Below the pieces are notes generated by a model, which saw nothing but the letters and a program-made list of their open reading frames with translations, had not been told where the DNA came from and did not search any database. The translations under genes were made by a program, and so were the position numbers. This document shows, one piece after another, positions 1-64,000 of a stretch of 64,000 nt of DNA. The stretch's first letter is position 1. Each line of letters opens with the position of its first letter. The stretch lies in the NCBI GenBank assembly GCA_016190055.1, contig JACPRH010000057.1, positions 2,434-66,433 of the forward strand, given 5' to 3'. The DNA is from Nitrososphaerota archaeon (lineage in GTDB: Archaea > Thermoproteota > Nitrososphaeria > Nitrososphaerales > JACPRH01).

Positions 1-1018
1 CTCTCTCCAGTATCTCTTTCGACACCGACTCAACATCAGCATTTACAGTAAACGAGGCTGCTGTAGGATGACCTCCACCAACTCCACCGAAATGACCAGC
101 AACACCTTCAGCGATGTCACGCCCAAGATGAACACCCAACGCCTCGTAAAACTGTTGAGAAGCCCTGAGACAGCACCGAGCCTCCTCCTTATCCTCACCT
201 ACCGCCGCAGCAAAATCGGCGCCCAAATCAACCAACCCCCGCGCCACAGAGGCCTGATAGGAACCAACCTCCGTTAACGCAACCACCCAGTCACCGAGCC
301 GATACAGCGAAACCCGCTGCGTACCCTTCAACCGCGCAATACGTTCAGACGGGTCCCTGATAGCGCCAAGCGTCTCGACGGCCGACCCGATTGAAGCACC
401 TTTCCCGCATAAATCAGCTGCAGCCTGAACGGTATGAGCTGTTGAGAGCTTAAGATGCCTCGAATCCGCCAAGATACCGATCAACAAAACCTGCGCAACA
501 GCCTTAGTCACCGGAACATTCTGAGCCACCAGCAGATCATAAATTATTTCGCAGGTAGAGGTCGCCGATTCATCCAGCAGCAAATAGTCAGCGACCGTTT
601 TCACAGAGCCGCTCAGCGGGTGATGATCCAGAAAGATCTTTAGGCACCTTGCTTTTGCAAGGGGTTCCTGTAGATCCGCAAGCAGCTGCGGGTTACCGGT
701 GTCCACGACCACGACCAGATCCACGTCTTCAAAACCCGTATCCTCAGATGAACGAATAGGGTACTCTGATGCCACTCGCTTAGCAGGTATACTTAGCCCT
801 TCAGGAGTGACAACTGATACTCGAAGCCCCTTCCTAAGCCGTCTTAACAGGTAAGCGACCCCGTAAGCCGCGGAGTACGCGTCAACGTCAGCATGCTTAT
901 GGGTAAGAATTACCGCTCGTCGAAGGATATCCGGCTGAACATAAGGGAAGTGAGCTAAGGCTTCGTGGTACCGCTCAGCTGCCCTGCGGCTGGCCCCGGC
1001 TACGTGCAGCTTCTTCAA
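1..1018 (-). CDS. DHH/DHHA1 family phosphoesterase; 3' end runs off the window
   Basis: Absent from the ORF track because there is no in-window stop. My minus-strand translation in one fixed phase gives ILTHKHADVDAYSAAYG (motif I, ~878-910), VVVDTGNPQLL (motif II, ~690-715), FLDHHPLSG (DHH motif, ~608-634) and HFGGVGGGHPTA (DHHA1 GGGH, ~62-100). There is an in-frame stop at 1037-1039. TTG at 1018 is preceded by AGGAG. Confidence 0.7.
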   Translation of the reverse strand, partial: MKKLHVAGASRRAAERYHEALAHFPYVQPDILRRAVILTHKHADVDAYSAAYGVAYLLRRLRKGLRVSVVTPEGLSIPAKRVASEYPIRSSEDTGFEDVDLVVVVDTGNPQLLADLQEPLAKARCLKIFLDHHPLSGSVKTVADYLLLDESATSTCEIIYDLLVAQNVPVTKAVAQVLLIGILADSRHLKLSTAHTVQAAADLCGKGASIGSAVETLGAIRDPSERIARLKGTQRVSLYRLGDWVVALTEVGSYQASVARGLVDLGADFAAAVGEDKEEARCCLRASQQFYEALGVHLGRDIAEGVAGHFGGVGGGHPTAASFTVNADVESVSKEILER

Positions 1019-1343
1019 GCTTGGACTGAATCTCCTTCAGGGTTTCCCGGAGACGCGTCTCCTGCCGGGCCAGAACAGTGACCCGAGTGTTGCCGAGCTC
1101 ACGCCGCTCCTCAAGATCCTTCAACACATCAACCTTACTAGCCTTGATCAATAGTGACCCAGCTGACTTGTAAACCACCCCATCGTCAGGTGATTTCCGC
1201 AGCTCAGCCAAAGCCCGCTCCACCTCAGTCAACTCCATCTCAACCTGCTGCTTCTGAGCCAGAACCGCCTGTAAGCTCTGCTGATTCTGCTCAAACCGGG
1301 CGAGCTGTTCACGAAGCCACGGAGGAACTTCTTCTCGACTCAA
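975..1343 (-). CDS. pfdB: prefoldin beta subunit
   Basis: 122 aa coiled-coil protein. It shows QLARFEQNQQSLQAVLAQKQQVEMELTEVERALAEL ... VYKSAGSLLIKASK ... then a second coiled coil, the typical prefoldin beta layout, and sits in the exosome superoperon context. Confidence 0.85.
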   Translation of the reverse strand: MSREEVPPWLREQLARFEQNQQSLQAVLAQKQQVEMELTEVERALAELRKSPDDGVVYKSAGSLLIKASKVDVLKDLEERRELGNTRVTVLARQETRLRETLKEIQSKLEEAARSRGQPQGS

Positions 1344-1443
1344 AACTCAATCAACACTCTATACGACAATCTCTGCCGAAGCGGATACATAAGCATTTAC
1401 AGACAAACAAACCAGACAAATAGGCGGACTGACAGTTCGCTCT

Positions 1444-1725
1444 TTAATTTAGAGATAGTAGCGCCTCTGATGAAGCACGTATCAGGTTGAAGTAAGAGTT
1501 GGCTCCAGCCCGTAGATTAGCTAGATCCTCAGATTTCAACAGCAGTTTGAGATGCCCATCATCAGATACCTTCAACTCAGCCTCTACAAACCGCTCTGAA
1601 CCGCGTTTAATCTCAGGCTGCAGAGCCTCAGCTACTGCAGAGCATACTCTAGTATCCAGGTCAAACTCTAGTGTGACGGAGGCTTCTACTGGTTTAAGCG
1701 GCGACGTCGTAGGCTCCACCGGCAA
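1444..1725 (-). CDS. pcc1: KEOPS complex Pcc1-like subunit
   Basis: 93 aa. The pattern SVTLEFDL..AVAEALQPE...KLLLKSEDLANLRAGANSYFNLIRASSEAL matches the Pcc1/CTAG signature (A.D...LRA..NS+...). It lies directly downstream of eL43, as in archaeal exosome superoperons. TTG start; overlaps the eL43 3' end. Confidence 0.6.
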   Translation of the reverse strand: MPVEPTTSPLKPVEASVTLEFDLDTRVCSAVAEALQPEIKRGSERFVEAELKVSDDGHLKLLLKSEDLANLRAGANSYFNLIRASSEALLSLN

Positions 1726-1912
1726 CCTTGAAGCTGCATCTGCCGCAGACCCAGATTCCGGCGGACTCGCGCTTGAACTTTAATGAGCCGCACTCTGGGC
1801 ACTGCCGTTTCTGCTTCAAGAGACGGTAGACTCGGCTGTATCGTTTTCGTACTGAGCCGCCGTATTTTTGAGCCAGACCTTTCAGTGAAGGTTTACTTCT
1901 GCTTCTTCCCAT
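1694..1912 (-). CDS. rpl37ae: 50S ribosomal protein eL43 (L37Ae)
   Basis: Zn-ribbon CPECGSLKFKRESAGIWVCGRCSFKVAGGAY plus a basic N-terminus [22 protein letters not shown]. Start placed at the internal ATG of ORF 1694..1921. Confidence 0.85.
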   Translation of the reverse strand: MGRSRSKPSLKGLAQKYGGSVRKRYSRVYRLLKQKRQCPECGSLKFKRESAGIWVCGRCSFKVAGGAYDVAA

Positions 1913-2732
1913 GTCCAACACTTTTCTTTAGCATCTTACGGATTTCTTCACCCTTGCTTATGGCGGTGTCTATCGCGAGCATCACCTGTTCTTCAGTGAA
2001 GCCGCCGGGGTTTCCTTTTTGGCCTGCGCATATGGTGTTCTTATCGGCTGATGCAATAGTGATTCTAGCTGTCATCACAGACTCCTCGTCTAGAGTAGGA
2101 TCTACGATGATAGTGTTTCCTATCAGCACCATCGTAATTGAGATGGGGGTGAGTTTCACTGGGAGAGGTATTGTTTTACCGGTGTCTTTAACGCCCTCGG
2201 CAGTTACTTCATACTTTGGCATCGTAGAGGACAGTAGAGCCGCTACAGCCGCGTATGAAACTGCGTCGAACAGGTTTCCATCAACGTTCAGGACGCTCAC
2301 ATCTATGAAGACCGCTAGCACATTCTTGCCCTTAACTAGGCAGAGCTCTTTGAGATCAACTACGCCAGATTCACGGATACCTCTATCCGCGACACGGGCG
2401 AGCTCAATCGCATCCTCGTTAGGTGGACCTGGCTCAGCGTAAGCTGAAGCGAGAGGTAGAACCTCGGCTGTAACAATGAGTAGTCCTTGATCAGGAGTAT
2501 CCTCGAAGGGTGCGCCTGTCTGAACCTTGACGCCTGCGATGACCTCTGTGTTACCTATCCTTACCTTTGCTGAACCGTTCGCCTTCTCGATGATTCCAGT
2601 TTCAATGGTTATCGGCCTGTAGTCAAGTAGGCCTCTGCCGTCGAGCCTCACGCCCTTTGTGAGGACGTCGAGCATTTGCGCCCGTTTCAGATGTTCAACT
2701 ACGAGAGATTTCTTAGACATCTTACTGTTCAC
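1893..2732 (-). CDS. rrp42: exosome complex component Rrp42 (RNase PH-like, inactive subunit)
   Basis: 279 aa with an RNase PH fold signature: [41 protein letters not shown]. Lies downstream of rrp41 with an overlap. Confidence 0.9.
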
Positions 2733-3462
2733 CGGTCTCCTCTGCGCCGAAGTACTTTTCCATTAAGGCTTTACGTTGAATGTCGTACACCTTCATGCAC
2801 CCATCTTTGGCTAGTTTAAAAGCCTCGTCGAACTCTTTTCTGCTGAACCTTCCATCAAGCTGCAGTAGAGTGACCTGTCCGAGGTTAGGGAGTATCGCCA
2901 TAGGCATGTCGCCTTCACCCTCCTTATCCTCCACGTCATCTAGGTCAACTACGACTCTGCCTTCAATCTTACCGGCGGCGCAGCCGACTACAAGGTCACG
3001 CATATTGATGCCTGCATCAGCCAACGCTAGAGAGGCTGCTGTAATGCTTGCACATCTTGAACCACCATCTGACTGAAGTACCTCAAGGTACACTTCGATA
3101 GCGGTTCTCGGATAGTCCGTTAGAATTAGAGCAGGCTCCAATCCTTCACGGATAACCTTGGAGATTTCGATCTCTCGCCGCGATGGCGCAGGGTTCTTAC
3201 GGGTGTCAGTCGAGAATGGCGTCATGTGGTAACGGCATCTCAGAACTGATCTATCAGGTACAGACATGTGTTTTGGATGAACCTCTCTGGGCCCGTAGAC
3301 CGCAGCCATGATTTTGTTCTTCCCGAACTCGATGTAAGCGGAGCCATCTGCGTTCTCTAAGACTCCGACCTTCATGGTGACAGGCCTTAACTCGTTAAAC
3401 TTGCGGCCGTCATGTCTTACGCCTTTCGCGTCGAGTAATTTAGTAATACTACTCTTACTCAT
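2722..3462 (-). CDS. rrp41: exosome complex exonuclease Rrp41 (RNase PH-like, catalytic)
   Basis: 246 aa: [47 protein letters not shown] ... [21 protein letters not shown]. Confidence 0.9.
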
Positions 3463-4175
3463 TCTTCTTGCTCACCATCACTTTCACTTTCACTTTTTTC
3501 GTCAACCTTAACAGATAGGAGCGTCTGAACCTTTTGAGTCAGATCGGCGACGTGCGCCTCTTTCTCAATCAGTCTCAGCGCGGAGATCGCTTTAATGATC
3601 CCTTCAGTCGGCCCCGATATTACAATCAGCCCGTTCTGAGCGACTGTCAACCGGCAGTTAGTGCCCATCTCGACCGCTCGGATCATTGAGCCCTTTTTAC
3701 CGATTACGCGAGGCACCTTCGTCGGAGAGATCTTTACAACCTCACCCTGCCTAATTTTGCCTAACCCGGGTCCTGACAATGACAGCAGCGGGTCTCTGGT
3801 TCTGTCGAAGGCCATAACCTTCGCAGCTATCAGGTCTCCGACCGCGAACTTCTGTGTAAGCTCGTTACGAGCAGGGGAGTAGTCTCGCCCAAACACGTTC
3901 TGAGCAGGCAGATAGGCGTAGAAGCAGGAGTTGATATCGACCTCCCACGCGAAGGCGGAGTAATCGACAATCTTCCCAACCACCAAGTCATCCACCCGCG
4001 GAATGTAAGGTCCCGTAAGAGGGATAACCCGCACCGAGTCAGGTGTAATCTCAGCCATCCCGACCCGCGTCGAATAATACTTGTCCTCCACTCGGAACAC
4101 GTTTAGGGAGTTCTTGTACTTACCTTCACTCACAAGCTCTCCGGGGATAACATATTTTCTTGTTACGTCAACCAT
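3459..4175 (-). CDS. rrp4: exosome complex RNA-binding protein Rrp4 (S1 + KH)
   Basis: Contains VIPGELV..., DLVVGKIVD (S1) and [16 protein letters not shown] (KH GxxG). Start moved to the internal ATG (MVDVTRKYV), 7 nt after the upstream SBDS stop. Confidence 0.9.
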
Positions 4176-4182
4176 CGCAATA

Positions 4183-4878
4183 TCACCTTTCAACAGTCGC
4201 CTGAGCCGCTCCTCTCGTAGCGGAGCCAAGCCGCTCCAGCAGCGACGCATGCACACCGGCAGTTATTTCAACCAAAGCCGTCAACGAGCCATCCGAACCC
4301 CACTCCTCCTTAAGGATCTCGCCGGACCCTTTGAGAACACCAATAGCCTGCGGCGCAAACTGAGGAGGAACCTTGACCCGGATCTTCATCTTCTCAGACT
4401 TCAAAGGTATAACAGGACGAAGCAGATCCACAACAACCTTGGTCTGCTCCTGCACATCCTTAAACGGATCAATAGACACCCTGATCTCCTGCATAGCCTG
4501 CTCAATCCTTGTAGGCGGATGAGGCAACCCTGTCCGCGGATCAACAAAGTTCCGCGCAATAATAGAAACTATCTGCTTACGCTTATCCTCAACTATCTTA
4601 CGACGCTGATCAGTAGTGAGCTGAAGATCCCCACGTTTAAGCACAATCTTAGCGGCTTCAGCGTGATCAGTCGTCCCCAGACTCTTCTTCAGCTTCTCAG
4701 CATTTGCACGAAGTCCCTTAGAGGAGTCTGAGTAAACCTCATCGATCGCTATAACCTGAGACAACTCGACGTTCCTTCCTAGTTTAAAGCTAAGAGCGTT
4801 GTCCGGGTTGACCAAAATCTCGAAACGTTCACCGTCCACCGTAAGGCGGACTGTGGTAAATTTGCCAGACATTTGCAA
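4183..4878 (-). CDS. SBDS/Sdo1 family ribosome maturation protein
   Basis: 231 aa: TVRLTVDGERFEILVNPDNALSFKLG...VYSDSSKGLRA...LGTTD. Occupies the conserved position between psmA and rrp4. Confidence 0.85.
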   Translation of the reverse strand: MQMSGKFTTVRLTVDGERFEILVNPDNALSFKLGRNVELSQVIAIDEVYSDSSKGLRANAEKLKKSLGTTDHAEAAKIVLKRGDLQLTTDQRRKIVEDKRKQIVSIIARNFVDPRTGLPHPPTRIEQAMQEIRVSIDPFKDVQEQTKVVVDLLRPVIPLKSEKMKIRVKVPPQFAPQAIGVLKGSGEILKEEWGSDGSLTALVEITAGVHASLLERLGSATRGAAQATVER

Positions 4879-4994
4879 TTACAACCCTCTTTTCCATTTT
4901 TCCCATTCAAACCCTTTTTAACCGATCTATAAAAAGCCGTTGGTCAGCAGAGACCTTTACACTACAATTTCACAGTAATATGACGTTTTGTAGA

Positions 4995-5744
4995 TTAGCT
5001 TGATTTGCCTTCACCGGCTTCCGGCTGGCGATTCTTCGCCTTTCCAGTATATTTCTCAATTTCCTGCTGCGACAATCTGCGTAGCTTCCTGGTCTTGGTG
5101 TCAATCACAGCCATCTTGATATGTTGAGAGCCGGACTTGTCTTCACTGATCAGGTAGATGGATTCTACAGCCTTTACACAAGCATCATCTAAGCTGAGAT
5201 CCTCCTCATAGTTATGTTCCAGGTACTCAGTCACCTGCTCACTTCCGGCACCGATAGCTACTGCATCATACGCCATGTAGGTTCCGCTAGGGTCAGTTAG
5301 GAAGATCTCCGGCCCGGTTTTATCAACCCCTCCGATGATTAAGGAGACACCGAATGGCCTAACTCCAGCATACTGAGTGAACTGCTGAGCAAGATCAGCG
5401 ATTCGCCGCGCCACCGTTTCGACGCTGGCGATCTCGTCGTAAACTAGGCGGTTGCTCTGAGCCATAACTCGAGCCTGATCAACTTGGACACGAGCATCAG
5501 GAATGTATCCAGCGGCGACCACGCCTAAATGATCGTCAACCTGAAAGATCTTTTGACTCATAGCGGTGTTTTGGAGCTTTCTACTCTTCTCCTCAACAGC
5601 TAAAACTACACCTTCTCCGGATCTAATACCGACTGCTAGCGTGCCGCGTCTTACAGTCTCGATGGCGTATTCAACCTGATAGAGTCGACCGTCAGGTGAG
5701 AAAACAGTAATAGCTCGGTCATAGCCTGCCGCAGCTGGGAACAA
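4995..5744 (-). CDS. psmA: proteasome subunit alpha
   Basis: 249 aa with the N-terminal signature YDRAITVFSPDGRLYQVEYA and the rest of the 20S alpha fold. Confidence 0.95.
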   Translation of the reverse strand: MFPAAAGYDRAITVFSPDGRLYQVEYAIETVRRGTLAVGIRSGEGVVLAVEEKSRKLQNTAMSQKIFQVDDHLGVVAAGYIPDARVQVDQARVMAQSNRLVYDEIASVETVARRIADLAQQFTQYAGVRPFGVSLIIGGVDKTGPEIFLTDPSGTYMAYDAVAIGAGSEQVTEYLEHNYEEDLSLDDACVKAVESIYLISEDKSGSQHIKMAVIDTKTRKLRRLSQQEIEKYTGKAKNRQPEAGEGKSS

Positions 5745-5986
5745 ATGATAACACCTACGTTGAGGGGAGAAAGAGCCTGATTTAAAAGCTTTAACAACAC
5801 AAATGCTTACTATTGATTCCTGCTACAGGCGGTACTGCTAAGTTACAGTTCAAGCGAAGCTACGAAAGTAGAGCTAAAAGTTCTTCATCTCAACAGAACT
5901 GCTCTGCTGCAGCATCGCAAAACAGGTGCTTACAGTGGAATAGAGCCTCAACATGAACATACTAATGGAGACAGCGGTTGTTTTTT

Positions 5987-6946
5987 TTACCGAACGGTGG
6001 CGCACTGCAAAGGTCTGCTCTGAATAATGTAAAATGACCCTTTGGAGAGAGCCCATTCAATATCCTGCGGTGCCCCGAAGAGAGACTCGATACCTAAACT
6101 TAGCCGAGCGAGCTCCGCTACAGCTTGATCGGTGAGACAGGGCTTATCTCGCTTCGACTCTGGAGTTGACATATCTACTGTGCCAGCCGCTCCATCTGAG
6201 ACCCGCATCAGGCTCTTCGAAGCTGTTGTGCGTTTAACCACTTTCAAATCTTTCCGGTTGACCCAGAATCTATCAGGATCTACAGAGCCCGAGGTCACAG
6301 AGTCCCCGAGACCCCACGCACCTTCAATAACCATAACATTTGAGGTCTCTGAGAAAGGATCCTTAGTGAACAGGATACCTCCAGCCTCGGCTTCCACAAG
6401 CCTCTGCACGAGCACAGCCATCGATACTTTACATTGATCCAGATGTTTGAGGCGGCGGTAAACAATGGCTCGAGCCGTCCACAGTGAAGACCAGACTGAC
6501 TTTACCCGGCTAAGCACTTCTGGAACACCCGAGACGTTGATGAAGCTGTCGTACTGACCTGCGAAGCTGGCCGTCGACAGATCCTCTAGAGACGCGGATG
6601 ATCTGACAGCTACTGCGCAGCCGCCGAGACGTTGATACGCATCGGTAATTTCTTTTGAAAGCAGTTCAGGCAACGGTTTCGACTCGATATGCTGTCTGAC
6701 TAGATTCGACGCCGCTTCTAGGTCCCTCAGGTCTGTTGGGCTCACCGTTTTAAGATGAGATTCGATTTCCGTGGCAACCCCGTGTGTTTCAGTAAACACA
6801 TCGTATGCTTCGGTGGTGATGCAGAAAGCCTCTGGGATTTTGCGACCCGTTCTGGTGAGCTTAGCTAACGTAGCGGCCTTGGATCCGAGGCTACGGACAT
6901 CTTTTTCACCGTTATTTACCTCGCTGAGCCACTGGATGAAGCGCAT
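5987..6946 (-). CDS. PEP/pyruvate-dikinase N-terminal (PPDK_N) ATP-grasp domain protein, stand-alone
   Basis: LGSKAATLAKLTRTGRKIPEAFCITTEAY, VAVRSSASLEDLSTASFAGQYDSFINV, MAVLVQRLV..AGGILFTKDP, VIEGAWGLGDSVTSGSV and PQDIEWA. No swivel-His or PEP-binding domain follows. Start set at MRFIQWL; the ORF stays open up to 7177, so the start is uncertain. Confidence 0.7.
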   Translation of the reverse strand: MRFIQWLSEVNNGEKDVRSLGSKAATLAKLTRTGRKIPEAFCITTEAYDVFTETHGVATEIESHLKTVSPTDLRDLEAASNLVRQHIESKPLPELLSKEITDAYQRLGGCAVAVRSSASLEDLSTASFAGQYDSFINVSGVPEVLSRVKSVWSSLWTARAIVYRRLKHLDQCKVSMAVLVQRLVEAEAGGILFTKDPFSETSNVMVIEGAWGLGDSVTSGSVDPDRFWVNRKDLKVVKRTTASKSLMRVSDGAAGTVDMSTPESKRDKPCLTDQAVAELARLSLGIESLFGAPQDIEWALSKGSFYIIQSRPLQCATVR

Positions 6947-7203
6947 AGATAGACAGGTTTGCTGGATACTGGTATTCCTTATAGTTTTCATCAACAGGTT
7001 GGTGTCGAGTTCGGAGAGGGCAACTATGCGGTTGGTTGTTTCAATGGTGACAGTCATCACGGGTGTGGTGATTAAACCGGTGGTGGGATACGTGGTGGTT
7101 GTGAATCTTTCAGCAGCATTGATGCTCTGTGCGCTGATATTGATAGTTGTTCCGCTGCTGATGCGTGCAAGCTCCAAGACGGTTGCATCTGAAGAGAGCT
7201 GCG

Positions 7204-9000
7204 TTACTGATCAGCAGAATCCTTCGTCACAGGTATCTTGATGATGAAGGAGGAGCCTTTGCCTACAGTGCTCTCCACTAAGATGTGACCTCCGTGAGCC
7301 TCGACGATTCGTTTGCAGACAGCTAATCCGAAGCCTTGACCTTTAGCTTTGGTGGTGAAGAGTGGGCGGAATATTTTCTCAAGGTTCTCTTCAGGTATGC
7401 CTACGCCTGTGTCGCTTACGGATAGCAGGAAGTCGCTGTCCTTACGAGATGCGGTGATTGAGAGGAGACCGCCGTTAGGCATCGCTTGTACCGCGTTGAT
7501 GACCAAGTTGGTTAGAACACGTTTTGTAAGCGCGGGATCCAGCATGGCAGGGTTGGAGCCTTTAGCGACCTCGATAACCACCTTGACGCTCTCCGGAATC
7601 GAGATTGCTGAGACGGTGTCCTCTATCAGCGGGCGGATCTTTGTTAGAACAGGTTGCACTGACATAGGTTTAGAGTAGTCCTGCAGGTCTGAGACGATTT
7701 TATCCATGTATTCAGCCTGCTTCTCCAGCTGCGTCAGAATGTTTTTCAAACCATTATAGTCGGATTCTGTGAGGTTCATTGAGAGCTTGCTGTTCGCTAA
7801 ATAGAGAAGGTTGACGACCGTTTGAAGCGGGTTGCGAAGATCGTGCCCCACCATGCTGGCGGTTTCACCGATACCGGCCATACGTTCAGCAGCCCGTAGC
7901 TGACGAGTCTTCTCCTCCACCAAGGCTTCTAAGCGCTCGGAGCGGTGCCTCAGCTCATCCTCCACCAGCTTCCTGTCTGTGACGTCGTGAAGGACAACTA
8001 CTCGGCTGTTCAGATGTCCCCGCCAATCGATGATCGGGGATACAAGCATATCGAAGGTGCGTCGCCCATACCAAGTGTCCAGCAGAACCTCTCGCCCTAT
8101 CTCGATTTCATCGTAGAGTTTCCCTATTTGGCTGGGCCAGCTTGTCCAGACCTTATCGATTCTGTGCCCGATTAGATCTGAGGTTGAGATACCGATCACG
8201 TATTGAGCTACAGGGTTCAAATCGACGATGCGGTTCTGCCCATCCAGCACAATTACACCGTCGCTCATACTTTCAACTACAACCTCTCGCGCTACTGGAA
8301 TGATATCGCCTAGCCGCATTTTGAAGATGCTGAAGGCTACGAACACGAAGGTCAAGGAGAGCGCTAGCGATGACGGATCGAAGTAAGGATAGGGAGGAAT
8401 TTTGACGGAGCTAAACAGACCGCTCACTCCGGGAACAAAGGTAAGGACGAGTAGAGCTATCACCTGCCGGCGGTACAGGTTATTGGAGCGAATAAGCAGC
8501 ACAATGAGCAGAAAACCGATGGCGAGCAGAAGCCAAAGGACATACGAGAACCATACCCAGAATCCGGCTCCGTACACATAGTCTAAGGGAAGGAAAGGAT
8601 CATCGACGTTGAGAGATATAGTGCGCCAGAAGAGGTGGTGGAGATCATTCGTCGCCACTAGGAACATAGTGAGAGCTGGCACGATGCTGACTAGTATTGT
8701 AGTGCGCGTGTTCAGCCATTTGGTGTTGCCGCTGTACTGCAGAATGTAGAGGAAGACTGCGATTGGGATAACTACGATGCCCACATATTGTATCTTGCTG
8801 AAAAGTATCTTGGCGGGTAAATCGTCGGTTGAGAGTCTGAAGAAGGCGCTGAGCATTAATTCGGCGCCTGCTGACATAAACAGCAGCTCGTATTTTGAGG
8901 GCGCGATCTGCCTGTTTCTCCAGACGTGAGCTATGGACATGCCTGTGAGTAGGAGGGCGGCAACGTAGGGAAGCGCGTATATGGATATAGCCCAAGTCAT
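7204..9000 (-). CDS. sensor histidine kinase (N-terminal multi-TM sensor, PAS, HisKA, HATPase_c)
   Basis: 598 aa. About 7 hydrophobic helices in the first ~230 aa, a PAS-like region (VVESMSDGVIVLDGQNRIVDLNPVA), an H-box (MVGHDLRNPL), an N-box (LTNLVINAVQAM) and G-boxes (DTGVGIP, GFGLAVC). Confidence 0.85.
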   Translation of the reverse strand: MTWAISIYALPYVAALLLTGMSIAHVWRNRQIAPSKYELLFMSAGAELMLSAFFRLSTDDLPAKILFSKIQYVGIVVIPIAVFLYILQYSGNTKWLNTRTTILVSIVPALTMFLVATNDLHHLFWRTISLNVDDPFLPLDYVYGAGFWVWFSYVLWLLLAIGFLLIVLLIRSNNLYRRQVIALLVLTFVPGVSGLFSSVKIPPYPYFDPSSLALSLTFVFVAFSIFKMRLGDIIPVAREVVVESMSDGVIVLDGQNRIVDLNPVAQYVIGISTSDLIGHRIDKVWTSWPSQIGKLYDEIEIGREVLLDTWYGRRTFDMLVSPIIDWRGHLNSRVVVLHDVTDRKLVEDELRHRSERLEALVEEKTRQLRAAERMAGIGETASMVGHDLRNPLQTVVNLLYLANSKLSMNLTESDYNGLKNILTQLEKQAEYMDKIVSDLQDYSKPMSVQPVLTKIRPLIEDTVSAISIPESVKVVIEVAKGSNPAMLDPALTKRVLTNLVINAVQAMPNGGLLSITASRKDSDFLLSVSDTGVGIPEENLEKIFRPLFTTKAKGQGFGLAVCKRIVEAHGGHILVESTVGKGSSFIIKIPVTKDSADQ

Positions 9001-9338
9001 CGGCTACTCCACCGCACCATATATCATACCTTGTTCATCCATCCTTTCAGAGGGGAAGTCGTCGATACCGCCTGCGGTGAAGCGCTCTGTGATCTATATT
9101 CATCAATAATATGTTCACCTAAGCGCTGCGGTACTCTCCGCGTGAGGAGCGATCCTTCCGCTTCACGTTCTAGAAGAAGTGACGTCAAGACTTTGATTAA
9201 TAATTTGTTAATAATATAACTTTGACTGATCTGTTGAATTCAAGTGTCTGCAAATCCGGTAGACGCGTGAAACGTTATTTTCAGAAGCAGGTGAAAGGAG
9301 AGAAATAGATAGATTCGTAGCCTAATCGAAACGTAGAG

Positions 9339-10661
9339 TTACGCGTAGGTTAGCCAGAGTATTAGGACGGTTACGTTGACGAGTGTGACCATCGAGCCTA
9401 TCTTGAGGTATTCGTAGAAGCTGAAGGTGTGGCCCTTCTCCTCAGCAGCTTCTAGAATGATTATTGTGCTAGCTGCACCTAGTATAGTGAGGTTTCCGGC
9501 TAGTGTTGAACCGCCTGCTAAAGCCAGCCATGCCTTCGTGTCGAGTAGACCGAATCCGAGGCTTTTCATCAGATTAACGTAGACGGCGACGAAGGGAACG
9601 TTGCTCATAAGCTGACTCATAAGCACACTTACGCCTACGATGTTCATAATATTCGCGGGTGAATCGCCGTGGTTTAGCGGCGGCATGTAGGAGGCGAACA
9701 GGTTGATCAGCCCTGCGTCCCAGACAGCCTGCATGACAATGAACATTGAGATGAAGAAGAGTATGATGCTCCAGTTTACTCCACGGATAATCTCTCTCCG
9801 CCTAGGGCTTGCTGTGTAAAGTACAGCTGATCCGAGTAGCGCAATAGAGCCGAAGTTCAGATCAGTATTGACCCCGAAGACCTTGACTATGCTTAACGCG
9901 AAGAAACCGGCGATCGTCAAAGCAGCTACGAGGCCAGTCGTCTTGGCCAGCCGTAGATCCGTGATAGCTTCGTCCAGCTTCAAGTCACGCGGAGGATCAG
10001 CCGCTGATAAATCGCGCTTATAGTAGAGTTTCAGCAGATAGTAGGTCAAAACAAAGTTAATCAGAGTAGGAGGTCCCAGTAACCGGAGAAACTCCAAGAC
10101 CGGGGAGTTCATCCCGCTGTCAAGAGCTACAAGAAGGTTCTGCGGGTTCCCCATCGGGGTCATAACGCTCCCAATGCTCACAGCAAAGGCGAGGGAGATA
10201 AGCAGAGGAGTAGGGCGAATCCTCATTTCATGCGCGACTCCGATGACAATCGGCGTAGCAACTACAGCCACGGTGTCATTCATCAGGAAGGCGGAGATTG
10301 TTCCGAGAGCTACGAGAATGAATAGCATAACCCTCTCAGGAGTGCCTGCTAAGCGGAGCAGTCGGATAGTGATGTAGCGAAGAAGCCCTGAAGCCTCCAT
10401 CCCAGACACTATCGAGAACATCCCGATTAGGAAGAAGACAACGTCAAGGTTGATGGCCGCGTAAGCTGTCTTGAGAGAAATACCGTTGAGAAAGAGCATA
10501 GCGACCGCACCTGCGAACATAACGGTCCAAACAGGCAGGTTGACCCGCCCCAGATTTCTGAGGACGATAAGCGCATACACAGCTAAGAAGACTATGAAAG
10601 CAGGGTGAAGCACCATAGAGAAAAGATCTGGGTTGCCAGAAACCTGAAGCATGGCATGCAC
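9339..10661 (-). CDS. ArsB/NhaD (SLC13-like) family anion permease
   Basis: 440 aa polytopic membrane protein with the two-repeat architecture and the GNPQNLLVA / GNLTILGAASTII motifs typical of the ArsB/NhaD/CitMHS superfamily. Confidence 0.7.
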   Translation of the reverse strand: MHAMLQVSGNPDLFSMVLHPAFIVFLAVYALIVLRNLGRVNLPVWTVMFAGAVAMLFLNGISLKTAYAAINLDVVFFLIGMFSIVSGMEASGLLRYITIRLLRLAGTPERVMLFILVALGTISAFLMNDTVAVVATPIVIGVAHEMRIRPTPLLISLAFAVSIGSVMTPMGNPQNLLVALDSGMNSPVLEFLRLLGPPTLINFVLTYYLLKLYYKRDLSAADPPRDLKLDEAITDLRLAKTTGLVAALTIAGFFALSIVKVFGVNTDLNFGSIALLGSAVLYTASPRRREIIRGVNWSIILFFISMFIVMQAVWDAGLINLFASYMPPLNHGDSPANIMNIVGVSVLMSQLMSNVPFVAVYVNLMKSLGFGLLDTKAWLALAGGSTLAGNLTILGAASTIIILEAAEEKGHTFSFYEYLKIGSMVTLVNVTVLILWLTYA

Positions 10662-11029
10662 CGCTCCGCGCCTCTGCTGTTAACCGTCCACCTTAAATTA
10701 CTAAATGCTGAGCGAGACAAAGACCTTCTGAGAGGCTAAAAGCCTTCGTGACTAAGTGTATGTTGCTTGAAAAGATGGTCACGTCTGAGAAATCGTTGCT
10801 GGAGAGATGCATTTGATGTAACAATTATGGGTATAAATAGTTAGGTAGATATAGCAGAGAATACCATTAGAATCTGGGTCATAATGTCAATCATATTCGA
10901 TGAGGGTTATTCTAGGCATCAGTTTCGTGAGCAAGGTGGTTTTTGGGTGCGAGTTCTGGAGGGGTATCGGTGTCCGTCTAAATTGCGGTTGTTATCGGGG
11001 ATAATAGGTTAGTTAGGTGGGTGAAGTAG

Positions 11030-11344
11030 ATGGAGAAGTCGGTTTCAGATTTTGAGAGTGTGCAGAAGTGGAAGGAGCATTTGGCCCCCCGGGTGTCGCA
11101 CATGGCGGTGGAGAATTATCTCTGGGCGCTCGGGGTTTTTTGTAATTGGGCGAAGAAGAATCCTGATGAGCTGATCCTAGAAATGGTGAAGTCGGCTAGT
11201 TCAGAGGACTTTAAGACATCTAGTTCCAGCAGAATTATGGCGTACCAGCTGCAGGATAGATCTACAACGAAGCGAAGCAAGGCGCTTATTGTTAAGGCCT
11301 TGGCCTCCTTCTATGAGAACAATCGCGTCACCATTGGTGATTGA
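11030..11344 (+). pseudogene. tyrosine-recombinase N-terminal (SAM-like) domain fragment; catalytic domain missing
   Basis: 104 aa. VSHMAVENYLWALGVFCNWAKKNPDELI ... TKRSKALIVKALASFYENN looks like an integrase core-binding domain. After the stop, another frame reads TKVPVRRKKQVVR and then hits several stops, so no catalytic domain survives. Confidence 0.3.
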
Positions 11345-12273
11345 CGAAGGTTCCGGTTAGACGTAAAAAGCAGGTAGTCAGGTAGAAGTAGTAGCTTAGA
11401 TGCCTATCTGGATCTTGCCGTGATAATAATTCTTTGTATACCTGTGATTTTTTTCTCAGGGAAGAGTTTATGCGGTCTTTGATTTGGTCTAGTTGAGCTA
11501 TGGTAGTGGAGCTGTCTACCCATAGGTGGATCTCGGTGTGTACATAGGGTCCCGCGGCTCTTAGAAGAATGTGGTTAACTGTGACCCCATTCGCCTCAAC
11601 TATTTTTTGGATGTCCTCTGCGAGCTCAGGGTTTTGATATGCGTTAAGAAGCGCTAGAGATGTTTGCTTTAGCACTACGTAGGAGACTGTTATGATGAAG
11701 ATTCCTACCGCGATGCCTCCGATGGCGTCCATGTAGTGAAATCCAAGTGAGGATAAGAGTACGGTGAAGAATACGAGGAATGAGGCTGAACCGTCTTTAA
11801 TGGCGTTGTTGGCGTCGAGTCTAAGCGAGGATAGGTTGTATTTGTGAGCCAGTCGCCTCATCTGCAATGCTCTGTAAAGAGAGATTACGCCAGCCAGCAG
11901 CAGGATAACTAACGCTAAGGCAGGTAGCTCAACGGGTTTAGGCGCAAGAAGAGAAAGATATGATCGGTAGATTATAGCGCCTGCGATTAATATCAGCATT
12001 ATCGCTGATACGAACGCTGTCATGCTTTTTACCTTGTAGTAGCCGAAGTTGAATCGTTCGTCAGGTGCCTTCCTTGATATCTTGAGCCCTAGCCAAACCA
12101 GAAGCGAGACTACAGCGTCTGACATAGTCAATGCCGTCTGCGGTGAGACCGATGCTGCGGGTGAAGTTGCCAGCAACTATCTCGACCACCCCTAGTCCAG
12201 CGAGTGTCAGCGAAGATGCTTTGGCTAGTCGCTCACCTTGAATATAGCCTTTCAGTATCTCTGACAAACGCAT
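11328..12273 (-). pseudogene. cation diffusion facilitator (CDF) transporter interrupted by a frameshift at ~12126
   Basis: ORF 12061..12273 ends ...SIGLTADGID. ORF 11328..12176 continues MSDAVVSLLVWLGLKISRKAPDE... in the next frame. Codon GAC is at 12127-12129 and ATG at 12123-12125, with one orphan nucleotide (12126) between them. Joined, they give a normal CDF TM2 DxxxD site plus a C-terminal cytoplasmic domain. Confidence 0.7.
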
Positions 12274-12302
12274 ATTGAAGCCGCTATTAGGTAATTATCG
12301 TT

Positions 12303-12864
12303 TTAGCAGTATGGACGGCGAGTCCTTGCGCAAGGGATAAGCGGGTTCTCCTGCTGGCGGCATGCTTCATCGTTTATTTCTTTGAACTCCTCTATTCTTG
12401 CGCTAGCTGCGCCTCTTATTGGAAAGTGCATAACGTATACTTTTGTGCCGTTTATCAGTTCGTGCCAGCCGGTGTCTACTTTGCTTTGTCCGGTGAACTT
12501 AGTAGGTTACTTTGCCGATGAAGCATACGACGTTGGGCCGGTAAATTCGTATGGCTTCAAGCACTTTAGCTACGCCTATTTTCTCCTCGCCTTTCTTGAG
12601 GTTCTTGACTTCTCTCGTTGGCCTGTTAACAAGGTTGACGAAGTTTAGATTGTAGGTTTGCTTGAACCGTTTCTCATACATTTGCTTCAGCAGCTCGTCG
12701 CTTCTCAAATCACTTGCCTTCTCGTTTATCAAACCGGCTCGGTTCATGAGGTACCAGAAGGCCTTGTTGTCCGAGAACGGTACACCTCTGCTGTAGGAGC
12801 CGGGGTGAGGGTTTATCCCAACAAACAGTATCTTCGCGTTTCTCGACAGCTTATACCTAATCAT
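12303..12864 (-). pseudogene. uracil-DNA glycosylase superfamily protein (MUG/TDG-like GINP motif) interrupted by a frameshift at ~12500
   Basis: ORF 12499..12864 carries ILFVGINPHPGSYSRGVPFSDNKAFWYLM and stops after FIGKVTY. The +1 frame continues KFTGQSKVDTGWHELINGTKVYVMHFPIRGAAS...EFKEINDEA to a TAA at 12303-12305. This is the expected C-terminal half of the fold, ending 30 nt before the next gene. Confidence 0.6.
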
Positions 12865-13115
12865 GCGAGGCGAGACAGTTAATGATATGTGCGGGCAGTC
12901 CTTTAAACCTGATTAATCGTTCACAGCGGTTAGTTATACCGGTTAGAATAAGTTTGTTAACTGCGCCCGCAAGTGGACAGTTACTTATGTCGGGGTCAAG
13001 TCACTTTGTCCAGAAGCACACCCCTCAGCAACCTTCAAACATAGTTGCGATTTCGCTGACAGCCAGATGTTAACGAACTTCCTCTAACTGGTATAGTTGT
13101 TTATTGGGGAGCTAT

Positions 13116-14885
13116 CTAGAGTTTTTCTAGTATGTTTGTGGCCGACTCTATGCCTTTTCTGATGGTGTCTTCTGAGATTATGCCGTGCGGTGAAGGTGTT
13201 TCGAGTATTCTCTTTGGTATAGTGATGTTTCGGGGGTTGAAGCCTTCTCTGGTCTTGAATTGGTATTTCTCGCGTAGTATTTCGCCGCCGATCCTTGTCA
13301 GGTCGTCTTTGGTTAGTTTGTAGCCTAGTACGCTTAGTGTTTTCAGTACTGTGTCGGTGTCGTATATTCCTCTGGCGAAGAAGCATATTGTGAGGCTTGA
13401 GAGTATCTGTCTCCACTTCTCTTCGTCGATTAGGGCTTTGGCGATGTTTTCTGGGGTGGATTTGCTTGGGTCCTTCAGGTTCTGCTGGTCGACGCTGTAG
13501 CCTGCGCCGTCGAGGTGGCTGTGTCTTGAGCCGATTAGGTGGCCGATGTGTGCTGCTGGGCCTGTGTGGTAGCCGGGCATTTCGTTGCCGCCGAAGCTGA
13601 GAGCGAACTCTGAGCCGCCGTATTTTGATGAGGCGTAGCTGACGCCTCGTGCTAAGGCTTTGTAGAAGTCGTTCGGCTGATCTGTCAGGTACTCTATTGC
13701 TTTGATGTATGTGTTGTAGTCGCCCCATTTGAGCTGGATTTTTGCTCCGTTGTTGGCGTCGTTTGGGATTAGGTGTCGTTCCTGAGCTTCTGTTGCCCAT
13801 GCTAGGGCTACTCCAGTGCTCATTACGTCGAGCCCGTACTTCTCAACTTCGTCGAGGGTTTTGAGGAGCCCTTCCGGTGAAGATATTTTCAGCATTGTGC
13901 CGAATGAGTAGATGAGCTCGTAGTCGTAGCCTACCATCGTGGTCTTGTAGAAGTAGGGTTCGCTGGCGTAGGGTTCCCGGTATGTGGCTAGATGGATGCA
14001 GCTTACAGGGCAGTGCGAGCAGGCTACGCGTCTACCCAGATACTTTTCAGCGATAGCTTCACCGGATATTCTGCCGGCTTCCTCGAAGTGGCTCCGCTTC
14101 AGATTCTCTGTTGGCAATGCTTTCAGTTCGTTCAATGGGCTGATGTTTACGGCTGTGCCTAGGTCGTGATACTTCTTCATAGATGGGGACTCTACGGTTC
14201 TGTCGAAGACCTCTTTGTACAGTTCGCGATAGGTTTTTGGGGTCTCAACCTTTATGCTTCGTCTCCCTGATACTGAGACTGCTTTGAGTTTCTTGCTGCC
14301 GAAGACTGCACCTAATCCCAGTCGCCCGAAGTGCCTGTAGGTTTCCGTGATTACGCAGGCGTAGGAGACCATCTTCTCACCTGCTCCGCCGATGCGCATG
14401 ATGGTTCGAAGCCCAGCTCCATCCTCCTGCTCTCGTATGATTCTGCCTACGGTGAAGCTGCTCTTCAAACCCCATAGTGCGGAAGCGTCTTTGAAAAGCA
14501 CCTTATCGCCGTTAATTACTAGATACACTGGTGTTTCGCTCGTGCCTTTTATGACGATGGCGCCGTAACCGGCCATTCTGATTGCGGTGGCGCTTCGGCC
14601 TCCTGCGTGGCTTTCACCTAGGTTGCCGGTGAGAGGAGACTTGAAGAGAGCAACTGTCTTGGATGCTAGAGGGAATACGCCGGTCAATGGGCCTACTGCG
14701 AACACAATGGGGTTGTCTGGTCCCAGCGGGTTTGCGTTTGGTCGACACTCCTTCTGCAGAAGCTTTATCGCGACACCTGTGCCGCCTATGTATTGTTCAA
14801 AGAGGTCTCTGCGATTCTCTATCCAGAAGCTCCTTTTTGACAAGTCAATGTAGAGTACGTTTCTAAGTGGGTCTTCGTTTATCAA
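13116..14885 (-). CDS. aor: aldehyde:ferredoxin oxidoreductase (tungstopterin AOR family)
   Basis: 589 aa. N-terminal AFOR_N (LYIDLSKRSFWIENR...YIGGTGVAIKLL), GESHAGG, the CSHCPVSC 4Fe-4S cysteines, and a C-terminal AFOR_C. Confidence 0.9.
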   Translation of the reverse strand: MINEDPLRNVLYIDLSKRSFWIENRRDLFEQYIGGTGVAIKLLQKECRPNANPLGPDNPIVFAVGPLTGVFPLASKTVALFKSPLTGNLGESHAGGRSATAIRMAGYGAIVIKGTSETPVYLVINGDKVLFKDASALWGLKSSFTVGRIIREQEDGAGLRTIMRIGGAGEKMVSYACVITETYRHFGRLGLGAVFGSKKLKAVSVSGRRSIKVETPKTYRELYKEVFDRTVESPSMKKYHDLGTAVNISPLNELKALPTENLKRSHFEEAGRISGEAIAEKYLGRRVACSHCPVSCIHLATYREPYASEPYFYKTTMVGYDYELIYSFGTMLKISSPEGLLKTLDEVEKYGLDVMSTGVALAWATEAQERHLIPNDANNGAKIQLKWGDYNTYIKAIEYLTDQPNDFYKALARGVSYASSKYGGSEFALSFGGNEMPGYHTGPAAHIGHLIGSRHSHLDGAGYSVDQQNLKDPSKSTPENIAKALIDEEKWRQILSSLTICFFARGIYDTDTVLKTLSVLGYKLTKDDLTRIGGEILREKYQFKTREGFNPRNITIPKRILETPSPHGIISEDTIRKGIESATNILEKL

Positions 14886-15304
14886 GTTGCGATGCCGCCT
14901 CCTCCTTCTCGTTCTTCAAGTTTCAGTACGCCGTATGGGCAAAAGTCTACGCAGTAGCCGCAGTGGGTGCAGATTGCGGGTTTGTTGATGTCTTCGTCCC
15001 AGAAGATCGCGTTTATTGTGCAGGCGGATTTGCAGTTTCCGCAACCTATGCACTTCTGTGGAATGAGGATGACTCCGCCTCCGGCTCTAGGTTTCAAGGC
15101 TCCTGTTGGACAAACCTTTGCGCAGGGAGGGTCGAGACAGGCTCTGCAGACCGTTACTATGAAGCCGCGCTCGATTCCGCCTGCTGACTTTACGTGTATA
15201 GCTGATCTGGACAGGCCGGCGTCTCCGAATCTCCGGGCGCAGGCGAAAAGACAGCCTTGGCAGCCAACACATAGGTTAACGTCAACCACTGCAAGTCGCT
15301 TCAT
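14882..15304 (-). CDS. 4Fe-4S dicluster ferredoxin-domain protein (AOR-associated electron carrier)
   Basis: 140 aa with four Cys clusters: CVGCQGCLFAC, CRACLDPPCAKVCP, CIGCGNCKSAC and CTHCGYCVDFCP. Overlaps the aor start by 4 nt. Confidence 0.85.
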   Translation of the reverse strand: MKRLAVVDVNLCVGCQGCLFACARRFGDAGLSRSAIHVKSAGGIERGFIVTVCRACLDPPCAKVCPTGALKPRAGGGVILIPQKCIGCGNCKSACTINAIFWDEDINKPAICTHCGYCVDFCPYGVLKLEEREGGGGIAT

Positions 15305-15898
15305 TATATCAGCGCTTCGGTCAATAAAAACCCCGTATTATCAATATAATAAACCTTCTTTATTGTATTAATTACACCTATCGAAAATAATATCCAATAT
15401 TATTTAACGTGTGTCTCGACGTGATTGCTGGACTCCCAGCATACTGCTCTACAGACACAAAAGTTCTCCAATAACCACTAGTTCGAACAAACGAAATGGT
15501 ACTTGGCAATGTCTGCAATGCTTCACAGCTAGGTTACTATATGCTCGTGCGCCGGCACCACTGCTGCCATAGGCCGAGGGGCAGAGGTAATAAAGCGATG
15601 AAATATGCGTAGAAAAGCAGTTGTTATCCTAATGGATCTGCATCGAGTAGAGTACCTTAGGTTGCAAGGTTTGCTGGGGTGCATGATGCAGCCTTGCAAG
15701 ACTACTCCCCAAGCTTATCTTCACGTAAAATGTTGGAATTGCTTGAGCGGCTGTGCCAATCCGCAAAACATGTATCAGATGCTAATTTGCGATTAACAGA
15801 TTAGTGAAGTATTGTGTCGTAAAGTTGCGGTAGAGATATCGAGGGATCATTTAATTTAAATGTGCTGTGCTACATTGATTTGATGACTTGATCCGGCT

Positions 15899-16450
15899 AT
15901 GAGGGCGTTTGTTGCGGTTGATTTGGGCAGCGAGGAGGTTAGCAGAGCTATTCAGGAGGTTCAGCGCGTTTTGGAGCGTTCGGGGGCTGATCTTAAGTCG
16001 GTTGAGCCTGAGAATCTGCATTTTACGCTTCAATTTTTGGGTGAGATTAGTGAGCTTGAGGCAGATATGGTTACAGAGGCACTGAAGGGTTTGGTGGCTT
16101 CGCCGTTCACGGTCTCCTTCAAGGGTGTTGGGTATTTTCCGAGTAGTCAGCGGATTTCTGTGATTTGGGTTGGGGTTGACGAGGGGAAGGAGGAGTTTGT
16201 CAGTCTTGCTGAGAAGGTGTTTGAGAGGCTTCGGCCGCATAATTTTCGGCCTGACAAGAAGTTTGTTCCGCACCTCACTATTTGCAGAGTGAAGACGGGG
16301 AGAAACAAGGATAAGCTACTCGCAGCCGCAGATAAGTATCGAGACACAGCGATCGGGACTGATACGGTTTCGTCTGTCAAGCTCAAGGTGAGTCAGTTGA
16401 CTCCCAGAGGCCCGATTTACAACGACCGATCCTCAAAGACGCTAACTTGA
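15899..16450 (+). CDS. thpR: RNA 2',3'-cyclic phosphodiesterase (2H phosphoesterase, ThpR/LigT)
   Basis: 183 aa with two HxT/Sx motifs: HFTLQFLG and HLTICRV. Confidence 0.85.
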   Translation: MRAFVAVDLGSEEVSRAIQEVQRVLERSGADLKSVEPENLHFTLQFLGEISELEADMVTEALKGLVASPFTVSFKGVGYFPSSQRISVIWVGVDEGKEEFVSLAEKVFERLRPHNFRPDKKFVPHLTICRVKTGRNKDKLLAAADKYRDTAIGTDTVSSVKLKVSQLTPRGPIYNDRSSKTLT

Positions 16451-16556
16451 GAATACATAGAGAAGATAAACAGAGGCTGAATTATTCCGCACCTGCGGAA
16501 CGGCTTTATTAGGGATATTGTACGCCCAGTATTTGGCAGGAGCTGGGCGTCTATTG

Positions 16557-17954
16557 ATGAATAAGTTGGATGAGGTTATCGGGGAGGCGGGGAGGCTGGT
16601 TGAGCCGACGCTCAGCGAAGAGAAGGAGGTTAGACGTGTGGCTGATAATCTTCGGCGCCGCGTTGAGGAGGCTGCCAAGGACGCTGAGGGTGCTGTTTCA
16701 GTTGAACTTGGCGGGTCTTACGCTAAGGGTACTTGGCTGAATGGTTTTGTGGATATTGACATCTTTGTAAAGTTCTCTACGGGCCTTTCTAAGAAGCGGC
16801 TTGAAGAGGTAGGAATAGAGATTGGGCGGAGAGCTTTAGAGGGGCATAGATGGTTTCTCCGCTACTCTGAGCATCCCTATGTTGAAGGAGTTATGGATGG
16901 GATTAAGGTTAACGTTGTAGCCTGCTACAATGTTGCTGAGGGTAGGTGGCAAAGTGCGGCTGACAGGTCACCGTACCACACTAAGCTGATACTTTCCCAC
17001 TTCAACGACGAGATGAGAAGGGAGGTTCGGCTTCTCAAACGGTTTATGCGTGGAACAGGGTTGTATGGAGCAGAGATCAAAACTCAAGGCTTCAGCGGCT
17101 ACGTATGCGAAGTGTTGATTCTGAAGTACGGTTCGTTCCGCGGAGTCCTTGAAGCAGCATCAAAATTCCGGGAAGGCGATATCGTCAGCATTGAAAATGT
17201 TAGCGAAGAGCAGGTTAAGAAGCTATTCCGGACGCCGTTGATAATTCTTGATCCGGTTGATCCTGCTAGAAACCTCGGAGCAGCCATTTCGCTGGAGAAG
17301 GCGGCTTCATTAGTGCTAGCGTCCAGAGCCTTCCTTAACGATCCGCGGATGGTCTTCTTCAAGGGTAGAGATGCAGATGATGTTCATCGTCAGCTTGAGG
17401 GGTCTCCGCTTCTCGGGAATGCTCTCGTAGCGGTTTTTCGGCATGAGCCGCGGATGGTGGATATTCTGTGGGGGCAGTTGAAGCGGAGTGAACATAGGTT
17501 GACTGGGCAGCTTTCTAAGGCTGGGTTTAACGTGTTGAGGAGCGCCTCTGCGAGTGATGAAGGTGGGTCGAGTGGCTTTGTCTTTCTGCTGGAGTCGCTG
17601 GAGCTGCCTAAGGATCAGGTTAAGATTGGCCCTAAGGTTGATATGGGTGAAGATGTAGGGATATTTCTTAAGCGTAACCGGGATCGGGTTAAGCTTCTCT
17701 GGGTCGGGGAGGATTGGCGGGTGTATGGGTCCGGTGAGAGACGGTATTACTGGGCGGCTGAGCTGCTTGAGGCGCTGCTTGCAGGGAAAGTGTCTGGTTC
17801 GGGAGTGGCTCCTGGATTGAAGAAGGAGGCTGAAGCTAGCTCCAAGATACTTTTGGGCGGTGAAGCACTGGAGTACGCTGGAGACCGTCGGTGGCTTCTG
17901 GAGGCGTTGTGGAAGGTTGTCTCAACAGACGAGTACAGTTTCGGTTCCGGTTAA
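16557..17954 (+). CDS. cca: CCA-adding enzyme (class I archaeal tRNA nucleotidyltransferase)
   Basis: ELGGSYAKGTWLNGFVDIDIFV nucleotidyltransferase motif and SPYHTKLI, with typical length. Start set at the ATG of MNKLDEVI. Confidence 0.85.
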   Translation: MNKLDEVIGEAGRLVEPTLSEEKEVRRVADNLRRRVEEAAKDAEGAVSVELGGSYAKGTWLNGFVDIDIFVKFSTGLSKKRLEEVGIEIGRRALEGHRWFLRYSEHPYVEGVMDGIKVNVVACYNVAEGRWQSAADRSPYHTKLILSHFNDEMRREVRLLKRFMRGTGLYGAEIKTQGFSGYVCEVLILKYGSFRGVLEAASKFREGDIVSIENVSEEQVKKLFRTPLIILDPVDPARNLGAAISLEKAASLVLASRAFLNDPRMVFFKGRDADDVHRQLEGSPLLGNALVAVFRHEPRMVDILWGQLKRSEHRLTGQLSKAGFNVLRSASASDEGGSSGFVFLLESLELPKDQVKIGPKVDMGEDVGIFLKRNRDRVKLLWVGEDWRVYGSGERRYYWAAELLEALLAGKVSGSGVAPGLKKEAEASSKILLGGEALEYAGDRRWLLEALWKVVSTDEYSFGSG

Positions 17955-17982
17955 CGAGCTCGCTTCAGAGCCATACATACAG

Positions 17983-18693
17983 GTGCTCTGCTACCCGTCA
18001 CATGATGTGGAGGAGGCTGAACGTAGAGTTCAGGAGCTCAAAGGGCTAGGCGTATCGCGAATAATCTTTGAGGGACGAACAAAGATTGGGAACCTTGGTC
18101 TTCTCGGCAAAGGCTGCGTCGGCCTAGTCGTGAAGGCTGAGACGCTGAATAGAGAGGTCTACGCTTTGAAGATTAGGAGAATGGATGCCAATCGTTCTTC
18201 GATGCTGCGTGAGGCGGATCTGCATTGGATAGCTAACAGTGTTAATGTTGGAGCTAAGCTGTTCAAGGCTTCGGACAATTTTCTGCTGATGGAAGTGGTT
18301 AACGGTGAGAGCATCAACACTTGGATCAGTAAGTTGTGGGGGGTGGGTTCGACCGTTCGGATGCGGGAGGGTGCGAGGGCTGTGTTGGAGCAATGTTTCA
18401 GGCTTGATCAGGCTGGGCTTGACCATGGTGAGCTGAGCAATTTGGAGAAGCATGTGTTCGTCGGTAGACGTATAGTGATTCTTGATTTTGAAACGGCGAG
18501 TAGGGATCGGCGGCCTTCGAATGTAACGTCGGCGCTGCAGAACATCTTGGTTGGTGGGCCACAGTCTAAGAAGGCGCGCAGACTGATTGGTGTATTAGAT
18601 ATGGGGACGATTATTGAAGCGGTGAGACGATATAAGCAGGAGCCGGTTCGGGAACGGTTTGATGAGATGCTTAGAGAACTTAGGCTCTGCTAA
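17983..18693 (+). CDS. small RIO/Bud32-like Ser/Thr protein kinase
   Basis: G-loop LLGKGCVGLVVKA, VYALKIRR lysine, catalytic HGELSNLEKHV and ILDFETAS. The ORF is open from the GTG at 17860, overlapping cca. I chose the in-frame GTG at 17983, after the cca stop; the start is uncertain. Confidence 0.6.
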   Translation: MLCYPSHDVEEAERRVQELKGLGVSRIIFEGRTKIGNLGLLGKGCVGLVVKAETLNREVYALKIRRMDANRSSMLREADLHWIANSVNVGAKLFKASDNFLLMEVVNGESINTWISKLWGVGSTVRMREGARAVLEQCFRLDQAGLDHGELSNLEKHVFVGRRIVILDFETASRDRRPSNVTSALQNILVGGPQSKKARRLIGVLDMGTIIEAVRRYKQEPVRERFDEMLRELRLC

Positions 18694-18785
18694 ATTATAT
18701 ATTTTTTGTTTATCTTTTAGGGTTTATGTGGGAATCCTTAACTAGAACATCGTCGTATTTTATAATTGAGAGATGAGTAGATAGG

Positions 18786-19079
18786 ATGACTGTATATATC
18801 CGACTGATCACCTTTACGGAAAAAGGATCTGAAGGAATCAAGGACTTTCCTAAAGTGCGAAAGGAATTTCTTACGAAGGCAAAGGAACTAGGCATTAAAG
18901 TGCAGGCAACATACATCACGCTGGGTCGATACGACATGGTGACAATCCTTGATGCACCCGATGAGAAGACACTCCTGAAACTCGAAACAACATTCATTGG
19001 TCCGAAAGGACGCACCAGAACCGAAACGTTGACAGCGCTGTCCGCTGAAGAATTCGAAAAGGTAGTAATGCCAGCATAG
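18786..19079 (+). CDS. GYD domain-containing protein
   Basis: 97 aa: YIRLITFTEKGSEGIKDFPKVRKEF..., the signature LGRYDMVTILDAPDEKT, and a C-terminal TLTALSAEEF. Confidence 0.75.
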   Translation: MTVYIRLITFTEKGSEGIKDFPKVRKEFLTKAKELGIKVQATYITLGRYDMVTILDAPDEKTLLKLETTFIGPKGRTRTETLTALSAEEFEKVVMPA

Positions 19080-19143
19080 AGACATTCACTACACCGAGGT
19101 AAAGGTTAAAACGACAGACCCCTAGCGCAAAGGCTGAAGAAGA

Positions 19144-19247
19144 GGGGTCGTCGTCTAGAGTCGTAACTAGGACTATTGACGGACAGTATGGTCAAGGATA
19201 CCAGCCTGGGGCGCTGGCGATCCGGGGTTCAAATCCCCGCGACCCCA
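19144..19247 (+). tRNA. tRNA-Pro (anticodon GGG) with a ~28-nt non-canonical intron in the D-loop
   Basis: Hand-folded. Acceptor GGGGTCG (19144-50) pairs with CGACCCC (19240-46), discriminator A. D-stem GTCT (19153-56) pairs with GGAT (19196-99). Anticodon stem CCAGC/GCTGG with loop CTGGGGC (19206-12). T-arm CGGGG-TTCAAAT-CCCCG. The D-loop is 39 nt instead of ~10. No CCA is encoded. A T5 run follows at 19263-67. Confidence 0.8.
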
Positions 19248-19908
19248 TTACAATATTTATGCTTTTTAAGACTTGATTATCTATAATTTTAGATTTTATA
19301 GTTCTTTTCCCTAATTATTTGGGTTCTGTTTCAGCCCCCTCTGCACGTCGTAAACGCTTAATGGCCTTCCTCCCCTAAACATGTAGCGATGGACCCGGTA
19401 AGTGGTGCCTTTCAACTGGCCATCATACGGGATGGCTGGTATCTCCTCCTCCCACTGATGAGGATCATGAATAGATGAGGAAGAAACTTGCAAGCGGAAG
19501 CTTCGAATAGAAAGATAAGCCAGCGTGGTATTCTACGTTTCCTTACGCTGCTTTTTTTCGCCGAGAATCTTCGATATCTCTCTTAGGGTGTTGTCCTACA
19601 AGTTGTACATTCTGGTAGTGATGTCGAGCCAGCCTTTGTTGAGCTTGAGAGATGCATCTATCAACTCCTGAATCTCATACGCCTGATCCTGTGATGAACC
19701 CTCTGCGAGCCCGCTCATTGCGGCTGCGCTCTTGGCTTCGAAGCTCGTTAACAGGACGCCGAATATCTTCAGCTGATTCTTTGTTTCTTCAGACAGCCCT
19801 AATTTACTGTAGTAAATCAGGCATCTGCCACATTAAGCTTCTCAAAACACGGTTGAACTAACTAGAGAGGGTGATGCTTTTTGGGCAAATAAAATATACA
19901 GGTTTGCT

Positions 19909-20133
19909 TTGCTTAGTCTGTTACTGATGTCGAATCGGACGAACTGTTCAATGTGCTTCATGGGCTGCGTAGGCGGCGTCTGCTATAGCTATACTGTGAA
20001 AAAGGCGTACTGCAGAAAGTGTAACAAAAAATTTGATGCGACTGGAAAGGATCAAGAAGTGGAACAACTTTGTCCTGACTGTGGCGGTAAACTTGAAATC
20101 CACAGGTACTATGCTAGTCCCAGAAGAGCCTAA
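19909..20133 (+). CDS. small zinc-ribbon protein (hypothetical)
   Basis: 74 aa with CSMC...CRKC...CPDC pairs. The start is uncertain (TTG at 19909 or ATG at 19927). Ends 4 nt inside the convergent gene. Confidence 0.3.
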   Translation: MLSLLLMSNRTNCSMCFMGCVGGVCYSYTVKKAYCRKCNKKFDATGKDQEVEQLCPDCGGKLEIHRYYASPRRA

Positions 20134-21302
20134 AGTCCGAGGTTGGTCGACAAAAGAGCCGCCGCTTCAGATTCGACCTTAAGTTTTTGCAGCGCGACCT
20201 GATAAGTGACGTTGTTGACCGCCGCGAAAGTAGCGAAGCCGCAATCAGTTCCAGCATACAGGTTTTCAGGCGGGATGCCTGCGTCTATGTACTGTTCTAG
20301 ACGGGTCATCACTGTTCTAGCGGATTCGACAAACGGTGTCTTCACGTCAATGACTCCGGCCGCGAGTTTCAACTCTTTAGGCCAACCATGCTCCATAATA
20401 TATCGCTTGAAGACCTGCACATCACCTTCATGCCTCGGGTTAGCGGTTTCACCTACAATCACTCCTACTTTCAACCTCATTAGCTCCGGCAGGATCTTCG
20501 CGAAGTCAACATCCGATGTGTGAGAGGCGAGGTAGTTACCGTAGCAGTAATGAACCCTAATCCGCTCACGAGGTAATCCGGTGATAGCTTGGTTTATCGC
20601 GTCCACATGCTGCGGGAGCGCATCGAAAAAGTCTACACCCCAATCTGCCGCTAGATGGTAGCCCATCGCGAGATCCGGAGCATCTATTTGCAGATCCACT
20701 CCATCCACAGCTAGAATGGCCTGGTACTCCTTGCGCATCTCAGACATTAAATCAGCCAAGTAGCTCGCATGATCAGGATAAACATCACCTCTGGGGAAGA
20801 ATATCGTGGCTACACCAGGCGATGCTGACGAAACAAAAATTCGTGGCGCACCCTCCTCCCCTGCAAGCTTAGCAGCCGACTCGGCTTCAGCACGTGCCGA
20901 GCTTGAACCCATGTATTTGACTCGATCAACCAGCTTCGGCAGCAAGAAGGCACGACCAGCAGCCCCACCTAAAGAAGCGAGCACTGCAGGATTAGACTCT
21001 TTCAGATCGCTCACCAACTCCTCCGTGAACAGCATCGGTACCCGATCTGACTTTGAGAAACCGCTGAACCGGTTAGGCAAATAAGCGGTGTAACCGGCTT
21101 TACGCTGCTCACCGTTGCTCACCCAGTTCAACCCCTGCACACCGCCCAGCGGATGCAGTTGGTCACGAATAGCTTGGCGCTCCGCCATCTCAACCTGCTC
21201 GTGATGCCTAGAGTCTATCTCGCCGGTGGGACTATCCGCCAGCAACCTAAGAATAACGGGTGTCCGAAACCAGCTTCCAACCATAGTCGCCCCAATAGCC
21301 AA
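20130..21302 (-). CDS. cobalamin-independent methionine synthase (MetE C-terminal, Meth_synt_2) family protein
   Basis: 390 aa. Zn-ligand pattern RVHYCYGNY, GETANPRHEGD and GTDCGF. N-terminal VGSWFRTP is typical of short archaeal MetE-like proteins. Confidence 0.75.
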   Translation of the reverse strand: MAIGATMVGSWFRTPVILRLLADSPTGEIDSRHHEQVEMAERQAIRDQLHPLGGVQGLNWVSNGEQRKAGYTAYLPNRFSGFSKSDRVPMLFTEELVSDLKESNPAVLASLGGAAGRAFLLPKLVDRVKYMGSSSARAEAESAAKLAGEEGAPRIFVSSASPGVATIFFPRGDVYPDHASYLADLMSEMRKEYQAILAVDGVDLQIDAPDLAMGYHLAADWGVDFFDALPQHVDAINQAITGLPRERIRVHYCYGNYLASHTSDVDFAKILPELMRLKVGVIVGETANPRHEGDVQVFKRYIMEHGWPKELKLAAGVIDVKTPFVESARTVMTRLEQYIDAGIPPENLYAGTDCGFATFAAVNNVTYQVALQKLKVESEAAALLSTNLGL

Positions 21303-21392
21303 AAATTATCATGAATAGAGTATCAATGAAACTATTAAGTTAAACCCAGAAAGGTCTGACAAACTTATTAGTCAAGCCACTAAACATAGGCT

Positions 21393-22427
21393 ATGCTATC
21401 GCAAGAAGAGGTAGAGGCAATAGATGTTTCAGGCCTCTATAAGGACTACGAGGAGTGGCCGAGACACTGTGAAGAAGCGGCTAAACTTCCAGTAGAGACA
21501 CCGGATATTGCTCAGATTAACCATATTATTTACGTTGGAATGGGTGGCTCAGCCGCCTCCGGCGACCTTCTCAGAGACTGGCTTACACCAGTCATCAACC
21601 TGCCTTTCACCATCGTCAAAGACTACAACCTGCCTAGTTCAGCCGGTAAAAACACTCTTGTAATTGCAGTCAGTTGCTCCGGCGACACCGAGGAAACTCT
21701 CAGCGCCGCAAACCAAGCATATGAGAGAGGCTGCCGAATCGCCGCGGTCTCCTCAGGCGGCCGACTAGAGCAATTCTGCCGAAAAAACAGCATTCCCTTC
21801 ACTAAGACTAAGAAGCTACGCGTGCCAAGATCCTCGCTGCCCAACCTCTTCTACCCCGCAGCAAACATCTTGAAAGAAACAGGACTTCTAAAAACTGTGG
21901 CTAACCAGATCCCGATATCCGTCTCCACCGTCAAACAACTCTACAGCAAAGTCAGAGCAGATAATTCAACGGGGAACCCGGCTAAGGAGTTAGCTGCCAA
22001 AATGGCGGATACGCTGCCGATGATCTACTGCTCCGCGTTGAATGAGGGTGCAACCAATAGGTTTCGAGCCTCCTTGAATGAGAATGCCAAGATTCAGGCG
22101 CATGTTGCAGTGATACCGGAGCTCTGTCACAACGAGGTTGAAGGTTGGACTAAGAGAACTCCCCGTGTCTGCCTACCCGTTTACATTCGATCTAAAGAGG
22201 AGCTTCCTGAGAATGCGGCTAGGTTTGAAGCTGTTAAAGAGATGATTGAGGTGGCCGGCTTCAAAGTCCACGAGGTGTGGGAGAGCGGTGAAAACAGCCT
22301 GAGCCGAATAATGCGTTCAGTCTACCTGCTTGACTATACATCTATCTACGCTGCGGTGCTGATGCGCACGAATCCTATTGGCACCCCCAATATTGATGCG
22401 ATGAAGCGTAGGCTCAGAGGAGGATAG
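21393..22427 (+). CDS. bifunctional phosphoglucose/phosphomannose isomerase (SIS domain, crenarchaeal type)
   Basis: 344 aa with YVGMGGSAASGDLL and VIAVSCSGDTEETL SIS motifs, plus a C-terminal PELCHNEVEGW region. Confidence 0.8.
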   Translation: MLSQEEVEAIDVSGLYKDYEEWPRHCEEAAKLPVETPDIAQINHIIYVGMGGSAASGDLLRDWLTPVINLPFTIVKDYNLPSSAGKNTLVIAVSCSGDTEETLSAANQAYERGCRIAAVSSGGRLEQFCRKNSIPFTKTKKLRVPRSSLPNLFYPAANILKETGLLKTVANQIPISVSTVKQLYSKVRADNSTGNPAKELAAKMADTLPMIYCSALNEGATNRFRASLNENAKIQAHVAVIPELCHNEVEGWTKRTPRVCLPVYIRSKEELPENAARFEAVKEMIEVAGFKVHEVWESGENSLSRIMRSVYLLDYTSIYAAVLMRTNPIGTPNIDAMKRRLRGG

Positions 22428-22530
22428 AACTTCCAGATCTACCTTTTGTTCGAAATCACGTTAATTACTACACAAAAAAGTTAAAAACATGGTTTCTACC
22501 CCTACGATAAATATAGGGGATATTTGGAAT

Positions 22531-24183
22531 ATGGCAACTCAAACAGGACAACCGATACTCATTCTAAGGGAAGGAGCGTCTGAAACCAAGGGAAGATCAG
22601 CGCAGCGGAATAACATACAGGCCGCGAAGCTGATCGCAGATATTGTGAAGACCTCGCTCGGTCCACGTGGAATGGATAAGATGCTCGTAGACTCAATGGG
22701 AGACGTCACAATCACCAACGATGGAGCGACTATACTGAAGGAGATCGATGTTCAGCATCCAGCCGCGAAGATGATCATCGAGATCTCCAAGACCACCGAT
22801 CAAGAGGTGGGTGACGGAACAACCTCCGCGACAGTGTTAGCGGGCGCGTTCCTTGAGCAGGCTGAGGAGCTCATCGACAAAGATGTTCATCCCACCGTTA
22901 TAGTAGACGGATACCAAGAGGCTGAGGCGCAAGCACTAAAGATTCTTGGAGAAATCTCGATCAAGATCCAGCCTGACGATACCGCCAGTCTAGTCAAGAT
23001 TGCGAAAACAAGCCTCAGATCTAAGCTTGTAGCGGATGAGAGTGAAAGCCTAGCGAAGATAGCTGTTGACGCCATCCTAGCAGTCGCAGAGAAGAAGACC
23101 AAAGGAATGTCTGTAGACATCGACAACGTGAAGGTTGAGAAGAAGCCTGGAGGCTCAATCAAGGAAACAAGCCTCATCAGAGGCATCGTACTCGACAAGG
23201 AAGTAGTCCACACAGGAATGCCTAAGCGAGTAGAGAACGCAAAGATCGCGCTTGTCGACTCAGCCCTTGAAATCGAGAAGACCGAGATAAGCGCCGAAAT
23301 CAGAATCAACAGCCCAGAGCAGATGAAGTCCTTCATGGATGAGGAGAACCGTATGCTCAAAGGTATGGCGGAAAAAGTAGCGCAATCCGGCGCAAACGTC
23401 ATTATCTGCCAGAAAGGCATCGACGATATTGCGCAACACTACCTAGCAAAGCAAGGCATCCTAGCGGTTAGACGAGCCAAGCAGAGCGACATGACAAAGC
23501 TGGCGAAGGCTACAGGCGGTCGCGTATTAAGCAACCTCGAAGAACTATCCGCTGACGATCTAGGAAATGCAGCACTAGTCGAGGAACGCAAGCTCGAAGA
23601 GGACAAATGGGTCTTCGTAGAGGGCTGCAAGAACCCGAAGGCAGTCAGCATCCTAGTCCGAGGCGGTTCACAGCGCATCGTCGACGAGGCTGAAAGATCA
23701 ATCCACGACGCATTAATGGTGGTCAAAGACGTAGTGGAGAAACCGGCTATCGTTGCTGGTGGCGGAGCGCCTGAAGCGCACATGGCTCAAGAGATCCGGA
23801 GGTGGGCCGCAACACTGAGCGGAAGACGCCAGCTTGCAGCGCAAAAGTTCGCAGACGCCCTAGAAGCAATTCCACTGGCACTCGCAGAGAACGCTGGAAT
23901 GGACACCATCGACACACTTGTTGAGCTCAGAGCCGCACAAGGTGAAGGAAAGACTTGGTCTGGAGTCGACGTGTTGGCCGGCAAAGTTGGAGACATGTAC
24001 ACGCAGGATGTTATCGAGCCTGTCGCTGTTAAGGAGCAGATAATCAAGTCTGCTACTGAAGCAGCCTGCATGATAATCAGGATAGATGACGTCATTGCCT
24101 CATCCAAGATGAAGGAGCCAGCTGCACCGCCAGGCGGAATGGGTGGCATGGGCGGTATGGGCGGAATGCCCGGAATGATGTAA
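22531..24183 (+). CDS. ths: thermosome subunit (group II chaperonin)
   Basis: [54 protein letters not shown] and a C-terminal [16 protein letters not shown] tail. Start set at the ATG at 22531 (MATQTGQP). Confidence 0.95.
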
Positions 24184-24219
24184 GCGAACAGTAGAGTTCC
24201 GGCGTTCCCCAATCTCTTC

Positions 24220-24248
24220 TTTTTACTATTCGTGTTTTTCATTTTTTT
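24220..24248 (+). terminator. oligo-T termination tract downstream of the thermosome gene
   Basis: Three T runs lie within 30 nt after the stop: T5 at 24220-24, T5 at 24235-39 and T7 at 24242-48. Archaeal RNA polymerase terminates at oligo-T. Confidence 0.4.
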
Positions 24249-24344
24249 CTTTGCTTCAGAGGTGAATCTGCTCGGACGATGATGTGTGCGTTAGGTTTTT
24301 CTGCTACAAAGATGCTCTAGGCGCACATAGTAGGTGGATGGTGT

Positions 24345-24611
24345 TTGCCGTATATTGAGCAGTCTGAGAGGGGTAAGTATGAGAAGTGTATACAGGAGCT
24401 TCTGAAGATTTTGAAGGGTCGGCCGTTGCAGGAGGTTGATGGCGAGCTTGATTACGTAATTACAAGTCTGTTAAAAGGTCTCTATGAGCCGAAGTACTTC
24501 AACTATAATCGGGCGATAGGGGTCTTGGAGACTACGAAGCAGGAGTTCTATAGACGAGCCCTCGCGCCTTACGAGGATGAGAAGATCGAGGAAGCGGGCG
24601 ACGTCTATTAA
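24345..24611 (+). CDS. small conserved-looking hypothetical protein
   Basis: 88 aa, TTG start preceded by GGTGGATGGTG. Helical, with a C-terminal signature EFYRRALAPYEDEKIEEAGDVY. I cannot name a family with confidence. Confidence 0.5.
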   Translation: MPYIEQSERGKYEKCIQELLKILKGRPLQEVDGELDYVITSLLKGLYEPKYFNYNRAIGVLETTKQEFYRRALAPYEDEKIEEAGDVY

Positions 24612-24728
24612 CTGTTAAGATACGCTGTTTTAGATGCGGCTGGAAAGTAGGGTTTATTAGAGTAGAGCTATCTTTTTTGCCTTGTCCTACTAGTTAGATT
24701 AAATGGGGAGAAGTGGGTAGGTATTCGT

Positions 24729-26360
24729 ATGAAGGCTACCGACCTGTTCATTGACTGCTTAGAGAATGAGGGTGTGGACATTGTATTTGGGATACCTGGT
24801 GAGGAAACTGTCGCTATTATGGAGTCGCTTCTCGACTCGAATATTCGGTTCATTCTTACTCGGCATGAGCAGTCGGCTGCGTTTATGGCGGATGTGCATG
24901 GTCGGTTAACCGGGAAGGCGGGTGTATGTTTATCCACGCTTGGCCCAGGTGCGACGAACCTAGCTACAGGTGTTGCCAACGCGAATCTTGATCGGTCACC
25001 GCTTATCGCTGTGTCAGCGCAGGTTGCGAGAGATAGGATGCATAAGGAGACGCATCAATACATCGATCTTGTGAAGGCTTTCTTCCCGGTGACGAAGTGG
25101 AATGCGAGCATCAGGGACTCCGGAGGGATACCTGAAATCGTGCGGAAGGCGTTTCGAATAGCGCAGATAGAGAAGCCGGGTGCGGTGCACATAGAGTTTC
25201 CCGAGGATGTGGCGTCTGAGAATGTGGACCTGAAGCCGCTGGCTATTAGGGAGATGCCGCACAGTCACTGCGATTCTTTAGAGATTAGGAGGGCTGCGGA
25301 GATTATTAGGAGTGCGCAGCACCCACTTATCTTGGCTGGGAACGGAGTTATCAGGGCGAATGCTTCAGGGGAGCTGCAGAAGTTCGCTGAGGCGAACGGG
25401 ATACCTGTGGTTAACACATTCATGAGCAAAGGTGTGTTGCCTCATGATAATGATCTCTCGCTGCTAACCATTGGGTTGCAGATGTTGGATTACGCTATGT
25501 GCGGGATGGATAAGGCAGATGTTGTCTTAGCTGTCGGCTACGATATTGTTGAGTATAGTCCGTCTAGGTGGAACCCCTGCAGAGACAAGAAGATCATTCA
25601 CGTAGACTCTAAGAGGAGCGAGGTTCATGCTCATTATGGGCCGGCGGTGGAGCTGATCGGCGACATCGGACCTACATTGGATGAGTTGACAGCAAACACT
25701 GGCTTCGGAAGACATGACGAGTATATGGGGTTGTTGCGGGAGACGCTTCTTAGAGAGCTGGAGAGGAATATGCGTAGCGACGGTGTGCCGGTTAAGCCTC
25801 AGAGAGTTCTCAGCGAGATTAGAGGAGCAATGGGTAAGGATGATATTTTGGTCTCTGATGTTGGGATGCATAAGCTCTGGGTGGCAAGGATGTTTCCAGC
25901 ATACAGGCCTAATACTGTTTTGATTTCGAATGGTTTTGCAGCTATGGGTTTCGGTTTCCCAGGCGGTATCTCCGCTAAGCTGCTTCGCCCCGATAGAAAG
26001 GTGGTGGTGGTCACTGGTGATGGCGGTTTCATGATGAATTCTCAGGAGATTGAGACTGCGAACAGGTTGGGGGTGGCTTTGACTGTGGTGATATTCAATA
26101 ACGGTAGGTTAGGCTCAATTGAGTTCAAGCAGAGGCATTTTAAGCGTCAGATAGGTGTGGAGTTCGGTAACCCTGACTTTGTGAAGTATGCTGAGAGTTT
26201 CGGTGCCGTCGGCTACAGGATTGAGAAGAGCGAGAATATTGAACCGGTTTTGAAGGAGGCTGTGAGGTCAAAGAATGTATGCGTCGTTGATGTCCCCATT
26301 GATTATCGTGAAAACTACGCGTTGGTCGAGAAGATGGGGCAGATAATCTGTCCAGTGTAA
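24729..26360 (+). CDS. thiamine-pyrophosphate enzyme, acetolactate synthase large-subunit-like
   Basis: 543 aa. N-terminal Pyr domain (GVDIVFGIPGEE...HEQSAAFMADVHGRLTGK), a middle domain and a C-terminal PP domain with the GDGGFMMNSQEIET TPP motif. Confidence 0.85.
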   Translation: MKATDLFIDCLENEGVDIVFGIPGEETVAIMESLLDSNIRFILTRHEQSAAFMADVHGRLTGKAGVCLSTLGPGATNLATGVANANLDRSPLIAVSAQVARDRMHKETHQYIDLVKAFFPVTKWNASIRDSGGIPEIVRKAFRIAQIEKPGAVHIEFPEDVASENVDLKPLAIREMPHSHCDSLEIRRAAEIIRSAQHPLILAGNGVIRANASGELQKFAEANGIPVVNTFMSKGVLPHDNDLSLLTIGLQMLDYAMCGMDKADVVLAVGYDIVEYSPSRWNPCRDKKIIHVDSKRSEVHAHYGPAVELIGDIGPTLDELTANTGFGRHDEYMGLLRETLLRELERNMRSDGVPVKPQRVLSEIRGAMGKDDILVSDVGMHKLWVARMFPAYRPNTVLISNGFAAMGFGFPGGISAKLLRPDRKVVVVTGDGGFMMNSQEIETANRLGVALTVVIFNNGRLGSIEFKQRHFKRQIGVEFGNPDFVKYAESFGAVGYRIEKSENIEPVLKEAVRSKNVCVVDVPIDYRENYALVEKMGQIICPV

Positions 26361-26386
26361 CGTTAATGGTGGCTATGTGAGAAGTT

Positions 26387-27754
26387 ATGGCGAAGATTAG
26401 GTCGATTAATCCTGCGACGGAGGAGGTGAACAAGGAGTTTGAAACCTATTCTGGGAAGGAGATCACGAAGATTACTCAGGACGTTAGGCGGGCGTTCACA
26501 GGGTGGAGGGGACTCGGGGTCAGCGAGCGGGCAGGCTACTTGAAGATGCTGTCTGAAGTGTTAAGCAACCGGGCGGAGGAGTACGGCAGGTTAATCACGA
26601 TTGAGATGGGGAAGCCGATTAAACAGTCGGTCGCAGAGGTTGAGAAGTGCGCTTGGACCGCGGAGATCTACGCTGAGAACGCTGCGAGCTGGCTTAAGGA
26701 GGAGAAGGTTCGAGCTGACGGCAAACAAAACCTGATTACCTTTGAGCCGCTGGGAACGGTTCTCTCGGTTATGCCTTGGAACTTCCCGTTTTGGCAAGCG
26801 ATGCGGTTCGCAATCCCCGCTTTGACTGCTGGGAATGTTTCGATGCTGAAGCATTCGAATGTTGTGCCGATGTGCGCCTTAGCTCTTGAAGAGGTTTTCA
26901 GAGAGGCAGGCTACCCCGAAGGTGTTTTCCGAACAATTCTCACCGACCATGAGACGGTTGAAGCGCTAATAGCGAGTGACTATGTTCAAGGCGTCTCCAT
27001 TACAGGGAGCGTGGGAGCTGGTTCAATGGTTGCTGAGGTTGCGGGTAAGAGCCTGAAAAAGACGGTTCTGGAGCTAGGTGGAAGCGACCCGTTCATTGTT
27101 CTTGGTGATGCAGATGTCAGCTTGGCGTGCGCGAATGCGGTGAAGGGTAGAACAATTAACTCTGGGCAGAGCTGCATAGCTGCGAAGCGGTTCATTGTAG
27201 TTCAGAGTGTTGCCGACGAGTTTACAGAGAAGCTTGTTGAGATGAATCGAGTGTTGAAGGTGGGTGATCCGCTTAACCCTGAGACTGAGATTGGACCTTT
27301 GGCTACGCGACAGCAGGTGGAACAGCTTGAGGCTCAGGTGCAGGATGCTGCGGATAAAGGAGCAGAGATACTGGTTGGTGGGAACCGTGTTGGTGAGAAG
27401 GGTTTCTTCTTTGCACCCACAGTTCTGTCGAAGGTGAACAAGAATATGAAGGTGGTTACTGAGGAGGTTTTCGGCCCAGTTTCCCCGATTATTGTTGTGA
27501 AAAATGAAGAGGAAGCGGTTGAGGTTGCGAATAACACCGAGTTTGGGCTCGGCGCCAGCGTATGGGGTGAAGATGAGAAGAAGGCGATAGAGATAGCCAG
27601 GCGGCTTGAGGCTGGAGCAGTCTTCATTAACGGAGTCGTAAAAAGCGATCCTCGAATGCCGTTCGGCGGAGTCAAGAAGTCAGGAATCGGCCGCGAACTC
27701 TCACATTACGGGCTGAAAGAATTCGTCAACATTAAGACGATAAACATCTACTAG
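26387..27754 (+). CDS. NAD(P)+-dependent aldehyde / succinate-semialdehyde dehydrogenase
   Basis: 455 aa ALDH family with FPFWQ, ELGGSDP (catalytic Glu), GQSCIAAKR (catalytic Cys) and EEVFGPV. Confidence 0.9.
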   Translation: MAKIRSINPATEEVNKEFETYSGKEITKITQDVRRAFTGWRGLGVSERAGYLKMLSEVLSNRAEEYGRLITIEMGKPIKQSVAEVEKCAWTAEIYAENAASWLKEEKVRADGKQNLITFEPLGTVLSVMPWNFPFWQAMRFAIPALTAGNVSMLKHSNVVPMCALALEEVFREAGYPEGVFRTILTDHETVEALIASDYVQGVSITGSVGAGSMVAEVAGKSLKKTVLELGGSDPFIVLGDADVSLACANAVKGRTINSGQSCIAAKRFIVVQSVADEFTEKLVEMNRVLKVGDPLNPETEIGPLATRQQVEQLEAQVQDAADKGAEILVGGNRVGEKGFFFAPTVLSKVNKNMKVVTEEVFGPVSPIIVVKNEEEAVEVANNTEFGLGASVWGEDEKKAIEIARRLEAGAVFINGVVKSDPRMPFGGVKKSGIGRELSHYGLKEFVNIKTINIY

Positions 27755-27877
27755 CCGCGTAACCATCAGCTAACTAGATTGGGTACTAGCTTAGCTTGTG
27801 TAAACGGTTGGTCCGAGTTAGCTAGTTAGTTTTACTGTCAAATGATGCTGTTAGATTTAGCGGTTTGAAAAGTTATC

Positions 27878-30145
27878 TCATCCGTCGGGGTCATCGTCGT
27901 ACTGGTTCTGCTTAATTTCCCAGAAACCTCCTTCCTCGCTTGCCACAACAAAGCTGTAGCCTTCCCCGTAGAAGCCTATTGCTTCACCCTGTTGGTTGGA
28001 GAAGCTTATGCGCCACTGCTTGGTTGGTGAAGTGAAGAAGTCAGCTACGTTGGTGGAGGTTGCGCTTCGCTCGATTATCCAGTGGTAGTTGCTTTGGTCG
28101 TTGATCAGCGCGAGTCTGCGTCCATCAGCTGAGATGTCGGCGCCTGTGATGTAGATGCCTCCAGTAAACTTACCCACGTAGTTCAGCGTGACAACTCGCG
28201 ATGAATCTAAGGTGGGGAATGCGTATACTTCTGTGTCCGACCGCTTCTGCACTAAGTATGGAGTGTCCTGCCAGATGAAAAGAGCCTCAGCGTCACGTGC
28301 TCCGTTAGGGTAGACAAACCTGTAAGCGATTGCCGCTGATGTGTTTGTTTCGCTACCGTAAGGGTCCGGCTCGTCAACCTTGTATAGCACGTAGCTGCTG
28401 TAGACTTCGTCGTTGTCACCTGTATCGCCTATCCATATGTGACCGCTTTCATCTATAGCAATTTCCTCCCAGTCGCGGTTAATTGCTCCAGACACCTCGA
28501 AGACACGTTTGGTGGCTCCTGTCCAATCGATAGCATAGAGGTACGCCGGGTTACCGGAGTCAGACATCATCCAATAAATTCCAGGATATGTTCTAGAGGC
28601 TACGATACCTGACCCTTCTGGCACATAATGGGTACCAAGGCTTGTTGGAGTTACTGAGAGCTCCGTCTCGCTAGTTGTGGTTGTCGTCGTAGTTGAAGTG
28701 GTGGTCGTAGTCGTGGTTGTAATAGTTGAGCTAGTCGTCGTAGTTGATGTAGTTGTAGTGGTGGTTGTGCTTCCGCTGGTAGCCGTGAACTTGTATGTTA
28801 CCTGCGCTATGCCCGTGCTCCACATGCCGTAGTATGTGCTGTTGCTTAGCAGTAGTACTCCGCCTGGCCCTGTCACCTGAACATTCTGTACTCCAGACGA
28901 GTGACCGCTGATCTCCTTGAATGTGACTGTATTGGCTCCTGTCACCACATACGTCGAGATGTCTAGTGAGTAGCCAGTGAACACACCGCTGTTCTGAGGT
29001 GTTTCACTTGCAGGCAGCGTAGATACTACCTGATTGTTAACTAGGACTGTGGCCTCATCCTTGTTGTCGTAGTCGTAGCCTTGGAAGCTTAGGGTGTATT
29101 GTCCATTGGGAGAAGAAGTGGTTGTTGTGGTCGTCGTAGTTGTAGTAGAAGAAGTTGTTGTAGTCGTTGTAGTGATGGTCGTAGTGGATGTTGATGTGCC
29201 GGTGTTGAAGTTGTAGCTTGCAGTGCTTGTACCACCTACCCATAGATCATTGCGCGTGTTGTCGCTAAGCAGCACTACTCCATTTGGCCCGGTTACCTGA
29301 ACAGCCTGTAATCCTGAAGAGTACTGGTTCTGTTTGAATGTAATGGTATTGGCGCCTGACACCACGTAACCAGATATGTCTATTGAGAAGCTCGCCCACG
29401 CATTGTTGTTCTGGGAAGCCCAAGATGCGGGGAGCGTAGCTACCGTTTGGTCGTTCACCAGTATAGTGACTTCGCTCTTGCTGTCATAGTCGTATCCTTG
29501 GAACGATAGTGTGTATGCACCGCTTGGCGGAGAAGTGGTTGTTGTGGTCGTCGTAGAAGTAGAAGTGGAAGAAGTCGTTGTGGTTGTAGTTGTAGTGGTA
29601 GTCGTAGTAGTGGTTGTGGTCGTGGTGTTGCTGGTTAGCGTTGTGGTGGATGTGCTGGTTGTAGCGGCAATGTTGAATTTGTATGTGAGGGGCTGTTTGG
29701 ATCTGCTTACCCAGATTTCGTAATAGGTACTGTTGCTGTAAACTTCGCCATCTGCATTCTTGATCACCACGTTTTTCACTCCTGAGGAGTAAATGTTCTG
29801 ACTGAAGGTTAACGTATTGGCGCCGTTCACTACTAATTCAGAGATGTCGAGTGAGTAGTTGACGAACTGGTCGCTGTTCATAGGAGAATTGCTTGATGGT
29901 AGCGCTGCAACTGGTTGGTTGTTGACCAAGATGGTCACCTCGCCCTTATTGTCGTAGTCGTAGCCTTGGAAGGATAGTGTGTAGGTTGGCGAACTGAAGG
30001 TGCTTATTGTTGGTTCAGTTGCGGGGGTAGAATTTGTGTAGTTGGTAGAGAGAAGCAGAGATACTGTAAGCATTGTAAGTAAAACTGCTGCCACTTTTGT
30101 AATTTTGATATATTTTTCTTTCTTCTGGATGGCTTGAAGCGACAA
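27878..30145 (-). CDS. membrane-anchored surface protein: 3 tandem ~105-aa modules separated by poly-Thr/Ser linkers, plus a C-terminal beta-propeller-like domain
   Basis: 755 aa with an N-terminal hydrophobic anchor (VAAVLLTMLTVSLLL). YTLSFQGYDYD occurs three times (aa 55, 211, 350). Thr/Ser linkers run 30-45 aa. The C-terminal ~255 aa (YWMMSDSGNP..., IWIGDTGDN..., GADISADGRRLAL) resembles phytase-like or SdiA-regulated propellers. Confidence 0.8.
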   Translation of the reverse strand: MSLQAIQKKEKYIKITKVAAVLLTMLTVSLLLSTNYTNSTPATEPTISTFSSPTYTLSFQGYDYDNKGEVTILVNNQPVAALPSSNSPMNSDQFVNYSLDISELVVNGANTLTFSQNIYSSGVKNVVIKNADGEVYSNSTYYEIWVSRSKQPLTYKFNIAATTSTSTTTLTSNTTTTTTTTTTTTTTTTTTSSTSTSTTTTTTTSPPSGAYTLSFQGYDYDSKSEVTILVNDQTVATLPASWASQNNNAWASFSIDISGYVVSGANTITFKQNQYSSGLQAVQVTGPNGVVLLSDNTRNDLWVGGTSTASYNFNTGTSTSTTTITTTTTTTSSTTTTTTTTTTSSPNGQYTLSFQGYDYDNKDEATVLVNNQVVSTLPASETPQNSGVFTGYSLDISTYVVTGANTVTFKEISGHSSGVQNVQVTGPGGVLLLSNSTYYGMWSTGIAQVTYKFTATSGSTTTTTTTSTTTTSSTITTTTTTTTSTTTTTTTSETELSVTPTSLGTHYVPEGSGIVASRTYPGIYWMMSDSGNPAYLYAIDWTGATKRVFEVSGAINRDWEEIAIDESGHIWIGDTGDNDEVYSSYVLYKVDEPDPYGSETNTSAAIAYRFVYPNGARDAEALFIWQDTPYLVQKRSDTEVYAFPTLDSSRVVTLNYVGKFTGGIYITGADISADGRRLALINDQSNYHWIIERSATSTNVADFFTSPTKQWRISFSNQQGEAIGFYGEGYSFVVASEEGGFWEIKQNQYDDDPDG
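28781..29983 (-). repeat. three in-frame tandem copies of a ~105-aa coding module (approx. 29672-29983, 29204-29515, 28781-29098)
   Basis: The Tyr codon that opens the YTLSFQGYDYD motif sits at 29981-83, 29513-15 and 29096-98. The motif is followed each time by EVTILVNNQ..LP...Y/FS(L/I)DIS.(L/Y)VV.GANT(L/I/V)TF...SSG(V/L)Q.V.V. Confidence 0.8.
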
Positions 30146-30349
30146 ACTTTATCGGTTAGTCGAGTAGTACACTTCTGAATTATTATAAGTCACGTGTACC
30201 GCTTAATACGACATAACACAAATTAACATATACTGTGTCTATCTATCCGAATAATAGAAGAAATATCGGGACTAAGCCTTCAAAATATAGGATACCGGTT
30301 GAGGATGTTATCAATAATATTCCGTGCGCTATTCTTATGTCAGACTAGA

Positions 30350-31615
30350 TCATAATGTGAAGTCGGACTTTAGAACGCCGATTAGGTATCGTTCACGTTG
30401 CGTGGCCACAAATATTGCAGAGAGTAGAGATTTATCCTGTTCCGTCTGCTCTACTCCTCTCCGCATCATCATTCGTCGCTGCGTTTCAGAGGCTGAGTCT
30501 AGCTTAAGTTCGAAGTTCTTCCCAGAGATGTTTTTGGCGTAGATTGTGAAACTTGGAACGTCTTCAGTGATATAGCCGTGTATCTGGGAGGAGACACCGA
30601 TACGCCTCCCGGTGTAGATGAAGCAGCCGATTGAGGTCTTTGCGTAATCTCCTACGAAACAACCAACCTTGATGCTTCCGGTGTCCACCCGAGCGCTCCC
30701 TAGACTCATTCTGATTGTGCCATAGGTGTTCTTAAGATCTGAATTGGACGTGCCGGCGCCAATATTCACCCATTCACCGATGTATGAGTGACCGATGAAC
30801 CCGTCATGAGCCTTGTTTGAACAATGATCTATTATTGTGGCTTCAACTTCTCCGCCTACTCTGCACTGATCTCCGATACTGGTTCCGCCGCTAACTCTGG
30901 CTGATCTTATCTGGGCTCGACGTCCAATGTACACCGGCCCCTCAACTCTCGTGAAGGAGCGAATCTCCGCGTCTTCACCGATAATAATTGGGCCGCCTCG
31001 GACGTCAAATGTCACTGAGGGCTCTACCTTTGCATTCCCTTCGAACAACAGATTTTTACGTTGACCTAGAACGAAGCATCCGTCTAAAGAGGGACTGTCG
31101 TCACCGTTCGGAAATGACTCTGCCTGATGTTTAATTGCATCAGGATTCCTTTCGATAAGCTGCCACGGATACCGGATCAAGAGTGATTCTGGAAGGTCTA
31201 TGCGCTTCAGGCTGCTGAGAGTCTTCAGGTTTTCGCCGATGGTTTTGCTTTGGAGCATCTTGTCGGCGTCTTTATGGTTAAGCCTCGCTGCGACTAGATG
31301 GTCGCCCGTGAAGGCCGCGAAGGCTTCGTCCTGTTTTATCAGGGCTGCAACCTGTTGTGTTGGGTTGAGGAGTCCGTTGATGAAGAGTAACATGTTCTCT
31401 TCAGTGCGGCTGGGGTTGATCTCTCTTCTGCATCGCTGCTTTGTGATGCCCTCCAAGTATGGTCGTACTTTAAGCGTATAATCGCTTAGACCTAATGTTT
31501 CAACTAGGTTCTGCAGAAGAGATTTGGTGCCGAGTGTGAGTTCGAAGGCAGGTCGGGTGAGCGTGAGCGGCGCGAAGTTTAGTGTTGTGTCATCTTCAAA
31601 GATGACGGCGCGCAT
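30350..31615 (-). CDS. sugar nucleotidyltransferase-like protein with a C-terminal left-handed beta-helix (GlmU-like)
   Basis: 421 aa. N-terminus MRAVIFEDD..LNFAPLTLTRPAFEL. The C-terminal half carries hexapeptide repeats (IGRRAQIRSARVSGGTSIGDQCRVGGEVEATII...). Confidence 0.65.
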   Translation of the reverse strand: MRAVIFEDDTTLNFAPLTLTRPAFELTLGTKSLLQNLVETLGLSDYTLKVRPYLEGITKQRCRREINPSRTEENMLLFINGLLNPTQQVAALIKQDEAFAAFTGDHLVAARLNHKDADKMLQSKTIGENLKTLSSLKRIDLPESLLIRYPWQLIERNPDAIKHQAESFPNGDDSPSLDGCFVLGQRKNLLFEGNAKVEPSVTFDVRGGPIIIGEDAEIRSFTRVEGPVYIGRRAQIRSARVSGGTSIGDQCRVGGEVEATIIDHCSNKAHDGFIGHSYIGEWVNIGAGTSNSDLKNTYGTIRMSLGSARVDTGSIKVGCFVGDYAKTSIGCFIYTGRRIGVSSQIHGYITEDVPSFTIYAKNISGKNFELKLDSASETQRRMMMRRGVEQTEQDKSLLSAIFVATQRERYLIGVLKSDFTL

Positions 31616-31639
31616 CTTCGTCCTCTCCTCCGCATCCCT

Positions 31640-32368
31640 TTAGAGAACCTTACCGAGTCTGCTGGTGAAGAGCCGGTTTGACTCCTCGTAGCTCTCCATA
31701 TCACCTATGTCGATGAACTCGCCGGTGGTCTCGTAACCGTAGACGCGTTCCCCGGCTTCGACTGCTTTTTTGAAGGCCATATCCATGCCGTACATCTGTT
31801 TTTCAGGGATGTAGTTGAGAAACTCAGGCTCCATTACGTAGCAACCTATGTTGATGAGCCCTTCCATCTCAGGCTTCTCCCGCCAACCTTTCACCTCGCC
31901 GTTCGGACCGGTGTCTATGAAGCCGTATTTCATAGAGGTCTTGTACCGCTTCAGAACAATCGTGGCTAACGCTCGATTCTTCTGGTGGAATGAGATGGTG
32001 TCGCTGAGATCGAAGTTGTAGACTGAGTCACCGTAGATGCATACGAAGCGGGAGTCCAGATGCTTTTGTGTGGTCTTTAGCTGCCCAGCGGTTCCAAGAG
32101 GATGGGCAAGCCGGCAGTATGTGATTTTGACATCGTACTCCCGACCATCATCAAAGTAATCCTCAATTGACTTTCGAAGATAACTAACTGAAATCACAAT
32201 CTCTTTGACACCGTGGTCTCGCAGCCATTCAATAGTATACTGTAGCAGAGGCTTCTCCGCCAACGGAAGCATCGGCTTAGGTACAAACAGGGTGTACGGC
32301 CTAAGTCTCGTGCCGAGTCCTCCTGCGAGAATAACGGCCTTCAAGTTACTGGGGCCCATCGGTATCAC
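31640..32368 (-). CDS. NDP-sugar pyrophosphorylase (glucose/mannose-1-phosphate nucleotidyltransferase family)
   Basis: 242 aa: KAVILAGGLGTRLRPYTLFVPKPMLPL signature and YGDSV. Confidence 0.85.
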   Translation of the reverse strand: MIPMGPSNLKAVILAGGLGTRLRPYTLFVPKPMLPLAEKPLLQYTIEWLRDHGVKEIVISVSYLRKSIEDYFDDGREYDVKITYCRLAHPLGTAGQLKTTQKHLDSRFVCIYGDSVYNFDLSDTISFHQKNRALATIVLKRYKTSMKYGFIDTGPNGEVKGWREKPEMEGLINIGCYVMEPEFLNYIPEKQMYGMDMAFKKAVEAGERVYGYETTGEFIDIGDMESYEESNRLFTSRLGKVL

Positions 32369-32439
32369 TTCGAAGTGCTACCTACCCGCTATAAAGTTAA
32401 CCCTTACTAGGCGGTTGGTGGTAGTTAACTGGATGCTTC

Positions 32440-33354
32440 TCACTTTGCTAAGGGATAGAGCAGGACATCCAAAATTAGCACTAGGAAGATTAGACCGAGA
32501 TATGGGCTTGAGGCTTTGAAAACTATCCAGGAAACTTCTTGCGTCGGCTTGATGAAGAGCCAGAAACTTAACGCTAGCACAATTATGCCGAGAGCTAGCG
32601 CCGAGTAGATGTATAGAGGCCCTAGAGGTGCAAATGCTGGCGCGAGGAAACTAAAGACAACCATGAGAATAGTGGCTAATGCTATTATTCGAACGGAGGT
32701 CTTCTCACCCACTACAACTGGGAGCATCGGCACATTGACCTTCGAGTAATCCTCTTTGCTGTGTAGAGCCAGACTCCAGATGTGGATCGGTGTCCAGACT
32801 ACTACAAGCGCAGCCATAAACAGGGCTAGGATTGAGATGCTGTTTGCGACCGCGGCGTAACCGATCAGCACCGGCATTCCACCGGAGAAGCTGCCCAAGA
32901 TTATGTTAGCAGGGTTCCTACGCTTCAATAAGCGACTATAGATTACGACGTTGTCGAAAATACCGAGAAACATTAAGATGAGACATAAGGGATTGATTAA
33001 GGCCGCAAGCACAAGTGAGAGGGCGCACAACGCTATCCCGAAGTACAGTGCATGGGACGCAGGTTGAATGCGTTGAGTTGGTAGAGGTCTAAGCCTCGTT
33101 CTATTCATTACCGCATCAATGTCTCTATCTATGTAGTTGGTCAGCGTGTTTGAGCCGGCTGAGCCGAGCGTGACAGCCACCAGCATCAGCACGGTGGTGA
33201 ACCAGGGTATGTTCCGGCCGGAGGCTACTATCAGCCCGCCTAATGCGGTGAATACTAGAAGCACCCATATCTTAGGCTTCGTTACTTCGAAGTAGGTGGA
33301 GACGGCACTCATTCTTGATACTCTGGAACGAGGCTTCTCCGTTTTCTGTAACAT
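32440..33354 (-). CDS. ctaB: protoheme IX farnesyltransferase (heme O synthase, UbiA family)
   Basis: 304 aa: YFEVTKPKIWVLLVFTALGG and NYIDRDIDAVMNRTRLRPLP, with ~8 TM helices. Confidence 0.85.
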   Translation of the reverse strand: MLQKTEKPRSRVSRMSAVSTYFEVTKPKIWVLLVFTALGGLIVASGRNIPWFTTVLMLVAVTLGSAGSNTLTNYIDRDIDAVMNRTRLRPLPTQRIQPASHALYFGIALCALSLVLAALINPLCLILMFLGIFDNVVIYSRLLKRRNPANIILGSFSGGMPVLIGYAAVANSISILALFMAALVVVWTPIHIWSLALHSKEDYSKVNVPMLPVVVGEKTSVRIIALATILMVVFSFLAPAFAPLGPLYIYSALALGIIVLALSFWLFIKPTQEVSWIVFKASSPYLGLIFLVLILDVLLYPLAK

Positions 33355-33390
33355 ATAACAGTATTGTGAAGTTAGTAGTAGTGAGTGTGC

Positions 33391-33708
33391 TTACTTGGCT
33401 GATTTTTCGAGCGCCTTCCGCACGTCCTCGCGGAGCTCCTCGTCGCTCTTTCCTTCGACCGGTATTCCGAGGGAGGTTGCTGCATTCTCGAGCTTTTCCC
33501 GTTCAGGTTGTTTCTTTGCGCTTTCGTGGCCTTTACGTATCTCCTCTTCGGTCTCGACCTTGCCTTTCTCGAATTCGCCTCGTGCGCGACCGACGGAGCG
33601 TGCCAGCTCAGGAATTTTCTTTGCACCAAAGAGCAGAACTACTACTACGATTATCAGGATAATCCATTCCTGGCCTTGGACACCGAACTGAAGTGGATTA
33701 AGTAACAT
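33391..33708 (-). CDS. tatA: twin-arginine translocase TatA/E family protein
   Basis: 105 aa. One N-terminal TM helix followed by LLFGAKKIPELARSVGRARGEFEKG. Confidence 0.8.
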   Translation of the reverse strand: MLLNPLQFGVQGQEWIILIIVVVVLLFGAKKIPELARSVGRARGEFEKGKVETEEEIRKGHESAKKQPEREKLENAATSLGIPVEGKSDEELREDVRKALEKSAK

Positions 33709-33727
33709 CCTTCTTTCTCACCTATAC

Positions 33728-34219
33728 CTACTTTGCCGCACTATTATCTTTTTTCCTTCGCGGCCTCGACGTTTTTGCAGGACTTTTCCCTTTAGCCTTT
33801 GTTGTCCGCTGTCTTTTAGATGGACGCTCGGATAGGGTCTCGCTCTTCTCAGAGGTCACTTCGGGCGTGGTGATGGTTGTTGTCGTTGAAGCAGTTACAT
33901 CAGGTGTAGGAACGGCGGTCACTGTTGCTGTTACAGGAGCTGTCATCGCAGGGGCTGGAGATGGGGCAGGTAGAGGTGTAGCTGCAACAGGGGTGGTATC
34001 GTGTTGCCCAACTTTGGGAGGGTTGTTGTATGAAGCGGCTGTCGCGGCTCTGATTTCGCGTTCAACCTCTGCTCGTCCTCGCTGGAACTCGCCCATAGCT
34101 TTTCCGAGAGCTCGTGAGAGCTCTGGGAGCTTCTGAGAGCCAAATAGCAGGAAAACTACGAGGAAGACAATCCATATCCACTCCGTTCCTATAATCTGTA
34201 AGGAAGTATTCAGCGGCAT
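33728..34219 (-). CDS. tatA: TatA/E family protein with a long Thr/Ala/Pro-rich and basic C-terminal tail
   Basis: 163 aa: LLFGSQKLPELSRALGKAMGEFQRG after one TM helix. The tail reads PAPSPAPAMTAPVTATVTAVPTP...KGKSPAKTSRPRRKK. Confidence 0.75.
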   Translation of the reverse strand: MPLNTSLQIIGTEWIWIVFLVVFLLFGSQKLPELSRALGKAMGEFQRGRAEVEREIRAATAASYNNPPKVGQHDTTPVAATPLPAPSPAPAMTAPVTATVTAVPTPDVTASTTTTITTPEVTSEKSETLSERPSKRQRTTKAKGKSPAKTSRPRRKKDNSAAK

Positions 34220-34257
34220 TCGTTTGACCAGTATTAAAAAGGGGTATGCTTATTCCT

Positions 34258-35064
34258 TTAAACTTTTCCTTCGGGCTTCTTGACGGATTGCTTGATGATA
34301 ACGTAGGCGACTAAGTAGAGAAGCATCATTGGGCCGGCTACGAACCACATTGTGAGTCCGCTTCCGTCAGGAGTTATGAGTGCCCCGTAGATTGCGAGAG
34401 CTACAACCACGTAGGTTACGTTTTTTCGCCAGAAAGTTACGTCCACAACGCCTGAGACTGTGAGGAGCCACATTATGATGGGCAGCTCGAAGGAGAGCCC
34501 GAAGGCAGTGGTGAAGAGGAGGACAAAGCTGATGAACTCATCTATGGTGATGAATGTTACATCGACCATGCCGAAGCCGTATCGATAGAGAAAGTCTATT
34601 GTGAACGGCGTGATGTAGACATAAGAGAAGACTGCGCCAGCGATGAAGAGTAAGGTAGCTGGGAGAACCACTTTAAGGATCCGCTTCCGCTCCTGCGGAT
34701 AGAGTGCAGGACCAATGAAGCCCGCGAGCTCCCATACAATCACAGGCATGCCTATCACGATGCCTAGGAATAGGGAGAAGTATATCTGCGCTGCAATAGC
34801 TTGCCCAGGCTGAGTTTGAACCACTTGAACATAGCTGGGTAAAAGATCTTTCTCCATTCTACTCAATGCTTGATTAGCAAGGTTCTCGAACGGGTCAGGA
34901 TATGGAAGAAGCACCGTTACGCCCCGAATGGTAAACTCTCTGATGGCGAAAGTGAAGGAGAAGAAGGTGATCCCGCCTACAGCTATCATTATTCGTACTA
35001 GCCGTCGACGAAGCTCATCAATATGCTCAAGGAGCGACATTTCCTTACCGGACAACCTGCTCAC
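34258..35064 (-). CDS. tatC: twin-arginine translocase subunit TatC
   Basis: 268 aa: MSLLEHIDELRRRLV start, six TM helices and the typical PALYPQE loop. Confidence 0.9.
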   Translation of the reverse strand: MSRLSGKEMSLLEHIDELRRRLVRIMIAVGGITFFSFTFAIREFTIRGVTVLLPYPDPFENLANQALSRMEKDLLPSYVQVVQTQPGQAIAAQIYFSLFLGIVIGMPVIVWELAGFIGPALYPQERKRILKVVLPATLLFIAGAVFSYVYITPFTIDFLYRYGFGMVDVTFITIDEFISFVLLFTTAFGLSFELPIIMWLLTVSGVVDVTFWRKNVTYVVVALAIYGALITPDGSGLTMWFVAGPMMLLYLVAYVIIKQSVKKPEGKV

Positions 35065-35260
35065 CTCCCCGTCTCACTCAGTCGGCACATCTCTGCCAGA
35101 TCGCCCACTTATATCGATTGTATTTGATCAGATGGTTAAGATACACTTAAACTGAGAAGTCAGGGCTGTTCAAAATGCTGGACACGCAGGCCTAAACGTG
35201 TTCTAAAGACTAGGCTTTACTCATCCCATAATCAGTATCCAGTAGGAGGCAAATCAGAAA

Positions 35261-35656
35261 TTGGAGCCGTATAAAATATGGCTGCTGCCATTAATCGTCA
35301 CAGCTGTAATAGGTGTAACTCTGGCGTACAGTGCTTTAGCAGCACCGGATTCAGACACAAGTGGATCCGCTACAGAGATAGCGATGAGATTTCTGCTTGA
35401 AAAAAGCCCAACGTACCTTTATGATGGGATATCGGGTCGAGTCAGCGCCGGATCTCTAGTGAGTCTTGGAGACAGAGGCTGGGAGGTCACGCTTCTATTC
35501 ACGTCGAGAACAGCAGGATACGGAGATAGATCTGGACAGATGACTGCGCAAGTATTAGCTAATCATTCGATACGTATAGTTGTTGCTCTTGACGGCGCTA
35601 TCACGTCAGCAGTCATAGACGGTGCGTGGAACGAGCTAAGTCAAAAGCCACTGTAA
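35261..35656 (+). CDS. small exported or membrane-anchored hypothetical protein
   Basis: 131 aa, TTG start, with an N-terminal hydrophobic segment (WLLPLIVTAVIGVTLAYSALA) and then a compact domain. No family recognised. Confidence 0.45.
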   Translation: MEPYKIWLLPLIVTAVIGVTLAYSALAAPDSDTSGSATEIAMRFLLEKSPTYLYDGISGRVSAGSLVSLGDRGWEVTLLFTSRTAGYGDRSGQMTAQVLANHSIRIVVALDGAITSAVIDGAWNELSQKPL

Positions 35657-35907
35657 GCAGCAAGTTAAGCGTGTTAGAGTGAGAAAGGTTATGCTTTATC
35701 GCTCACGCTCACTTCTTTGCCTTTCTCAGGTTTTAGTTAGTTTTTCTTGCCTTATTTATGTGCGTGTGAGTGGGAGCCACGTAGAAGCAGATTTGTTAAT
35801 GATTACAAATTAGATATATTATATTGTTACATAACAGTTATGTGTGCAGACATTAAACAAATATCTACGCAATTCTTATATTGTTCTTCAACAATCCAGA
35901 TAGCGAA

Positions 35908-36762
35908 ATGAGTAGTAGGAGGAACTTCATAAAGGTTGGAGCAGCGGCCGTTGCTGGCGCCGCAGTCGCTTCTGCGGTTGAGATACCTTTGATGACAACT
36001 CAAGTTCAGCAAAAGGATCAAGCGCTGCAGCAGAAGGAGCAGACGATCACCCAGCTCCAAAGTCAAGCCGAAGAGACATCGAGGTTAACAGGCTTCCTAA
36101 GCCTAACTCCGAAGCAGAGGGAAATGGTTGAAGCCATCGCGGAAACGATGATACCGACTGACAACAATGGCGCAGGTGCAAAAGAAGCTGGTGTAATCTA
36201 CTTTATCGATCGCCATTTAGCTGGAAGTTACGGCAAAAGCGGAAACATGTATTTACAAGGGCCATTTGTTCCTCCGAATCAAACCGGGCCTATCACCGTA
36301 GAGGGGCAAACCTACCCTAAAGGCACCATCTCAGCTAGAATCAACGCGGGAACAGGTTACCAATATCCCTTCACATTGAAGGAGTATTGGCGGCGAGGAC
36401 TCGAATATCTCGACGCGTATTCAAGGAGTGCATATGGCGGAACCTTTGAAAACTTAGAAGCAGATCAGCGGACCTTGGTTCTTCAGGATCTCTGGGATAA
36501 TAAGCCCACCAATTTCGACGGTCCTACACCGCGAGAGTTCTTCTATGAACTTCACGACATGATGACTGCAGGGTTCTTTACAGACCCGCTCTACGGTGGA
36601 AACCGGGGTATGGTGAGCTGGGAACTAACAGGCTATGCTGGAACGAATGACGGCGCATCCGAGGGTTTCACGCTGCCGCAGCTAATGGTGATGGATGAGC
36701 CGCAGCGGCTGAAGCCGATGAGTCTAGCGGATATTCAGCAAGGAGGGTCGAGTCATGCCTGA
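35908..36762 (+). CDS. gluconate 2-dehydrogenase subunit 3 family protein with a Tat signal
   Basis: MSSRRNFIKVGAAAVAGAAVASA twin-arginine signal. LSLTPKQREMVEAIAETMIPTD and FTDPLYGGN motifs mark this family. Overlaps the GMC gene by 8 nt. Confidence 0.75.
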   Translation: MSSRRNFIKVGAAAVAGAAVASAVEIPLMTTQVQQKDQALQQKEQTITQLQSQAEETSRLTGFLSLTPKQREMVEAIAETMIPTDNNGAGAKEAGVIYFIDRHLAGSYGKSGNMYLQGPFVPPNQTGPITVEGQTYPKGTISARINAGTGYQYPFTLKEYWRRGLEYLDAYSRSAYGGTFENLEADQRTLVLQDLWDNKPTNFDGPTPREFFYELHDMMTAGFFTDPLYGGNRGMVSWELTGYAGTNDGASEGFTLPQLMVMDEPQRLKPMSLADIQQGGSSHA

Positions 36763-38536
36763 CCAGGTTACACATCCGTCTGTTGACGTAGTTGTGCTCG
36801 GCGCGGGGATGATCAGCGGCCCAGTAGCGGCTGAGCTGTCTCGCGACGGGTACAAGGTTGTAGGAATAGAGAAGGGGCCTAGATGGGATTATACTTCAGA
36901 TTGGCATCCAACCAATATTCACGACGAGTGGGCAATCGCAGTTGAGCGAAAATTTGATCATCCACTGCAAATCGCCACCTTTTCTATTCGAAACAACCGT
37001 GAACAGTTTGCTCTACCGGTTCGAAGATACACTAAGCTAGTTCAGTATCATGCACTGGGGCACGGTGTCGGAGGCGCAGCGACACACTGGGGCGCATCTG
37101 TAGGGAGATATGGCCCATGGTCATTCAAACCCTACTCTGAAACGATAAACAAATACGGCGAATCGATGCTACCCAGCAACCACGATATGGAGGACTTCCC
37201 CATAACGTACGACGAAGCTAAGCCATACTATGAGGCTTGGGAGAAAGCTATGGGGATAACTGGTGATAATGAGGATCCCTTTATCCCAGATGTGAAGTAT
37301 CCGCTACCTCCACATCCACCAACGCCGGTCGCTGAGCGCTTCCGAGCTGCAGCTGAATCTATGGGATATCACCCAAACCCAGCTGTAAGTGCCATCACAT
37401 CGGGTAGTTACGTAAACCAATACGGCGTGCAGCGTAACGCCTGCATCCAATGCGGGTGGTGCGGTGGTCTCTGCAACTATCCCTGCGAAGTAGGCGCTAA
37501 AACCAGCTCGCATGTCACCACTATTCCCGCGGCATTAGCTACAGGCAATTTTGATCTCAGACTTTTCAGCTACGTCTACCGCATTGATACCAATGAGCAG
37601 AAAACTATGGCCACAGGCGTCAGATACTACGACTCCGCTGGCAACATTCACATCCAACCCGCCAAAGTAATATTCAACGGAATCTGGGGATATAACATCA
37701 TCAGACTGATGCTTCTTTCAGGAATTGGTAAGCCTTACAATCCGGTAAACTCAACAGGTTCACTTGGACGCGGATTAACGGACGGCTACTCACCCGGTGT
37801 AACCAACGTCCGAGGCACCTTAGAGGATATTGGTGGAAACGCTTACAGCGCTGGAAACGCCTCTGGAGGAGGATTCAAAATCCTCGATTTCGCCGACGAC
37901 AACTTCGACCATAACGGTCTCAACTTCATCGGCGGGTCAGCAATCACACTTGGAGGCTACCTCGGGTCGGCGCCAAACCTCATCACCGCGAACAATCCGG
38001 CCAAGGAGAATTTTGGAAGCACATGGAAGGGGAGGCTCAAAGATAACAAGCTGCCAACTAGACTTACCATATCTTCGTCACCATCTGGCCCCGAGATCCC
38101 TACTAAAGATCAATTTGTAGATCTAGATCCTCACTACACGGACATCTACGGCGATCCGATTGCTCGAATAACTATGGATTGGGGCGCAAACAGGTGGAGG
38201 CCAGCTGACTATATTGCGCCGAAGGTCGGAGAGATCTTCACGAAGATGGGCGCGACAAACGTAATCGTCACTAAAGTTCCTGAACTCAACCAACATGTAG
38301 ACTGGTGGGGACACCACATGAGAGGAGGATCAAGAATGGGTGAGAAACCGGAAACATCAGTCTTCAACAAATGGATGCAGCAGTGGGATCTTGAGAACCA
38401 TTTCGCAGCCAGTGAAACGAGCTTCCCCTTCGGAGACAACATAACTGCGGGTACGCACCCAGCCGGCATGCTAGCATACCTAGCAGCTGATGGGATAAAG
38501 AAGTACCTGAACAGCCCAGGCCCACTAGTAGCCTAG
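36755..38536 (+). CDS. GMC family FAD-dependent oxidoreductase (flavoprotein subunit)
   Basis: 593 aa: VDVVVLGAGMISGPVAAELSRDGYKVVGIEKG Rossmann motif and a C-terminal GMC_oxred_C region (HHMRGGSRMG). Confidence 0.85.
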   Translation: MPDQVTHPSVDVVVLGAGMISGPVAAELSRDGYKVVGIEKGPRWDYTSDWHPTNIHDEWAIAVERKFDHPLQIATFSIRNNREQFALPVRRYTKLVQYHALGHGVGGAATHWGASVGRYGPWSFKPYSETINKYGESMLPSNHDMEDFPITYDEAKPYYEAWEKAMGITGDNEDPFIPDVKYPLPPHPPTPVAERFRAAAESMGYHPNPAVSAITSGSYVNQYGVQRNACIQCGWCGGLCNYPCEVGAKTSSHVTTIPAALATGNFDLRLFSYVYRIDTNEQKTMATGVRYYDSAGNIHIQPAKVIFNGIWGYNIIRLMLLSGIGKPYNPVNSTGSLGRGLTDGYSPGVTNVRGTLEDIGGNAYSAGNASGGGFKILDFADDNFDHNGLNFIGGSAITLGGYLGSAPNLITANNPAKENFGSTWKGRLKDNKLPTRLTISSSPSGPEIPTKDQFVDLDPHYTDIYGDPIARITMDWGANRWRPADYIAPKVGEIFTKMGATNVIVTKVPELNQHVDWWGHHMRGGSRMGEKPETSVFNKWMQQWDLENHFAASETSFPFGDNITAGTHPAGMLAYLAADGIKKYLNSPGPLVA

Positions 38537-38601
38537 CAGATAGGTATAGAGCAATTTGATGGGAAACACGGCAGCAGGAGCCTTGTCTTAGCAGTGATAG
38601 T

Positions 38602-41178
38602 CTAGACTAGGCTCTTGTCGCCTTCAATGGGTTCGCTGATACTGGTTGGTTCTCCGTCTAGTATTCGCTGGAAGACTTCTGTCGCCCCGTATTTGCTAAG
38701 GTATTCGTTGTTGTTGCCGCAGCGGTAGGAGTAGGTGCATCTGGGGCAGCCGTCCTCCGAGCTGCAGGGGCACTCTTTCAGTATTGTGAGACCTCTTTTC
38801 ACTGCTTCTTCAAGCCGGTCGTAGAGGAGGCGGGTAGCTCCGTTTCCGCCGGCTGAGCTGTCGTAAATGAAGATTAGTCCTGAGTTTCCCATTGCTACTC
38901 CGCCCATGTCTGTTGCTGCACCGCCTGTAATCATGTTGGTGCCTTCTATTGTCACATGCTCGGTTGCGTGGAAGCTGCTTGCTGCAAGCTCATCCGGCGT
39001 TTTTTTCGGCTCGGAGTTTTGGAGCAGTATGTTTTCAGGTACTGGGGCTTTGAACACTATACCCTTTGTTCTGAAGGTGTATTTCACAGGTTCAGCCAGC
39101 ATCACTCGTTCTCCGCTCGCGACTTCTGATCCTATTTCGATGGTGGTGTAGCCTGACACTTTTCGTTGAATTAGAAGATCGCAGTAGGCTACTTCTAGGC
39201 CCATCACTTGCTTTTTGGAGTACACCTGTCTGATGGATGGCCACTCCTCCTTCAGAGACCGGGTATAGTACGGGTAGTTTGACGGCAGCCGCTCCACCTC
39301 AGCTCGACCTTCGTGCCGATAAAAGGTGATATTTTTTGACAGATATCTGGCTCCGCCTAGGAAGTAGACGGCGCCGGGGTGCAGCTCATCTAGGGCCTGT
39401 GGCATGCTTCGCTCGCCAACCTTTCGGTCGCCAAACATTACGGAGACGGTTTCACCTGCGCCTCGGATATCGTATCCTTGAAGTGTCCGTCGCGCTGCTG
39501 AGTAGTCTGGAATTAACCCCCTAGCAGTCTTGGAGAGCAGGTTGGACTTCACCATTTCGTCAAGAGTTTCTTGGAACTTGGAGAACTCTCCGGCCCTAAT
39601 CGGCTGATCGATGGCGGCGGCTAGGAGTTGGTAGCGCGAGATAACGGGGTTTGTTGGGTCGATGTAGCCGGGCTCGATGTCTTTGAAGTAGTCTTCAGGG
39701 TTGTTCTTGTAGTACTGGCTGATAGGGTCGCTTTCACGCAGTGAGATGAAGACCAGACTCTCTTGTCCTCTCCGCCCTGCTCGGCCTGTTCTTTGAATCA
39801 GCCGTGTCCAAGTTACAAGATCTGAGATGATTGAGTCTACGCTTCCAATGTCGATTCCGAGCTCCAAGGTGGGGGTGGAGGAGATTGCCTTCAACGAGCC
39901 GTTTTTGAACCGCTCCTCGACACCTACACGCCACTTCTGCGTTAAGCCAGCTCGGTGAACCTCAATAGGTATACCGTTTCGTCTACCGTAGAAGGCAGTT
40001 AGCTCAGCGCTGAGATGAGAGTTGGAGAAGACAATTGTCCGTCGCCCCGACTCCACAAGATGTTTTAGCAGATCCAGCGTAAGAGCTCGGTGGCTTCGCA
40101 GCGTCGGGAAAATCATAGCTAGGTGAATTACGCCGCGTTTTCCTCGGCCTCCTTCGATTACAACGAATTTTCTGCCGAAGAGGTCTTCGCAGAACTCCTT
40201 CGGGTTACCGATAGTAGCTGATGCCGCCGCTATCTGCAGTCCACCGCAGAGTCGTTCAAGCCGTTTCAAAACGAAGTAGATGTTGCTGCCGAATGTTCCG
40301 GTGTAGACATGAATCTCGTCTACGACCAGGTACTTCACGGTGCGGAGGAGTCTTGCGAACTTGGTTCGGTGGATGAAGTGGTGGTGAAGTGTATCGAAGT
40401 TAGTAATTACAATGTCCGGTGGATCCTCGATTATCCGGTACCTATCGCTCTGCGAAGTGTCTCCGTCGAACACATCTATCCTGACGCCGATTGAGCCGGC
40501 TAGCTTCCTGAGTTTTGGAAGCTGATCCCTTGCAAGCGCCTTAGTGGGGTAGACGAAGAGCGCTCTGACTGCTCTTTCACCGGTTCGCAGTGCACCGAAG
40601 CGACTGGTTTGATTCGAGATTAGCTGGATGACTGGTATTGCGAAGGCTTCTGTCTTGCCGCTGCCGGTCGGAGCAACAATCACAACGTCTTTGCCGCCGA
40701 TTATGGCTTCAACGGCCTTCTCCTGAAATCGGTAGAGATGGGTGACGTCTTCAGTGGCCAGTCCAGCCCATATCGCCTCATCAATTGGCAGCTGTTTCTT
40801 TTTGACGCCGGGATCCGGCTCCTCAGCGGGTATGCGTCGGTAGAGGGCAGGGTAGTCCTGCTGCGAGAGTAGAGCATCTTTCATCGGCTGTGGAAGATCT
40901 TGCAGGTTGCCGCCGCCGTCTTTGACGAGTTTTTCAACGGATGTTTTAGATCTACGGATTCCCTCGACTTCTAGGAGCTGTTCAAGTGACGCTATCTTCT
41001 TCACTCGGTCTTCGTCGAACTCTTCAAGCAGCTTCAGGTATGCTTCGTCAAGGCTGTTTATGTCGGGTCTTACGATGTGTGTCAAGTGGCACTTGTTGCA
41101 TCTGATGAGATAACGCCCATCGTATAGACGTTCAAGGCTTAGTTTTTGGCTGCATTCAGGGCAACGATACCGCTGCAT
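38602..41178 (-). CDS. DEAD/DEAH-box helicase with an N-terminal Zn ribbon and a C-terminal DUF1998/MrfA-type Zn-binding domain (YprA/MrfA-like)
   Basis: CPECSQ...CNKC ribbon. APTGSGKTEAF (motif I), VVDEIH (motif II), SATIGN (III) and QRTGRAGRRG (VI). C-terminal CPCSSEDGCPRCTYSYRCGNNNEYL. Start set at MQRYRCPEC (ATG at 41178). Confidence 0.85.
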   Translation of the reverse strand: MQRYRCPECSQKLSLERLYDGRYLIRCNKCHLTHIVRPDINSLDEAYLKLLEEFDEDRVKKIASLEQLLEVEGIRRSKTSVEKLVKDGGGNLQDLPQPMKDALLSQQDYPALYRRIPAEEPDPGVKKKQLPIDEAIWAGLATEDVTHLYRFQEKAVEAIIGGKDVVIVAPTGSGKTEAFAIPVIQLISNQTSRFGALRTGERAVRALFVYPTKALARDQLPKLRKLAGSIGVRIDVFDGDTSQSDRYRIIEDPPDIVITNFDTLHHHFIHRTKFARLLRTVKYLVVDEIHVYTGTFGSNIYFVLKRLERLCGGLQIAAASATIGNPKEFCEDLFGRKFVVIEGGRGKRGVIHLAMIFPTLRSHRALTLDLLKHLVESGRRTIVFSNSHLSAELTAFYGRRNGIPIEVHRAGLTQKWRVGVEERFKNGSLKAISSTPTLELGIDIGSVDSIISDLVTWTRLIQRTGRAGRRGQESLVFISLRESDPISQYYKNNPEDYFKDIEPGYIDPTNPVISRYQLLAAAIDQPIRAGEFSKFQETLDEMVKSNLLSKTARGLIPDYSAARRTLQGYDIRGAGETVSVMFGDRKVGERSMPQALDELHPGAVYFLGGARYLSKNITFYRHEGRAEVERLPSNYPYYTRSLKEEWPSIRQVYSKKQVMGLEVAYCDLLIQRKVSGYTTIEIGSEVASGERVMLAEPVKYTFRTKGIVFKAPVPENILLQNSEPKKTPDELAASSFHATEHVTIEGTNMITGGAATDMGGVAMGNSGLIFIYDSSAGGNGATRLLYDRLEEAVKRGLTILKECPCSSEDGCPRCTYSYRCGNNNEYLSKYGATEVFQRILDGEPTSISEPIEGDKSLV

Positions 41179-41233
41179 CGTTAGGTTACTCACTTGGCTT
41201 TCGCTACAATTCTGGATAAACAGCCATCTTAAA

Positions 41234-41938
41234 TCATATACTGCCGCTGCGACCACTGCTAGTGTTATGACAGAGATGCCTTTCGCTTAGGGCTGGTTTT
41301 AAGCTGCTGAGGTAGCTATAGGTTGCGGTGTTGCTTCGCCGTTTCATAAAGGTGTCTAGGTCCTGCGGCAAATCTAGATCAAGCATTACAGTTTCTGGGT
41401 GGAGTACAGTGAAGCGTACCTGCTTATCAGACGCGTAGCAGAGATGCGTTGGGTAGCTTGCTCGGTCGTAAGAGGTTGCGATGATTTTTGGAGGGCGTCG
41501 GAGCAAAGCGTTGGTACCGTCCTGCCGGGCTGAGGGTATAATTATAACAGAGGGTTCAGGCTTTGAGGCATCAACCATGTTGTTGATGTCTTCTTGTGTT
41601 ATGAGTGGGATGTCAGCTGGGAGAACAAGGGTTGAGGCTGCGCCGTGGTCTATGCAAAAGCTGTTGGCGTATTGAATTGCTTCGTTGATTCCCATAGGTG
41701 AAGGCTCCCTTAAAGGGGTGAATCCTACGGTTTTTGCAGTGTTTAGAGCGTCTTGGTCAGATGAGATGATGACGCATTCGCTTACTGCATGTGTTAATGA
41801 TATAGTTTTTAAGACATCGTGAAGCATTCGTAGAGAGAGTTCTTTCCGCTCATCTTTGCTGAGCAGCGGTGATAGTCGCGTCTTACCGTTATCCAGTTTT
41901 TTAACAGGAATAACTGTGAAGAGCTTCAAGACCTGCAC
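41234..41938 (-). CDS. cofC: 2-phospho-L-lactate guanylyltransferase (F420 biosynthesis)
   Basis: 234 aa: IPVKKLDNGKTRLSPLLSKDERKELSLRMLHDVL and DGTNAL motifs. Confidence 0.8.
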   Translation of the reverse strand: MQVLKLFTVIPVKKLDNGKTRLSPLLSKDERKELSLRMLHDVLKTISLTHAVSECVIISSDQDALNTAKTVGFTPLREPSPMGINEAIQYANSFCIDHGAASTLVLPADIPLITQEDINNMVDASKPEPSVIIIPSARQDGTNALLRRPPKIIATSYDRASYPTHLCYASDKQVRFTVLHPETVMLDLDLPQDLDTFMKRRSNTATYSYLSSLKPALSERHLCHNTSSGRSGSI

Positions 41939-42054
41939 CTTACCTAGAGTAGGCTACTTATATTATACGAATAATACGTCTAGTTTAAGTTTATGGTGAA
42001 CAATGAGGTCTTGGAAACGGGTCAAGGCTTCTTGTTACCTCGGATGATTTGTGT

Positions 42055-42534
42055 TTAGCTTCGGTCTGGAGCTATCGTAAATTCGCAGTGGTCGTCCCCT
42101 TTCGCGAAGCATTTAACTTCATCCAGTAGGACAGGTTTCTGCATTAGCCCAGATATGAAGCCGGTTAGGTAGCCCTTGACGAAGTAGCATATCTGTTGCT
42201 TTGATTTTGCAGCTCTTGCTTCGAAGCAGTTTTTCACCAGGATTCTTCCTGAGAGTTTTGTGAAGTCTAGGTCTTGGAAGGTGATTTCGCCCCAGTTGTC
42301 GTTGATCTTATCCTTTGCTAGCAGATCGAGCGTTTCCTCCTTTGTTTTAGTCTTCGCAGCTCTTCGCTCATATGCTCTATGCCCTGCACCTATTCCTGAG
42401 TAGTAGAGAATAGTGTAGGCTGCGACGCCGAACGTGCCGTATAGTGAATCTTTGATTTCGTTGAAGGTCTGGAAATGAAAGAGAAAGCTGTTCTGCTGTT
42501 CAAGACGATTTTTCATAGACATCTTAATGCTCAC
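42055..42534 (-). CDS. V4R (4-vinyl reductase-like) domain protein
   Basis: 159 aa. C-terminal CYFVKGYLTGFISGL...CFAKGDDHCEF is the V4R signature. Confidence 0.75.
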   Translation of the reverse strand: MSIKMSMKNRLEQQNSFLFHFQTFNEIKDSLYGTFGVAAYTILYYSGIGAGHRAYERRAAKTKTKEETLDLLAKDKINDNWGEITFQDLDFTKLSGRILVKNCFEARAAKSKQQICYFVKGYLTGFISGLMQKPVLLDEVKCFAKGDDHCEFTIAPDRS

Positions 42535-42841
42535 CGGGGATGCTTTGCGCTAGTCTAAAAATAGCTATGACGAAAACAAGTATGAAAATAGTCTCAGTAA
42601 TTGAGTATACTTCATCATGCCAAGGCTGTGGCCATATCCATCCGAACAAGACGCTGATAGATTCGTGAACCGCAAATACTCCACCGGCCACTAGAATGAG
42701 AACGATAGCTGAAGCCATCTTACCTCCACGTAGACGTTGAAGAACCATGAAACCCAGTAATCCACCCATGATTACGAGAAGCAGATTAATCACTTCTAAG
42801 AAGCCCAAAGGATTTGTATCCGTAACTAAGCACCCGAGCAT
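42524..42841 (-). CDS. small 3-TM membrane protein (hypothetical)
   Basis: 105 aa with three hydrophobic helices. Overlaps the downstream V4R gene by 11 nt, which suggests an operon. Confidence 0.5.
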   Translation of the reverse strand: MLGCLVTDTNPLGFLEVINLLLVIMGGLLGFMVLQRLRGGKMASAIVLILVAGGVFAVHESISVLFGWIWPQPWHDEVYSITETIFILVFVIAIFRLAQSIPGEH

Positions 42842-42937
42842 ATCGACATAGATACGTCAAATTTAAGATTGATCTATTTATTTTCATAAGATGCTATATA
42901 CTCGAAACATCAGAATCACAGCAGAGAGAGGCTGGGC

Positions 42938-43819
42938 GTGACCTACCCAGTACCAGAATCTTACGACTTTATATCAGCCTATATTACTAGTGTCTCGGAA
43001 GATATCTCTTTGAGTCCTGATAAGCCGCCAGAGATGAATACTAAGAGCTGGGAGTCGATGAAGAATTTTGTCGAGCAACATGAAGTGTTGACTGACAGTC
43101 TGTGGATACTCGGGGAGCGGGATGATAGTGGCGCGCATAGCGAACTTCACCACGGAGGCTTCATCCCTCAGATCCCTCGGCAGGCGATTCTCAGGTTCAC
43201 TCACCCATATGAGACTGTTATTGACTGCTTCTCAGGGTATGGGACAACATTGATTGAGTGTAGACGCTGGGGTCGGCACGGGTTTGGGGTTGAGCTTGAT
43301 AGGAAGATTCACGGAATTGCGCAGAGCAGAATTGAGGAGGAGCCGAACCGTTACGAAGTGAAGACGATGCTTGTTCGAGGGAACAGTGCCTCTTTTGATA
43401 TTCGAGGACGGCTTGAGGAGGAGGGGCTTGGAGAAGCGTCGCTTGCTGTGCTTCACCCGCCGTATCACGATATCATCAAGTATGGTGTGGATGAGGAGAA
43501 CCTTTGCAACGCCACATCGCTGAGCGATTTTCGTAACCGGTACGGAGCTGTTGTGGAGAACGTTGGGCGAGCGTTGAAGCCCGGTGGGTATTTGGAGCTG
43601 GTTATTGGCGACAAATACGGCAATGGAGAGTGGGTGCCGCTGGGTTTTCAGCTTATGGAGGAGACGGTTAAACGGGGGTTTAAGCTAAAGTCGATCTGCG
43701 TGAAGAACATTGAGAACACGATGGCGAAGCGAAGCCAGATTCATCTTTGGCGTTACCGAGCTTTGAAGAGCGGTTTCTACTTCTTCAAGCATGAATATGT
43801 CATGTTTTTCAGAAAATAA
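42938..43819 (+). CDS. SAM-dependent N-methyltransferase (N6/N4 DNA methylase-like; motif I before an HPPY motif IV)
   Basis: 293 aa, GTG start. HGGFIPQIPRQAILRFTHPYETVIDCFSGYGTTLIECRRWGRHGFGVELD (substrate loop plus FxGxGTT), then LAVLHPPYHDII and RALKPGGYLELVIGD. Confidence 0.7.
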   Translation: MTYPVPESYDFISAYITSVSEDISLSPDKPPEMNTKSWESMKNFVEQHEVLTDSLWILGERDDSGAHSELHHGGFIPQIPRQAILRFTHPYETVIDCFSGYGTTLIECRRWGRHGFGVELDRKIHGIAQSRIEEEPNRYEVKTMLVRGNSASFDIRGRLEEEGLGEASLAVLHPPYHDIIKYGVDEENLCNATSLSDFRNRYGAVVENVGRALKPGGYLELVIGDKYGNGEWVPLGFQLMEETVKRGFKLKSICVKNIENTMAKRSQIHLWRYRALKSGFYFFKHEYVMFFRK

Positions 43820-43904
43820 AGCTGCGCAGGATCAGCAAGGCATCAGAAAGTAATGACTGTAAAAACACAATTTTTATCTTTAACTGCTCTTAAATCCGTG
43901 AAGA

Positions 43905-44273
43905 ATGCTAGATTCCAAACTGGTTTTTGATCTATGCACGATGCTTCTTGCCGTCGGGATGTCTTCCTACGCATACCGTATCAGAGACACCTTTAGGGAC
44001 AGCGTACTCTGGAGACCCTTACAGGTTTTCGGCATCTCACCACTGATACTTGTGCTTGGAGAACTATTTGATATCATACCTGAGATTCTAGATGTAGAAG
44101 AAGTCCAACTGTTCGGATTAGCGCACCGGATTTTAGAGACGGGATTCATGATGTTTTTACTATACGGTTTTTACCTGTTCTACAGGGCTTGGAGACCACC
44201 GACCGCGGTTGAAATCGAAGCTAAGAACAAGATACCGAATCTATCTATCAATGAATCTGTGGATAGGAAATAA
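43905..44273 (+). CDS. small 3-TM membrane protein (hypothetical)
   Basis: 122 aa with three hydrophobic helices. No recognisable family. Confidence 0.45.
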   Translation: MLDSKLVFDLCTMLLAVGMSSYAYRIRDTFRDSVLWRPLQVFGISPLILVLGELFDIIPEILDVEEVQLFGLAHRILETGFMMFLLYGFYLFYRAWRPPTAVEIEAKNKIPNLSINESVDRK

Positions 44274-44337
44274 CTGGCAGAAAAGTTTGTAGGGTACCTA
44301 GGGAGCTGACCCGCAATCTGTGGCTAAATGCTGCGGA

Positions 44338-45255
44338 CTAGATACTGATAATGAATTGGGCAAGTTGCCGTTCAGCAGACTCATCCCTCATTAGGATATT
44401 GGCGGCTATACCCTCGACACCAATCTCTTCAATACTATCGATTGCTGCTCGATCAGTCTCATCTACAAGTAGTCGTCCTGCAAAACCTGAGTAGATTTGA
44501 GCTACACCTACCGGCGAAACTTCGGCGCCAATTCCACGGAGGAACTTCCCGGCAGGTCCACTGATAGGCCGGTTGTTTACGATTGGGCTAACGGCGACCA
44601 CACGGCTTCGAACTTTGGTTAAGACTTCGCGTATGCTTGGGATGTGCAGGATAGGGCCTATGCTGGTGACAGGGTTGGCTGGGCATATTACTACCTTGTC
44701 GGCGTCATGAATAGCTTTGACTACACCTGAAGCGGGCTGAGGGTTTTCTGATCCACGGTAGCTGACTCCTAATACATTCGGGGTGCCTTTGCGCTTTACC
44801 CAGAACTCTTGGAGATGCATGTCTCCTTCTGGGGTCAGTATCCGCGTCTCGATATGCTCGTCTGAAGCTGGAAGCACCTTTTGATAAACCTTGAGATGCT
44901 TAGCGATCTGTTGAGTAACTTCGCCTAAAGTTAGGCCGGCCTTCATCATCTCGGTTCTAGCGATGTGGATTGCTAGATCTTTATCCCCGAGCTTAAACCA
45001 GTCTTCAAGCCCGTATTTCGACCCCTGCTCCAAGAAGTTGAAGGTGTCATCTTTGAAGCCCCAGCCGCGGGGCTTGTCTAGGACACCAGCTAATGCGTAG
45101 AGGATTGTGTCAACATCTGGGCAGATGTAGAGACCGTGCAGCAAAATGTTGTCCCCGATGTTCACAATCACAGTCAAATCGTCCGGTGAAACATGAGCTG
45201 CTAGTCCTCGGACAAGCTTCGCGGAGCCTGTGCCTCCCGCCAGAACTGTTATCAT
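44338..45255 (-). CDS. cofD: 2-phospho-L-lactate transferase (F420 biosynthesis)
   Basis: 305 aa: ITVLAGGTGSAKLVRGL N-terminus, ICPANPVTSIGPIL and typical length. Confidence 0.9.
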   Translation of the reverse strand: MITVLAGGTGSAKLVRGLAAHVSPDDLTVIVNIGDNILLHGLYICPDVDTILYALAGVLDKPRGWGFKDDTFNFLEQGSKYGLEDWFKLGDKDLAIHIARTEMMKAGLTLGEVTQQIAKHLKVYQKVLPASDEHIETRILTPEGDMHLQEFWVKRKGTPNVLGVSYRGSENPQPASGVVKAIHDADKVVICPANPVTSIGPILHIPSIREVLTKVRSRVVAVSPIVNNRPISGPAGKFLRGIGAEVSPVGVAQIYSGFAGRLLVDETDRAAIDSIEEIGVEGIAANILMRDESAERQLAQFIISI

Positions 45256-45293
45256 GCGACCACATAACCTCTATCTGGTGTTAGATCACTCGG

Positions 45294-46043
45294 CTACCTG
45301 AAGAGGTCTCTGGAGGCCCTTCGCACTAGGCGGCGAGATGAGCCTTTAGCTGGTTCGTATCTGTATCCTCTTACCACGGCTACAGGCACACTGTCGATTT
45401 TTCCCATCACAAGCTCGGAGGCTGAGGCGATTTCATCTGCAACCGCGACGTTGGTTACCTTTAACTCGTATCCGAAGCTGTCCTTCATACCGAAGTAAGG
45501 TTTCATCGGGTTAAGCCCGGCGACTCCTATCGCTACGTTGGTCTGTCCTTCACGCCAAGGTCGCCCGAAAGTATCGGTTATGACGACCGCTACATCTACA
45601 CCGATTTTCTTCTTGATTTTCTGCGCGATGCGTCGGGCTGATTGATCAGGGTTCTTCGGAAGCAGTGCGATTATCCCCGGCTCCATGTTTGACTGATCGA
45701 TGCCGCCGTTTGCGCAGATGAAGCCGTGACGCGTCTCAGCTATGATCAAGCCCTCGCTCATTCGAACGATTCTCCGCGCTTCTGAAAGAACAATTTCAAC
45801 CTTCCGCGGATCCATATGCAGAAGCTTAGAGTAGTGCATAGCAATTGGAGAAGGCGCAACTTGGTCTAACCGGATGGTTCTACCCTCAGCCTTAGAAACG
45901 ATCTTTGAGGTGACCACCAAAATATCTCTATCAACAAACGTAAAGCTTTGCTTTGAAGCAGCGTCAAGAATCAACGTGGATAAATTATCGCCCGGCTGAA
46001 CCTCCGGAAGACCTTGAATCCCTGTAATGACGACCGAACTCAT
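45294..46043 (-). CDS. cofE: coenzyme F420-0:L-glutamate ligase
   Basis: GLPEVQPGDNL, VVTSKIVSKAEGR, GFICANGGIDQSN and VVITDTFGRPWREGQTNVAIG. Start moved to the internal ATG (MSSVVITG, 46043). Confidence 0.85.
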   Translation of the reverse strand: MSSVVITGIQGLPEVQPGDNLSTLILDAASKQSFTFVDRDILVVTSKIVSKAEGRTIRLDQVAPSPIAMHYSKLLHMDPRKVEIVLSEARRIVRMSEGLIIAETRHGFICANGGIDQSNMEPGIIALLPKNPDQSARRIAQKIKKKIGVDVAVVITDTFGRPWREGQTNVAIGVAGLNPMKPYFGMKDSFGYELKVTNVAVADEIASASELVMGKIDSVPVAVVRGYRYEPAKGSSRRLVRRASRDLFR

Positions 46044-46212
46044 AATGACCCGACTCTCCAATAGTAGCTGCTTATACATATTGTCCCCAGCGAAGCGAAC
46101 CCGATAAACTAGACTAAGAAGAGCGGTTGCTTCAAAACACAGCAATCCGTTCTTCCGATCGTGCGTGTCCTGTCTATGGCACTATCGTCTAACTCTACTT
46201 CTTGTGTACTGC

Positions 46213-46362
46213 TTAATCATCCGCGATGGATGTGCGTCCCTGTATCTGTCCTGTGATCGGCTCCGGATCCACATATCCACATTTTGGGCAAGCATATTCA
46301 GAGTCGATCTGCGGATTCACCCAGTACAGGTTACCGCAGTTGGAACACTGCTTCCGACCCAA
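46213..46362 (-). CDS. 49-aa zinc-ribbon protein; below the ORF-track length cut-off
   Basis: My translation: (TTG)M-GRKQCSNCGNLYWVNPQIDSEYACPKCGYVDPEPITGQIQGRTSIADD-TAA. It has two CxxC pairs. A TAA lies immediately upstream of the TTG, and the ORF fits in the gap between the OCD gene and cofE on their strand. Confidence 0.35.
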   Translation of the reverse strand: MGRKQCSNCGNLYWVNPQIDSEYACPKCGYVDPEPITGQIQGRTSIADD

Positions 46363-46431
46363 TTAACTCTCTCGATCACATAGCGAACTAACAACCAATT
46401 ATATTTTGCTGAAGCCGAGAAATGAAATCTA

Positions 46432-47415
46432 TTATTGGAGGTCGATGTTAACGCCGATTCCAGTTTCCACCGCTTTGTCGTACACCAATCGCGCCGTCGC
46501 CGTGTCTTGAATTGCCAGCCCGCCTGATTTGAAGAGAGTGATTTCTTGTGGGTTGGTACGACCGTTCTTTTGACCTGAGACAATTTCTCCGAGCTCTCCG
46601 TAAATTATACTTGGCGTGACCGATTTTTCATGAAGCGGTATTAGAAGCTCTCCGTACTCCTTCTCAGCTGCTTCTCGAAGGTCCACGACAAACTTTGATC
46701 GCTTCAGCGTTTCTGTATCGATCTCTCGTGTGCTTGCAATGTGAGATCCGACCCCGGTGATATGAGTGCCCGGCTCAAGCCATCTTCCTTTGAAGACCGG
46801 CGTCTTAGCTGTCGACGCGGTTATTATGACGTCACGACCTTTCACAGCATCCCTCGATGTCTCTGCAGCAGACACCTTAATCCCTAGTTTAGTTGACATA
46901 GCCTCAGCGTACTTCTCAGCTGCCCCAGGTACCAAATCGTAGACCGACGCGTCCTTTATATGACGTACCTCGCAGAGTGCTTCGAGTTGGGCGCGAGCCT
47001 GAATGCCAGCGCCGAAGATGCCTACGGTCTGCGCGTCACTTCTTGCGAGATACTTGGCGGCGACTCCACCTACTGCGCCGGTTCTGACCGCGGTGAGGTA
47101 GCCACCGTCCATCACTGCAAGGAGTCTGCCTGTTTCCGGGTCGTTGAGGATAATCGTGGCTATAGTGGTTGGTAGTTGCAGAGACGGGTTCCTGGTGTAG
47201 ACCGTTACGACCTTAGTGGCTAGAGCCTTTGTCTTCCTGATGTAGGCGGGCATAACTGCTATCCAGCCGCTTCGCTCCGGCGCAGTCATTATCTGGCGCG
47301 GAGGCATTTGGACTTGTCCTTCAGCTAGCTGTCGAAAGGCTTCTTCAACCGCCTGGACAGCATCACGCATCGTTAGAATTTGCTGTATGTCTTGCCCTCG
47401 AAGTATCAGAACCAC
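46432..47415 (-). CDS. ornithine cyclodeaminase / mu-crystallin family protein (archaeal alanine dehydrogenase-like)
   Basis: 327 aa: LTAVRTGAVGGVAAKYLAR, a GIFGAGIQARAQLEAL Rossmann motif and ITASTA. Confidence 0.85.
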   Translation of the reverse strand: MVLILRGQDIQQILTMRDAVQAVEEAFRQLAEGQVQMPPRQIMTAPERSGWIAVMPAYIRKTKALATKVVTVYTRNPSLQLPTTIATIILNDPETGRLLAVMDGGYLTAVRTGAVGGVAAKYLARSDAQTVGIFGAGIQARAQLEALCEVRHIKDASVYDLVPGAAEKYAEAMSTKLGIKVSAAETSRDAVKGRDVIITASTAKTPVFKGRWLEPGTHITGVGSHIASTREIDTETLKRSKFVVDLREAAEKEYGELLIPLHEKSVTPSIIYGELGEIVSGQKNGRTNPQEITLFKSGGLAIQDTATARLVYDKAVETGIGVNIDLQ

Positions 47416-47591
47416 GTGCTTACACCATCTTCTCTAGCAATTCCCCTTGAAACGTGTTGACACATATTTATTGCATATGGTTGGTTGTGTTAACCGGTCG
47501 GGCTACAAGCATCTAAGATATGGTTCAATCTTTGAGAAACCGATTATATTTATTATGTACGTACGCAGCACTGTAGCGGTGTAGTTTGCAT

Positions 47592-48773
47592 ATGGACGAG
47601 CTTAACCCACCGGAGCGGCTTCTTCTTGGCGCCGGTCCTAGTAATGTTCATCCGCGTGTAGTGAAGGCGTTACTATCCCCGCTTGTAGGTCATCTCGATC
47701 CGTATTTTATCGAGATTATGGATGAGACTAAGAAGCTTCTGGCTAAGGCCTTCAAAACCAAGAATGAGTTTTCTCTTCCGATATCAGGCACAGGAACAGC
47801 CGCCATGGAGGCCGCTATCTGCAACCTTGTTCAAGAGGGAGATGAGGTTATCATTGGTGTTAACGGCTTCTTCGCTCAACGAATGTCCGAGATGGTTCGA
47901 CGGTGGGGCGGCAAAACCCTTGAGATTAAGAAACGCTGGGGCGACGTTACCACTAAGGAAGAAGTTGAGAACCTCTTCAAGAACAGCAACGCTAACCTCG
48001 TCGCGCTGGTTCAAGGTGAAACATCCACCGGTGCACTGCAGCCTCTGCAGGATATTGCTAAAATCGCTCGCGCTTACGACGCGCTGGTGCTTGTGGATAC
48101 GGTTACATCGTTCACAGGTGTCGATCTTGACATAGACGGCTGGGGTATAGATGTCTGTTACAGTAGCCCCCAGAAGTGTCTCAACGCACCCCCAGGCGCT
48201 TCACCCATCACCGTGGGAGACAGAGCGCTGAACCGGATCCGAAACCGTCGTAAGCCAGTGCAGAGCCTCTACTTCGACTTCACGTTGATAGAGCGTTACT
48301 GGAGCGAACGAAGAATGTATCATCACACCGCGCCAATCATGAATGTCTACGCTCTAAGAGAAGCGTTGATGATAGCGCTCGAAGAGGGATTGGACAACAG
48401 AATTGCGAAGTATAAGAGAAACTCCGAGGCGTTAATGGCAGGAGTTGAAGCAGCAGGACTGACGATGAATACAGAGCATCAGTACACGCTACCGTCTCTG
48501 AATGCGGTAAGGGTTCCGGAAGGAGTTGATGCGGACAAGGTGAAGAACATCTTCCTCGACCGGTTCAACACAGAGATCGGCGCCGGCCTAGGCGAGTTAA
48601 AGGGGCAGGTATGGCGAGTCGGCTTAATGGGGCTTAACTCAAGCGAGAGAAACGTTCTCTTCTTCCTAGAGGCGCTCGAAGTTTCGCTGCGGAAGGAGGG
48701 TCATTCGTTAAAGCCTGGCGTAGCGGCTAACGCAGCCGTCGACTACTACGACGCACACCAGCCGATCAACTAG
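47592..48773 (+). CDS. class V aminotransferase (alanine-glyoxylate / serine-pyruvate type)
   Basis: LLLGAGPSNVHPRVVKAL, SGTGTAAMEAA, DTVTSFTG and SSPQKCLNAPPG (PLP lysine). ATG at 47592; a TTG lies 6 nt upstream. Confidence 0.85.
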   Translation: MDELNPPERLLLGAGPSNVHPRVVKALLSPLVGHLDPYFIEIMDETKKLLAKAFKTKNEFSLPISGTGTAAMEAAICNLVQEGDEVIIGVNGFFAQRMSEMVRRWGGKTLEIKKRWGDVTTKEEVENLFKNSNANLVALVQGETSTGALQPLQDIAKIARAYDALVLVDTVTSFTGVDLDIDGWGIDVCYSSPQKCLNAPPGASPITVGDRALNRIRNRRKPVQSLYFDFTLIERYWSERRMYHHTAPIMNVYALREALMIALEEGLDNRIAKYKRNSEALMAGVEAAGLTMNTEHQYTLPSLNAVRVPEGVDADKVKNIFLDRFNTEIGAGLGELKGQVWRVGLMGLNSSERNVLFFLEALEVSLRKEGHSLKPGVAANAAVDYYDAHQPIN

Positions 48774-48781
48774 TGGCTACG

Positions 48782-48932
48782 GGCTCGGTCCAATAATTCA
48801 AGTTCTTGCCTTGTTCTGAACAGTAGTAGTTGCTTTGAGTAATATTTTTTGTTGAGTCTTGAGTCATTTCCGCGTGAATCATTCGCAGTAATAGACCCGC
48901 AGATCTGATAAAATGAATTACTGGACTGAGCC
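48782..48932 (-). mobile_element. MITE copy A (151 bp, 19-bp terminal inverted repeats), flanked by the 9-bp direct repeat GTGGCTACG
   Basis: Termini are GGCTCGGTCCAATAATTCA ... TGAATTACTGGACTGAGCC. GTGGCTACG occurs at 48773-48781 and again at 48933-48941. About 90% identical over the full 151 bp, without indels, to the reverse complement of 51593-51743. Confidence 0.8.
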
Positions 48933-49011
48933 GTGGCTACGTAGAACTTTTTATAGCCCGTTTTAGCGGAGCTGATTGTAGAGGAGTAGCGTAAAGCCTT
49001 TGGGCAAAACG

Positions 49012-50253
49012 ATGAGCGAGAAAATACTTGGACAAAAGGCTGGTCGAGAGGTCTCAGCCGGCGAAATAGTTGTAACCGAAGTTGACTATGTTTTTGCGCA
49101 TGACGCAAGCGGCCCACTCACACTGGATCAGCTAAAGACTCTAAATATCTCTAAGCCCGCTCATCCTGACAGGACAATCCTCATTTTGGATCATGCGGTT
49201 CCAAGCCCAAACAGCACAATATCGAACAATCAAGCCCGGTTGAGAAAATGGGCTAAGGAGACTGGAAGTCGTTTCTCAGAGGCTGGTGAAGGTATCTGCC
49301 ATCAAGTCATGGCTGAGAATTACGCTAGCCCCGGTCAAGTAGTACTCGGAACCGATTCACATACCGTTACCGCAGGAGCCTTAGGGGCATTTGCGACAGG
49401 TATGGGCGCCACTGACATTGCGGTGGCAATAGGGTTGGGGAAGACTTGGCTCAGGGTTCCTGAGTCGATTAAGATTGAGGTTGAAGGAGCGCTGCAGCCC
49501 GGTGTCTACGCTAAGGATGTTATCCTCACCGCGATAGGTAAGCTGGGTGTTGAGGGAGCTAATTACAAGGCGCTTGAGTTCGTCGGCGAAACCATTTCTA
49601 AGATGCGTATCGATGAGAGGCTTACCCTTTCGAACATGGCTGTTGAAGCTGGTGCAAAGGTTGGGCTCATCTCATCCGACGCTACGACAAAGAAGTATCT
49701 TGAGAGCAGAGGTAGAGGAAAGAACTTCCAGCAGATCGCCCCCGACAAAAACGCTGAGTATGAGAGAGAAATGACTATTGAGGCTGAGAATGTTGAGCCG
49801 ACAGTCGCTTTCCCCGACAACGTTGACAATGTTAAACCGGTCAGCGAGGCTGCGGGGTTGGAGATGCAGCAAGTGTTCATTGGAAGCTGCACCAACGGCC
49901 GTCTACAGGATCTGCAGATTGCCGCTAAAATCCTGAAAGGCAAACACGTGAGCCCAAACATAAGGCTGATTGTTACGCCTGCGTCCCGCGAAACTTTGAT
50001 CTTGGCGATGCAGGACGGAACCATCGAAGCCCTGGTACAGGCGGGTGCCTCAGTTACTCCACCAGGATGCGGAGTCTGCTTCGGAGCGCTTGGCGGCGTT
50101 CCGGCCGACGGTGAACGCATCCTCACAACAACAAACCGTAACTTCTTGGGGCGAACAGGCAACCCGAACGCCGGAACATATTTGGCTTCACCAGCTACTG
50201 CAGCTGCGACAGCGTTGAAGGGTGCGTTAACCGATCCGAGGCGATTAGCATGA
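49012..50253 (+). CDS. leuC: 3-isopropylmalate dehydratase / homoaconitase large subunit
   Basis: Aconitase family: FAHDASGP, GICHQV, GTDSHT, GSCTNGR and the CGVCFG cluster ligands. ATG at 49012. Confidence 0.9.
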   Translation: MSEKILGQKAGREVSAGEIVVTEVDYVFAHDASGPLTLDQLKTLNISKPAHPDRTILILDHAVPSPNSTISNNQARLRKWAKETGSRFSEAGEGICHQVMAENYASPGQVVLGTDSHTVTAGALGAFATGMGATDIAVAIGLGKTWLRVPESIKIEVEGALQPGVYAKDVILTAIGKLGVEGANYKALEFVGETISKMRIDERLTLSNMAVEAGAKVGLISSDATTKKYLESRGRGKNFQQIAPDKNAEYEREMTIEAENVEPTVAFPDNVDNVKPVSEAAGLEMQQVFIGSCTNGRLQDLQIAAKILKGKHVSPNIRLIVTPASRETLILAMQDGTIEALVQAGASVTPPGCGVCFGALGGVPADGERILTTTNRNFLGRTGNPNAGTYLASPATAAATALKGALTDPRRLA

Positions 50254-50750
50254 AGACATTGAATGGGCGCGCATGGAAATTCGGTGACATGGTTACTACA
50301 GATCATATCTGCCCAGGACGATACTTCCATCTCAGAACAAACCTACCTGAGCTAGCAAAGCATACCCTTGAGGACGCACGCGCAGACTACGCTAAGAATG
50401 TGAAGCCGGGCGATATCGTGGTGGCAGGCCGCAACTTTGGTATGGGCTCAAGCCGTGAACACGCCCCAGTCGTGATCAAGGTATCAGGCGCATCAGCGGT
50501 AGTAGCGAAATCCTTCGCTCGTATCTTCTACCGGAACGCGGTGAACATTGGGTTGCCGGTGGTCATCTGCGATACTAGCCGAATTGAGGATGGAGATGAG
50601 CTATCCATCGATCTTGAAACGGGTAAACTGATTGATATGACAAAGAAGTTTGAGATCAAGTTTGCACCGATGCCGGCTGCAATGATGGGCATCCTGTCCG
50701 AAGGCGGGCTTGTTCCATACATTCAGAAGCATGGCGACCTGAAGATTTAA
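50250..50750 (+). CDS. leuD: 3-isopropylmalate dehydratase / homoaconitase small subunit
   Basis: 166 aa: GRAWKFGDMVTTDHI, NFGMGSSREHAP and a 4-nt overlap with the large subunit. Confidence 0.9.
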   Translation: MKTLNGRAWKFGDMVTTDHICPGRYFHLRTNLPELAKHTLEDARADYAKNVKPGDIVVAGRNFGMGSSREHAPVVIKVSGASAVVAKSFARIFYRNAVNIGLPVVICDTSRIEDGDELSIDLETGKLIDMTKKFEIKFAPMPAAMMGILSEGGLVPYIQKHGDLKI

Positions 50751-50758
50751 ACATCTAG

Positions 50759-51238
50759 ATGCAGAGAATTATTCAAGCTGATTCTGAGGAGCTCATCAGC
50801 AAGATTCGAGAGCTGATGAATGAATACGCTGATTCAATGGGTTTCCGTTTTCGAGACTTTGAAAAAGAGATCGCAGAGCTTCCAGGCGAATATGCCCCTC
50901 CTGAAGGACGTCTCCTATTAGCAGTTGAGGATGACATAGCTGCGGGATGCGTAGCGCTGCGGAAGCTCACAGATGAGGTATCAGAAATGAGACGATTATA
51001 CGTGAGACCAGAGTTCCGAGGAAAACGAGTAGGCAGACAATTAGCAACAGCGGCCATCTATCAGGCACGCCTTATCGGTTACAGAAGCATCCGGTTGATA
51101 ACGCTCCCATCTATGGAGAAGGCGGTTGCACTCTACCATTCACTCGGCTTCAAGGAGATACAGCCCTACAGGCAAATTCCCTCAAGCAGCGCAATCTTCA
51201 TGGAACTGCGTTTAAAACAAAACGATAAATGCAGTTAA
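50759..51238 (+). CDS. GNAT family N-acetyltransferase
   Basis: 159 aa: LYVRPEFRGKRVGRQLATAAI acetyl-CoA motif A. Confidence 0.8.
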   Translation: MQRIIQADSEELISKIRELMNEYADSMGFRFRDFEKEIAELPGEYAPPEGRLLLAVEDDIAAGCVALRKLTDEVSEMRRLYVRPEFRGKRVGRQLATAAIYQARLIGYRSIRLITLPSMEKAVALYHSLGFKEIQPYRQIPSSSAIFMELRLKQNDKCS

Positions 51239-51255
51239 ACAGCTAGAATCTCAGC

Positions 51256-51534
51256 ATGGCCAAGACACGCGCACACATCTATGTTTCAGGCCTCGTACAA
51301 GGAGTATTCTTTCGAGCCAACGCAGCCAGCAAAGCCCAGTCACTAGACCTCTCCGGATGGGTGAAGAACCTACCGGACGGCCGCGTAGAGCTCACCGTAG
51401 AAGGAGACAAGGAGCAGGTTAACCAGATGATAGAGTGGTGCAAAATTGGGCCGCCAGCCGCTGAGGTACAGGATATAGAGGTTGAGACTCAGCTATACAC
51501 AGGACAGTTCGGCAGCTTCGCTGTAATACGTTAA
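51256..51534 (+). CDS. acyP: acylphosphatase
   Basis: 92 aa: VSGLVQGVFFRANAASKAQSLDLSGWVKNLPDGRVE, matching the acylphosphatase signatures. Confidence 0.85.
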   Translation: MAKTRAHIYVSGLVQGVFFRANAASKAQSLDLSGWVKNLPDGRVELTVEGDKEQVNQMIEWCKIGPPAAEVQDIEVETQLYTGQFGSFAVIR

Positions 51535-51592
51535 TTCCTAGAATAACGAAACCGAAGATTTAACAATAGCCTAAAATCTTTCGCTATGCACC

Positions 51593-51743
51593 GGCTCAGT
51601 CCAGTAATTCATTTTATCTGATCGTCGCGTGTATTGCTGCGAATAATTCACGCGGAAGTGACGCAAGACTCAACAAGAAATATTGCTCAAAGCAACTGCT
51701 ACTGTTCAGAACGAGGCTAGAACTTGAATTATTGGACTGAGCC
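51593..51743 (+). mobile_element. MITE copy B (151 bp, 19-bp terminal inverted repeats), flanked by the 9-bp direct repeat CTATGCACC
   Basis: Termini are GGCTCAGTCCAGTAATTCA ... TGAATTATTGGACTGAGCC. CTATGCACC occurs at 51584-51592 and again at 51744-51752. Inverted relative to copy A. Confidence 0.8.
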
Positions 51744-51784
51744 CTATGCACCTTTCAGTTAAAATACGACCCGTTTTTTAACGG

Positions 51785-52438
51785 TTGGTAGAGAACAAAG
51801 TGAAAATCCCATTAAACATAAAGGAGTGGCTAATTCCACAGGATAAAATCTTCTTCTCCCTTTTGGAGGAGCAATCTAGGCTTGTCGTCCAAGGCGCCAA
51901 GCTGCTTAACGATCTTCTACTTGACTACAAGGATGTCGCCAAAAGGCGAAAAGAGATCAAGGAGATTGAGCATAAAGGCGACGAAGTGGTCCATACTATA
52001 CAGGATCGGTTGGCACACACCTTCATCACGCCAATCGACCGTGAAGATATCGATCAGTTGTCATCGCTTTACGATGATGTTCTCGACTTCACTAACACAA
52101 TCGTCAACAAACTATACGCCTACAGAATTACGGAGATAACACGGGAGATGACGCTCTTCGGAGAAGTAATCCTGAAAGCAGTTACTGAGCTAAACGTAGC
52201 CTTCCAAAACATGCGCAGCCTAAACCAAAAGGAGATTGAGCGCAGAAGCGTCGAAGTGCACTTCCTGGAAAACGAGGCTGACGAACTCCTCAACAAATCA
52301 GTCGCCGAACTATTCGAGCAGAAGGACGTAATCCTGATCATCAAATACAAAGAGATATACGAAGATCTTGAAAGATTAACCGATGTCTGTGAAGACGTCA
52401 GCAACCTTCTAAGGGACATAGTGCTTAAGCACTCTTAA
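51785..52438 (+). CDS. DUF47 / PhoU-like putative phosphate transport regulator
   Basis: 217 aa helical protein (IEHKGDEVVH...ITPIDREDI...ENEADEL) immediately upstream of a PiT transporter, the classic DUF47-PiT pair. Confidence 0.75.
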   Translation: MVENKVKIPLNIKEWLIPQDKIFFSLLEEQSRLVVQGAKLLNDLLLDYKDVAKRRKEIKEIEHKGDEVVHTIQDRLAHTFITPIDREDIDQLSSLYDDVLDFTNTIVNKLYAYRITEITREMTLFGEVILKAVTELNVAFQNMRSLNQKEIERRSVEVHFLENEADELLNKSVAELFEQKDVILIIKYKEIYEDLERLTDVCEDVSNLLRDIVLKHS

Positions 52439-52511
52439 ATCTGAGGTACATCACCGCAGAGCAGAAGGAGATTGATGTGACACCTATAGAGGAGATTGGG
52501 TGACAAATTAA

Positions 52512-53513
52512 TTGTTCCTAGACCCATTCATCCTTTCAATCATCGCAGCTGCCTTCCTCTTCGACTTCCTCAACGGCTTTCACGATGCCGCCAACTCTAT
52601 CGCAACGGTCGTCTCAACCCGAGTTCTCGCACCGATCACCGCCGTCGGCATGGCCGCCCTCTTCAACTTCGTCGCCCTCTTCGTATTCCAAACAGGAGTA
52701 GCGTCAACAATCGGTAAAGGCATCGTCAGAGCAGACACCGTTACACCAATAGTTGTGTTAGCAGCCCTCATCAGCGCAATCATCTGGCTATTGGTCACAT
52801 GGTGGTTTGGACTACCTATAAGCTCATCACACTCTCTGATCGGGGGTCTAATCGGCGCAGCCTTCGCCAAAGCCGGTATTGGAGCACTGCTCTCCGGCAA
52901 AATCGAGGTCGTAGTAGTGTTCATCTTCATCTCACCCGTAGCAGGCACCGTTGCAGCATTCCTCCTGATGTCGATGATTATCCGGCTCTTCGGGCATCAG
53001 AGCGCCACTCATGCAAACCGGTACTTCAGACGCCTCCAGATTATTTCTGCATCGCTTTACAGCCTCAGCCACGGAGGGAACGACGCTCAGAAAACAATGG
53101 GCATCGTCGCCCTACTCCTTTTCAGCTCAGGGAATCTTGGCCCAGAGTTTTACGTGCCCTTCTGGGTCGCCATGCTTGCTCACCTAGCTATTGCGCTAGG
53201 AACATTATCAGGAGGATGGCGAATCGTTCGCACAATGGGTGGAAAGATTACGAAGCTTGATCCAATGCACGGCTTCGCCGCTGAAACAGCCGGATCAAGC
53301 ATAGTCATCAGCTCAACCATCCTAGGCGTACCGGTCAGCACCACCCACGTTATCGCAGGCTCAATCATCGGGGTCGGAGCTACCCGTAGACTCTCAGCGG
53401 TCAGGTGGGGAGTCGCTAGAAGAATCGTGTGGAGCTGGGTCATCACTATACCGATCGCAGCCGGTGTTGCAGCGCTGATATATTGGGTTGCTTCACTATT
53501 TTTAGGCGCCTAA
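52512..53513 (+). CDS. pit: inorganic phosphate transporter, PiT (PHO4) family
   Basis: 333 aa with the duplicated signature FLNGFHDAANSIAT / SHGGNDAQKTMG. Polytopic. Confidence 0.9.
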   Translation: MFLDPFILSIIAAAFLFDFLNGFHDAANSIATVVSTRVLAPITAVGMAALFNFVALFVFQTGVASTIGKGIVRADTVTPIVVLAALISAIIWLLVTWWFGLPISSSHSLIGGLIGAAFAKAGIGALLSGKIEVVVVFIFISPVAGTVAAFLLMSMIIRLFGHQSATHANRYFRRLQIISASLYSLSHGGNDAQKTMGIVALLLFSSGNLGPEFYVPFWVAMLAHLAIALGTLSGGWRIVRTMGGKITKLDPMHGFAAETAGSSIVISSTILGVPVSTTHVIAGSIIGVGATRRLSAVRWGVARRIVWSWVITIPIAAGVAALIYWVASLFLGA

Positions 53514-55144
53514 GAAGCGGATTTAGTAATGTAGAATTCATCAATCACCGAGCCATTCTCAGTTTTAATAGCCTTGTAGTGGAGTCTGTTGCCTTCAATT
53601 GATATCTGCAGAAACTCATAAACCGCTGCCCGCCGAGCAGACCAAGTAGGCGCAGGCTGGCTGAACTGGTAGAGACTTTCTCCACCCCCGCCAGTAACCA
53701 CGTAGATAGTACCCTTAGGGTCAACGTACTGCTCGAAGCTGTACGTGGTTTCGGTACCGTTGTAAATAGGGTATGTGCGCTGATAGTTATGATCATGGCC
53801 GGTGAGCACAAGATCCACGTGGTAGCTATCCAGGATCGGAGTCAAGTTCGATCTCAACAAGAGCAGGTTGGGGTAGCGTCCTGAACTGTAAGGAGGAAAA
53901 TGCAGATACACAATTATCCAGTTAATACGCGGATTATTAGAGGCCGCCTTAAGATCCTGGGCAAGCCAGATGTACTGCGGTGCCTTACCGTCAGCGTATG
54001 GAGAAACGTAGAGAGACACGAAATGAGTGTTTCCCCATTCAAACGAGTACCACTGCTCATTCCCCGGAAGCACAAACTGATTAAGATACAAGCTTAGATT
54101 CCCACCCACATTCGCATCAACCTCATGGTTACCTATTGTTGGCAAATAGAGCGCGTTCGATGCGATGGGCTCTATTATCTTGAACCACTTATCCCAAGTT
54201 CCCTGTGAACCGGTGGAGTAAGACAAATCACCTACGGGAAGAGTGAAAGAAGACTTTAGTGCCGACGCTAGCTCAACATTCTTAATGCTGTTCTTAGTTG
54301 TTCCTTGATCAGCAATAGCTGTGAACGTGAAGTTGCGCCCATCAACCGGCGCAGTCTGAAAAGTATGGTCCACACTCCAACCTCCAACCGGGTCGCCGAC
54401 CCTATAATGATAAGTGGTTCCAGGTGTCAGTCCGTCGATCTTCACCCGGTGCAAAACTCCTGCTGAACCCGAGTACGTATATGTGCTACCCATAGCCTGC
54501 GAGCCATACTCAGCACTGGTGCCGTACTCGACAATACTACTGTTTGTAGTACCTCCAGTCTTCCAGACAACCGAGACGGTTACAGAAGGATCGCCCTCCG
54601 TCGAAAGATGAACAGATACAGGAGGTTGGGAGGGAGGAACGGAAGATGTCCTAGTCGTAGTAATAGTAGTAGTTGTGCTGGTCGTTGTATTCTTTGTCGA
54701 AGAGGACACTATGCTACTATTGCTGCTGGTAGTTGTGGTGCTTCGGTTACTAGTAGTTGTACTGGTCTGATTACTTGTCGTGGTTGTAGTGGTACTGCTA
54801 TTAGTGGTAATGGTTGTAACGCTGGTACTTACCGTGGTGTGACTGCTAGTCTTGTTGCTACTAATTGTAGTTGTACGAGTAGATTCACTGGTGTTTGTGC
54901 GGGTAAGGGTGGTTGTTGATGACAATGTTACTGTTGTGGTAGTGTTAGCTGCGGGTATGGCTGTTGATGAAGTCATTGTGGTGCTGGTGGTGTTTGTTGT
55001 GCTGATCGTTGTAGTGGTATAGCCCGGCGTTGGAGGTGGAGTTAGAATTAAAACCGCCGCTATAATTGAGAGTATTGAGATTAGAAGAACGACTGCTATA
55101 ATGATGAACTTGGTTCGTGTCAGCTCGACATTTCTGATCCTCAA
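53510..55144 (-). CDS. membrane-anchored purple acid phosphatase-like metallophosphoesterase with a ~135-aa Thr/Ser stalk
   Basis: 544 aa. TM anchor IIIAVVLLISILSIIAAVLIL, a poly-T/S region (~54630-55036), a PAP N-terminal FN3-like part (VVWKT...YHYRVG), and GDLSY, GNHE and GHDHNYQR metallophosphatase motifs. Confidence 0.8.
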   Translation of the reverse strand: MRIRNVELTRTKFIIIAVVLLISILSIIAAVLILTPPPTPGYTTTTISTTNTTSTTMTSSTAIPAANTTTTVTLSSTTTLTRTNTSESTRTTTISSNKTSSHTTVSTSVTTITTNSSTTTTTTSNQTSTTTSNRSTTTTSSNSSIVSSSTKNTTTSTTTTITTTRTSSVPPSQPPVSVHLSTEGDPSVTVSVVWKTGGTTNSSIVEYGTSAEYGSQAMGSTYTYSGSAGVLHRVKIDGLTPGTTYHYRVGDPVGGWSVDHTFQTAPVDGRNFTFTAIADQGTTKNSIKNVELASALKSSFTLPVGDLSYSTGSQGTWDKWFKIIEPIASNALYLPTIGNHEVDANVGGNLSLYLNQFVLPGNEQWYSFEWGNTHFVSLYVSPYADGKAPQYIWLAQDLKAASNNPRINWIIVYLHFPPYSSGRYPNLLLLRSNLTPILDSYHVDLVLTGHDHNYQRTYPIYNGTETTYSFEQYVDPKGTIYVVTGGGGESLYQFSQPAPTWSARRAAVYEFLQISIEGNRLHYKAIKTENGSVIDEFYITKSAS

Positions 55145-55226
55145 CAGATATGCGCCTGCGTTGCTGATTCTATGAGGCGCACTGCACTAAATAGATATCT
55201 AGAATTGTGAGTCGAATTATCTATAA

Positions 55227-55243
55227 CAATTGCCTAGCAATTG
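55227..55243. promoter_or_regulatory. perfect 17-bp palindrome CAATTGC-CTA-GCAATTG in a divergent intergenic region
   Basis: Read directly from the sequence. It lies ~85-100 bp upstream of the phosphatase start (55144, minus strand) and ~125 bp upstream of the methyltransferase start (55369, plus strand). Confidence 0.25.
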
Positions 55244-55368
55244 ACATTTGCGAATCTACATATTGCCTATACCAGCTAACAAGTGAGTTAAAGCAGTCCT
55301 GCATAATCTTCAGCGGTGCCACTTAACGCATAATAGTGGACAACACAATACAGAAAATGTAGCCCAAA

Positions 55369-56139
55369 TTGCTTCGGATTCACGAAGGTTATGCGAATGC
55401 AAGGAGCTTCTTTACACCCGCCAACGCTGAAAGCTACGACAGAGTTGTACGCATCGCAACCTTCGGCCGAGACTCTGCGTGGAAACGTCAAATCATAAAA
55501 ATTGCCAACCTAGACAGCCACCGCACGATATTGGAGCTTGCCTGCGGAACAGGCATACTCTCCTCAATGCTTACAACCGCGGCGCCCTCAAACCCATTAA
55601 TGGAAGATGGAGGATCAGCAACTGTAGCAGGTATCGACCTGACATTCGAATACCTTCTAGCTGCTAAACATAAAATGATTTTGATGAAGCGCAGCCGGAA
55701 TCAACAGTCAAAGCAGAAGGCGAACGAAACACTTTCGCTTATTCAAGGCACCGCAGAGGTGCTCCCCTACAAAAGCAACTATTTTGATGTAGCTGTATCA
55801 TCATATCTCGCCAAGTACGTGGATGCTCAGCAAGTTGTCGATGAGTGCTGGCGTGTCTTAAAGCCGAGCGGCGCCATTGTTTTTCATGACTTCACATATC
55901 CTAGAAGCAGCACGATGCGCAGCCTCTGGAGCACATACTTCACGGTTCTCAGATCGGCAGGAAGATTCTCCGACTCTTGGAAAGTGGTCTTCAACCAGCT
56001 TGATAAGGTAATAAAAGAGTCAAACTGGGTGAAACAAACAGAAGAAGCACTCTACAACAGAGGATTCCAAAACATCGCCTGCAAATACTGCACCTTCGGT
56101 ACAGCCGCAATAATCTCCGCCGAGAAGAACCGCCGCTGA
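55369..56139 (+). CDS. class I SAM-dependent methyltransferase (UbiE/MenG-like)
   Basis: 256 aa: YDRVVRIATFGRDSAWKR (UbiE-type N-terminus), ILELACGTGILS motif I and LKPSGAIVFHDF. TTG start. Confidence 0.7.
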   Translation: MLRIHEGYANARSFFTPANAESYDRVVRIATFGRDSAWKRQIIKIANLDSHRTILELACGTGILSSMLTTAAPSNPLMEDGGSATVAGIDLTFEYLLAAKHKMILMKRSRNQQSKQKANETLSLIQGTAEVLPYKSNYFDVAVSSYLAKYVDAQQVVDECWRVLKPSGAIVFHDFTYPRSSTMRSLWSTYFTVLRSAGRFSDSWKVVFNQLDKVIKESNWVKQTEEALYNRGFQNIACKYCTFGTAAIISAEKNRR

Positions 56140-56310
56140 GCAGAAGATAATTAACCTCTGAACAAGCAGAGCAATGCCACTTCGATTTAGAAACGAGCAG
56201 ATGGACACATCTTTCTTTAGATTGATTAGAAGAAAAGCTGTTTTCGCGCCTGCATCTGCAAGCAGGTAAAAGGAAATAGTTTTATGAATTAGCCTTTACT
56301 ATGTAACTGT

Positions 56311-57459
56311 ATGAATTCTAGTGGTATCGAAAAATTGGCGATTCGTGATCTGAGTGAGGATGCGCATATAGTGGAGCCTGATATGCCCATCTCCAAAGTT
56401 ATAGGTCTCCTCAGAGAATGGAACGTCTATCAGGTTTTCATGCAGCAGGAGGATAAGGTCGGCATGGTCTCAGTTCGGGACATCCTGAAGGTGGATAACA
56501 CTACTACGCAGAAGATTGAGTCAATAGTCACCTATATTCCTAAACTGGGCCCATCAGATCGAGCGGAACGAGCCGCTGACATTATGGAGAAGTACCGCAT
56601 CAGAGCACTGCCGATAGTTGAAAACCGCGAGATAACAGGACAAATTACCGCCCAAGGCATTGTCAAAGCGATAGATCGCAATGAGTTGAGAAATTACAAG
56701 ATTGGCAGCATTATGACAGGAGAGCCTCTTGTCTTGAACACCTCGGATCCGGCGACCAAAGCTAGGAGCATAATGATACAGAAGCGGATCGACCATCTGC
56801 CGGTTGTTGGCGACGGAAAGCTAGCAGGTATAGTCACATCCAGCAACATCATCTACAGAATAATACAGCCTGAAAGTGTGGGAACTGGAGCAATCGGCGC
56901 GCCAAAGAAGAACCAGCTGGACTACGCCGTGACACGGCTTATGGAGACTGATCCGGTTACCTGCGGGCTCGAAGATAAGATATCCGACGTCCTAGATAAG
57001 GTGCAGAAACGCGGAGCCACCTACGCCGTAGGATTACTCTGGTCAGAAGTTCAAGGAATAGTGACCTACCGCGATTTTCTGAAGCTAGCTGTCGCCAAGA
57101 AAGACATGCTCGAAGTCCCAATGTACATAGTGGGTTTACCTGAAGATCCGTTCGAATCTGAGGCGACGAGAGAAAAGTTCCGCAACACAGTGTCCGCATT
57201 AAAGAAGGCGTTCCCAGACATCACCGAAGCTAGATCAGTAATCAAAACCAAGGAAATCCGAAGCGACCGGCGAAGATACGAGGTGAGCATCTTCCTAACC
57301 ACACCCACTGAAACCCACTCATACACCGAAGGAGGCTACGACCTCCCATCAATCTACGACATCCTCGTAGAACGCATGAAGCGGCTGCTACCCCAGAGAC
57401 CCCGACGAATGAAGCGGCCTAGCGCAAGATTCAGAGAAGAGGAAACCTCTTCACCGTGA
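56311..57459 (+). CDS. four-CBS-domain protein with a C-terminal HPF/RaiA-like alpha/beta domain
   Basis: 382 aa. Four CBS motifs (aa ~8-260; e.g. IRALPIVENREITGQITAQGIV, IDHLPVVGDGKLAGIVTSSNI). The C-terminal aa 269-360 (57115-57390) align in pattern with bacterial HPF. Confidence 0.75.
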   Translation: MNSSGIEKLAIRDLSEDAHIVEPDMPISKVIGLLREWNVYQVFMQQEDKVGMVSVRDILKVDNTTTQKIESIVTYIPKLGPSDRAERAADIMEKYRIRALPIVENREITGQITAQGIVKAIDRNELRNYKIGSIMTGEPLVLNTSDPATKARSIMIQKRIDHLPVVGDGKLAGIVTSSNIIYRIIQPESVGTGAIGAPKKNQLDYAVTRLMETDPVTCGLEDKISDVLDKVQKRGATYAVGLLWSEVQGIVTYRDFLKLAVAKKDMLEVPMYIVGLPEDPFESEATREKFRNTVSALKKAFPDITEARSVIKTKEIRSDRRRYEVSIFLTTPTETHSYTEGGYDLPSIYDILVERMKRLLPQRPRRMKRPSARFREEETSSP

Positions 57460-57687
57460 AAGGAACCGTTTAATGATGCCGCGCAGCTGCTTAATGAACA
57501 CAGGGTAGGAAGCAGGATGCTTCTGAGAGACGCTTCGGATAATCAGGATATCACCGTCAGAGATCACCCAAACTTGACTCCCCATACTGATCCCAGCCGC
57601 CTCCAAGAGAACCGGTGAAAGAGTAAGAATTCCACGTGGACCAAGCTTCGTACGAGATGTTTTAGCTTGAGGAGACATTGACCACAA
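57451..57687 (-). CDS. AbrB/MazE/SpoVT family DNA-binding domain protein
   Basis: 78 aa. KLGPRGILTLSPVLLEAAGISMGSQVWVISDGDILIIRSV fits the swapped-hairpin SpoVT-AbrB pattern. Confidence 0.55.
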   Translation of the reverse strand: MWSMSPQAKTSRTKLGPRGILTLSPVLLEAAGISMGSQVWVISDGDILIIRSVSQKHPASYPVFIKQLRGIIKRFLSR

Positions 57688-57765
57688 TCAGGCCTCACTA
57701 AGCCTTAAAACTTCTTCGAGCGAGCAACACAACAAACACGAACAGAGAAGAGAAGAGAACCAATC

Positions 57766-58662
57766 TCACAGTAATGATGGAGTTTCACGCCAGCCGCGGA
57801 CGTAGAAGGACACGTCCTCAAGACTGGACTCGACGCCGAACCGTCGTTTAAAGAACCTTAGAATGTTCAACACATCACGATCAAGGAGGGTATCAGCATT
57901 AGGATGCGAACGATCAACGGCTTGAGGCCAGTCTATTAGCCATACATCAGTCCCATCGAAGATTACGTTGTACTCGCTGAGATCCCCGTTTATCACGCCG
58001 GCTTTCAAATATGCGGCTCGAACATTAGCTAGTATCTTCAGCAGAACACCTCTTGGATCATTCATCTCAGCGACGTTGACAAGTATATCGCCATCAATCC
58101 GCGGCATTAGCAACGCGTGACGCTCCCGGGCAATTACTTTCGGAACTGAAACTGAGTACTCGACAAGCTTCCTAAGCGCGTTGTATTCAGTCTTAGCGGC
58201 CTCGATGCTCATCAGGAACCAACGACGCGGAGACTCGCCTGCAAGATAGCTCCGCTTACGTCTAATAGCGCGGAAGCTCGCTCTACCAATCCGGTAAAAC
58301 TTAATCGCATATGAAACACCCGCTTCAGTAATAGCCTCATAGACATCGGACTCCTTCCCCACTCCAATAGGCTTACCCAGCGCGGAAATCAGATCCCTGT
58401 TTGCAAAGGCGTTAAGCGCAATAGCGTCAAGACCCGCGGTAACGAGAGAGTACCCGTTCGGATTGCGCATCACCAAACCATCTCTTTCAAGCCGACCTAA
58501 GCGAAACTCAATCTCCTCAGCAAAAAGATCAGTAGTCTTAGTCATCTTCGCAGGCTGCACATCCTCTTTAGCAGGCAAGTTCCGCTCAAGAGCATGAAGA
58601 ATCTTCCAGTCCTCACGCTCCAGCTGCTTCACGAGCTTAGCGGCCTGATCCGCCGACGACAT
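57766..58662 (-). CDS. rio2: RIO-type serine/threonine kinase Rio2 (N-terminal winged helix)
   Basis: 298 aa: wHTH (WKILHALERN...GLVMRN), GVGKESDVYEA, YAIKFYRIGRASFR, NGDLSEYNVI and LIDWPQAV. Confidence 0.85.
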   Translation of the reverse strand: MSSADQAAKLVKQLEREDWKILHALERNLPAKEDVQPAKMTKTTDLFAEEIEFRLGRLERDGLVMRNPNGYSLVTAGLDAIALNAFANRDLISALGKPIGVGKESDVYEAITEAGVSYAIKFYRIGRASFRAIRRKRSYLAGESPRRWFLMSIEAAKTEYNALRKLVEYSVSVPKVIARERHALLMPRIDGDILVNVAEMNDPRGVLLKILANVRAAYLKAGVINGDLSEYNVIFDGTDVWLIDWPQAVDRSHPNADTLLDRDVLNILRFFKRRFGVESSLEDVSFYVRGWRETPSLL

Positions 58663-58781
58663 TCAAATCAGTCCTGACGCAACCATCTGCATGCACACAA
58701 CCGAAAAAGGTATTGTAATAAGAGATTTACGTATCCAACTCGACTACTTTTAGCTTAGCTAACCGGTCGCTCGTGTTCTTC

Positions 58782-60293
58782 TCAGCTTCGGAACCGTTCC
58801 AGTGAGATGCGCCCCTTCTCAGTTAGAACGTAGTACTGCCGTTCAGGTCGGCCGCTGACCTCTCGAACACCTGAGCGCCTCACCAATCCTATGCCTTCGA
58901 GCTCCTTCAAATGCTGGTAGACAACAGGAATCTTGACGGCCTTGCCGAACCGCTCCTCTAGCTGCTGCCGGATCTCGTAACCGTAAGCCTCCTTCCCGCT
59001 TAGAATCTCGAGAATCCGGAGCTTAGTTGGGCCCAACCGCGTGGTCAAGCTTCTATCCTCCACACTTCGAATCGCTATCTCAACCGATCTGGCCTTCTTC
59101 ACGAACCGTCGAGCCGCCGCCGGATCCTTCAACCCTGCACCAGTGATTACGCAGATAATCTCCTCGTCACGGTCAACTGCACCGGTCTCAACCAGCTTCT
59201 TCAAGCCGGCTATAGTGGATGCTGCAGCAGGCTCCGCGAATATCCCTTCACTCTTAGCTAAGAGGCTAGCGGCCTCCAAAATTTCCTTATCAGTTACTCC
59301 AGCACAGTCACCTCGCGACGATCTAATGGCGTCCAAAGCAAGATCACCCGCGGACGGAGACTCAATACTGATATCGTGCGCTAAAGTATCTGTACCATTA
59401 GTTATTCCTTCAACAGCATCCTCGTTTCGATTATACGCCTCAACAATTGGTGACGCACCAGCAGCTTGGATCCCAGTCATCTTCACGGTGGGCGGATCAA
59501 TGAGTCCGAGCTCGGAGAACTCATCTAACGCCTTCTTCATCATCGCCAAATGGCCTCCGCTGCCCATTGGAACAATTATTCGGTCGGGGAGCCGCCAACC
59601 CATCTGCTCAGCAATCTCGTAACCAGTGGTTTTCTCACCCTCCATGAAGTACGGGTTCTGCGTTGTTATGAGGAGGCTCTGCCGGTTGAGATGCTCGGCC
59701 CTAGCCACAGCAGACTCGTAATCCGGGGCCAGCTCAACCTTAGCGCCGAAGGCGATCATCTGGTAGAGCTTCCCTATATCTAGAGTCTTAGGCAGAAAAA
59801 TCGTCGCCCCAATACCGGCCTTAGCAGCGTAAGCGGAGAGAGAAGCACCCATGTTACCGGTAGCCCCGCAGCAAATCGATTCTGCACCCGACTCAACTGC
59901 TTTAGAAACAGCTACAGTGCAGCCTCTATCCACGAATGAACCGGTCGGATTCGTAGTCTCATCCTTAATGAGAATACGCTTCACCCCGATATGCTCGACA
60001 AGCCTGCTGCACTGGTGAAGATAGGTTCCCCCCTCCCCCAGCGACACAACATGCCTCAAATCACGTATCGGCAGCAGCTCAGAATACTTCCAGACGCTTG
60101 GTATACGCCGGCTGAGACTCTCGCGGCTCAGATGCTCAGCTACTCGACGGTAGTCATAACGGATCAGAAGGACTCCGCCGCATCGACGACAACGCGTTAA
60201 ACTGGCATCTAATGGATAGTCTCGGCCGCATCTACTGCATTTGGCCGCAACCGGGTCCGCGGGTGCCGCCGCCTCTGACATAGCCATCTTCAT
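58782..60293 (-). CDS. threonine-synthase-like PLP-fold protein lacking the catalytic lysine (SFVDRG), fused to a C-terminal PadR-type winged-helix domain
   Basis: N-terminal ThrC Zn ribbon CSRCGR...CRRCGG. KDETTNPTGSFVDRG, with codon GTG at 59930-59932 where ThrC has the PLP Lys. CGATGNMGASLSAYAAKAG, PMGSGG and ITGAGLKDP. The C-terminal ~100 aa read LRILEILSGKEAYGYEIRQQLEERFG...VVYQHLKELEGIGLVRR...RQYYVLTEKG (PadR). Start set at the ATG at 60293. Confidence 0.8.
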   Translation of the reverse strand: MKMAMSEAAAPADPVAAKCSRCGRDYPLDASLTRCRRCGGVLLIRYDYRRVAEHLSRESLSRRIPSVWKYSELLPIRDLRHVVSLGEGGTYLHQCSRLVEHIGVKRILIKDETTNPTGSFVDRGCTVAVSKAVESGAESICCGATGNMGASLSAYAAKAGIGATIFLPKTLDIGKLYQMIAFGAKVELAPDYESAVARAEHLNRQSLLITTQNPYFMEGEKTTGYEIAEQMGWRLPDRIIVPMGSGGHLAMMKKALDEFSELGLIDPPTVKMTGIQAAGASPIVEAYNRNEDAVEGITNGTDTLAHDISIESPSAGDLALDAIRSSRGDCAGVTDKEILEAASLLAKSEGIFAEPAAASTIAGLKKLVETGAVDRDEEIICVITGAGLKDPAAARRFVKKARSVEIAIRSVEDRSLTTRLGPTKLRILEILSGKEAYGYEIRQQLEERFGKAVKIPVVYQHLKELEGIGLVRRSGVREVSGRPERQYYVLTEKGRISLERFRS

Positions 60294-60354
60294 TCCTATA
60301 TATAGGCTATTACTTATATATGCTGGTACGGAGAGAACAGTCAAGGTATCACAC
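60294..60354. promoter_or_regulatory. 61-bp divergent promoter region with two TATA-like elements
   Basis: CCTATATATAGG (60295-60306, a perfect 12-bp palindrome) and TTATATAT (60314-60321). Assuming the usual ~25-nt TATA-to-TSS spacing, 60314-21 read on the minus strand suits a near-leaderless thrC-like mRNA. On the same assumption, 60296-305 read on the plus strand suits a TSS near 60330, upstream of GGAGAG and the ATG at 60355. Confidence 0.35.
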
Positions 60355-61122
60355 ATGGGCTTTAGACACAGGTTAAGCAGCCGAGAGCTCGCCGCGATGG
60401 GCGTCTTCACAGCCTTCGTCGCTGTAGCAACGATGATTGTCAGCGCCTACGTTCCCATTACAAGAGGATACTTCAACATAGGGGAAACTATGGTATACAC
60501 TGCCGCCCTTCTAATGGGGCCGATAGTAGGCGGCTTCGCCGGCGGAGTAGGCTCGATGATCGCCGATGTAGCGCTAGGCTATACAGCCTTCGCACCTGGG
60601 ACACTAATTATCAAGGGTGCCGAAGGGCTCATCGTAGGATACCTTGCCCAATATAGATTCAACTCAACCTCTAAAACACGAGTAACAATCCTAGCTGTTA
60701 CTGCCGGATTAATATTGGCGCTAGTTATCTGGTGGGGAGGAATATCATTCTTCACAGGAGATATAGAACTTACCTTCGGGGTCGCACCCAGCACCATCAC
60801 TCTGACACTCGGCGTTCCAGAGCTCTTCTGGACAGCTCTAGCGATAGCCGCCTTTCTACTGGTTACAACAGCTGGAGTCTACCTTGATCCACAAGTTAGC
60901 TGGCTAGTCTTCGTCATCCTACTAGGTGGCGCAGAGATGATAGTAGGATACTACTTCTACGAAACATACATCTTAGGCCAAGTACTTGCTGCAGCGGAGA
61001 TTCTCGTCAACGTAGGTCAGGTCATGATAGGACTAGTCGTTGCCATCCCTCTAGCTAGAAGCATAAACCGCATCATGCCGCGAAACCTCAGGCGACAACC
61101 AACCGTGGCCGAAGCAAAATAG
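60355..61122 (+). CDS. ECF-transporter S-component-like integral membrane protein
   Basis: ~255 aa with 6-7 TM helices. FNIGETMVYTAALLMGPIVGGFAGGVGSMIADVALGY...LIIKGAEGLIVGYL resembles vitamin-specific ECF S components. Start set at the ATG at 60355. Confidence 0.55.
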   Translation: MGFRHRLSSRELAAMGVFTAFVAVATMIVSAYVPITRGYFNIGETMVYTAALLMGPIVGGFAGGVGSMIADVALGYTAFAPGTLIIKGAEGLIVGYLAQYRFNSTSKTRVTILAVTAGLILALVIWWGGISFFTGDIELTFGVAPSTITLTLGVPELFWTALAIAAFLLVTTAGVYLDPQVSWLVFVILLGGAEMIVGYYFYETYILGQVLAAAEILVNVGQVMIGLVVAIPLARSINRIMPRNLRRQPTVAEAK

Positions 61123-61200
61123 GTACGCAAGCATCGTAATAAGCAAATAAAATAATAAGAATAACCGAGTCGAAGTCAAATCAGAAGGTTCAGTTAAAAA

Positions 61201-62226
61201 TTGAAGAAGAAGCTTCCACTCGGCAAAGTTCCGTTAGAGGTTCTTCAACACCATATCCTCCCCTTCAAAGGCCAAACCTCACCTGACGTAAGGGTTGGCC
61301 CCGGAGTCGGAATAGACTTCGCAGCGGTGCGGCTCAATGATCAGCAATACCTGATAGTATCCTCAGACCCGATAACCGGTGTCGAGAAGGACATCGGCTG
61401 GTACGCCGTCAACGTCAACGCGAATGATGTAGCGACCAGCGGAGCTAAACCTATGTTCCTAGACTCAGTTATCCTCTTACCTGAAGGCGCAGATGAAAAC
61501 CTCGTTCGAGAGGTGGCTCAGCAAATCGGGGAGGCGGCCAAAGAAATTGGGTTGACAATCATTGGCGGGCACACCGAGGTGACACCGGGGCTGAAACGAG
61601 TAACGGTGGTCTTAACAGCCATCAGCGTAACTGAGAGATACGTTACGGCAGGGGATGCTGAAGCTGGAGATGCTATTCTGATGACCAAAACAGCAGGTAT
61701 CGAAGGAACATCCATCCTCGCCAGAACCTTCCGAGACCAGCTGAAAGCAATCAGTCAAGAAACCTTGGATAAGGCAGATCAGATGATTAGGCAGATCAGC
61801 GTCGTCAAAGACGCCTCAGCCCTCTTCTCAACCGGTAAAGTGCACGCTATGCATGATGCGACGGAAGGAGGTGTCCTCGAAGCCGTTTACGAGATGGCTT
61901 TAGCCTCAGGCCTCGGCTTCACGTTAAACTTGAAGGATATTCCGATCGCATATGAAACTGCTGTAATATGCAGATATCTAAAGGTGGATCCGACTCGACT
62001 GGTCGGATCCGGATGCCTCTTAGCCGCAGTCGAGCAGAGCAATGTAAACTCTGTTTTGAAGGAGCTTAGCAGCAACGGTATCCGTGGAACAGTAATCGGG
62101 CGGTTCGGTGGTCGAGGCAAGAAACTGGTCAAGCCTGACGGCTCAGTTGAGGAAGCTGAGGCTGTTGTGCTGGATGAGCTCTGGCGGCTAACCGGAGATC
62201 AGGCGGACGCAGGTATACGTGCCTGA
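61201..62226 (+). CDS. AIR synthase-related (PurM/HypE/ThiL/SelD superfamily) ATP-binding protein
   Basis: 341 aa: GIDFAAV..., VSSDPITG, NDVATSGAKP, GGHTEVTPG and DATEGG. TTG start. Confidence 0.7.
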   Translation: MKKKLPLGKVPLEVLQHHILPFKGQTSPDVRVGPGVGIDFAAVRLNDQQYLIVSSDPITGVEKDIGWYAVNVNANDVATSGAKPMFLDSVILLPEGADENLVREVAQQIGEAAKEIGLTIIGGHTEVTPGLKRVTVVLTAISVTERYVTAGDAEAGDAILMTKTAGIEGTSILARTFRDQLKAISQETLDKADQMIRQISVVKDASALFSTGKVHAMHDATEGGVLEAVYEMALASGLGFTLNLKDIPIAYETAVICRYLKVDPTRLVGSGCLLAAVEQSNVNSVLKELSSNGIRGTVIGRFGGRGKKLVKPDGSVEEAEAVVLDELWRLTGDQADAGIRA

Positions 62227-63845
62227 TACTTTTCAACAGCAGCTGAGATTAAGCCTCTGAAGACCGGTTCAGGAACTCCGGGTCGACTTAGGAATTCAGG
62301 GTGATACTGAACCGCCACATAATACGGGTGAGATGGAATCTCTAACACCTCGATTCTTCTGCCGTGATCGCTGCTGCCGGAAAAGACCATTCCCTGCGCT
62401 TCAAACTTCTCCCGATATTTCTGGTTGAACTCAAAACGGTGGCGGTGACGCTCTCTAATGGCTGACTGTCCGTAGAGCCGTTTCGCGACGCTACTCTCCA
62501 TCAAATCTATATTGATGCCGCCTAACCTCATCGTTGCACCCATATCCTGAATACCCTTCTGCTCTGGGAGAAGATCAATGACAGGATGCGGAGTATCAGG
62601 CTCAAGCTCCGTCGAGTTCGCACCTTCAAGGCCGCAGGCGTGTCGCGCAAACGAGACTAACGCTAACTGGAAGCCGAAGCATAGTCCCAGATAAGGAATA
62701 TTGTTCAGTCGCGCATGGTTAGCTGCTGCGACTTTGCCTTCACTTCCCCGTTTACCGAAGCCGCCTGGAATTATTATTGCATCATATTTTGAGAGAAGAC
62801 TCACCGACTCAGGGTTTGCTTCGAACTTCTCCGCCTCAACCCAGTCCACACGTGCTCGGAGACCCTGATCAGCGGCAGCATGCGAGAGCGCTTCATTCAC
62901 GCTGACATAGCTATCTGCAAGCGCCACATATTTTCCAACCATCGCGACATTAAGATCCCGCGAGGTGTTCATCAGCGAATCCACCACCTTCTTCCAAGAG
63001 TCCCAGGTAATCTGCCGCTCACCGAGGCGAAGATGCTCGCAAACAGGCTGCAGAATTCCTTCGGACGCCAAGACCTGCGGCACCATGTAAATGGTCTTCA
63101 CATCAGGGTTAGATACGACGTTCTTCAACGGGACATTAGCGAAGAGAGAAATCTTGTCCTTTGACTCCTTCGTCAAAGGCATATGAGCGCGGACTACAAG
63201 CACGTCAGGCTGAATACCGATGCGCCTAAGCTCCTGAACACTGTGCTGAGTCGGCTTCGTCTTCTGCTCCCCAACCATGTCAAGCATCGGCGCCAACGTA
63301 ACATGAACAAACAACGTGTTCTCCAAACCGTCCTGAAGCCGCATCTGCCTAAACGCTTCAAGAAACGGCAGACTCTCAATGTCGCCGACGGTGCCGCCGC
63401 ACTCAACAAGCAGGACATCAACCTCGGTCTTCTGAGCCAGCTTGCGTATGCTCCTCTTTATCGCATCAGTAATGTTCGGGATAATCTGGACACAGCGGCC
63501 CAGATAGTCGCCTTTACGCTCCCGGTTAATCACTTCAAGGTAGATTTGACCGGTCGTAATGTTATGCGCCCTCGAAAGATTCTGGTTCAGGAAGCGCTCA
63601 TACGTGCCGATATCCATGTCGGTCTCGCCTCCATCATCCGTGACGAAAACCTCGCCGTGGATCAAAGGGTTCATAGTCCCAGCGTCCACGTTCAGATACG
63701 GATCAACCTTTACGCAGGACACCTTAAGACCAGTATTCTGGAGAAGCTTAGCAATAGAGGCGGAGGTCACGCCCTTGCCTAGACCAGACATGACGCCACC
63801 AGTCACAAATATGAACTTCGCTTGTTTAGGGTCAGGCACACTCAA
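62199..63845 (-). CDS. pyrG: CTP synthase
   Basis: 548 aa: KFIFVTGGVMSGLGKG, GTMNPLIHGEVFVTDDG, GGTVGDIES, and a GATase domain with GLCFGFQ and HRHRFE. TTG start preceded by GGAG. Confidence 0.95.
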   Translation of the reverse strand: MSVPDPKQAKFIFVTGGVMSGLGKGVTSASIAKLLQNTGLKVSCVKVDPYLNVDAGTMNPLIHGEVFVTDDGGETDMDIGTYERFLNQNLSRAHNITTGQIYLEVINRERKGDYLGRCVQIIPNITDAIKRSIRKLAQKTEVDVLLVECGGTVGDIESLPFLEAFRQMRLQDGLENTLFVHVTLAPMLDMVGEQKTKPTQHSVQELRRIGIQPDVLVVRAHMPLTKESKDKISLFANVPLKNVVSNPDVKTIYMVPQVLASEGILQPVCEHLRLGERQITWDSWKKVVDSLMNTSRDLNVAMVGKYVALADSYVSVNEALSHAAADQGLRARVDWVEAEKFEANPESVSLLSKYDAIIIPGGFGKRGSEGKVAAANHARLNNIPYLGLCFGFQLALVSFARHACGLEGANSTELEPDTPHPVIDLLPEQKGIQDMGATMRLGGINIDLMESSVAKRLYGQSAIRERHRHRFEFNQKYREKFEAQGMVFSGSSDHGRRIEVLEIPSHPYYVAVQYHPEFLSRPGVPEPVFRGLISAAVEKYQARIPASA

Positions 63846-63864
63846 CCGACTCCGAGGAGGATTA

Positions 63865-64000
63865 TTAATTTTTCTGGTTCTGTCGAGTTGTCGGCTCCTG
63901 GCCGATAACGACTTTCATCCTTCTGCTCGGAGGATTAGGGTAGTTGTTGTTTTCCCCGTTCCCCTTCACGGCTTCATCGGTGGATGGCTGAGCCTGCGGA
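63865..64000 (-). CDS. 3' end of an unidentified gene that starts beyond the window
   Basis: The minus-strand frame is open from the window edge to a TAA at 63865-63867 (...VKGNGENNNYPNPPSRRMKVVIGQEPTTRQNQKN). Low-complexity, with no family assignable. Confidence 0.2.
   Translation of the reverse strand, partial: PQAQPSTDEAVKGNGENNNYPNPPSRRMKVVIGQEPTTRQNQKN

Follow-up and report, generated by a model that had tools for sequence, protein, structure and literature searches.

A miniature inverted-repeat transposable element recently mobile in a groundwater population of Nitrososphaerota

Two 151-bp sequences, copies A and B, found in the DNA of an uncultured groundwater Thaumarchaeota/Nitrososphaerota metagenome-assembled genome (MAG) are very probably copies of a mobile miniature inverted-repeat transposable element (MITE), that is, a non-autonomous DNA transposon. 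Both lie in the window, i.e., the whole 64,000-nucleotide stretch of DNA that was analyzed. Terminal inverted repeats, 9-bp target-site duplications, diverged copies, lack of coding or RNA constraint and presence/absence polymorphism together demonstrate that this MITE family was recently mobile in the groundwater Nitrososphaerota (Thaumarchaeota) population. A first-pass annotation, made from the sequence of the window, had already read copy A as a MITE, and this reading is supported here by further copies, by 9-bp duplications that are specific to each site and by precise empty sites in related contigs. The other genes of the window include those for archaeal exosome subunits, SBDS, the proteasome alpha subunit, the thermosome, the CCA-adding enzyme and a RIO kinase as well as the F420 genes CofC, CofD and CofE. 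Relatives of the host include RBG_16_49_8 (Rifle aquifer).

Copy A occupies positions 48782–48932 (plus strand) and has a G+C content of 40%, compared to 50% for the window. Its left terminal inverted repeat (48782–48800, plus strand) is GGCTCGGTCCAATAATTCA and its right terminal inverted repeat (48914–48932, minus strand) is TGAATTACTGGACTGAGCC, which reads GGCTCAGTCCAGTAATTCA on the minus strand. The two arms, 19 nt each, are complementary at 17 of 19 positions and are directly abutted by a left (48773–48781) and a right (48933–48941) 9-bp target-site duplication, both of which read GTGGCTACG. The extent of the 151-bp element, its 19-bp inverted repeats and the identical flanking 9-mers thus agree with what the first-pass annotation had reported, and so does the placement of the element between an aminotransferase stop codon and leuC. 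The upstream ORF (47586–48773) encodes a class V aminotransferase (Pfam Aminotran_5), and the left 9-mer starts, as had been noticed, with the final G of its TAG stop (48771–48773). The downstream leuC-type ORF (49000–50253) encodes an aconitase-family large subunit and is followed by its partner, the leuD-type ORF at 50250–50750, which is named 3-isopropylmalate dehydratase small subunit at NCBI. A putative TATA-like box, TTTTTATAG (48948–48956, plus strand), is located 6 bp past the copy-A duplication and upstream of leuC, for which it may serve as the promoter.

The anatomy of copy A is not due to chance. With up to three mismatches allowed, the window contains four occurrences of the terminal 19-mer, whereas 0.01 are expected from shuffled sequences. 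By our own estimate, the chance of finding such anatomy, defined as a 19-nt inverted repeat with no more than two mismatches, a spacing of 100–500 bp and a perfect 9-bp direct repeat abutting it, is less than 1e-6 per 64 kb.

A BLAST search of the window with the 151-bp element revealed one further full-length copy, copy B, about 2.7 kb downstream of copy A at 51593–51743 (minus strand). Copy B is inverted relative to copy A, is also 151 bp long and is identical to it at 136 of 151 positions (90%) without any indels; in the alignment of the two, the likeness ends exactly at the outermost bases of the repeats. The terminal inverted repeats of copy B are GGCTCAGTCCAGTAATTCA (51593–51611, plus strand) and, on the minus strand, GGCTCAGTCCAATAATTCA (51725–51743), and its left (51584–51592) and right (51744–51752) 9-bp target-site duplications are both CTATGCACC. 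As at copy A, a putative TATA-like box, here TTAAAATA (51759–51766, plus strand), is found 6 bp past the duplication; it is upstream of a PhoU_div gene and would be a candidate promoter for that gene. The 2.66-kb segment between the two copies carries leuC, leuD, a GNAT acetyltransferase gene and an acylphosphatase gene. As read from the sequence, both insertions in the window lie between genes and disrupt neither the flanking genes nor the putative TATA boxes.

Evidence for transposition came from eight near-identical contigs of independent assemblies, which were retrieved with the leuD and acylphosphatase proteins of the window. One contig (L010, 99.95% identical to the window) has sites A and B both occupied, and two others (L008 and L014, 99.99–100% identical) have site B occupied, with site A outside the contig. 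Site A is empty in L009 (93–98% identical) and in L012 and L013 (96–98% identical), none of which covers site B, while L011 (91–98% identical) preserves the gene order with both sites empty. In L015 (99.5–99.9% identical) site B is empty and site A falls outside the contig. In every empty allele, the two BLAST segments have exactly 9 bp in common, which means that the 9-mer is present there only once. At site A the empty alleles (L009, L011, L012, and L013) contain a single 9-mer, GTGGCTGCG; at site B those of L011 and L015 contain the 9-mer once at the position of CTATGCACC. Both GTGGCTACG copies at the occupied site A share a lineage-specific base that distinguishes them from GTGGCTGCG, as is expected if the target of that lineage itself was duplicated. 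Precise empty sites with a single 9-mer are the classical proof of transposition. The polymorphism between occupied and empty alleles fits either insertion or precise excision, and either of them implies mobility.

Additional copies were found in JGI metagenome contigs, which were scanned for exact matches to a degenerate 19-mer pattern; 12 loci matched. It should be noted that all of the exact 19-mer scans in this study permitted mismatches only at two R positions. Two of the loci (L016 and L017) represent one MITE site, where the element is 75% identical to copy A and the duplication is CTATGTCCC. A separate site (L024) contains a 150-bp element that is 81% identical to copy A and is flanked by the duplication CGCTAATAC, and a copy at yet another site (L022) is cut off by the end of its contig. 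A further locus (L025), from a strain whose flanks are ~98% identical, is orthologous to site A and is occupied. Contig L027 resembles a chimera or a recombinant made through the shared MITE repeat. Thus, the counting of copies that the first-pass annotation had proposed yielded the second copy in the window, found by BLAST, and at least three other metagenome sites, and the absence of further copies that it had contemplated did not occur. The MITE is documented at only about five distinct sites; perfect 9-bp duplications were found at all four of the complete independent ones, where each is different (GTGGCTACG, CTATGCACC, CTATGTCCC, and CGCTAATAC), and every copy is intergenic. The elements are conserved mainly at their termini, where 22 of 24 and 21 of 24 columns are invariant compared to 57 of 103 internally. 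Conservation concentrated at the ends is what is predicted for transposase binding sites.

Other matches to the 19-mer were not accepted as MITE copies. Seven single matches in the species-representative genomes were taken as chance, given that ~17 were expected, and the one match in the viral contigs (L028) was put down to chance as well. The match in Bathyarchaeia among these genome matches (L004, together with L018 and L023) is inside a conserved ORF, 285 aa long in L004, whose flanks are homologous too. The single-end matches L019, L020 and L021/L026 in the metagenomes had neither a partner end nor a transposase-like ORF, and L021/L026 is AT-rich and unrelated to the MITE; single 19-mers of this kind were about as numerous as chance predicts. 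A profile HMM built from the MITE copies found nothing further in the window or the other fetched loci, no extra copies were present on related short contigs found via the window proteins, and a blastn search of the plasmid collection with the element found nothing.

The first-pass annotation had also stated that the element lacks coding capacity, and comparison of the copies bears this out. Every reading frame is stopped in at least one copy, so that no frame is open in all of them, and the substitutions have no 3-base periodicity. The antisense ORF at 48770–49117 is indeed present, with no Pfam match. At the RNA level, RNAalifold supported the stem of the terminal repeats alone, with an unfavorable covariation term and no covariation in the internal helices of the element, and a search of Rfam over the element produced no match at either gathering or permissive thresholds. 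When folded as single-stranded DNA, the element was no better than shuffled sequences (z = −1.7).

The results above can be accommodated by a mechanism in which the 19–24 bp terminal inverted repeats would be bound by a transposase of the DDE type whose gene lies elsewhere in the genome or the population. The enzyme would cut out or copy the element and insert it into a target whose strands are cut 9 bp apart, and repair of this stagger would give rise to the 9-bp direct repeat. Three other explanations for copies A and B were considered. Given that A and B are inverted and bracket four genes, and that bacteria are known to have composite structures flanked by MITEs (PMC10969869), they could be the ends of a composite transposon that brought in the 2.66-kb leuC-leuD-GNAT-acylphosphatase segment as one unit. 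A composite, however, would have one duplication at its outer ends only, whereas A and B each have their own; moreover, A alone is missing in L009, L012 and L013, B is missing in L015, the gene order is the same in L011 with both sites empty, and A and B are just 90% identical. The separate duplications and the independent occupancy of the two sites remove this explanation, which we regard as very improbable. More improbable still is an ancestral origin of the element as structured sequence (for example, a small RNA gene, a terminator hairpin or a regulatory repeat), in which case the repeat of the 9-mer would be coincidental. If transcribed, the terminal repeats could pair into a 19-bp stem, and a T6 tract follows the aminotransferase gene in copy A, but this tract is not kept in the other copies, four sites each have a different duplicated 9-mer, and neither the Rfam search nor the analyses of internal covariation and folding (z = −1.7) favored a structured RNA. 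What removes this explanation, which the first-pass annotation had itself raised, are the orthologous contigs that lack the element precisely and contain the 9-mer once. We likewise give almost no weight to an artefact of assembly or binning, e.g., a chimeric join or a contaminant repeat in the MAG. L027 does have the appearance of a chimera or recombinant formed via the shared repeat, but the same occupied junctions were recovered in the NCBI MAG, in Logan assemblies SRR12113385, SRR12113390 and SRR12113401 and in JGI Ga0209342, and an element present in independent assemblies is not an assembly artefact.

The transposase that may mobilize this MITE was sought in several ways. No transposase was found among the window ORFs of at least 150 aa, and no window gene encodes a transposase with the domains PF01609 and PF13737. 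The longer element with the same ends and a transposase, for which the first-pass annotation had suggested a search, was not found: exact 19-mer scans of the species-representative genomes, the JGI metagenomes and the viral contigs, like the window itself, yielded no autonomous partner, and no full-length element combining GGCTCAGTCCA-type ends with an IS903-type transposase (PF01609 and PF13737) was recovered from the collections scanned. Protein searches with the IS903 transposase were dominated by bacterial members, in the single-sequence search by enterobacterial copies, and yielded no archaeal candidate; at the 50%-representative level, the matches were 35–46% identical and carried no names. 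When stop-free translations of the MITE were concatenated and used as a protein query, none of 8000 candidates scored. A transposase remnant within the MITE was also considered and rejected: tblastn of 90 distant transposases gave only weak matches with no enrichment at the termini, and the best of them ran outward through the terminal repeat.

The MITE ends were compared with those of IS903, IS256 and IS1. Within the IS5 family, the IS903 subgroup comprises elements of 950–1150 bp that encode a DDE transposase and duplicate 9 bp of the target (PMC8431375), and the reference used here was an annotated 1057-bp copy (L029) with the repeat GGCTTTGTTGAATAAATC. In size and content the two differ, as IS903 elements of 950–1150 bp encode a PF01609 and PF13737 transposase while the 151-bp MITE encodes none. 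At 13–14 of 19 terminal positions, however, the MITE is identical to GGCTTTGTTGAATAAATC, with the common scaffold GGCT..GT..AATAA.TC, and in all ten MITE ends 12–13 of 18 positions are identical to IS903, with up to 19 identical when 30 are compared. In end-anchored alignments, the p-values from shuffling were <3e-4 for IS903, about 0.009–0.1 for IS256 and 0.08–0.25 (not significant) for IS1.

To place this likeness, a sample of the IS903 group was assembled that consisted of 13 elements with 26 ends, whose transposases are 39–100% identical to that of IS903. Its distant members, with transposases 39–48% identical, were obtained by looking up eight contigs after a profile search, and their ends, which were located by complementarity alone, read GGC(G/T)TTGTTG(C/A)AT(A/G)AAT. 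Relatives of IS903 from viral contigs, with protein identity down to 69%, retain an unchanged repeat and hence were uninformative. Of 11 elements with both flanks readable, namely the new distant elements and three closer IS903 relatives, four have clean 9-bp duplications (L112, L115, L120, and L129). All ten MITE ends start with GGCTC, and 25 of the 26 IS903-group ends start with GGC; the MITE therefore shares both the GGC terminus and the 9-bp duplication that are features of the IS903 subgroup. The conserved core of the IS903-group repeat, in contrast, is lacking from the MITE. All 26 IS903-group ends have T, T, T, G and A, without exception, at positions 5, 6, 9, 10 and 16, whereas the MITE has C, A, C, C and T at these positions and agrees with the group at the other 14; in other words, it has CAGTCC where the group has TTGTTG and, at position 16, T where the group has A. 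Owing to these five differences at invariant positions, we do not assign the MITE to the IS903 group. The MITE may come from a distant sister lineage in which end recognition has changed, or its family may be a different one. The statement in the first-pass annotation that the repeat was not recognized from a described archaeal family stands, with the qualification that the ends resemble those of IS903 without fitting their conserved core.

Several other IS families also make 8–10 bp duplications, as listed in the ISfinder family tables, and IS256 itself makes 8-bp duplications, which we counted against an IS256-type parent. A parent from a family other than IS5/IS903 with duplications of 8–10 bp, the likeness to IS903 being coincidental or convergent, is somewhat probable in our judgment; candidates are IS256, IS4, IS1, ISAs1 or an archaeal orphan group such as ISM1. 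In favor of such a parent are the five positions, invariant throughout the IS903-group sample, at which the MITE is different, and the finding that Thaumarchaeota harbor 13 IS families (PMC6563490). The ends of IS256 are weakly alike as well: identity is 8 of 19 positions ungapped and 12 of 19 in a hand alignment with one gap, in which a partial likeness of the type AGTCC ... ATAATT appears. The 8–9 bp duplications of the IS256 family overlap in length with those of the MITE, but the IS256 terminus is GA and that of the MITE is GGC. IS1, with 6 of 19 positions ungapped, does not resemble the MITE. Against a parent from another family, IS903 gave a much better match than the two other ends that were tested alike (p <3e-4), with IS1 not significant, and the 9-bp duplication at four of four complete sites together with the GGC terminus constitutes the IS903-group signature (PMC8431375). 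On the strength of that terminus, the duplication length and the repeat match of 13–14 of 19 positions, an IS903-like parent of the IS5 family is the best lead at hand, and we propose it tentatively. A still more specific scenario appears unlikely: that this is the first MITE family on record for Nitrososphaerota/Thaumarchaeota, that it is mobilized by an undescribed archaeal sister lineage of the IS903 group whose transposase recognizes CAGTCC instead of TTGTTG on the shared GGC...AATAA scaffold, and that it inserts preferentially 5–6 bp upstream of TATA boxes. If that scenario were true, the MITE could rewire promoter-proximal DNA in compact genomes.

Prokaryotic MITEs have been described in bacteria and in the archaea Sulfolobus, Halobacterium, Haloquadratum and Desulfurococcus (PMC10969869). 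The element reported here shares with them its small size, terminal inverted repeats, a duplication of fixed length, the absence of coding sequence and diverged intergenic copies, and it would likewise be mobilized in trans. It differs from the reported archaeal MITEs in the phylum of its host, Nitrososphaerota/Thaumarchaeota, and its sequence is unrelated to the plasmid collection. A survey of thaumarchaeal mobile elements described 244 IS elements of 13 families, including IS5, and did not mention MITEs (PMC6563490), and our full-text search of the literature for MITEs in Thaumarchaeota returned no relevant report. The element thus represents a new MITE family of a known type in a phylum from which MITEs seem unreported.

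MITEs are a well-known class of elements, and the mechanism is accordingly unsurprising; the value of the finding is local. Insertion polymorphism between genomes that are >99.5% identical provides a strain-level marker and also gauges the activity of mobile elements in a natural archaeal population. Were the partner element to be found, IS903-like ends with changed invariant positions would offer a natural case of co-evolution between a transposase and its ends. In annotation, we recommend masking copies of this MITE to keep spurious ORFs like the one at 48770–49117 from being called.

All complete MITE copies, i.e., copies A and B of the window and those in metagenome contigs L016, L017, L024, L025 and L027, have a constant length of 151 bp, except for one of 150 bp. 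Even copies with identities as low as 75% are essentially free of indels; substitutions build up in the MITE and its length stays fixed. The orthologous copy A in L025 (1788-1938) differs from copy A of the window (48782-48932) at nine positions, all of which are within columns 41-74, while the flanks of the two copies are 98% identical. This patch agrees with the partial MITE copy found at a different site (L022 1-76), and the center of the window copy A is nearer in sequence to copy B. Together, these observations suggest gene conversion between MITE copies.

Two MITE sites are joined in contig L027. Comparison of L027 887-1037 and its flanks with window 51725-52476 and L016 1507-2281 revealed that the left flank and the MITE variant of L027 were those of the site shared by L016 and L017 (duplication CTATGTCCC), and that the right flank was that of the window site B (CTATGCACC), with 99.9% identity to the window. 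The switch point lies within 24 bases common to both sites (i.e., the 19-nt end followed by CTATG). L027 is either an assembly chimera formed via the repeat or a product of genuine recombination between two MITE copies.

At all four reconstructed insertion sites, the 9-bp duplication has an A/T-rich TATA-like box on one side, which begins at a distance of 5-6 nt from it. The spacer and box are tagaac and TTTTTATAG at the copy A site (window 48942-48956), tttcag and TTAAAATA at the copy B site (window 51753-51766), gtgag and TAATATATTTTATAT at the L016 site (about 1672-1690), and, on the other strand, cataga and TTTATTAG at the L024 site (about 1225-1237). This proximity could reflect a target preference, or it could be mere survivorship, given that intergenic regions in archaea are short. 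It is not significant, as only four sites are available (n = 4) and the MITE is not oriented alike at all of them.

An exact 19-mer of the MITE end was also found within a conserved ORF of Bathyarchaeia (285 aa in L004) at L004 5944-5970, L018 1872-1899 and L023 3975-4001. The flanks beyond the match are homologous among these loci, which are therefore coding sequence, and an element end was ruled out. The match appears to be a coincidence.

In the alleles without copy A, a CAG codon of the upstream aminotransferase gene is TAG, four codons ahead of the stop in the window (window 48756-48773; L009 about 4190-4219), and the aminotransferase is therefore four residues shorter. The gene call in L009, one of these alleles, is an odd 416-aa product without Pfam match that extends to 5 bp or less from leuC.

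Elsewhere in the window, ORFs of 755 aa (27878-30145, minus strand) and 277 aa (17860-18693, plus strand) had no Pfam match at E ≤ 0.001; both are surrounded by well-annotated housekeeping genes. The segment 38602-43819 encodes, on the minus strand at 38602-41256, a DEAD/Helicase_C protein that carries a Zn-binding domain of the MrfA type (MZB). In its vicinity are the genes for a protein with a V4R domain and for an N6/N4 DNA methylase (42938-43819), and the F420 genes cofC, cofD and cofE are interspersed among these genes.

What the first reader, a model, noticed from the sequence alone, without database searches (positions are those of the whole stretch)
51584..51752. MITE copy B: same 151-bp family in opposite orientation, with a different 9-bp duplication, about 40 bp upstream of the DUF47-PiT phosphate operon
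Positions 51593-51743 have termini GGCTCAGTCCAGTAATTCA / TGAATTATTGGACTGAGCC and are flanked by CTATGCACC on both sides (51584-92 and 51744-52). Aligned to the reverse complement of copy A, it has the same length with no indels and about 15 substitutions, roughly 90% identity. A different TSD at each copy means two independent transposition events, and the divergence suggests they are not recent. The element ends 41 nt before the DUF47 start, leaving only TTAAAATA (~51759-66) as a candidate TATA box. The native upstream promoter context of a phosphate-uptake operon has therefore been displaced.
Basis: seen in the sequence. Interest (0 to 1): 0.65.

Follow-up and report, generated by a model that had tools for sequence, protein, structure and literature searches.

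The report
Small mobile element beside archaeal promoter
This is a genuine 151-bp non-coding "jumping" DNA element (a MITE) that inserted just upstream of the intact core promoter of a phosphate-uptake operon in an uncultured archaeon. It is absent from the same spot in near-identical strains, and it is a well-proven but ordinary kind of element.

Summary
Copy B is at 51593-51743 (151 bp), with 19-bp terminal inverted repeats and CTATGCACC on both sides. It is 90.1% identical to inverted copy A (48782-48932), with 15 substitutions and no indels.

The MITE reading is proven. Related strains (98.4-99.9% identical) have empty sites that lack exactly 160 bp and keep one copy of the 9-mer, at both A and B. 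Other copies in metagenomes carry different perfect 9-bp duplications.

- B is not old. It is present or absent among ~99.9% identical strains, and in one run both alleles occur together.
- The promoter is not disrupted. The block CCTTTCAGTTAAAATAC (BRE/TATA-like) is conserved in an 85%-identity relative at the same distance from the GTG start (51800, not TTG 51785), and it begins at the last 2 nt of the duplication. Only unconserved spacer was displaced.

The host is an archaeon, probably Nitrososphaerota. No parent transposase was found. The ends match IS903 ends at 12-14 of 19 positions, and IS903 also makes 9-bp duplications, so an IS5/IS903-group parent is the best lead. No expression data exist. 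This is a new member of a known kind, of low to moderate interest.

The parts
51584..51592 (.). Left copy of the 9-bp target-site duplication CTATGCACC of copy B
   Evidence: It is a single copy in the empty-site strains L068 and L072.
51593..51743 (+). MITE copy B, 151 bp, 43.7% GC, with no transposase-sized ORF
   Evidence: It is missing exactly, together with one 9-mer, in related strains.
51593..51611 (+). Left terminal inverted repeat GGCTCAGTCCAGTAATTCA
   Evidence: The left 26 nt are 85% invariant among 5 copies. It matches the IS903 ends at 12-13 of 19 positions.
51725..51743 (-). Right terminal inverted repeat (GGCTCAGTCCAATAATTCA on the minus strand)
   Evidence: The right 45 nt are 80% invariant. 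It matches the IS903 ends at 13-14 of 19 positions.
51662..51727 (+). Possible relic 3' end of the parent transposase ORF (about 21 codons, RKTQQEILLKATATVQNEART, ending at TGA 51725-27, the inner 3 nt of the right repeat)
   Evidence: The frame is open in 4 of 5 copies, and 5 of 6 substitutions in the last 7 codons are synonymous. This is weak and post hoc, and there is no family hit.
51744..51752 (.). Right copy of the target-site duplication CTATGCACC
   Evidence: The joint in empty-site contigs has 9 letters that fit either side.
51751..51767 (+). Conserved core-promoter block CCTTTCAGTTAAAATAC (BRE-like sequence plus the TATA-like box TTAAAATA at 51759-66) of the DUF47-PiT operon
   Evidence: It is conserved as CCTTTCAATTAAAATAC, 31 nt before the GTG, in L075/L076 (85% protein identity). 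Sequence upstream of it is unrelated. The alignment of a diverged X13 strain resumes at 51750.
51800..52438 (+). DUF47/PhoU_div gene with a GTG start (212 aa)
   Evidence: Pfam PF01865. Gene calls give 212 aa. Homologues are 208-212 aa.
52512..53513 (+). PiT-type phosphate transporter (PHO4 family)
   Evidence: Pfam PF01384, E = 1e-92.
48773..48781 (.). Left copy of the target-site duplication GTGGCTACG of copy A. Its first G is the last base of the aminotransferase stop codon TAG.
   Evidence: The empty site reads GTGGCTGCG in L071-L074.
48782..48932 (-). MITE copy A, 151 bp, opposite orientation, 90.1% identical to B
   Evidence: The site is filled in L057 (97.9% identical flanks) and empty in L071-L074, X13 and X15.
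48933..48941 (.). Right copy of the target-site duplication GTGGCTACG
48948..48955 (+). TATA-like box TTTTTATA of the leuC/leuD-like operon, 6 nt after copy A's duplication, the same spacing as at site B
   Evidence: TTTTTATA is also present upstream of leuC in relative L079.

Best explanation

Shown:
- It has 19-bp terminal inverted repeats.
- It is dispersed at unrelated loci, and each copy has its own perfect 9-bp duplication.
- Closely related strains have the exact unoccupied sites with one copy of the 9-mer.
- It therefore arrived by transposition with a 9-bp staggered cut of the target followed by gap repair.

Inferred:
- It is moved in trans by a DDE transposase encoded elsewhere, most likely of the IS5 family, IS903 group. 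That group has the same duplication length, the same GGC outer end, and 12-14 of 19 terminal bases in common.
- The insertion at B is evolutionarily recent and still polymorphic in natural groundwater and soil populations.
- It landed 6 nt upstream of the TATA-like box of the DUF47-PiT operon. Because the 9-bp duplication restores native sequence next to the promoter, 15 nt of original sequence upstream of the TATA box remain, including the BRE position. The core archaeal promoter is intact and the insertion is probably neutral or nearly so for phosphate-operon expression. Copy A has the same geometry relative to the leuCD-like operon.
For: Anatomy is confirmed, and the terminus occurs 4 times against 0.01 expected.

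Six further copies in metagenome contigs are all 150-151 bp and 75-94% identical.

Four sites have perfect, different 9-bp duplications: CTATGCACC, GTGGCTACG, CGCTAATAC and GGGACATAG.

Empty sites:
- L072, the X6 contig (98.4% identical), skips exactly 160 bp at both A and B.
- L068 (99.9% identical) is empty at B.
- L071, L073 and L074 are empty at A.
- Further joints are seen in X10, X13 and X15.
- More distant relatives (77-85% protein identity) have no element, so the empty state is ancestral.

The ends are more conserved than the interior: 85% and 80% invariant at the ends against 52% inside.

There is no RNA-family hit and no covariation. The covariation term is +1.52, and the terminal repeats carry uncompensated mismatches.

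Neither the element nor the window encodes a transposase.

IS903 comparison: 12-14 of 19 positions match, in register. A shuffle gives P = 3e-4. None of 7,051 GG-starting 19-mers in the window reaches 14. Ends of IS1, IS10, IS50, IS5, IS26 and IS4 score 1-10. IS903B makes 9-bp duplications (PMC13618097).

The promoter block is conserved downstream of the insertion point.
Against: No autonomous element with these ends was found in anything I could search, so mobilisation in trans and the IS903-group assignment are inferred.

The comparison ends for IS families other than IS903 were recalled from memory, and IS903 itself was chosen because I remembered the resemblance.

Only two copies at 80% identity or better exist in the window's own genome, which is low for a MITE family.

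The empty B allele could in principle result from precise excision.

No transcript data exist, so neutrality for expression is untested. The element carries TATA-like stretches, for example ATAAAATG facing out of its left end, that could act as promoters.
Confidence: 0.85

Rival explanations
1. The element is a MITE, but it does change regulation of the DUF47-PiT operon. It could separate the core promoter from an upstream regulator site, supply an outward-facing promoter, or supply a terminator or RNA hairpin.
For: The insertion lies 6 nt from the TATA-like box, so anything more than 15 nt upstream of it has been moved 160 bp away. The element contains AT-rich TATA-like stretches and folds strongly if transcribed (-51.8 kcal/mol, z = -5.1). 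Bacterial MITEs such as Correia elements are known to carry promoters (PMC10969869).
Against: Sequence upstream of the conserved block is not conserved in the 85% relative or in a diverged X13 strain, so there is no sign of a conserved upstream operator. The filled allele is the only one seen in the contigs of three deep groundwater runs and also occurs in a soil run from another study, so it is at least tolerated. A T6 run (51773-78) lies between the TATA-like box and the expected start site and would tend to stop read-through from the element; this last point is inference.
Confidence: 0.2
2. The empty B sites are secondary. On this view B is an old insertion that was lost by precise excision (slippage between the two 9-mers, helped by the terminal hairpin) in some strains, as the first reader's 'not recent' would require.
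For: Direct repeats that flank a palindromic element are a known substrate for precise excision (established knowledge for Tn10 and Tn5). Filled B occurs in several studies and biomes.
Against: It would need independent exact losses in the 99.9% strain (L068), in the 98.4% lineage (L072) and in X10/X15, at both A and B in L072. All outgroups are empty. A B-like copy (6 differences) sits at another locus in X6 and X10, where site B is empty, which would fit a source copy.
Confidence: 0.1
3. The repeat is a functional structured RNA or protein-binding regulatory module placed upstream of operons, not a mobile element.
For: Both window copies sit immediately upstream of operon promoters at identical spacing, 6 nt from a TATA-like box. 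The predicted fold is strong.
Against: There is presence/absence polymorphism with exact 9-bp duplications. The two copies have opposite orientations relative to the downstream gene. L049's copy lies at the 3' end of a convergent ORF. There is no Rfam match and no covariation, and the terminal 'stem' accumulates A-C mismatches.
Confidence: 0.02
4. The parent transposase is not IS903-like but belongs to another family that makes 8-9-bp duplications (IS4/IS10-IS50 group, IS1 or IS256).
For: No parent was found. IS1, IS4 and IS5 all occur in Thaumarchaeota (PMC6563490). Terminal similarity of 12-14 of 19 positions is modest, and IS ends can converge.
Against: The ends of IS1, IS10, IS50 and IS4 match at only 1-6 of 19 positions, against 12-14 for IS903. 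The outer GGC is shared with IS903.
Confidence: 0.35

Closest known systems
Prokaryotic MITEs in general, including the archaeal ones of Sulfolobus, Halobacterium and Haloquadratum (reviewed in PMC10969869; census of 18,091 archaeal MITEs in PMC11602168)
   Same: Size within the 50-800 bp range, terminal inverted repeats, flanking duplications of 2-10 bp, no transposase, intergenic location, several copies, and strong predicted hairpin.
   Different: This sequence family has no match in the plasmid or phage collections, or in one genome per species of GTDB at the level of its terminus. Copy number is very low, at two per genome. No parent element is known. I could not check it against the published archaeal MITE sequence sets.
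IS903 / IS903B (IS5 family, IS903 group; 1,057 bp, 18-bp ends GGCTTTGTTGAATAAATC, 9-bp duplication)
   Same: 9-bp target duplication, the outer GGC, and 12-14 of 19 terminal bases identical in register.
   Different: IS903 is an autonomous bacterial element that encodes a 322-aa DDE transposase. The MITE has no such gene. Its subterminal sequence and relic ORF tail do not resemble IS903. The host is an archaeon.
Correia elements of Neisseria (MITEs that sit upstream of genes and carry promoters or IHF sites)
   Same: A small inverted-repeat element found immediately upstream of genes, which raises the question of promoter effects (PMC10969869).
   Different: Correia elements duplicate TA, carry sigma-70 promoters and number in the hundreds. 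Here the duplication is 9 bp, the host uses BRE/TATA promoters, and no promoter activity has been shown.

Membership tests
MITE (non-autonomous class II element of prokaryotes) | Short length (about 50-800 bp) with no transposase gene | tested here: met
   The element is 151 bp. All six frames are either interrupted or too short to encode a transposase, and none has a family hit.
MITE (non-autonomous class II element of prokaryotes) | Terminal inverted repeats of at least 10-15 bp | tested here: met
   The repeats are 19 bp, matching at 18/19 in B. They are conserved in all copies.
MITE (non-autonomous class II element of prokaryotes) | Target-site duplication of fixed length whose sequence differs between copies | tested here: met
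   Four sites have perfect 9-bp duplications, all different.
MITE (non-autonomous class II element of prokaryotes) | Evidence of mobility: unoccupied orthologous sites with one copy of the target | tested here: met
   Seen in L068, L072, L071/L073/L074, X10, X13 and X15. Exactly 160 bp are absent.
MITE (non-autonomous class II element of prokaryotes) | Multiple dispersed copies | tested here: met
   At least 5 sequenced sites, plus further junctions seen as loose ends. Only 2 copies occur in the window's own genome.
MITE (non-autonomous class II element of prokaryotes) | A cognate autonomous insertion sequence with the same ends | tested here: inconclusive
   None was found in the window, in 80 fetched loci, or in the genome, metagenome and viral pattern scans. 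The candidate pairs turned out to be chance matches crossed by ORFs. Whole assemblies of the host could not be searched.
IS5 family, IS903 group (as the parent) | 9-bp target-site duplication | tested here: met
   9 bp at four sites. IS903B gives 9 bp (PMC13618097).
IS5 family, IS903 group (as the parent) | Ends beginning GGC and resembling the IS903 inverted repeat | tested here: met
   12-14 of 19 identical in register. Shuffle P = 3e-4. None of 7,051 control 19-mers reaches 14. The similarity is modest, and the comparison target was picked from memory.
IS5 family, IS903 group (as the parent) | DDE transposase (Pfam DDE_Tnp_1) that acts on these ends | not testable with these tools
   No parent element was retrieved. 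The relic peptide has no hit and does not match the IS903 C-terminus.
Structured non-coding RNA or riboswitch-like leader | Match to a known RNA family, or base pairs kept by compensatory changes | tested here: not met
   No Rfam match at gathering score. One compensatory pair out of 37, and a covariation term of +1.52.

The most novel reading that the evidence does not exclude
The transposase that moves this family may prefer the upstream edge of archaeal core promoters. Both window copies have their 9-bp target ending exactly 6 nt before a TATA-like box, and all four fully known sites have an AT-rich octamer 3-9 nt from the target. That would suggest recognition of TBP/TFB-bent or AT-flanked DNA. 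It would make this a promoter-targeting transposon family in Nitrososphaerota, able to rewire upstream regulation without destroying promoters.
Probability: 0.08. Interest if true: 0.6.

Novelty: new member of a known kind. Interest (0 to 1): 0.25.

Why it matters
This is a clean natural example of an active, still-segregating MITE in an uncultured archaeal lineage, probably Nitrososphaerota. The 2019 survey of that phylum's mobile elements lists insertion sequences but does not mention MITEs (PMC6563490). The filled and empty alleles occur in public groundwater and soil metagenomes. They could therefore serve as a strain marker, and as a natural experiment on whether an insertion 6 nt from a TATA box changes expression of a phosphate-uptake operon. 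Beyond that it is an ordinary transposable element, and no function for the host has been demonstrated.

Tried and rejected
1. Parent element by DNA pattern:
- The terminus scan of genome contigs gave 25 single matches, consistent with chance. The Bathyarchaeia hit L007 lies inside a coding region.
- The viral-contig scan gave one isolated hit.
- The single-terminus metagenome loci were screened for a second degenerate terminus. L043, L064 and L008 had IS-like spacing, but ORFs cross the boundaries.
- L050 shares 24 nt, but that is the start of a coding sequence in low-GC DNA.
- A weak hit in L079 lies inside a Zn-ribbon gene.

2. The window itself holds no transposase.

3. Distant blastn of the element against plasmids and phages gave no match.

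4. Relic-ORF peptides against Pfam and PHROGs gave nothing. I did not spend a 5.8-billion-protein search on a 21-aa peptide, because it could not reach significance.

5. RNA runs for transcript mapping: none are served.

6. Structured-RNA reading: rejected.

7. The sigma-70 and intrinsic-terminator scan is a bacterial model and is uninformative for an archaeon.

8. Target preference: CTA or TAG is present in all four duplications (about 0.002 by a rough count), but further flanks seen as loose ends do not all show it. The AT-rich box near the target is found at 4 of 4 sites against a 30% intergenic background (P about 0.008, post hoc). Selection in 80-105-nt spacers could produce the same pattern, so I make no claim.

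9. Composite-transposon reading of A plus B flanking leuCD-GNAT-acylphosphatase: rejected. Each copy has its own duplication, the outer flanks differ, and empty-site strains have the same gene order.

Full report
**Observation**

- Copy B is at 51593-51743 (151 bp, 43.7% GC, against 49.8% for the window).
- It starts GGCTCAGTCCAGTAATTCA and ends TGAATTATTGGACTGAGCC, an 18/19 inverted repeat.
- It is flanked by CTATGCACC at 51584-92 and 51744-52.
- Copy A is at 48782-48932 in the opposite orientation, flanked by GTGGCTACG at 48773-81 and 48933-41.
- B against the reverse complement of A has 15 substitutions, no indels and 90.1% identity.
- The terminus occurs four times in the window at up to 3 mismatches, against 0.01 expected. 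These four are the ends of A and B, and the window holds no other copy.

**The family exists elsewhere, and each site has its own 9-mer**

A scan of metagenome contigs for the terminus found contigs with two termini at exactly the 151-bp geometry. BLAST of the whole element against all fetched loci gave six more copies, 150-151 bp long and 75-94% identical.

| Site | 9-bp duplication | Notes |
|---|---|---|
| B | CTATGCACC | window |
| A and L057 | GTGGCTACG | L057 is the orthologous site A in a strain with 97.9% identical flanks |
| L056 | CGCTAATAC | new site |
| L034 / L035 | GGGACATAG | same site in both; a more distant subfamily, 78% identical to B |
| L049 | not known | copy cut by the contig end, at yet another flank |

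All four known duplications are perfect and different. Contig ends in other runs show several more junctions.

**Empty sites**

This is the decisive evidence.
- Run X6 holds a 3,055-bp contig, fetched as L072, that is 98.4% identical to the window. It skips exactly 160 bp at both sites (48773-48932 and 51584-51743). At B, 9 letters fit either side of the joint.
- Read directly, L072 and L068 have ...TCTTTCG CTATGCACC TTTCAG..., and L071-L074 have ...CAACTA GTGGCTGCG TAGAAC..., each with one copy of the 9-mer.
- L068 is 99.9% identical to the window on both sides of B.
- Further empty joints appear in other studies: A in X13 and X15, B in X10 and X15. In X15 a contig with the filled B allele (0 differences) occurs alongside the empty joint.
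- More distant relatives (DUF47 77-85% identical) keep the same gene order and have no element, so the empty state is ancestral.

**Age**

That does not follow, because the two copies come from different source subfamilies.
- B is polymorphic among strains about 99.9% identical.
- A is polymorphic among lineages about 2% apart: filled in L057, empty in L071-L074.
- A B-like copy with 6 differences sits at another locus in X6 and X10, where site B is empty.
- In the three deep source runs, depth over the element (about 93) equals B (44) plus A (49). The window's genome therefore carries only these two copies at 80% identity or better.

**Host and context**

The window encodes a thermosome subunit (812 bits) and an archaeal-type CCA-adding enzyme, both above curated cut-offs. 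It also encodes exosome, proteasome and F420-biosynthesis genes and has no transposase. The closest named DUF47 homologue (81% identity) is labelled Nitrososphaerales archaeon. That label rests on a database name, not on a phylogeny. The window is found in groundwater, soil and sediment metagenomes.

The local gene order is:
- class-V aminotransferase
- copy A
- aconitase-family large and small subunits (leuC/leuD-like)
- GNAT acetyltransferase
- acylphosphatase
- copy B
- DUF47/PhoU_div
- PiT (PHO4 family)
- a purple acid phosphatase on the other strand

**Promoter geometry**

The DUF47 start is most likely GTG 51800, not TTG 51785. Gene calls on identical contigs give 212 aa, homologues are 208-212 aa, and the orthologue in L075 has the GTG but no in-frame TTG.

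In L075/L076 (85% protein identity) the block CCTTTCAATTAAAATAC lies 31 nt before the GTG. In the window, CCTTTCAGTTAAAATAC (51751-67) lies 32 nt before it. Upstream of the block the two sequences are unrelated. The other orthologues also keep a TAAAATA box 36-40 nt before the start. A diverged X13 strain has a different spacer, and its alignment to the window resumes at 51750.

So TTAAAATA is very probably the native TATA box, with the BRE position just before it. The insertion point is at the upstream edge of this block: the last two bases of the duplication are its first two. Because the duplication restores native sequence, 15 nt upstream of the TATA box are original.

Copy A shows the same geometry. 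Its duplication ends 6 nt before TTTTTATA (48948-55) upstream of leuC, and that box is also present in L079.

The claim that the promoter context was displaced is therefore true only for unconserved spacer. No RNA run holding the locus could be listed, so expression effects remain untested.

**Not an RNA element**

There is no Rfam hit. The strong fold (z = -5.1 and -4.2) is due to the terminal repeats. Across five copies the covariation term is +1.52, only 1 of 37 pairs is compensatory, and the terminal 'stem' carries A-C mismatches. The ends are conserved (85% and 80% invariant columns) and the interior is not (52%). That is the pattern expected of transposase-binding ends.

**Parent element**

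None was found. I tested a lead recalled from memory:
- IS903, retrieved as L081:1201-2257, is 1,057 bp with perfect 18-bp ends GGCTTTGTTGAATAAATC. It is annotated as an IS5-like IS903-family transposase.
- The MITE ends match the IS903 ends at 12-14 of 19 positions in register from the outermost base.
- A shuffle gives P = 3e-4 for 12 or more matches. None of 7,051 GG-starting 19-mers in the window reaches 14, and 0.4% reach 12.
- Ends of IS1, IS10, IS50, IS5, IS26 and IS4 score 1-10. Those sequences were recalled from memory, so this is a rough control.
- IS903B makes 9-bp duplications (PMC13618097).
- IS5-family elements occur in Thaumarchaeota (PMC6563490).

An IS5/IS903-group-like parent is therefore the best lead, at about even odds.

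One frame of the element keeps an open tail of about 21 codons that ends at a TGA, the inner three bases of the right repeat. Substitutions in its last 7 codons are mostly synonymous. This may be a relic of the transposase 3' end, but it is weak, it was noticed post hoc, and it has no database support.

**Mechanism**

Shown: insertion with a 9-bp staggered target cut. Inferred: the cut was made by a DDE transposase supplied in trans, which recognises the conserved 19-bp ends and subterminal sequence, and the gaps were then repaired to give the duplication. The element is retained where it does no harm, which here is the few bases between the upstream gene and the next core promoter.

**Comparison and novelty**

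MITEs are well known in bacteria and archaea (PMC10969869). A 2024 census found 18,091 in 8,220 archaeal genomes (PMC11602168). The 2019 survey of thaumarchaeal mobile elements lists 244 insertion sequences from 13 families and does not mention MITEs (PMC6563490). This family has no match in the collections I could search.

It is a new member of a known kind. Its merit is the unusually complete proof (filled and empty alleles at two sites) and its position against two promoters. Its interest is low to moderate.

Noticed in passing
L063:887-1770 (compare window 51725-52476 and L034:1507-2281): Contig L063 joins an L034-type element body and the L034 flank to the right flank of site B (99.87% identical to the window). 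The two sources share 24 identical nt at the junction (the terminal repeat plus CTATG). This is probably an assembly chimera across the repeat. A real recombinant between copies is not excluded.
   Followed up: partly
window 51541/51542; L073:2654-2879, L074:2654-2811, end of L071: L071, L073 and L074 follow the window up to CTAG at 51541, just after the acylphosphatase stop codon, where L071 ends; L073 and L074 then continue with unrelated sequence that includes a partial 72-aa ORF with no Pfam hit. L073 is 99.7% identical to L072 up to that point. This is a second structural polymorphism in the same spacer, possibly another insertion or a rearrangement.
   Followed up: partly
window 48957-48969 and 51770-51784: Both promoters next to the two copies share CCCGTTTT followed by A(G/A)CGG just after the TATA-like box, and then T(T/G)GTAGAG(G/A)A. 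CCCGTTTT occurs only 3 times in the window (1.4 expected). This may be a shared promoter-proximal motif or chance.
   Followed up: partly
window 48834-48855 (columns 78-99 of alignment A2): The window's copy A and its orthologue in L057 differ at 9 positions, 8 of them within 22 nt. L057 and the L049 copy are nearly identical there. The patch looks like gene conversion between copies rather than point-by-point drift.
   Followed up: no
window 48771-48781: Copy A's target overlaps the stop codon of the aminotransferase gene: the G of TAG is the first base of the duplication. The duplication preserves the stop codon, so the insertion sits flush against the end of the gene.
   Followed up: yes
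window 27878-30145 (minus strand) and 54600-55020: A 755-aa ORF with no Pfam hit contains three roughly 420-nt repeats plus long runs of GTNGTNGTN-type triplets. On the coding strand these give Thr/Asn/Tyr-rich low-complexity protein. Similar low-complexity sequence lies in the N-terminal part of the purple acid phosphatase gene. These probably encode surface or secreted proteins.
   Followed up: no
window 50759-51238: The longest ORF for the GNAT acetyltransferase is 159 aa, from ATG 50759. Gene callers on identical contigs aa, so the start is probably further downstream.
   Followed up: no
window 51612-51619 (minus strand) and 48908-48915 (plus strand): The left end of the element carries ATAAAATG, a TATA-like stretch that faces outward about 20 nt from the tip. 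It is kept in 4 of 5 copies. In copy A it points toward leuC, and in copy B it points antisense into the acylphosphatase gene. It could be an outward promoter, but this is untested.
   Followed up: no

Follow-up and report, generated by a model that had tools for sequence, protein, structure and literature searches.

The window analyzed here, a 64,000-nucleotide stretch of a Nitrososphaerota archaeon contig (JACPRH010000057.1), carries on its minus strand a gene (58782..60293) for a 503-residue protein in which a threonine synthase (ThrC)-like domain is fused to a PadR-type winged helix-turn-helix (wHTH). The reading frame opens with the ATG at 60293 and closes with the TGA at 58782-58784; a second in-frame ATG, at 60287, is the start used for the 501-residue NCBI homologues. 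A longer frame, from the GTG at 60410, would run through the promoter/operator and into the neighboring gene and is therefore implausible. That neighbor, divergent from the fusion gene (60355..61122, plus strand), encodes an ECF-type S-component (ECF-S) of the PdxU/PdxU2 family (Pfam PF07155, E 3.5e-27) and is the predicted regulated target. Lying 3' of it is a gene of the AIR-synthase/PurM superfamily (61201..62226, plus strand; Pfam AIRS/AIRS_C). A scan of the locus for bacterial-type promoters and terminators returned nothing, as is expected for an archaeon.

Architecture and spread of the fusion family

The fusion protein begins with a Cys4 zinc ribbon (C19, C22, C35, C38; 60180..60239, minus strand), the cysteines of which are invariant in the fusion-family alignment; the ribbon is also found in canonical ThrC from the same subfamily. 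Pfam domain calls, a check that the earlier note had proposed, place a fold-type II PLP-enzyme (ThrC-like) domain, the predicted sensor module, at residues 83-385 (59139..60047, minus strand; PF00291, PALP, E 3.9e-68) and a PadR-type wHTH at residues 427-499 (58797..59015, minus strand; PF03551, E 1.8e-14). With 53.9 bits against a cut-off of 27, the latter bears out the reading of the extra C-terminal region as a PadR wHTH, which also matches PadR proteins in the PDB (5DYM, E 5e-8; 4ESF, E 9e-6) and which, in an AF2 model of the whole protein (mean pLDDT 84), consists of three helices followed by a β-hairpin wing. Its recognition helix, S[VI]YQHL, is invariant across the fusion family (VYQHL in the window protein). 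The best Foldseek matches of the protein are the ThrC structures 2ZSJ, 6CGQ, and 1UIM (probability 1.0, TM 0.83–0.85 on the target), and it scores above the cut-offs of both the NCBIfam ThrC equivalog NF006050 (323.6 bits vs. 303) and TIGR00260 (216 vs. 167). The ThrC architecture is retained, as had been claimed: the ribbon, the glycine loop PMGSGGH, and ITGAGLKDP are all present and conserved in the family.

A frameshift or a missed stop codon, either of which would have produced a spurious fusion, is ruled out. The same in-frame PALP-PadR architecture is found in all 120 of the best homologues and at 49 independent genome loci, and the fusion is therefore neither a one-off nor an assembly artifact. 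Hosts of the family belong to the Nitrososphaerota, the Bathyarchaeia, Asgard groups, and the Thermoplasmata, and a survey of both the fusion and the lysine replacement described below, which had been suggested at the outset, finds the two spread over these same lineages. ThrC-PadR fusions are a large, ancient, pan-archaeal family and not the product of a singular event. Databases systematically label these proteins “threonine synthase,” and one NCBIfam model, NF004170/PRK05638, already covers their wHTH.

The lysine position and the PLP pocket

In pairwise alignments to four solved ThrC structures, the window protein reads NPTGSFVDRG opposite NPTGSFKDRG, with no gap. Val121 thus occupies the place of the lysine that forms the Schiff base with PLP, which is K61 in Thermus thermophilus ThrC as numbered by counting along the 1UIM alignment. 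The earlier note had claimed this Lys-to-Val replacement and had described the GTG codon as two base changes away from AAG; both statements hold, although the codon lies at 59931..59933 (minus strand), one base off the 59930-32 given. With the motif aligned ungapped to all four structures, a lysine shifted by one or two residues is ruled out. Nor does comparison of fusion with canonical ThrC alignments turn up a substitute lysine conserved solely in the fusion proteins: the conserved lysines of the ThrC-like domain (K110, K175, K221, K389) match lysines in solved or canonical ThrC.

The replacement runs through the whole family. Among the 120 best homologues, matched by motif pattern, the position is I, V, L, M, T, or S in 118 and lysine in none, while all 34 canonical ThrC sequences have lysine there. 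The 150 representatives of clusters at 50% identity include 66 PadR fusions, all without the lysine, and 67 non-fusions, all with it; likewise, locus by locus, the lysine is missing wherever the protein spans the PadR domain and present in every PadR-less ThrC. The window itself holds no canonical thrC. Fusion and canonical lysine-bearing ThrC do occur together in one MAG, that of Heimdallarchaeota isolate b1.sp2_bin.26 (loci L056 and L058).

A second site has changed as well. Phe216 (codon TTC, 59646..59648, minus strand, by alignment mapping) replaces R160 of the T. thermophilus enzyme, a position that is F, L, I, or V in the fusions and arginine in 82% of canonical ThrC. In the numbering of that enzyme the window protein carries K61V, T88M, N154T, S155T, and R160F, the last four at residues that we take to be the binders of the O-phosphohomoserine phosphate, R160 being the arginine among them. 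The residues of the PLP pocket, on the other hand, are common to fusions and true ThrC at ≥90%, and the window protein keeps F120, N147, the G244-x-G246 phosphate loop, and T384-G385. As judged from sequence, a protein lacking this lysine cannot form an internal aldimine, and the ThrC-derived domain is predicted to have lost catalysis. The proposal that a dead ThrC fold has been recruited to bind the ligand of a PadR-type transcription factor (TF) gains support from the loss of the lysine together with the replacement of this second catalytic-site residue.

Vitamin B6 genes and a predicted operator motif

PF07155 also includes S-components with other substrates. The sole PDB match of the window's ECF-S protein is chain S of 4HZU (HmpT/PdxU2, E 1.3e-11), and in an NCBIfam search the folate and riboflavin S-component families all scored under their cut-offs. 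The Pfam family is the one that contains PdxU and PdxU2 (PMC9997740; PMC4860826). A gene of this family adjoins the fusion gene, mostly in divergent orientation, in 30 non-redundant genome loci including the window, and a divergent pdxS-pdxT pair adjoins it in seven others, from the Bathyarchaeia, the Thermoplasmata/Methanobacteriota, and the Nitrososphaerota. At one locus (L159) the two arrangements merge, with a pdxS-pdxT-ECF-S operon divergent from the fusion TF, and this co-operonic arrangement supports the predicted transport of B6 vitamers by the PdxU-like ECF-S. About one-fifth of fusion loci have no B6 gene adjoining the TF. Genes for rubrerythrin, desulfoferrodoxin, topoisomerase IB, a VIT-family protein, PAC2, and an EamA transporter also occur nearby, in lineage-specific synteny unrelated to B6.

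ECF-S and the PurM-like gene are a conserved pair and often overlap by 4 bp. The product of the latter scored under the cut-off of the HypE, ThiL, and SelD models. We predict that in the Nitrososphaerales the gene is probably the operon partner of the ECF-S gene and a member of the same regulon.

Could the fusion protein instead sense a metabolite of the amino acid or threonine pathway, such as O-phosphohomoserine, homoserine, threonine, or a PLP-amino acid adduct, through the old ThrC substrate site? Its domain does descend from ThrC, regulators derived from enzymes in many cases still respond to the old substrate, and without the lysine PLP could remain as a permanent cofactor, binding amino acids as external aldimines. 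The presumed phosphate-binding residues, however, have become hydrophobic or neutral family-wide (R160 to F/L/I, T88 to M), and among the genome loci compared no gene of the threonine, homoserine, or aspartate pathway is a conserved neighbor, the only neighbors conserved across phyla being the PdxU-like ECF-S and pdxST. Sensing of this kind thus appears unlikely, and gene context, together with the operator described next, points to a tie of the fusion TF to vitamin B6 and not to threonine metabolism.

Motif scans place a predicted operator at 60295..60321 (minus strand), one base upstream of the ATG at 60293 and 33 nt away from the start of the divergent ECF-S gene, which puts it inside the region (60294-60354) that the earlier note had proposed for a DNA-binding test. 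Its 27 bp, ATATATAAG-TAATAG-CCTATATATAGG, are an exact copy of the consensus ATATATAAG-N6-CCTATATATAGG, an inverted repeat with a fixed 6-nt spacer, and overlap TATA-like core-promoter elements. The window has this one match at three or fewer mismatches, where shuffles give an expectation of zero. Of 46 genome loci, ~38 carry the motif ahead of the fusion gene, and 35 loci have it with the fixed spacer and at most five mismatches. In a position weight matrix (PWM) scan of 1.34 Mb of archaeal DNA, all matches above 19 bits, five loci outside the training set among them, fell directly upstream of the fusion gene, and the motif was found at no other gene in that DNA. A conserved, gene-specific inverted repeat upstream of a PadR member makes a candidate binding site, and the invariant recognition helix fits the invariant operator core.

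A scan of metagenomes gave 120 exact matches, of which 94 are followed directly by the fusion TF in the same orientation (84 of these 94 with a divergent ECF-S gene). Another nine matches belong to ECF-S or pdxS genes beside which no fusion gene was detected, some of them on contigs that end too near the site for absence of the TF to be judged. At L113, L140, L191/L111, and L149, by contrast, the motif stands at pdxS or ECF-S with room on the contig and no TF beside it.

Because the boxes are TATA-like, conservation of the operator could partly reflect promoter function. A stronger version of this idea would make the motif a strong bidirectional archaeal core promoter built of two TATA boxes, and the protein either a PadR-type regulator with some other target or one that stores PLP or acts as a chaperone and is co-expressed with the B6 genes. 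Both boxes are indeed TATA-rich, and their distances from the start codons are those of a promoter, but the flanks AAG-N6-CC...AGG and the exact 6-nt spacer are kept from Thaumarchaeota to Asgard and Thermoplasmata, as those of generic promoters are not. The motif moreover accompanies the TF gene whatever the neighbor, and recurs at the pdxS and ECF-S genes just listed, beside which no TF was detected. Since the motif is specific to the fusion gene, a generic promoter is disfavored and, given the PWM specificity scan and the shuffles, largely ruled out; we regard this whole alternative as quite improbable.

A sister subfamily of wHTH-fused proteins has R, K, or S at the lysine position, one example being L210, from a Thermococcales-like complete genome. 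Neither B6 neighbors nor the operator were found at L210 and L211, the contigs of L207–L209 being too short to tell, and function may accordingly vary among ThrC-wHTH fusions.

A candidate archaeal vitamin B6 switch

We consider it likely that the fusion protein senses PLP and represses B6 uptake and synthesis as well as its own gene; PLP as ligand, the binding of DNA, and the direction of control are what we infer in this reading. PLP binding by the lysine-less domain is assumed from the conservation of its pocket. With the lysine gone, PLP (or a different phosphorylated B6 vitamer) would bind only non-covalently and reversibly, which would suit a concentration sensor. ThrC and PadR proteins are both dimers, and so the fusion protein is probably dimeric too; a dimer of its C-terminal PadR wHTH would bind the inverted-repeat operator, which overlaps the TATA-like core-promoter elements of both the regulator's own gene and its divergent target. 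When PLP is plentiful, the holo-protein would occupy the operator and block TBP/TFB/RNAP, repressing the PdxU-like B6 importer and the regulator itself, along with the PurM-like gene in the window or pdxS-pdxT in other lineages.

MocR proteins generally retain the PLP lysine and bind PLP covalently, unlike the fusion family, in which that lysine is replaced. The two also differ in the PLP fold employed (type II ThrC-like in the fusions, type I aminotransferase-like in MocR) and in the DNA-binding domain (C-terminal PadR vs. N-terminal GntR, a Pfam search of the window protein giving no GntR match). What they share is the recruitment, predicted in the archaeal case, of a PLP-enzyme fold as the PLP-sensing module of a wHTH TF, and a gene arrangement: bacterial PdxR/MocR genes are typically divergent from pdxST or PdxU-family transporter genes and autoregulated (PMC5320631), as we predict here. 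The fusion TF would thus be a functional analog of bacterial PdxR, and it is neither homologous to it nor a member of its family. Because MocR/PdxR regulators are reported from Bacteria only and absent from Archaea (PMC5320631), the role of B6 regulator would otherwise be unfilled there.

Within the Archaea, the fusion TF may be likened to RbkR (riboflavin kinase plus wHTH) and ThiR (a ThiN-like domain plus a DNA-binding domain), TFs that use a vitamin-pathway enzyme domain as sensor and control genes for the same vitamin (PMC5397151; for ThiR, as cited in PMC10746257). Its vitamin would be B6, and its sensor derives from an enzyme that uses PLP as its cofactor, whereas the sensors of RbkR and ThiR derive from the vitamin's own pathway enzymes. 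RbkR, moreover, stays catalytically active, while the fusion protein is predicted to be incapable of an internal aldimine. That it is nonetheless a working enzyme (threonine synthase or another β/γ-replacement enzyme) that also binds DNA, as the RbkR precedent (PMC5397151) and its score above the ThrC equivalog cut-off might suggest, is very improbable indeed, the Schiff-base lysine being missing in all 120 close homologues and 66 diverse representatives with no conserved lysine to compensate, the presumed substrate-binding arginine being gone too, and at least one MAG holding a canonical lysine-bearing ThrC alongside the fusion.

Returning to the reading as a B6-responsive repressor, its two halves can each be set against their relatives. 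ThrC of the zinc-ribbon subfamily (EC 4.2.3.1; NF006050/PRK08197) shares with the fusion protein the fold, the ribbon, and the PLP-pocket residues, solved structures being 35–38% identical to it; unlike ThrC, the fusion protein lacks the catalytic lysine and the presumed substrate-phosphate residues, has an extra PadR domain, and sits in a B6 and not a threonine context. With PadR repressors such as B. subtilis PadR and LmrR it has in common a wHTH above the Pfam threshold and the regulation, predicted here, of an adjacent gene and of itself. PadR boxes of the form ATGT-N8-ACAT have half-site centers about 11–12 bp apart, and so does the fusion operator. Classical PadR proteins, however, have about 110–180 residues and bind ligand at the dimer interface or in a C-terminal domain, whereas in the fusions a ~400-residue pseudoenzyme precedes the wHTH, presumably supplying both ligand binding and dimerization.

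We know of no mechanism for the control of vitamin B6 homeostasis in archaea. A 2023 survey of PLP synthesis and salvage (PMC9997740) left regulators and transporters to the earlier bacterial study (PMC5320631). The earlier note was not aware of a described ThrC-PadR regulator, and the literature searched (most subscription journals lying outside its scope) contains no description of one or of any archaeal B6 regulator; the fusion TF is most likely a B6 switch not previously described for archaea in that literature. The fullest version of the proposal, to which we would give about an even chance, is that it is the first archaeal PLP-responsive TF, an ancient family reaching from Nitrososphaerota and Bathyarchaeia to Asgard and Thermoplasmata, whose lysine-less ThrC pseudoenzyme would bind PLP reversibly and repress B6 import and PLP synthase genes through PadR at a 27-bp, TATA-overlapping operator, with a Nitrososphaerales regulon that would include a PurM/ThiL-like protein, maybe a B6 salvage kinase of a new type.

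With operator, ligand hypothesis, and target genes all defined, the family is a testable candidate for the archaeal B6 regulator. It also exposes an annotation error, in that many archaeal “threonine synthase” entries, if their residues are read correctly, cannot be that enzyme, and the mislabeling carries over into metabolic reconstructions and into predictions of auxotrophy for Thaumarchaeota, Bathyarchaeota, and Asgard MAGs. The fusion would be a clean case of a pseudoenzyme turned sensor, convergent with MocR, with another PLP fold and another DNA-binding domain serving what we predict to be the same logic. Its predicted regulon, finally, provides functional leads toward an archaeal B6 transporter and a PurM-like protein without assigned function.

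A threonine synthase fold without its lysine

Read from the ATG at 60293, the gene at 58782–60293 (−) specifies a protein of 503 aa (in the NCBI models of 99%-identical proteins the start lies two codons later, giving 501 aa). Pfam places a PALP domain, that of fold-type II PLP enzymes, at residues 83–385 (E 3.9e-68) and a PadR winged helix-turn-helix (wHTH) at residues 427–499 (E 1.8e-14), confirming the C-terminal PadR domain proposed in an earlier note. The ThrC architecture described there (Cys4 ribbon, glycine loop, TGAGLKDP) is present throughout and conserved in the family alignment. The AF2 model is confident (mean pLDDT 84), with a disordered linker at 387–403 followed by a canonical wHTH, and its top Foldseek matches are ThrC structures.

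Opposite the NPTGSFKDRG of solved ThrC structures, the window protein aligns NPTGSFVDRG without gaps, V121 being, by counting in the 1UIM alignment, the equivalent of K61. The earlier note was thus correct that valine, encoded by GTG, replaces the Schiff-base lysine, and one base off in placing the codon, which occupies 59931–59933 (−). When 49 fusions are compared with 34 canonical ThrC proteins, position 121 is I/L/M/V in the former and K in 100% of the latter, while position 216 is F/L/I/V as opposed to R in 82%; no newly conserved lysine appears in the fusions. Relative to Thermus thermophilus ThrC, the window protein carries K61→V, T88→M, N154→T, S155→T and R160→F; in Thermus ThrC structures the last four residues bind the phosphate group of O-phosphohomoserine. 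In the PLP pocket, F120, N147, the G244-x-G246 phosphate loop and T384-G385-x-G387-L-K389 are invariant among the fusions, most of them in common with true ThrC. Because the protein fails on both the lysine and the substrate site, it is, on sequence grounds, not a threonine synthase, though automated models name it so: the NCBIfam ThrC model NF006050 scores 323.6 bits against a cut-off of 303, and NF004170/PRK05638, a 442-position "threonine synthase" model, takes in the wHTH as well, since its alignment spans residues 18–501.

All 120 of the best database homologues, from Nitrososphaerales, Bathyarchaeia and Odin-, Thor- and Promethearchaeota, share the PALP+PadR architecture, and none has the lysine (I 63, V 27, L 22, M 3, T 2, S 1, and two outliers likewise without K); wherever the source supplies a name, it is "threonine synthase". 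A scan that took a single genome for each GTDB species yielded 80 loci; among these, every protein long enough to include the PadR region is without the lysine, and every ThrC homologue ending near residue 390–420 keeps NPTGSFKDRG. In one Heimdallarchaeota MAG, the fusion (L056) coexists with a canonical ThrC (L058). The best 150 representatives at 50% clustering comprise 66 PadR fusions without lysine and 67 non-fusions with it, the exceptions forming a sister wHTH-fused subgroup with R/K/S at this position (two with K). The survey of the fusion and of the lysine loss that the earlier note had called for thus reveals a conserved family rather than an accident: the fusion is real, conserved and misannotated in public databases.

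The sister subfamily (441–475 aa) consists of P0176, P0194, P0195, P0206, P0221, P0242, P0264 and a gene at 5001–6326 of the complete 1.96-Mb genome CP015193.1 (L210), which begins 4 bp past a KH/beta-CASP (aCPSF1-like) gene. Neither the operator nor the B6 neighbours discussed below were found at L210, so this subfamily may have a different function. A separate set of 610–633-aa proteins (P0198, P0209, P0213, P0225, P0227, P0232, P0234, P0239, P0254) keeps both the lysine and the arginine in a ThrC part of canonical type, followed by some 200 additional C-terminal residues; in P0198 and P0227, the two run against Pfam, these are the LeuA allosteric domain PF08502, which would be another kind of regulatory fusion of the same enzyme.

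Probable vitamin B6 genes beside the candidate regulator

The divergent neighbour of the fusion gene, at 60355–61122 (+), is an ECF S-component (PF07155, E 3.5e-27); in the PDB its sole relative is chain S of 4HZU, HmpT/PdxU2. Pyridoxamine has been identified as a HmpT substrate (PMC4860826), and no more than three B6 transporters are known in prokaryotes, PdxU and PdxU2 (COG4720/PF07155) being two of them (PMC9997740). A PF07155 ECF-S adjoins the fusion gene, mostly divergently, in 30 non-redundant genome loci, and in 7 loci (L005, L020, L021, L028, L029, L039, L047) the divergent neighbour is pdxS-pdxT, which encodes PLP synthase. Of all the loci seen, metagenome locus L159 ties the PF07155 S-component family most directly to PLP synthesis: there a pdxS-pdxT-ECF-S operon (6803–10607) diverges from the regulator. 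About one-fifth of loci have no B6 gene beside the fusion gene, and the remaining recurrent neighbours are lineage-specific and bear no relation to B6. At one Bathyarchaeota locus (L008), an EamA-family transporter at 89–1060 (−) replaces the ECF-S as divergent neighbour, and the operator is there too (29.9 bits); this transporter may carry B6 in place of the ECF-S.

The ECF-S gene is followed, in an apparent operon, by a gene of the PurM/AIR-synthase superfamily (61201–62226, +). This order recurs in Nitrososphaerales, often with a 4-bp overlap, and the pairing is also found in L011, L040, L049, L034, L032 and L043. HypE, ThiL and SelD models all score under cut-off on the PurM-like protein, which, given ThiL-like chemistry, might act on imported B6 vitamers as a hitherto unrecognised kinase. 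The housekeeping genes nearby are a CTP synthase (62199–63845, −; identified from its translated ORF), a four-CBS-domain protein (56311–57459, +) and, directly downstream of the regulator, a RIO2-type kinase (57766–58662, −). A related RIO-type gene stands behind the regulator in L010, as it does, judged by clustering, in L035.

A predicted operator motif specific to the fusion genes

The upstream regions of fusion genes share the motif ATATATAAG-N6-CCTATATATAGG, with a spacer of always 6 nt. With ≤5 mismatches of 21 it occurs in 35 loci from Thaumarchaeota, Bathyarchaeota, Aigarchaeota, Asgard and Thermoplasmata; in L028 a further pair of boxes forms a perfect palindrome, and L023 has a third box. 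The exact consensus lies at 60295–60321, the one match in the window with ≤3 mismatches, as against 0 in 100 shuffles. In a PWM scan of all 1.34 Mb of fetched loci, every match above 19 bits sits directly upstream of a fusion gene, five loci outside the PWM building set included, which makes a generic archaeal promoter an unlikely explanation of the motif. A weaker site (17.3 bits) is seen in L009 at an ECF-S gene 2.4 kb away from the regulator.

Scanning public metagenomes with the exact pattern returned 120 loci, in 94 of which the fusion gene is immediately downstream in the same orientation, with a divergent ECF-S in 84 of these and divergent pdxS in 3. Nine matches stand beside an ECF-S or pdxS gene but have no detected regulator adjacent, some of these contigs ending too near the site to tell; in L113, L140, L191/L111 and L149, none was found beside the operator despite room downstream. 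The other 17 look unrelated, approximately the hand-estimated chance number. An exact match at L174 1251–1276 falls between two genes that their N-terminal sequences mark as ThiF/MoeB-like and Thi4-like (thiazole synthase), and may be due to chance or to a connection with thiamine genes.

All fusions share the same recognition helix, S[VI]YQHL, which agrees with the invariance of the operator core. Lineage-specific operator variants (CCCATATATGG in the Bathyarchaeia linked to pdxS, ...ATCGG in a single clade of Nitrososphaerales) track lineage-specific changes beside this helix, a weak hint that is confounded by phylogeny.

A candidate PLP-responsive regulator

The predicted operator overlaps TATA-like elements and lies 1 base from the regulator start codon and 33 nt from the transporter start, for which reason promoter occlusion would be the simplest model. 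What the sequences show directly is the domain architecture, the altered residues, the gene context and the motif with its specificity. From these we infer PLP as the probable ligand, together with DNA binding and the sign of control: PLP would act as co-repressor of B6 import and synthesis, and the regulator would also repress its own gene. The lysine-less pocket would hold PLP only non-covalently, as would fit a reversible sensor.

The fusion would function much as bacterial PdxR of the MocR family does, but it has neither of the features that define MocR proteins, a GntR wHTH and a fold-type I domain; Archaea have been reported to lack MocR regulators (PMC5320631). In concept it resembles RbkR, an archaeal enzyme-derived vitamin regulator (PMC5397151), and ThiR, another of this kind. 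No description of a ThrC-PadR regulator was found in full-text searches of mainly non-subscription literature. The fusion is most probably a PLP-responsive regulator of a new type, belonging with the PLP-sensing, enzyme-derived transcription factors already known.
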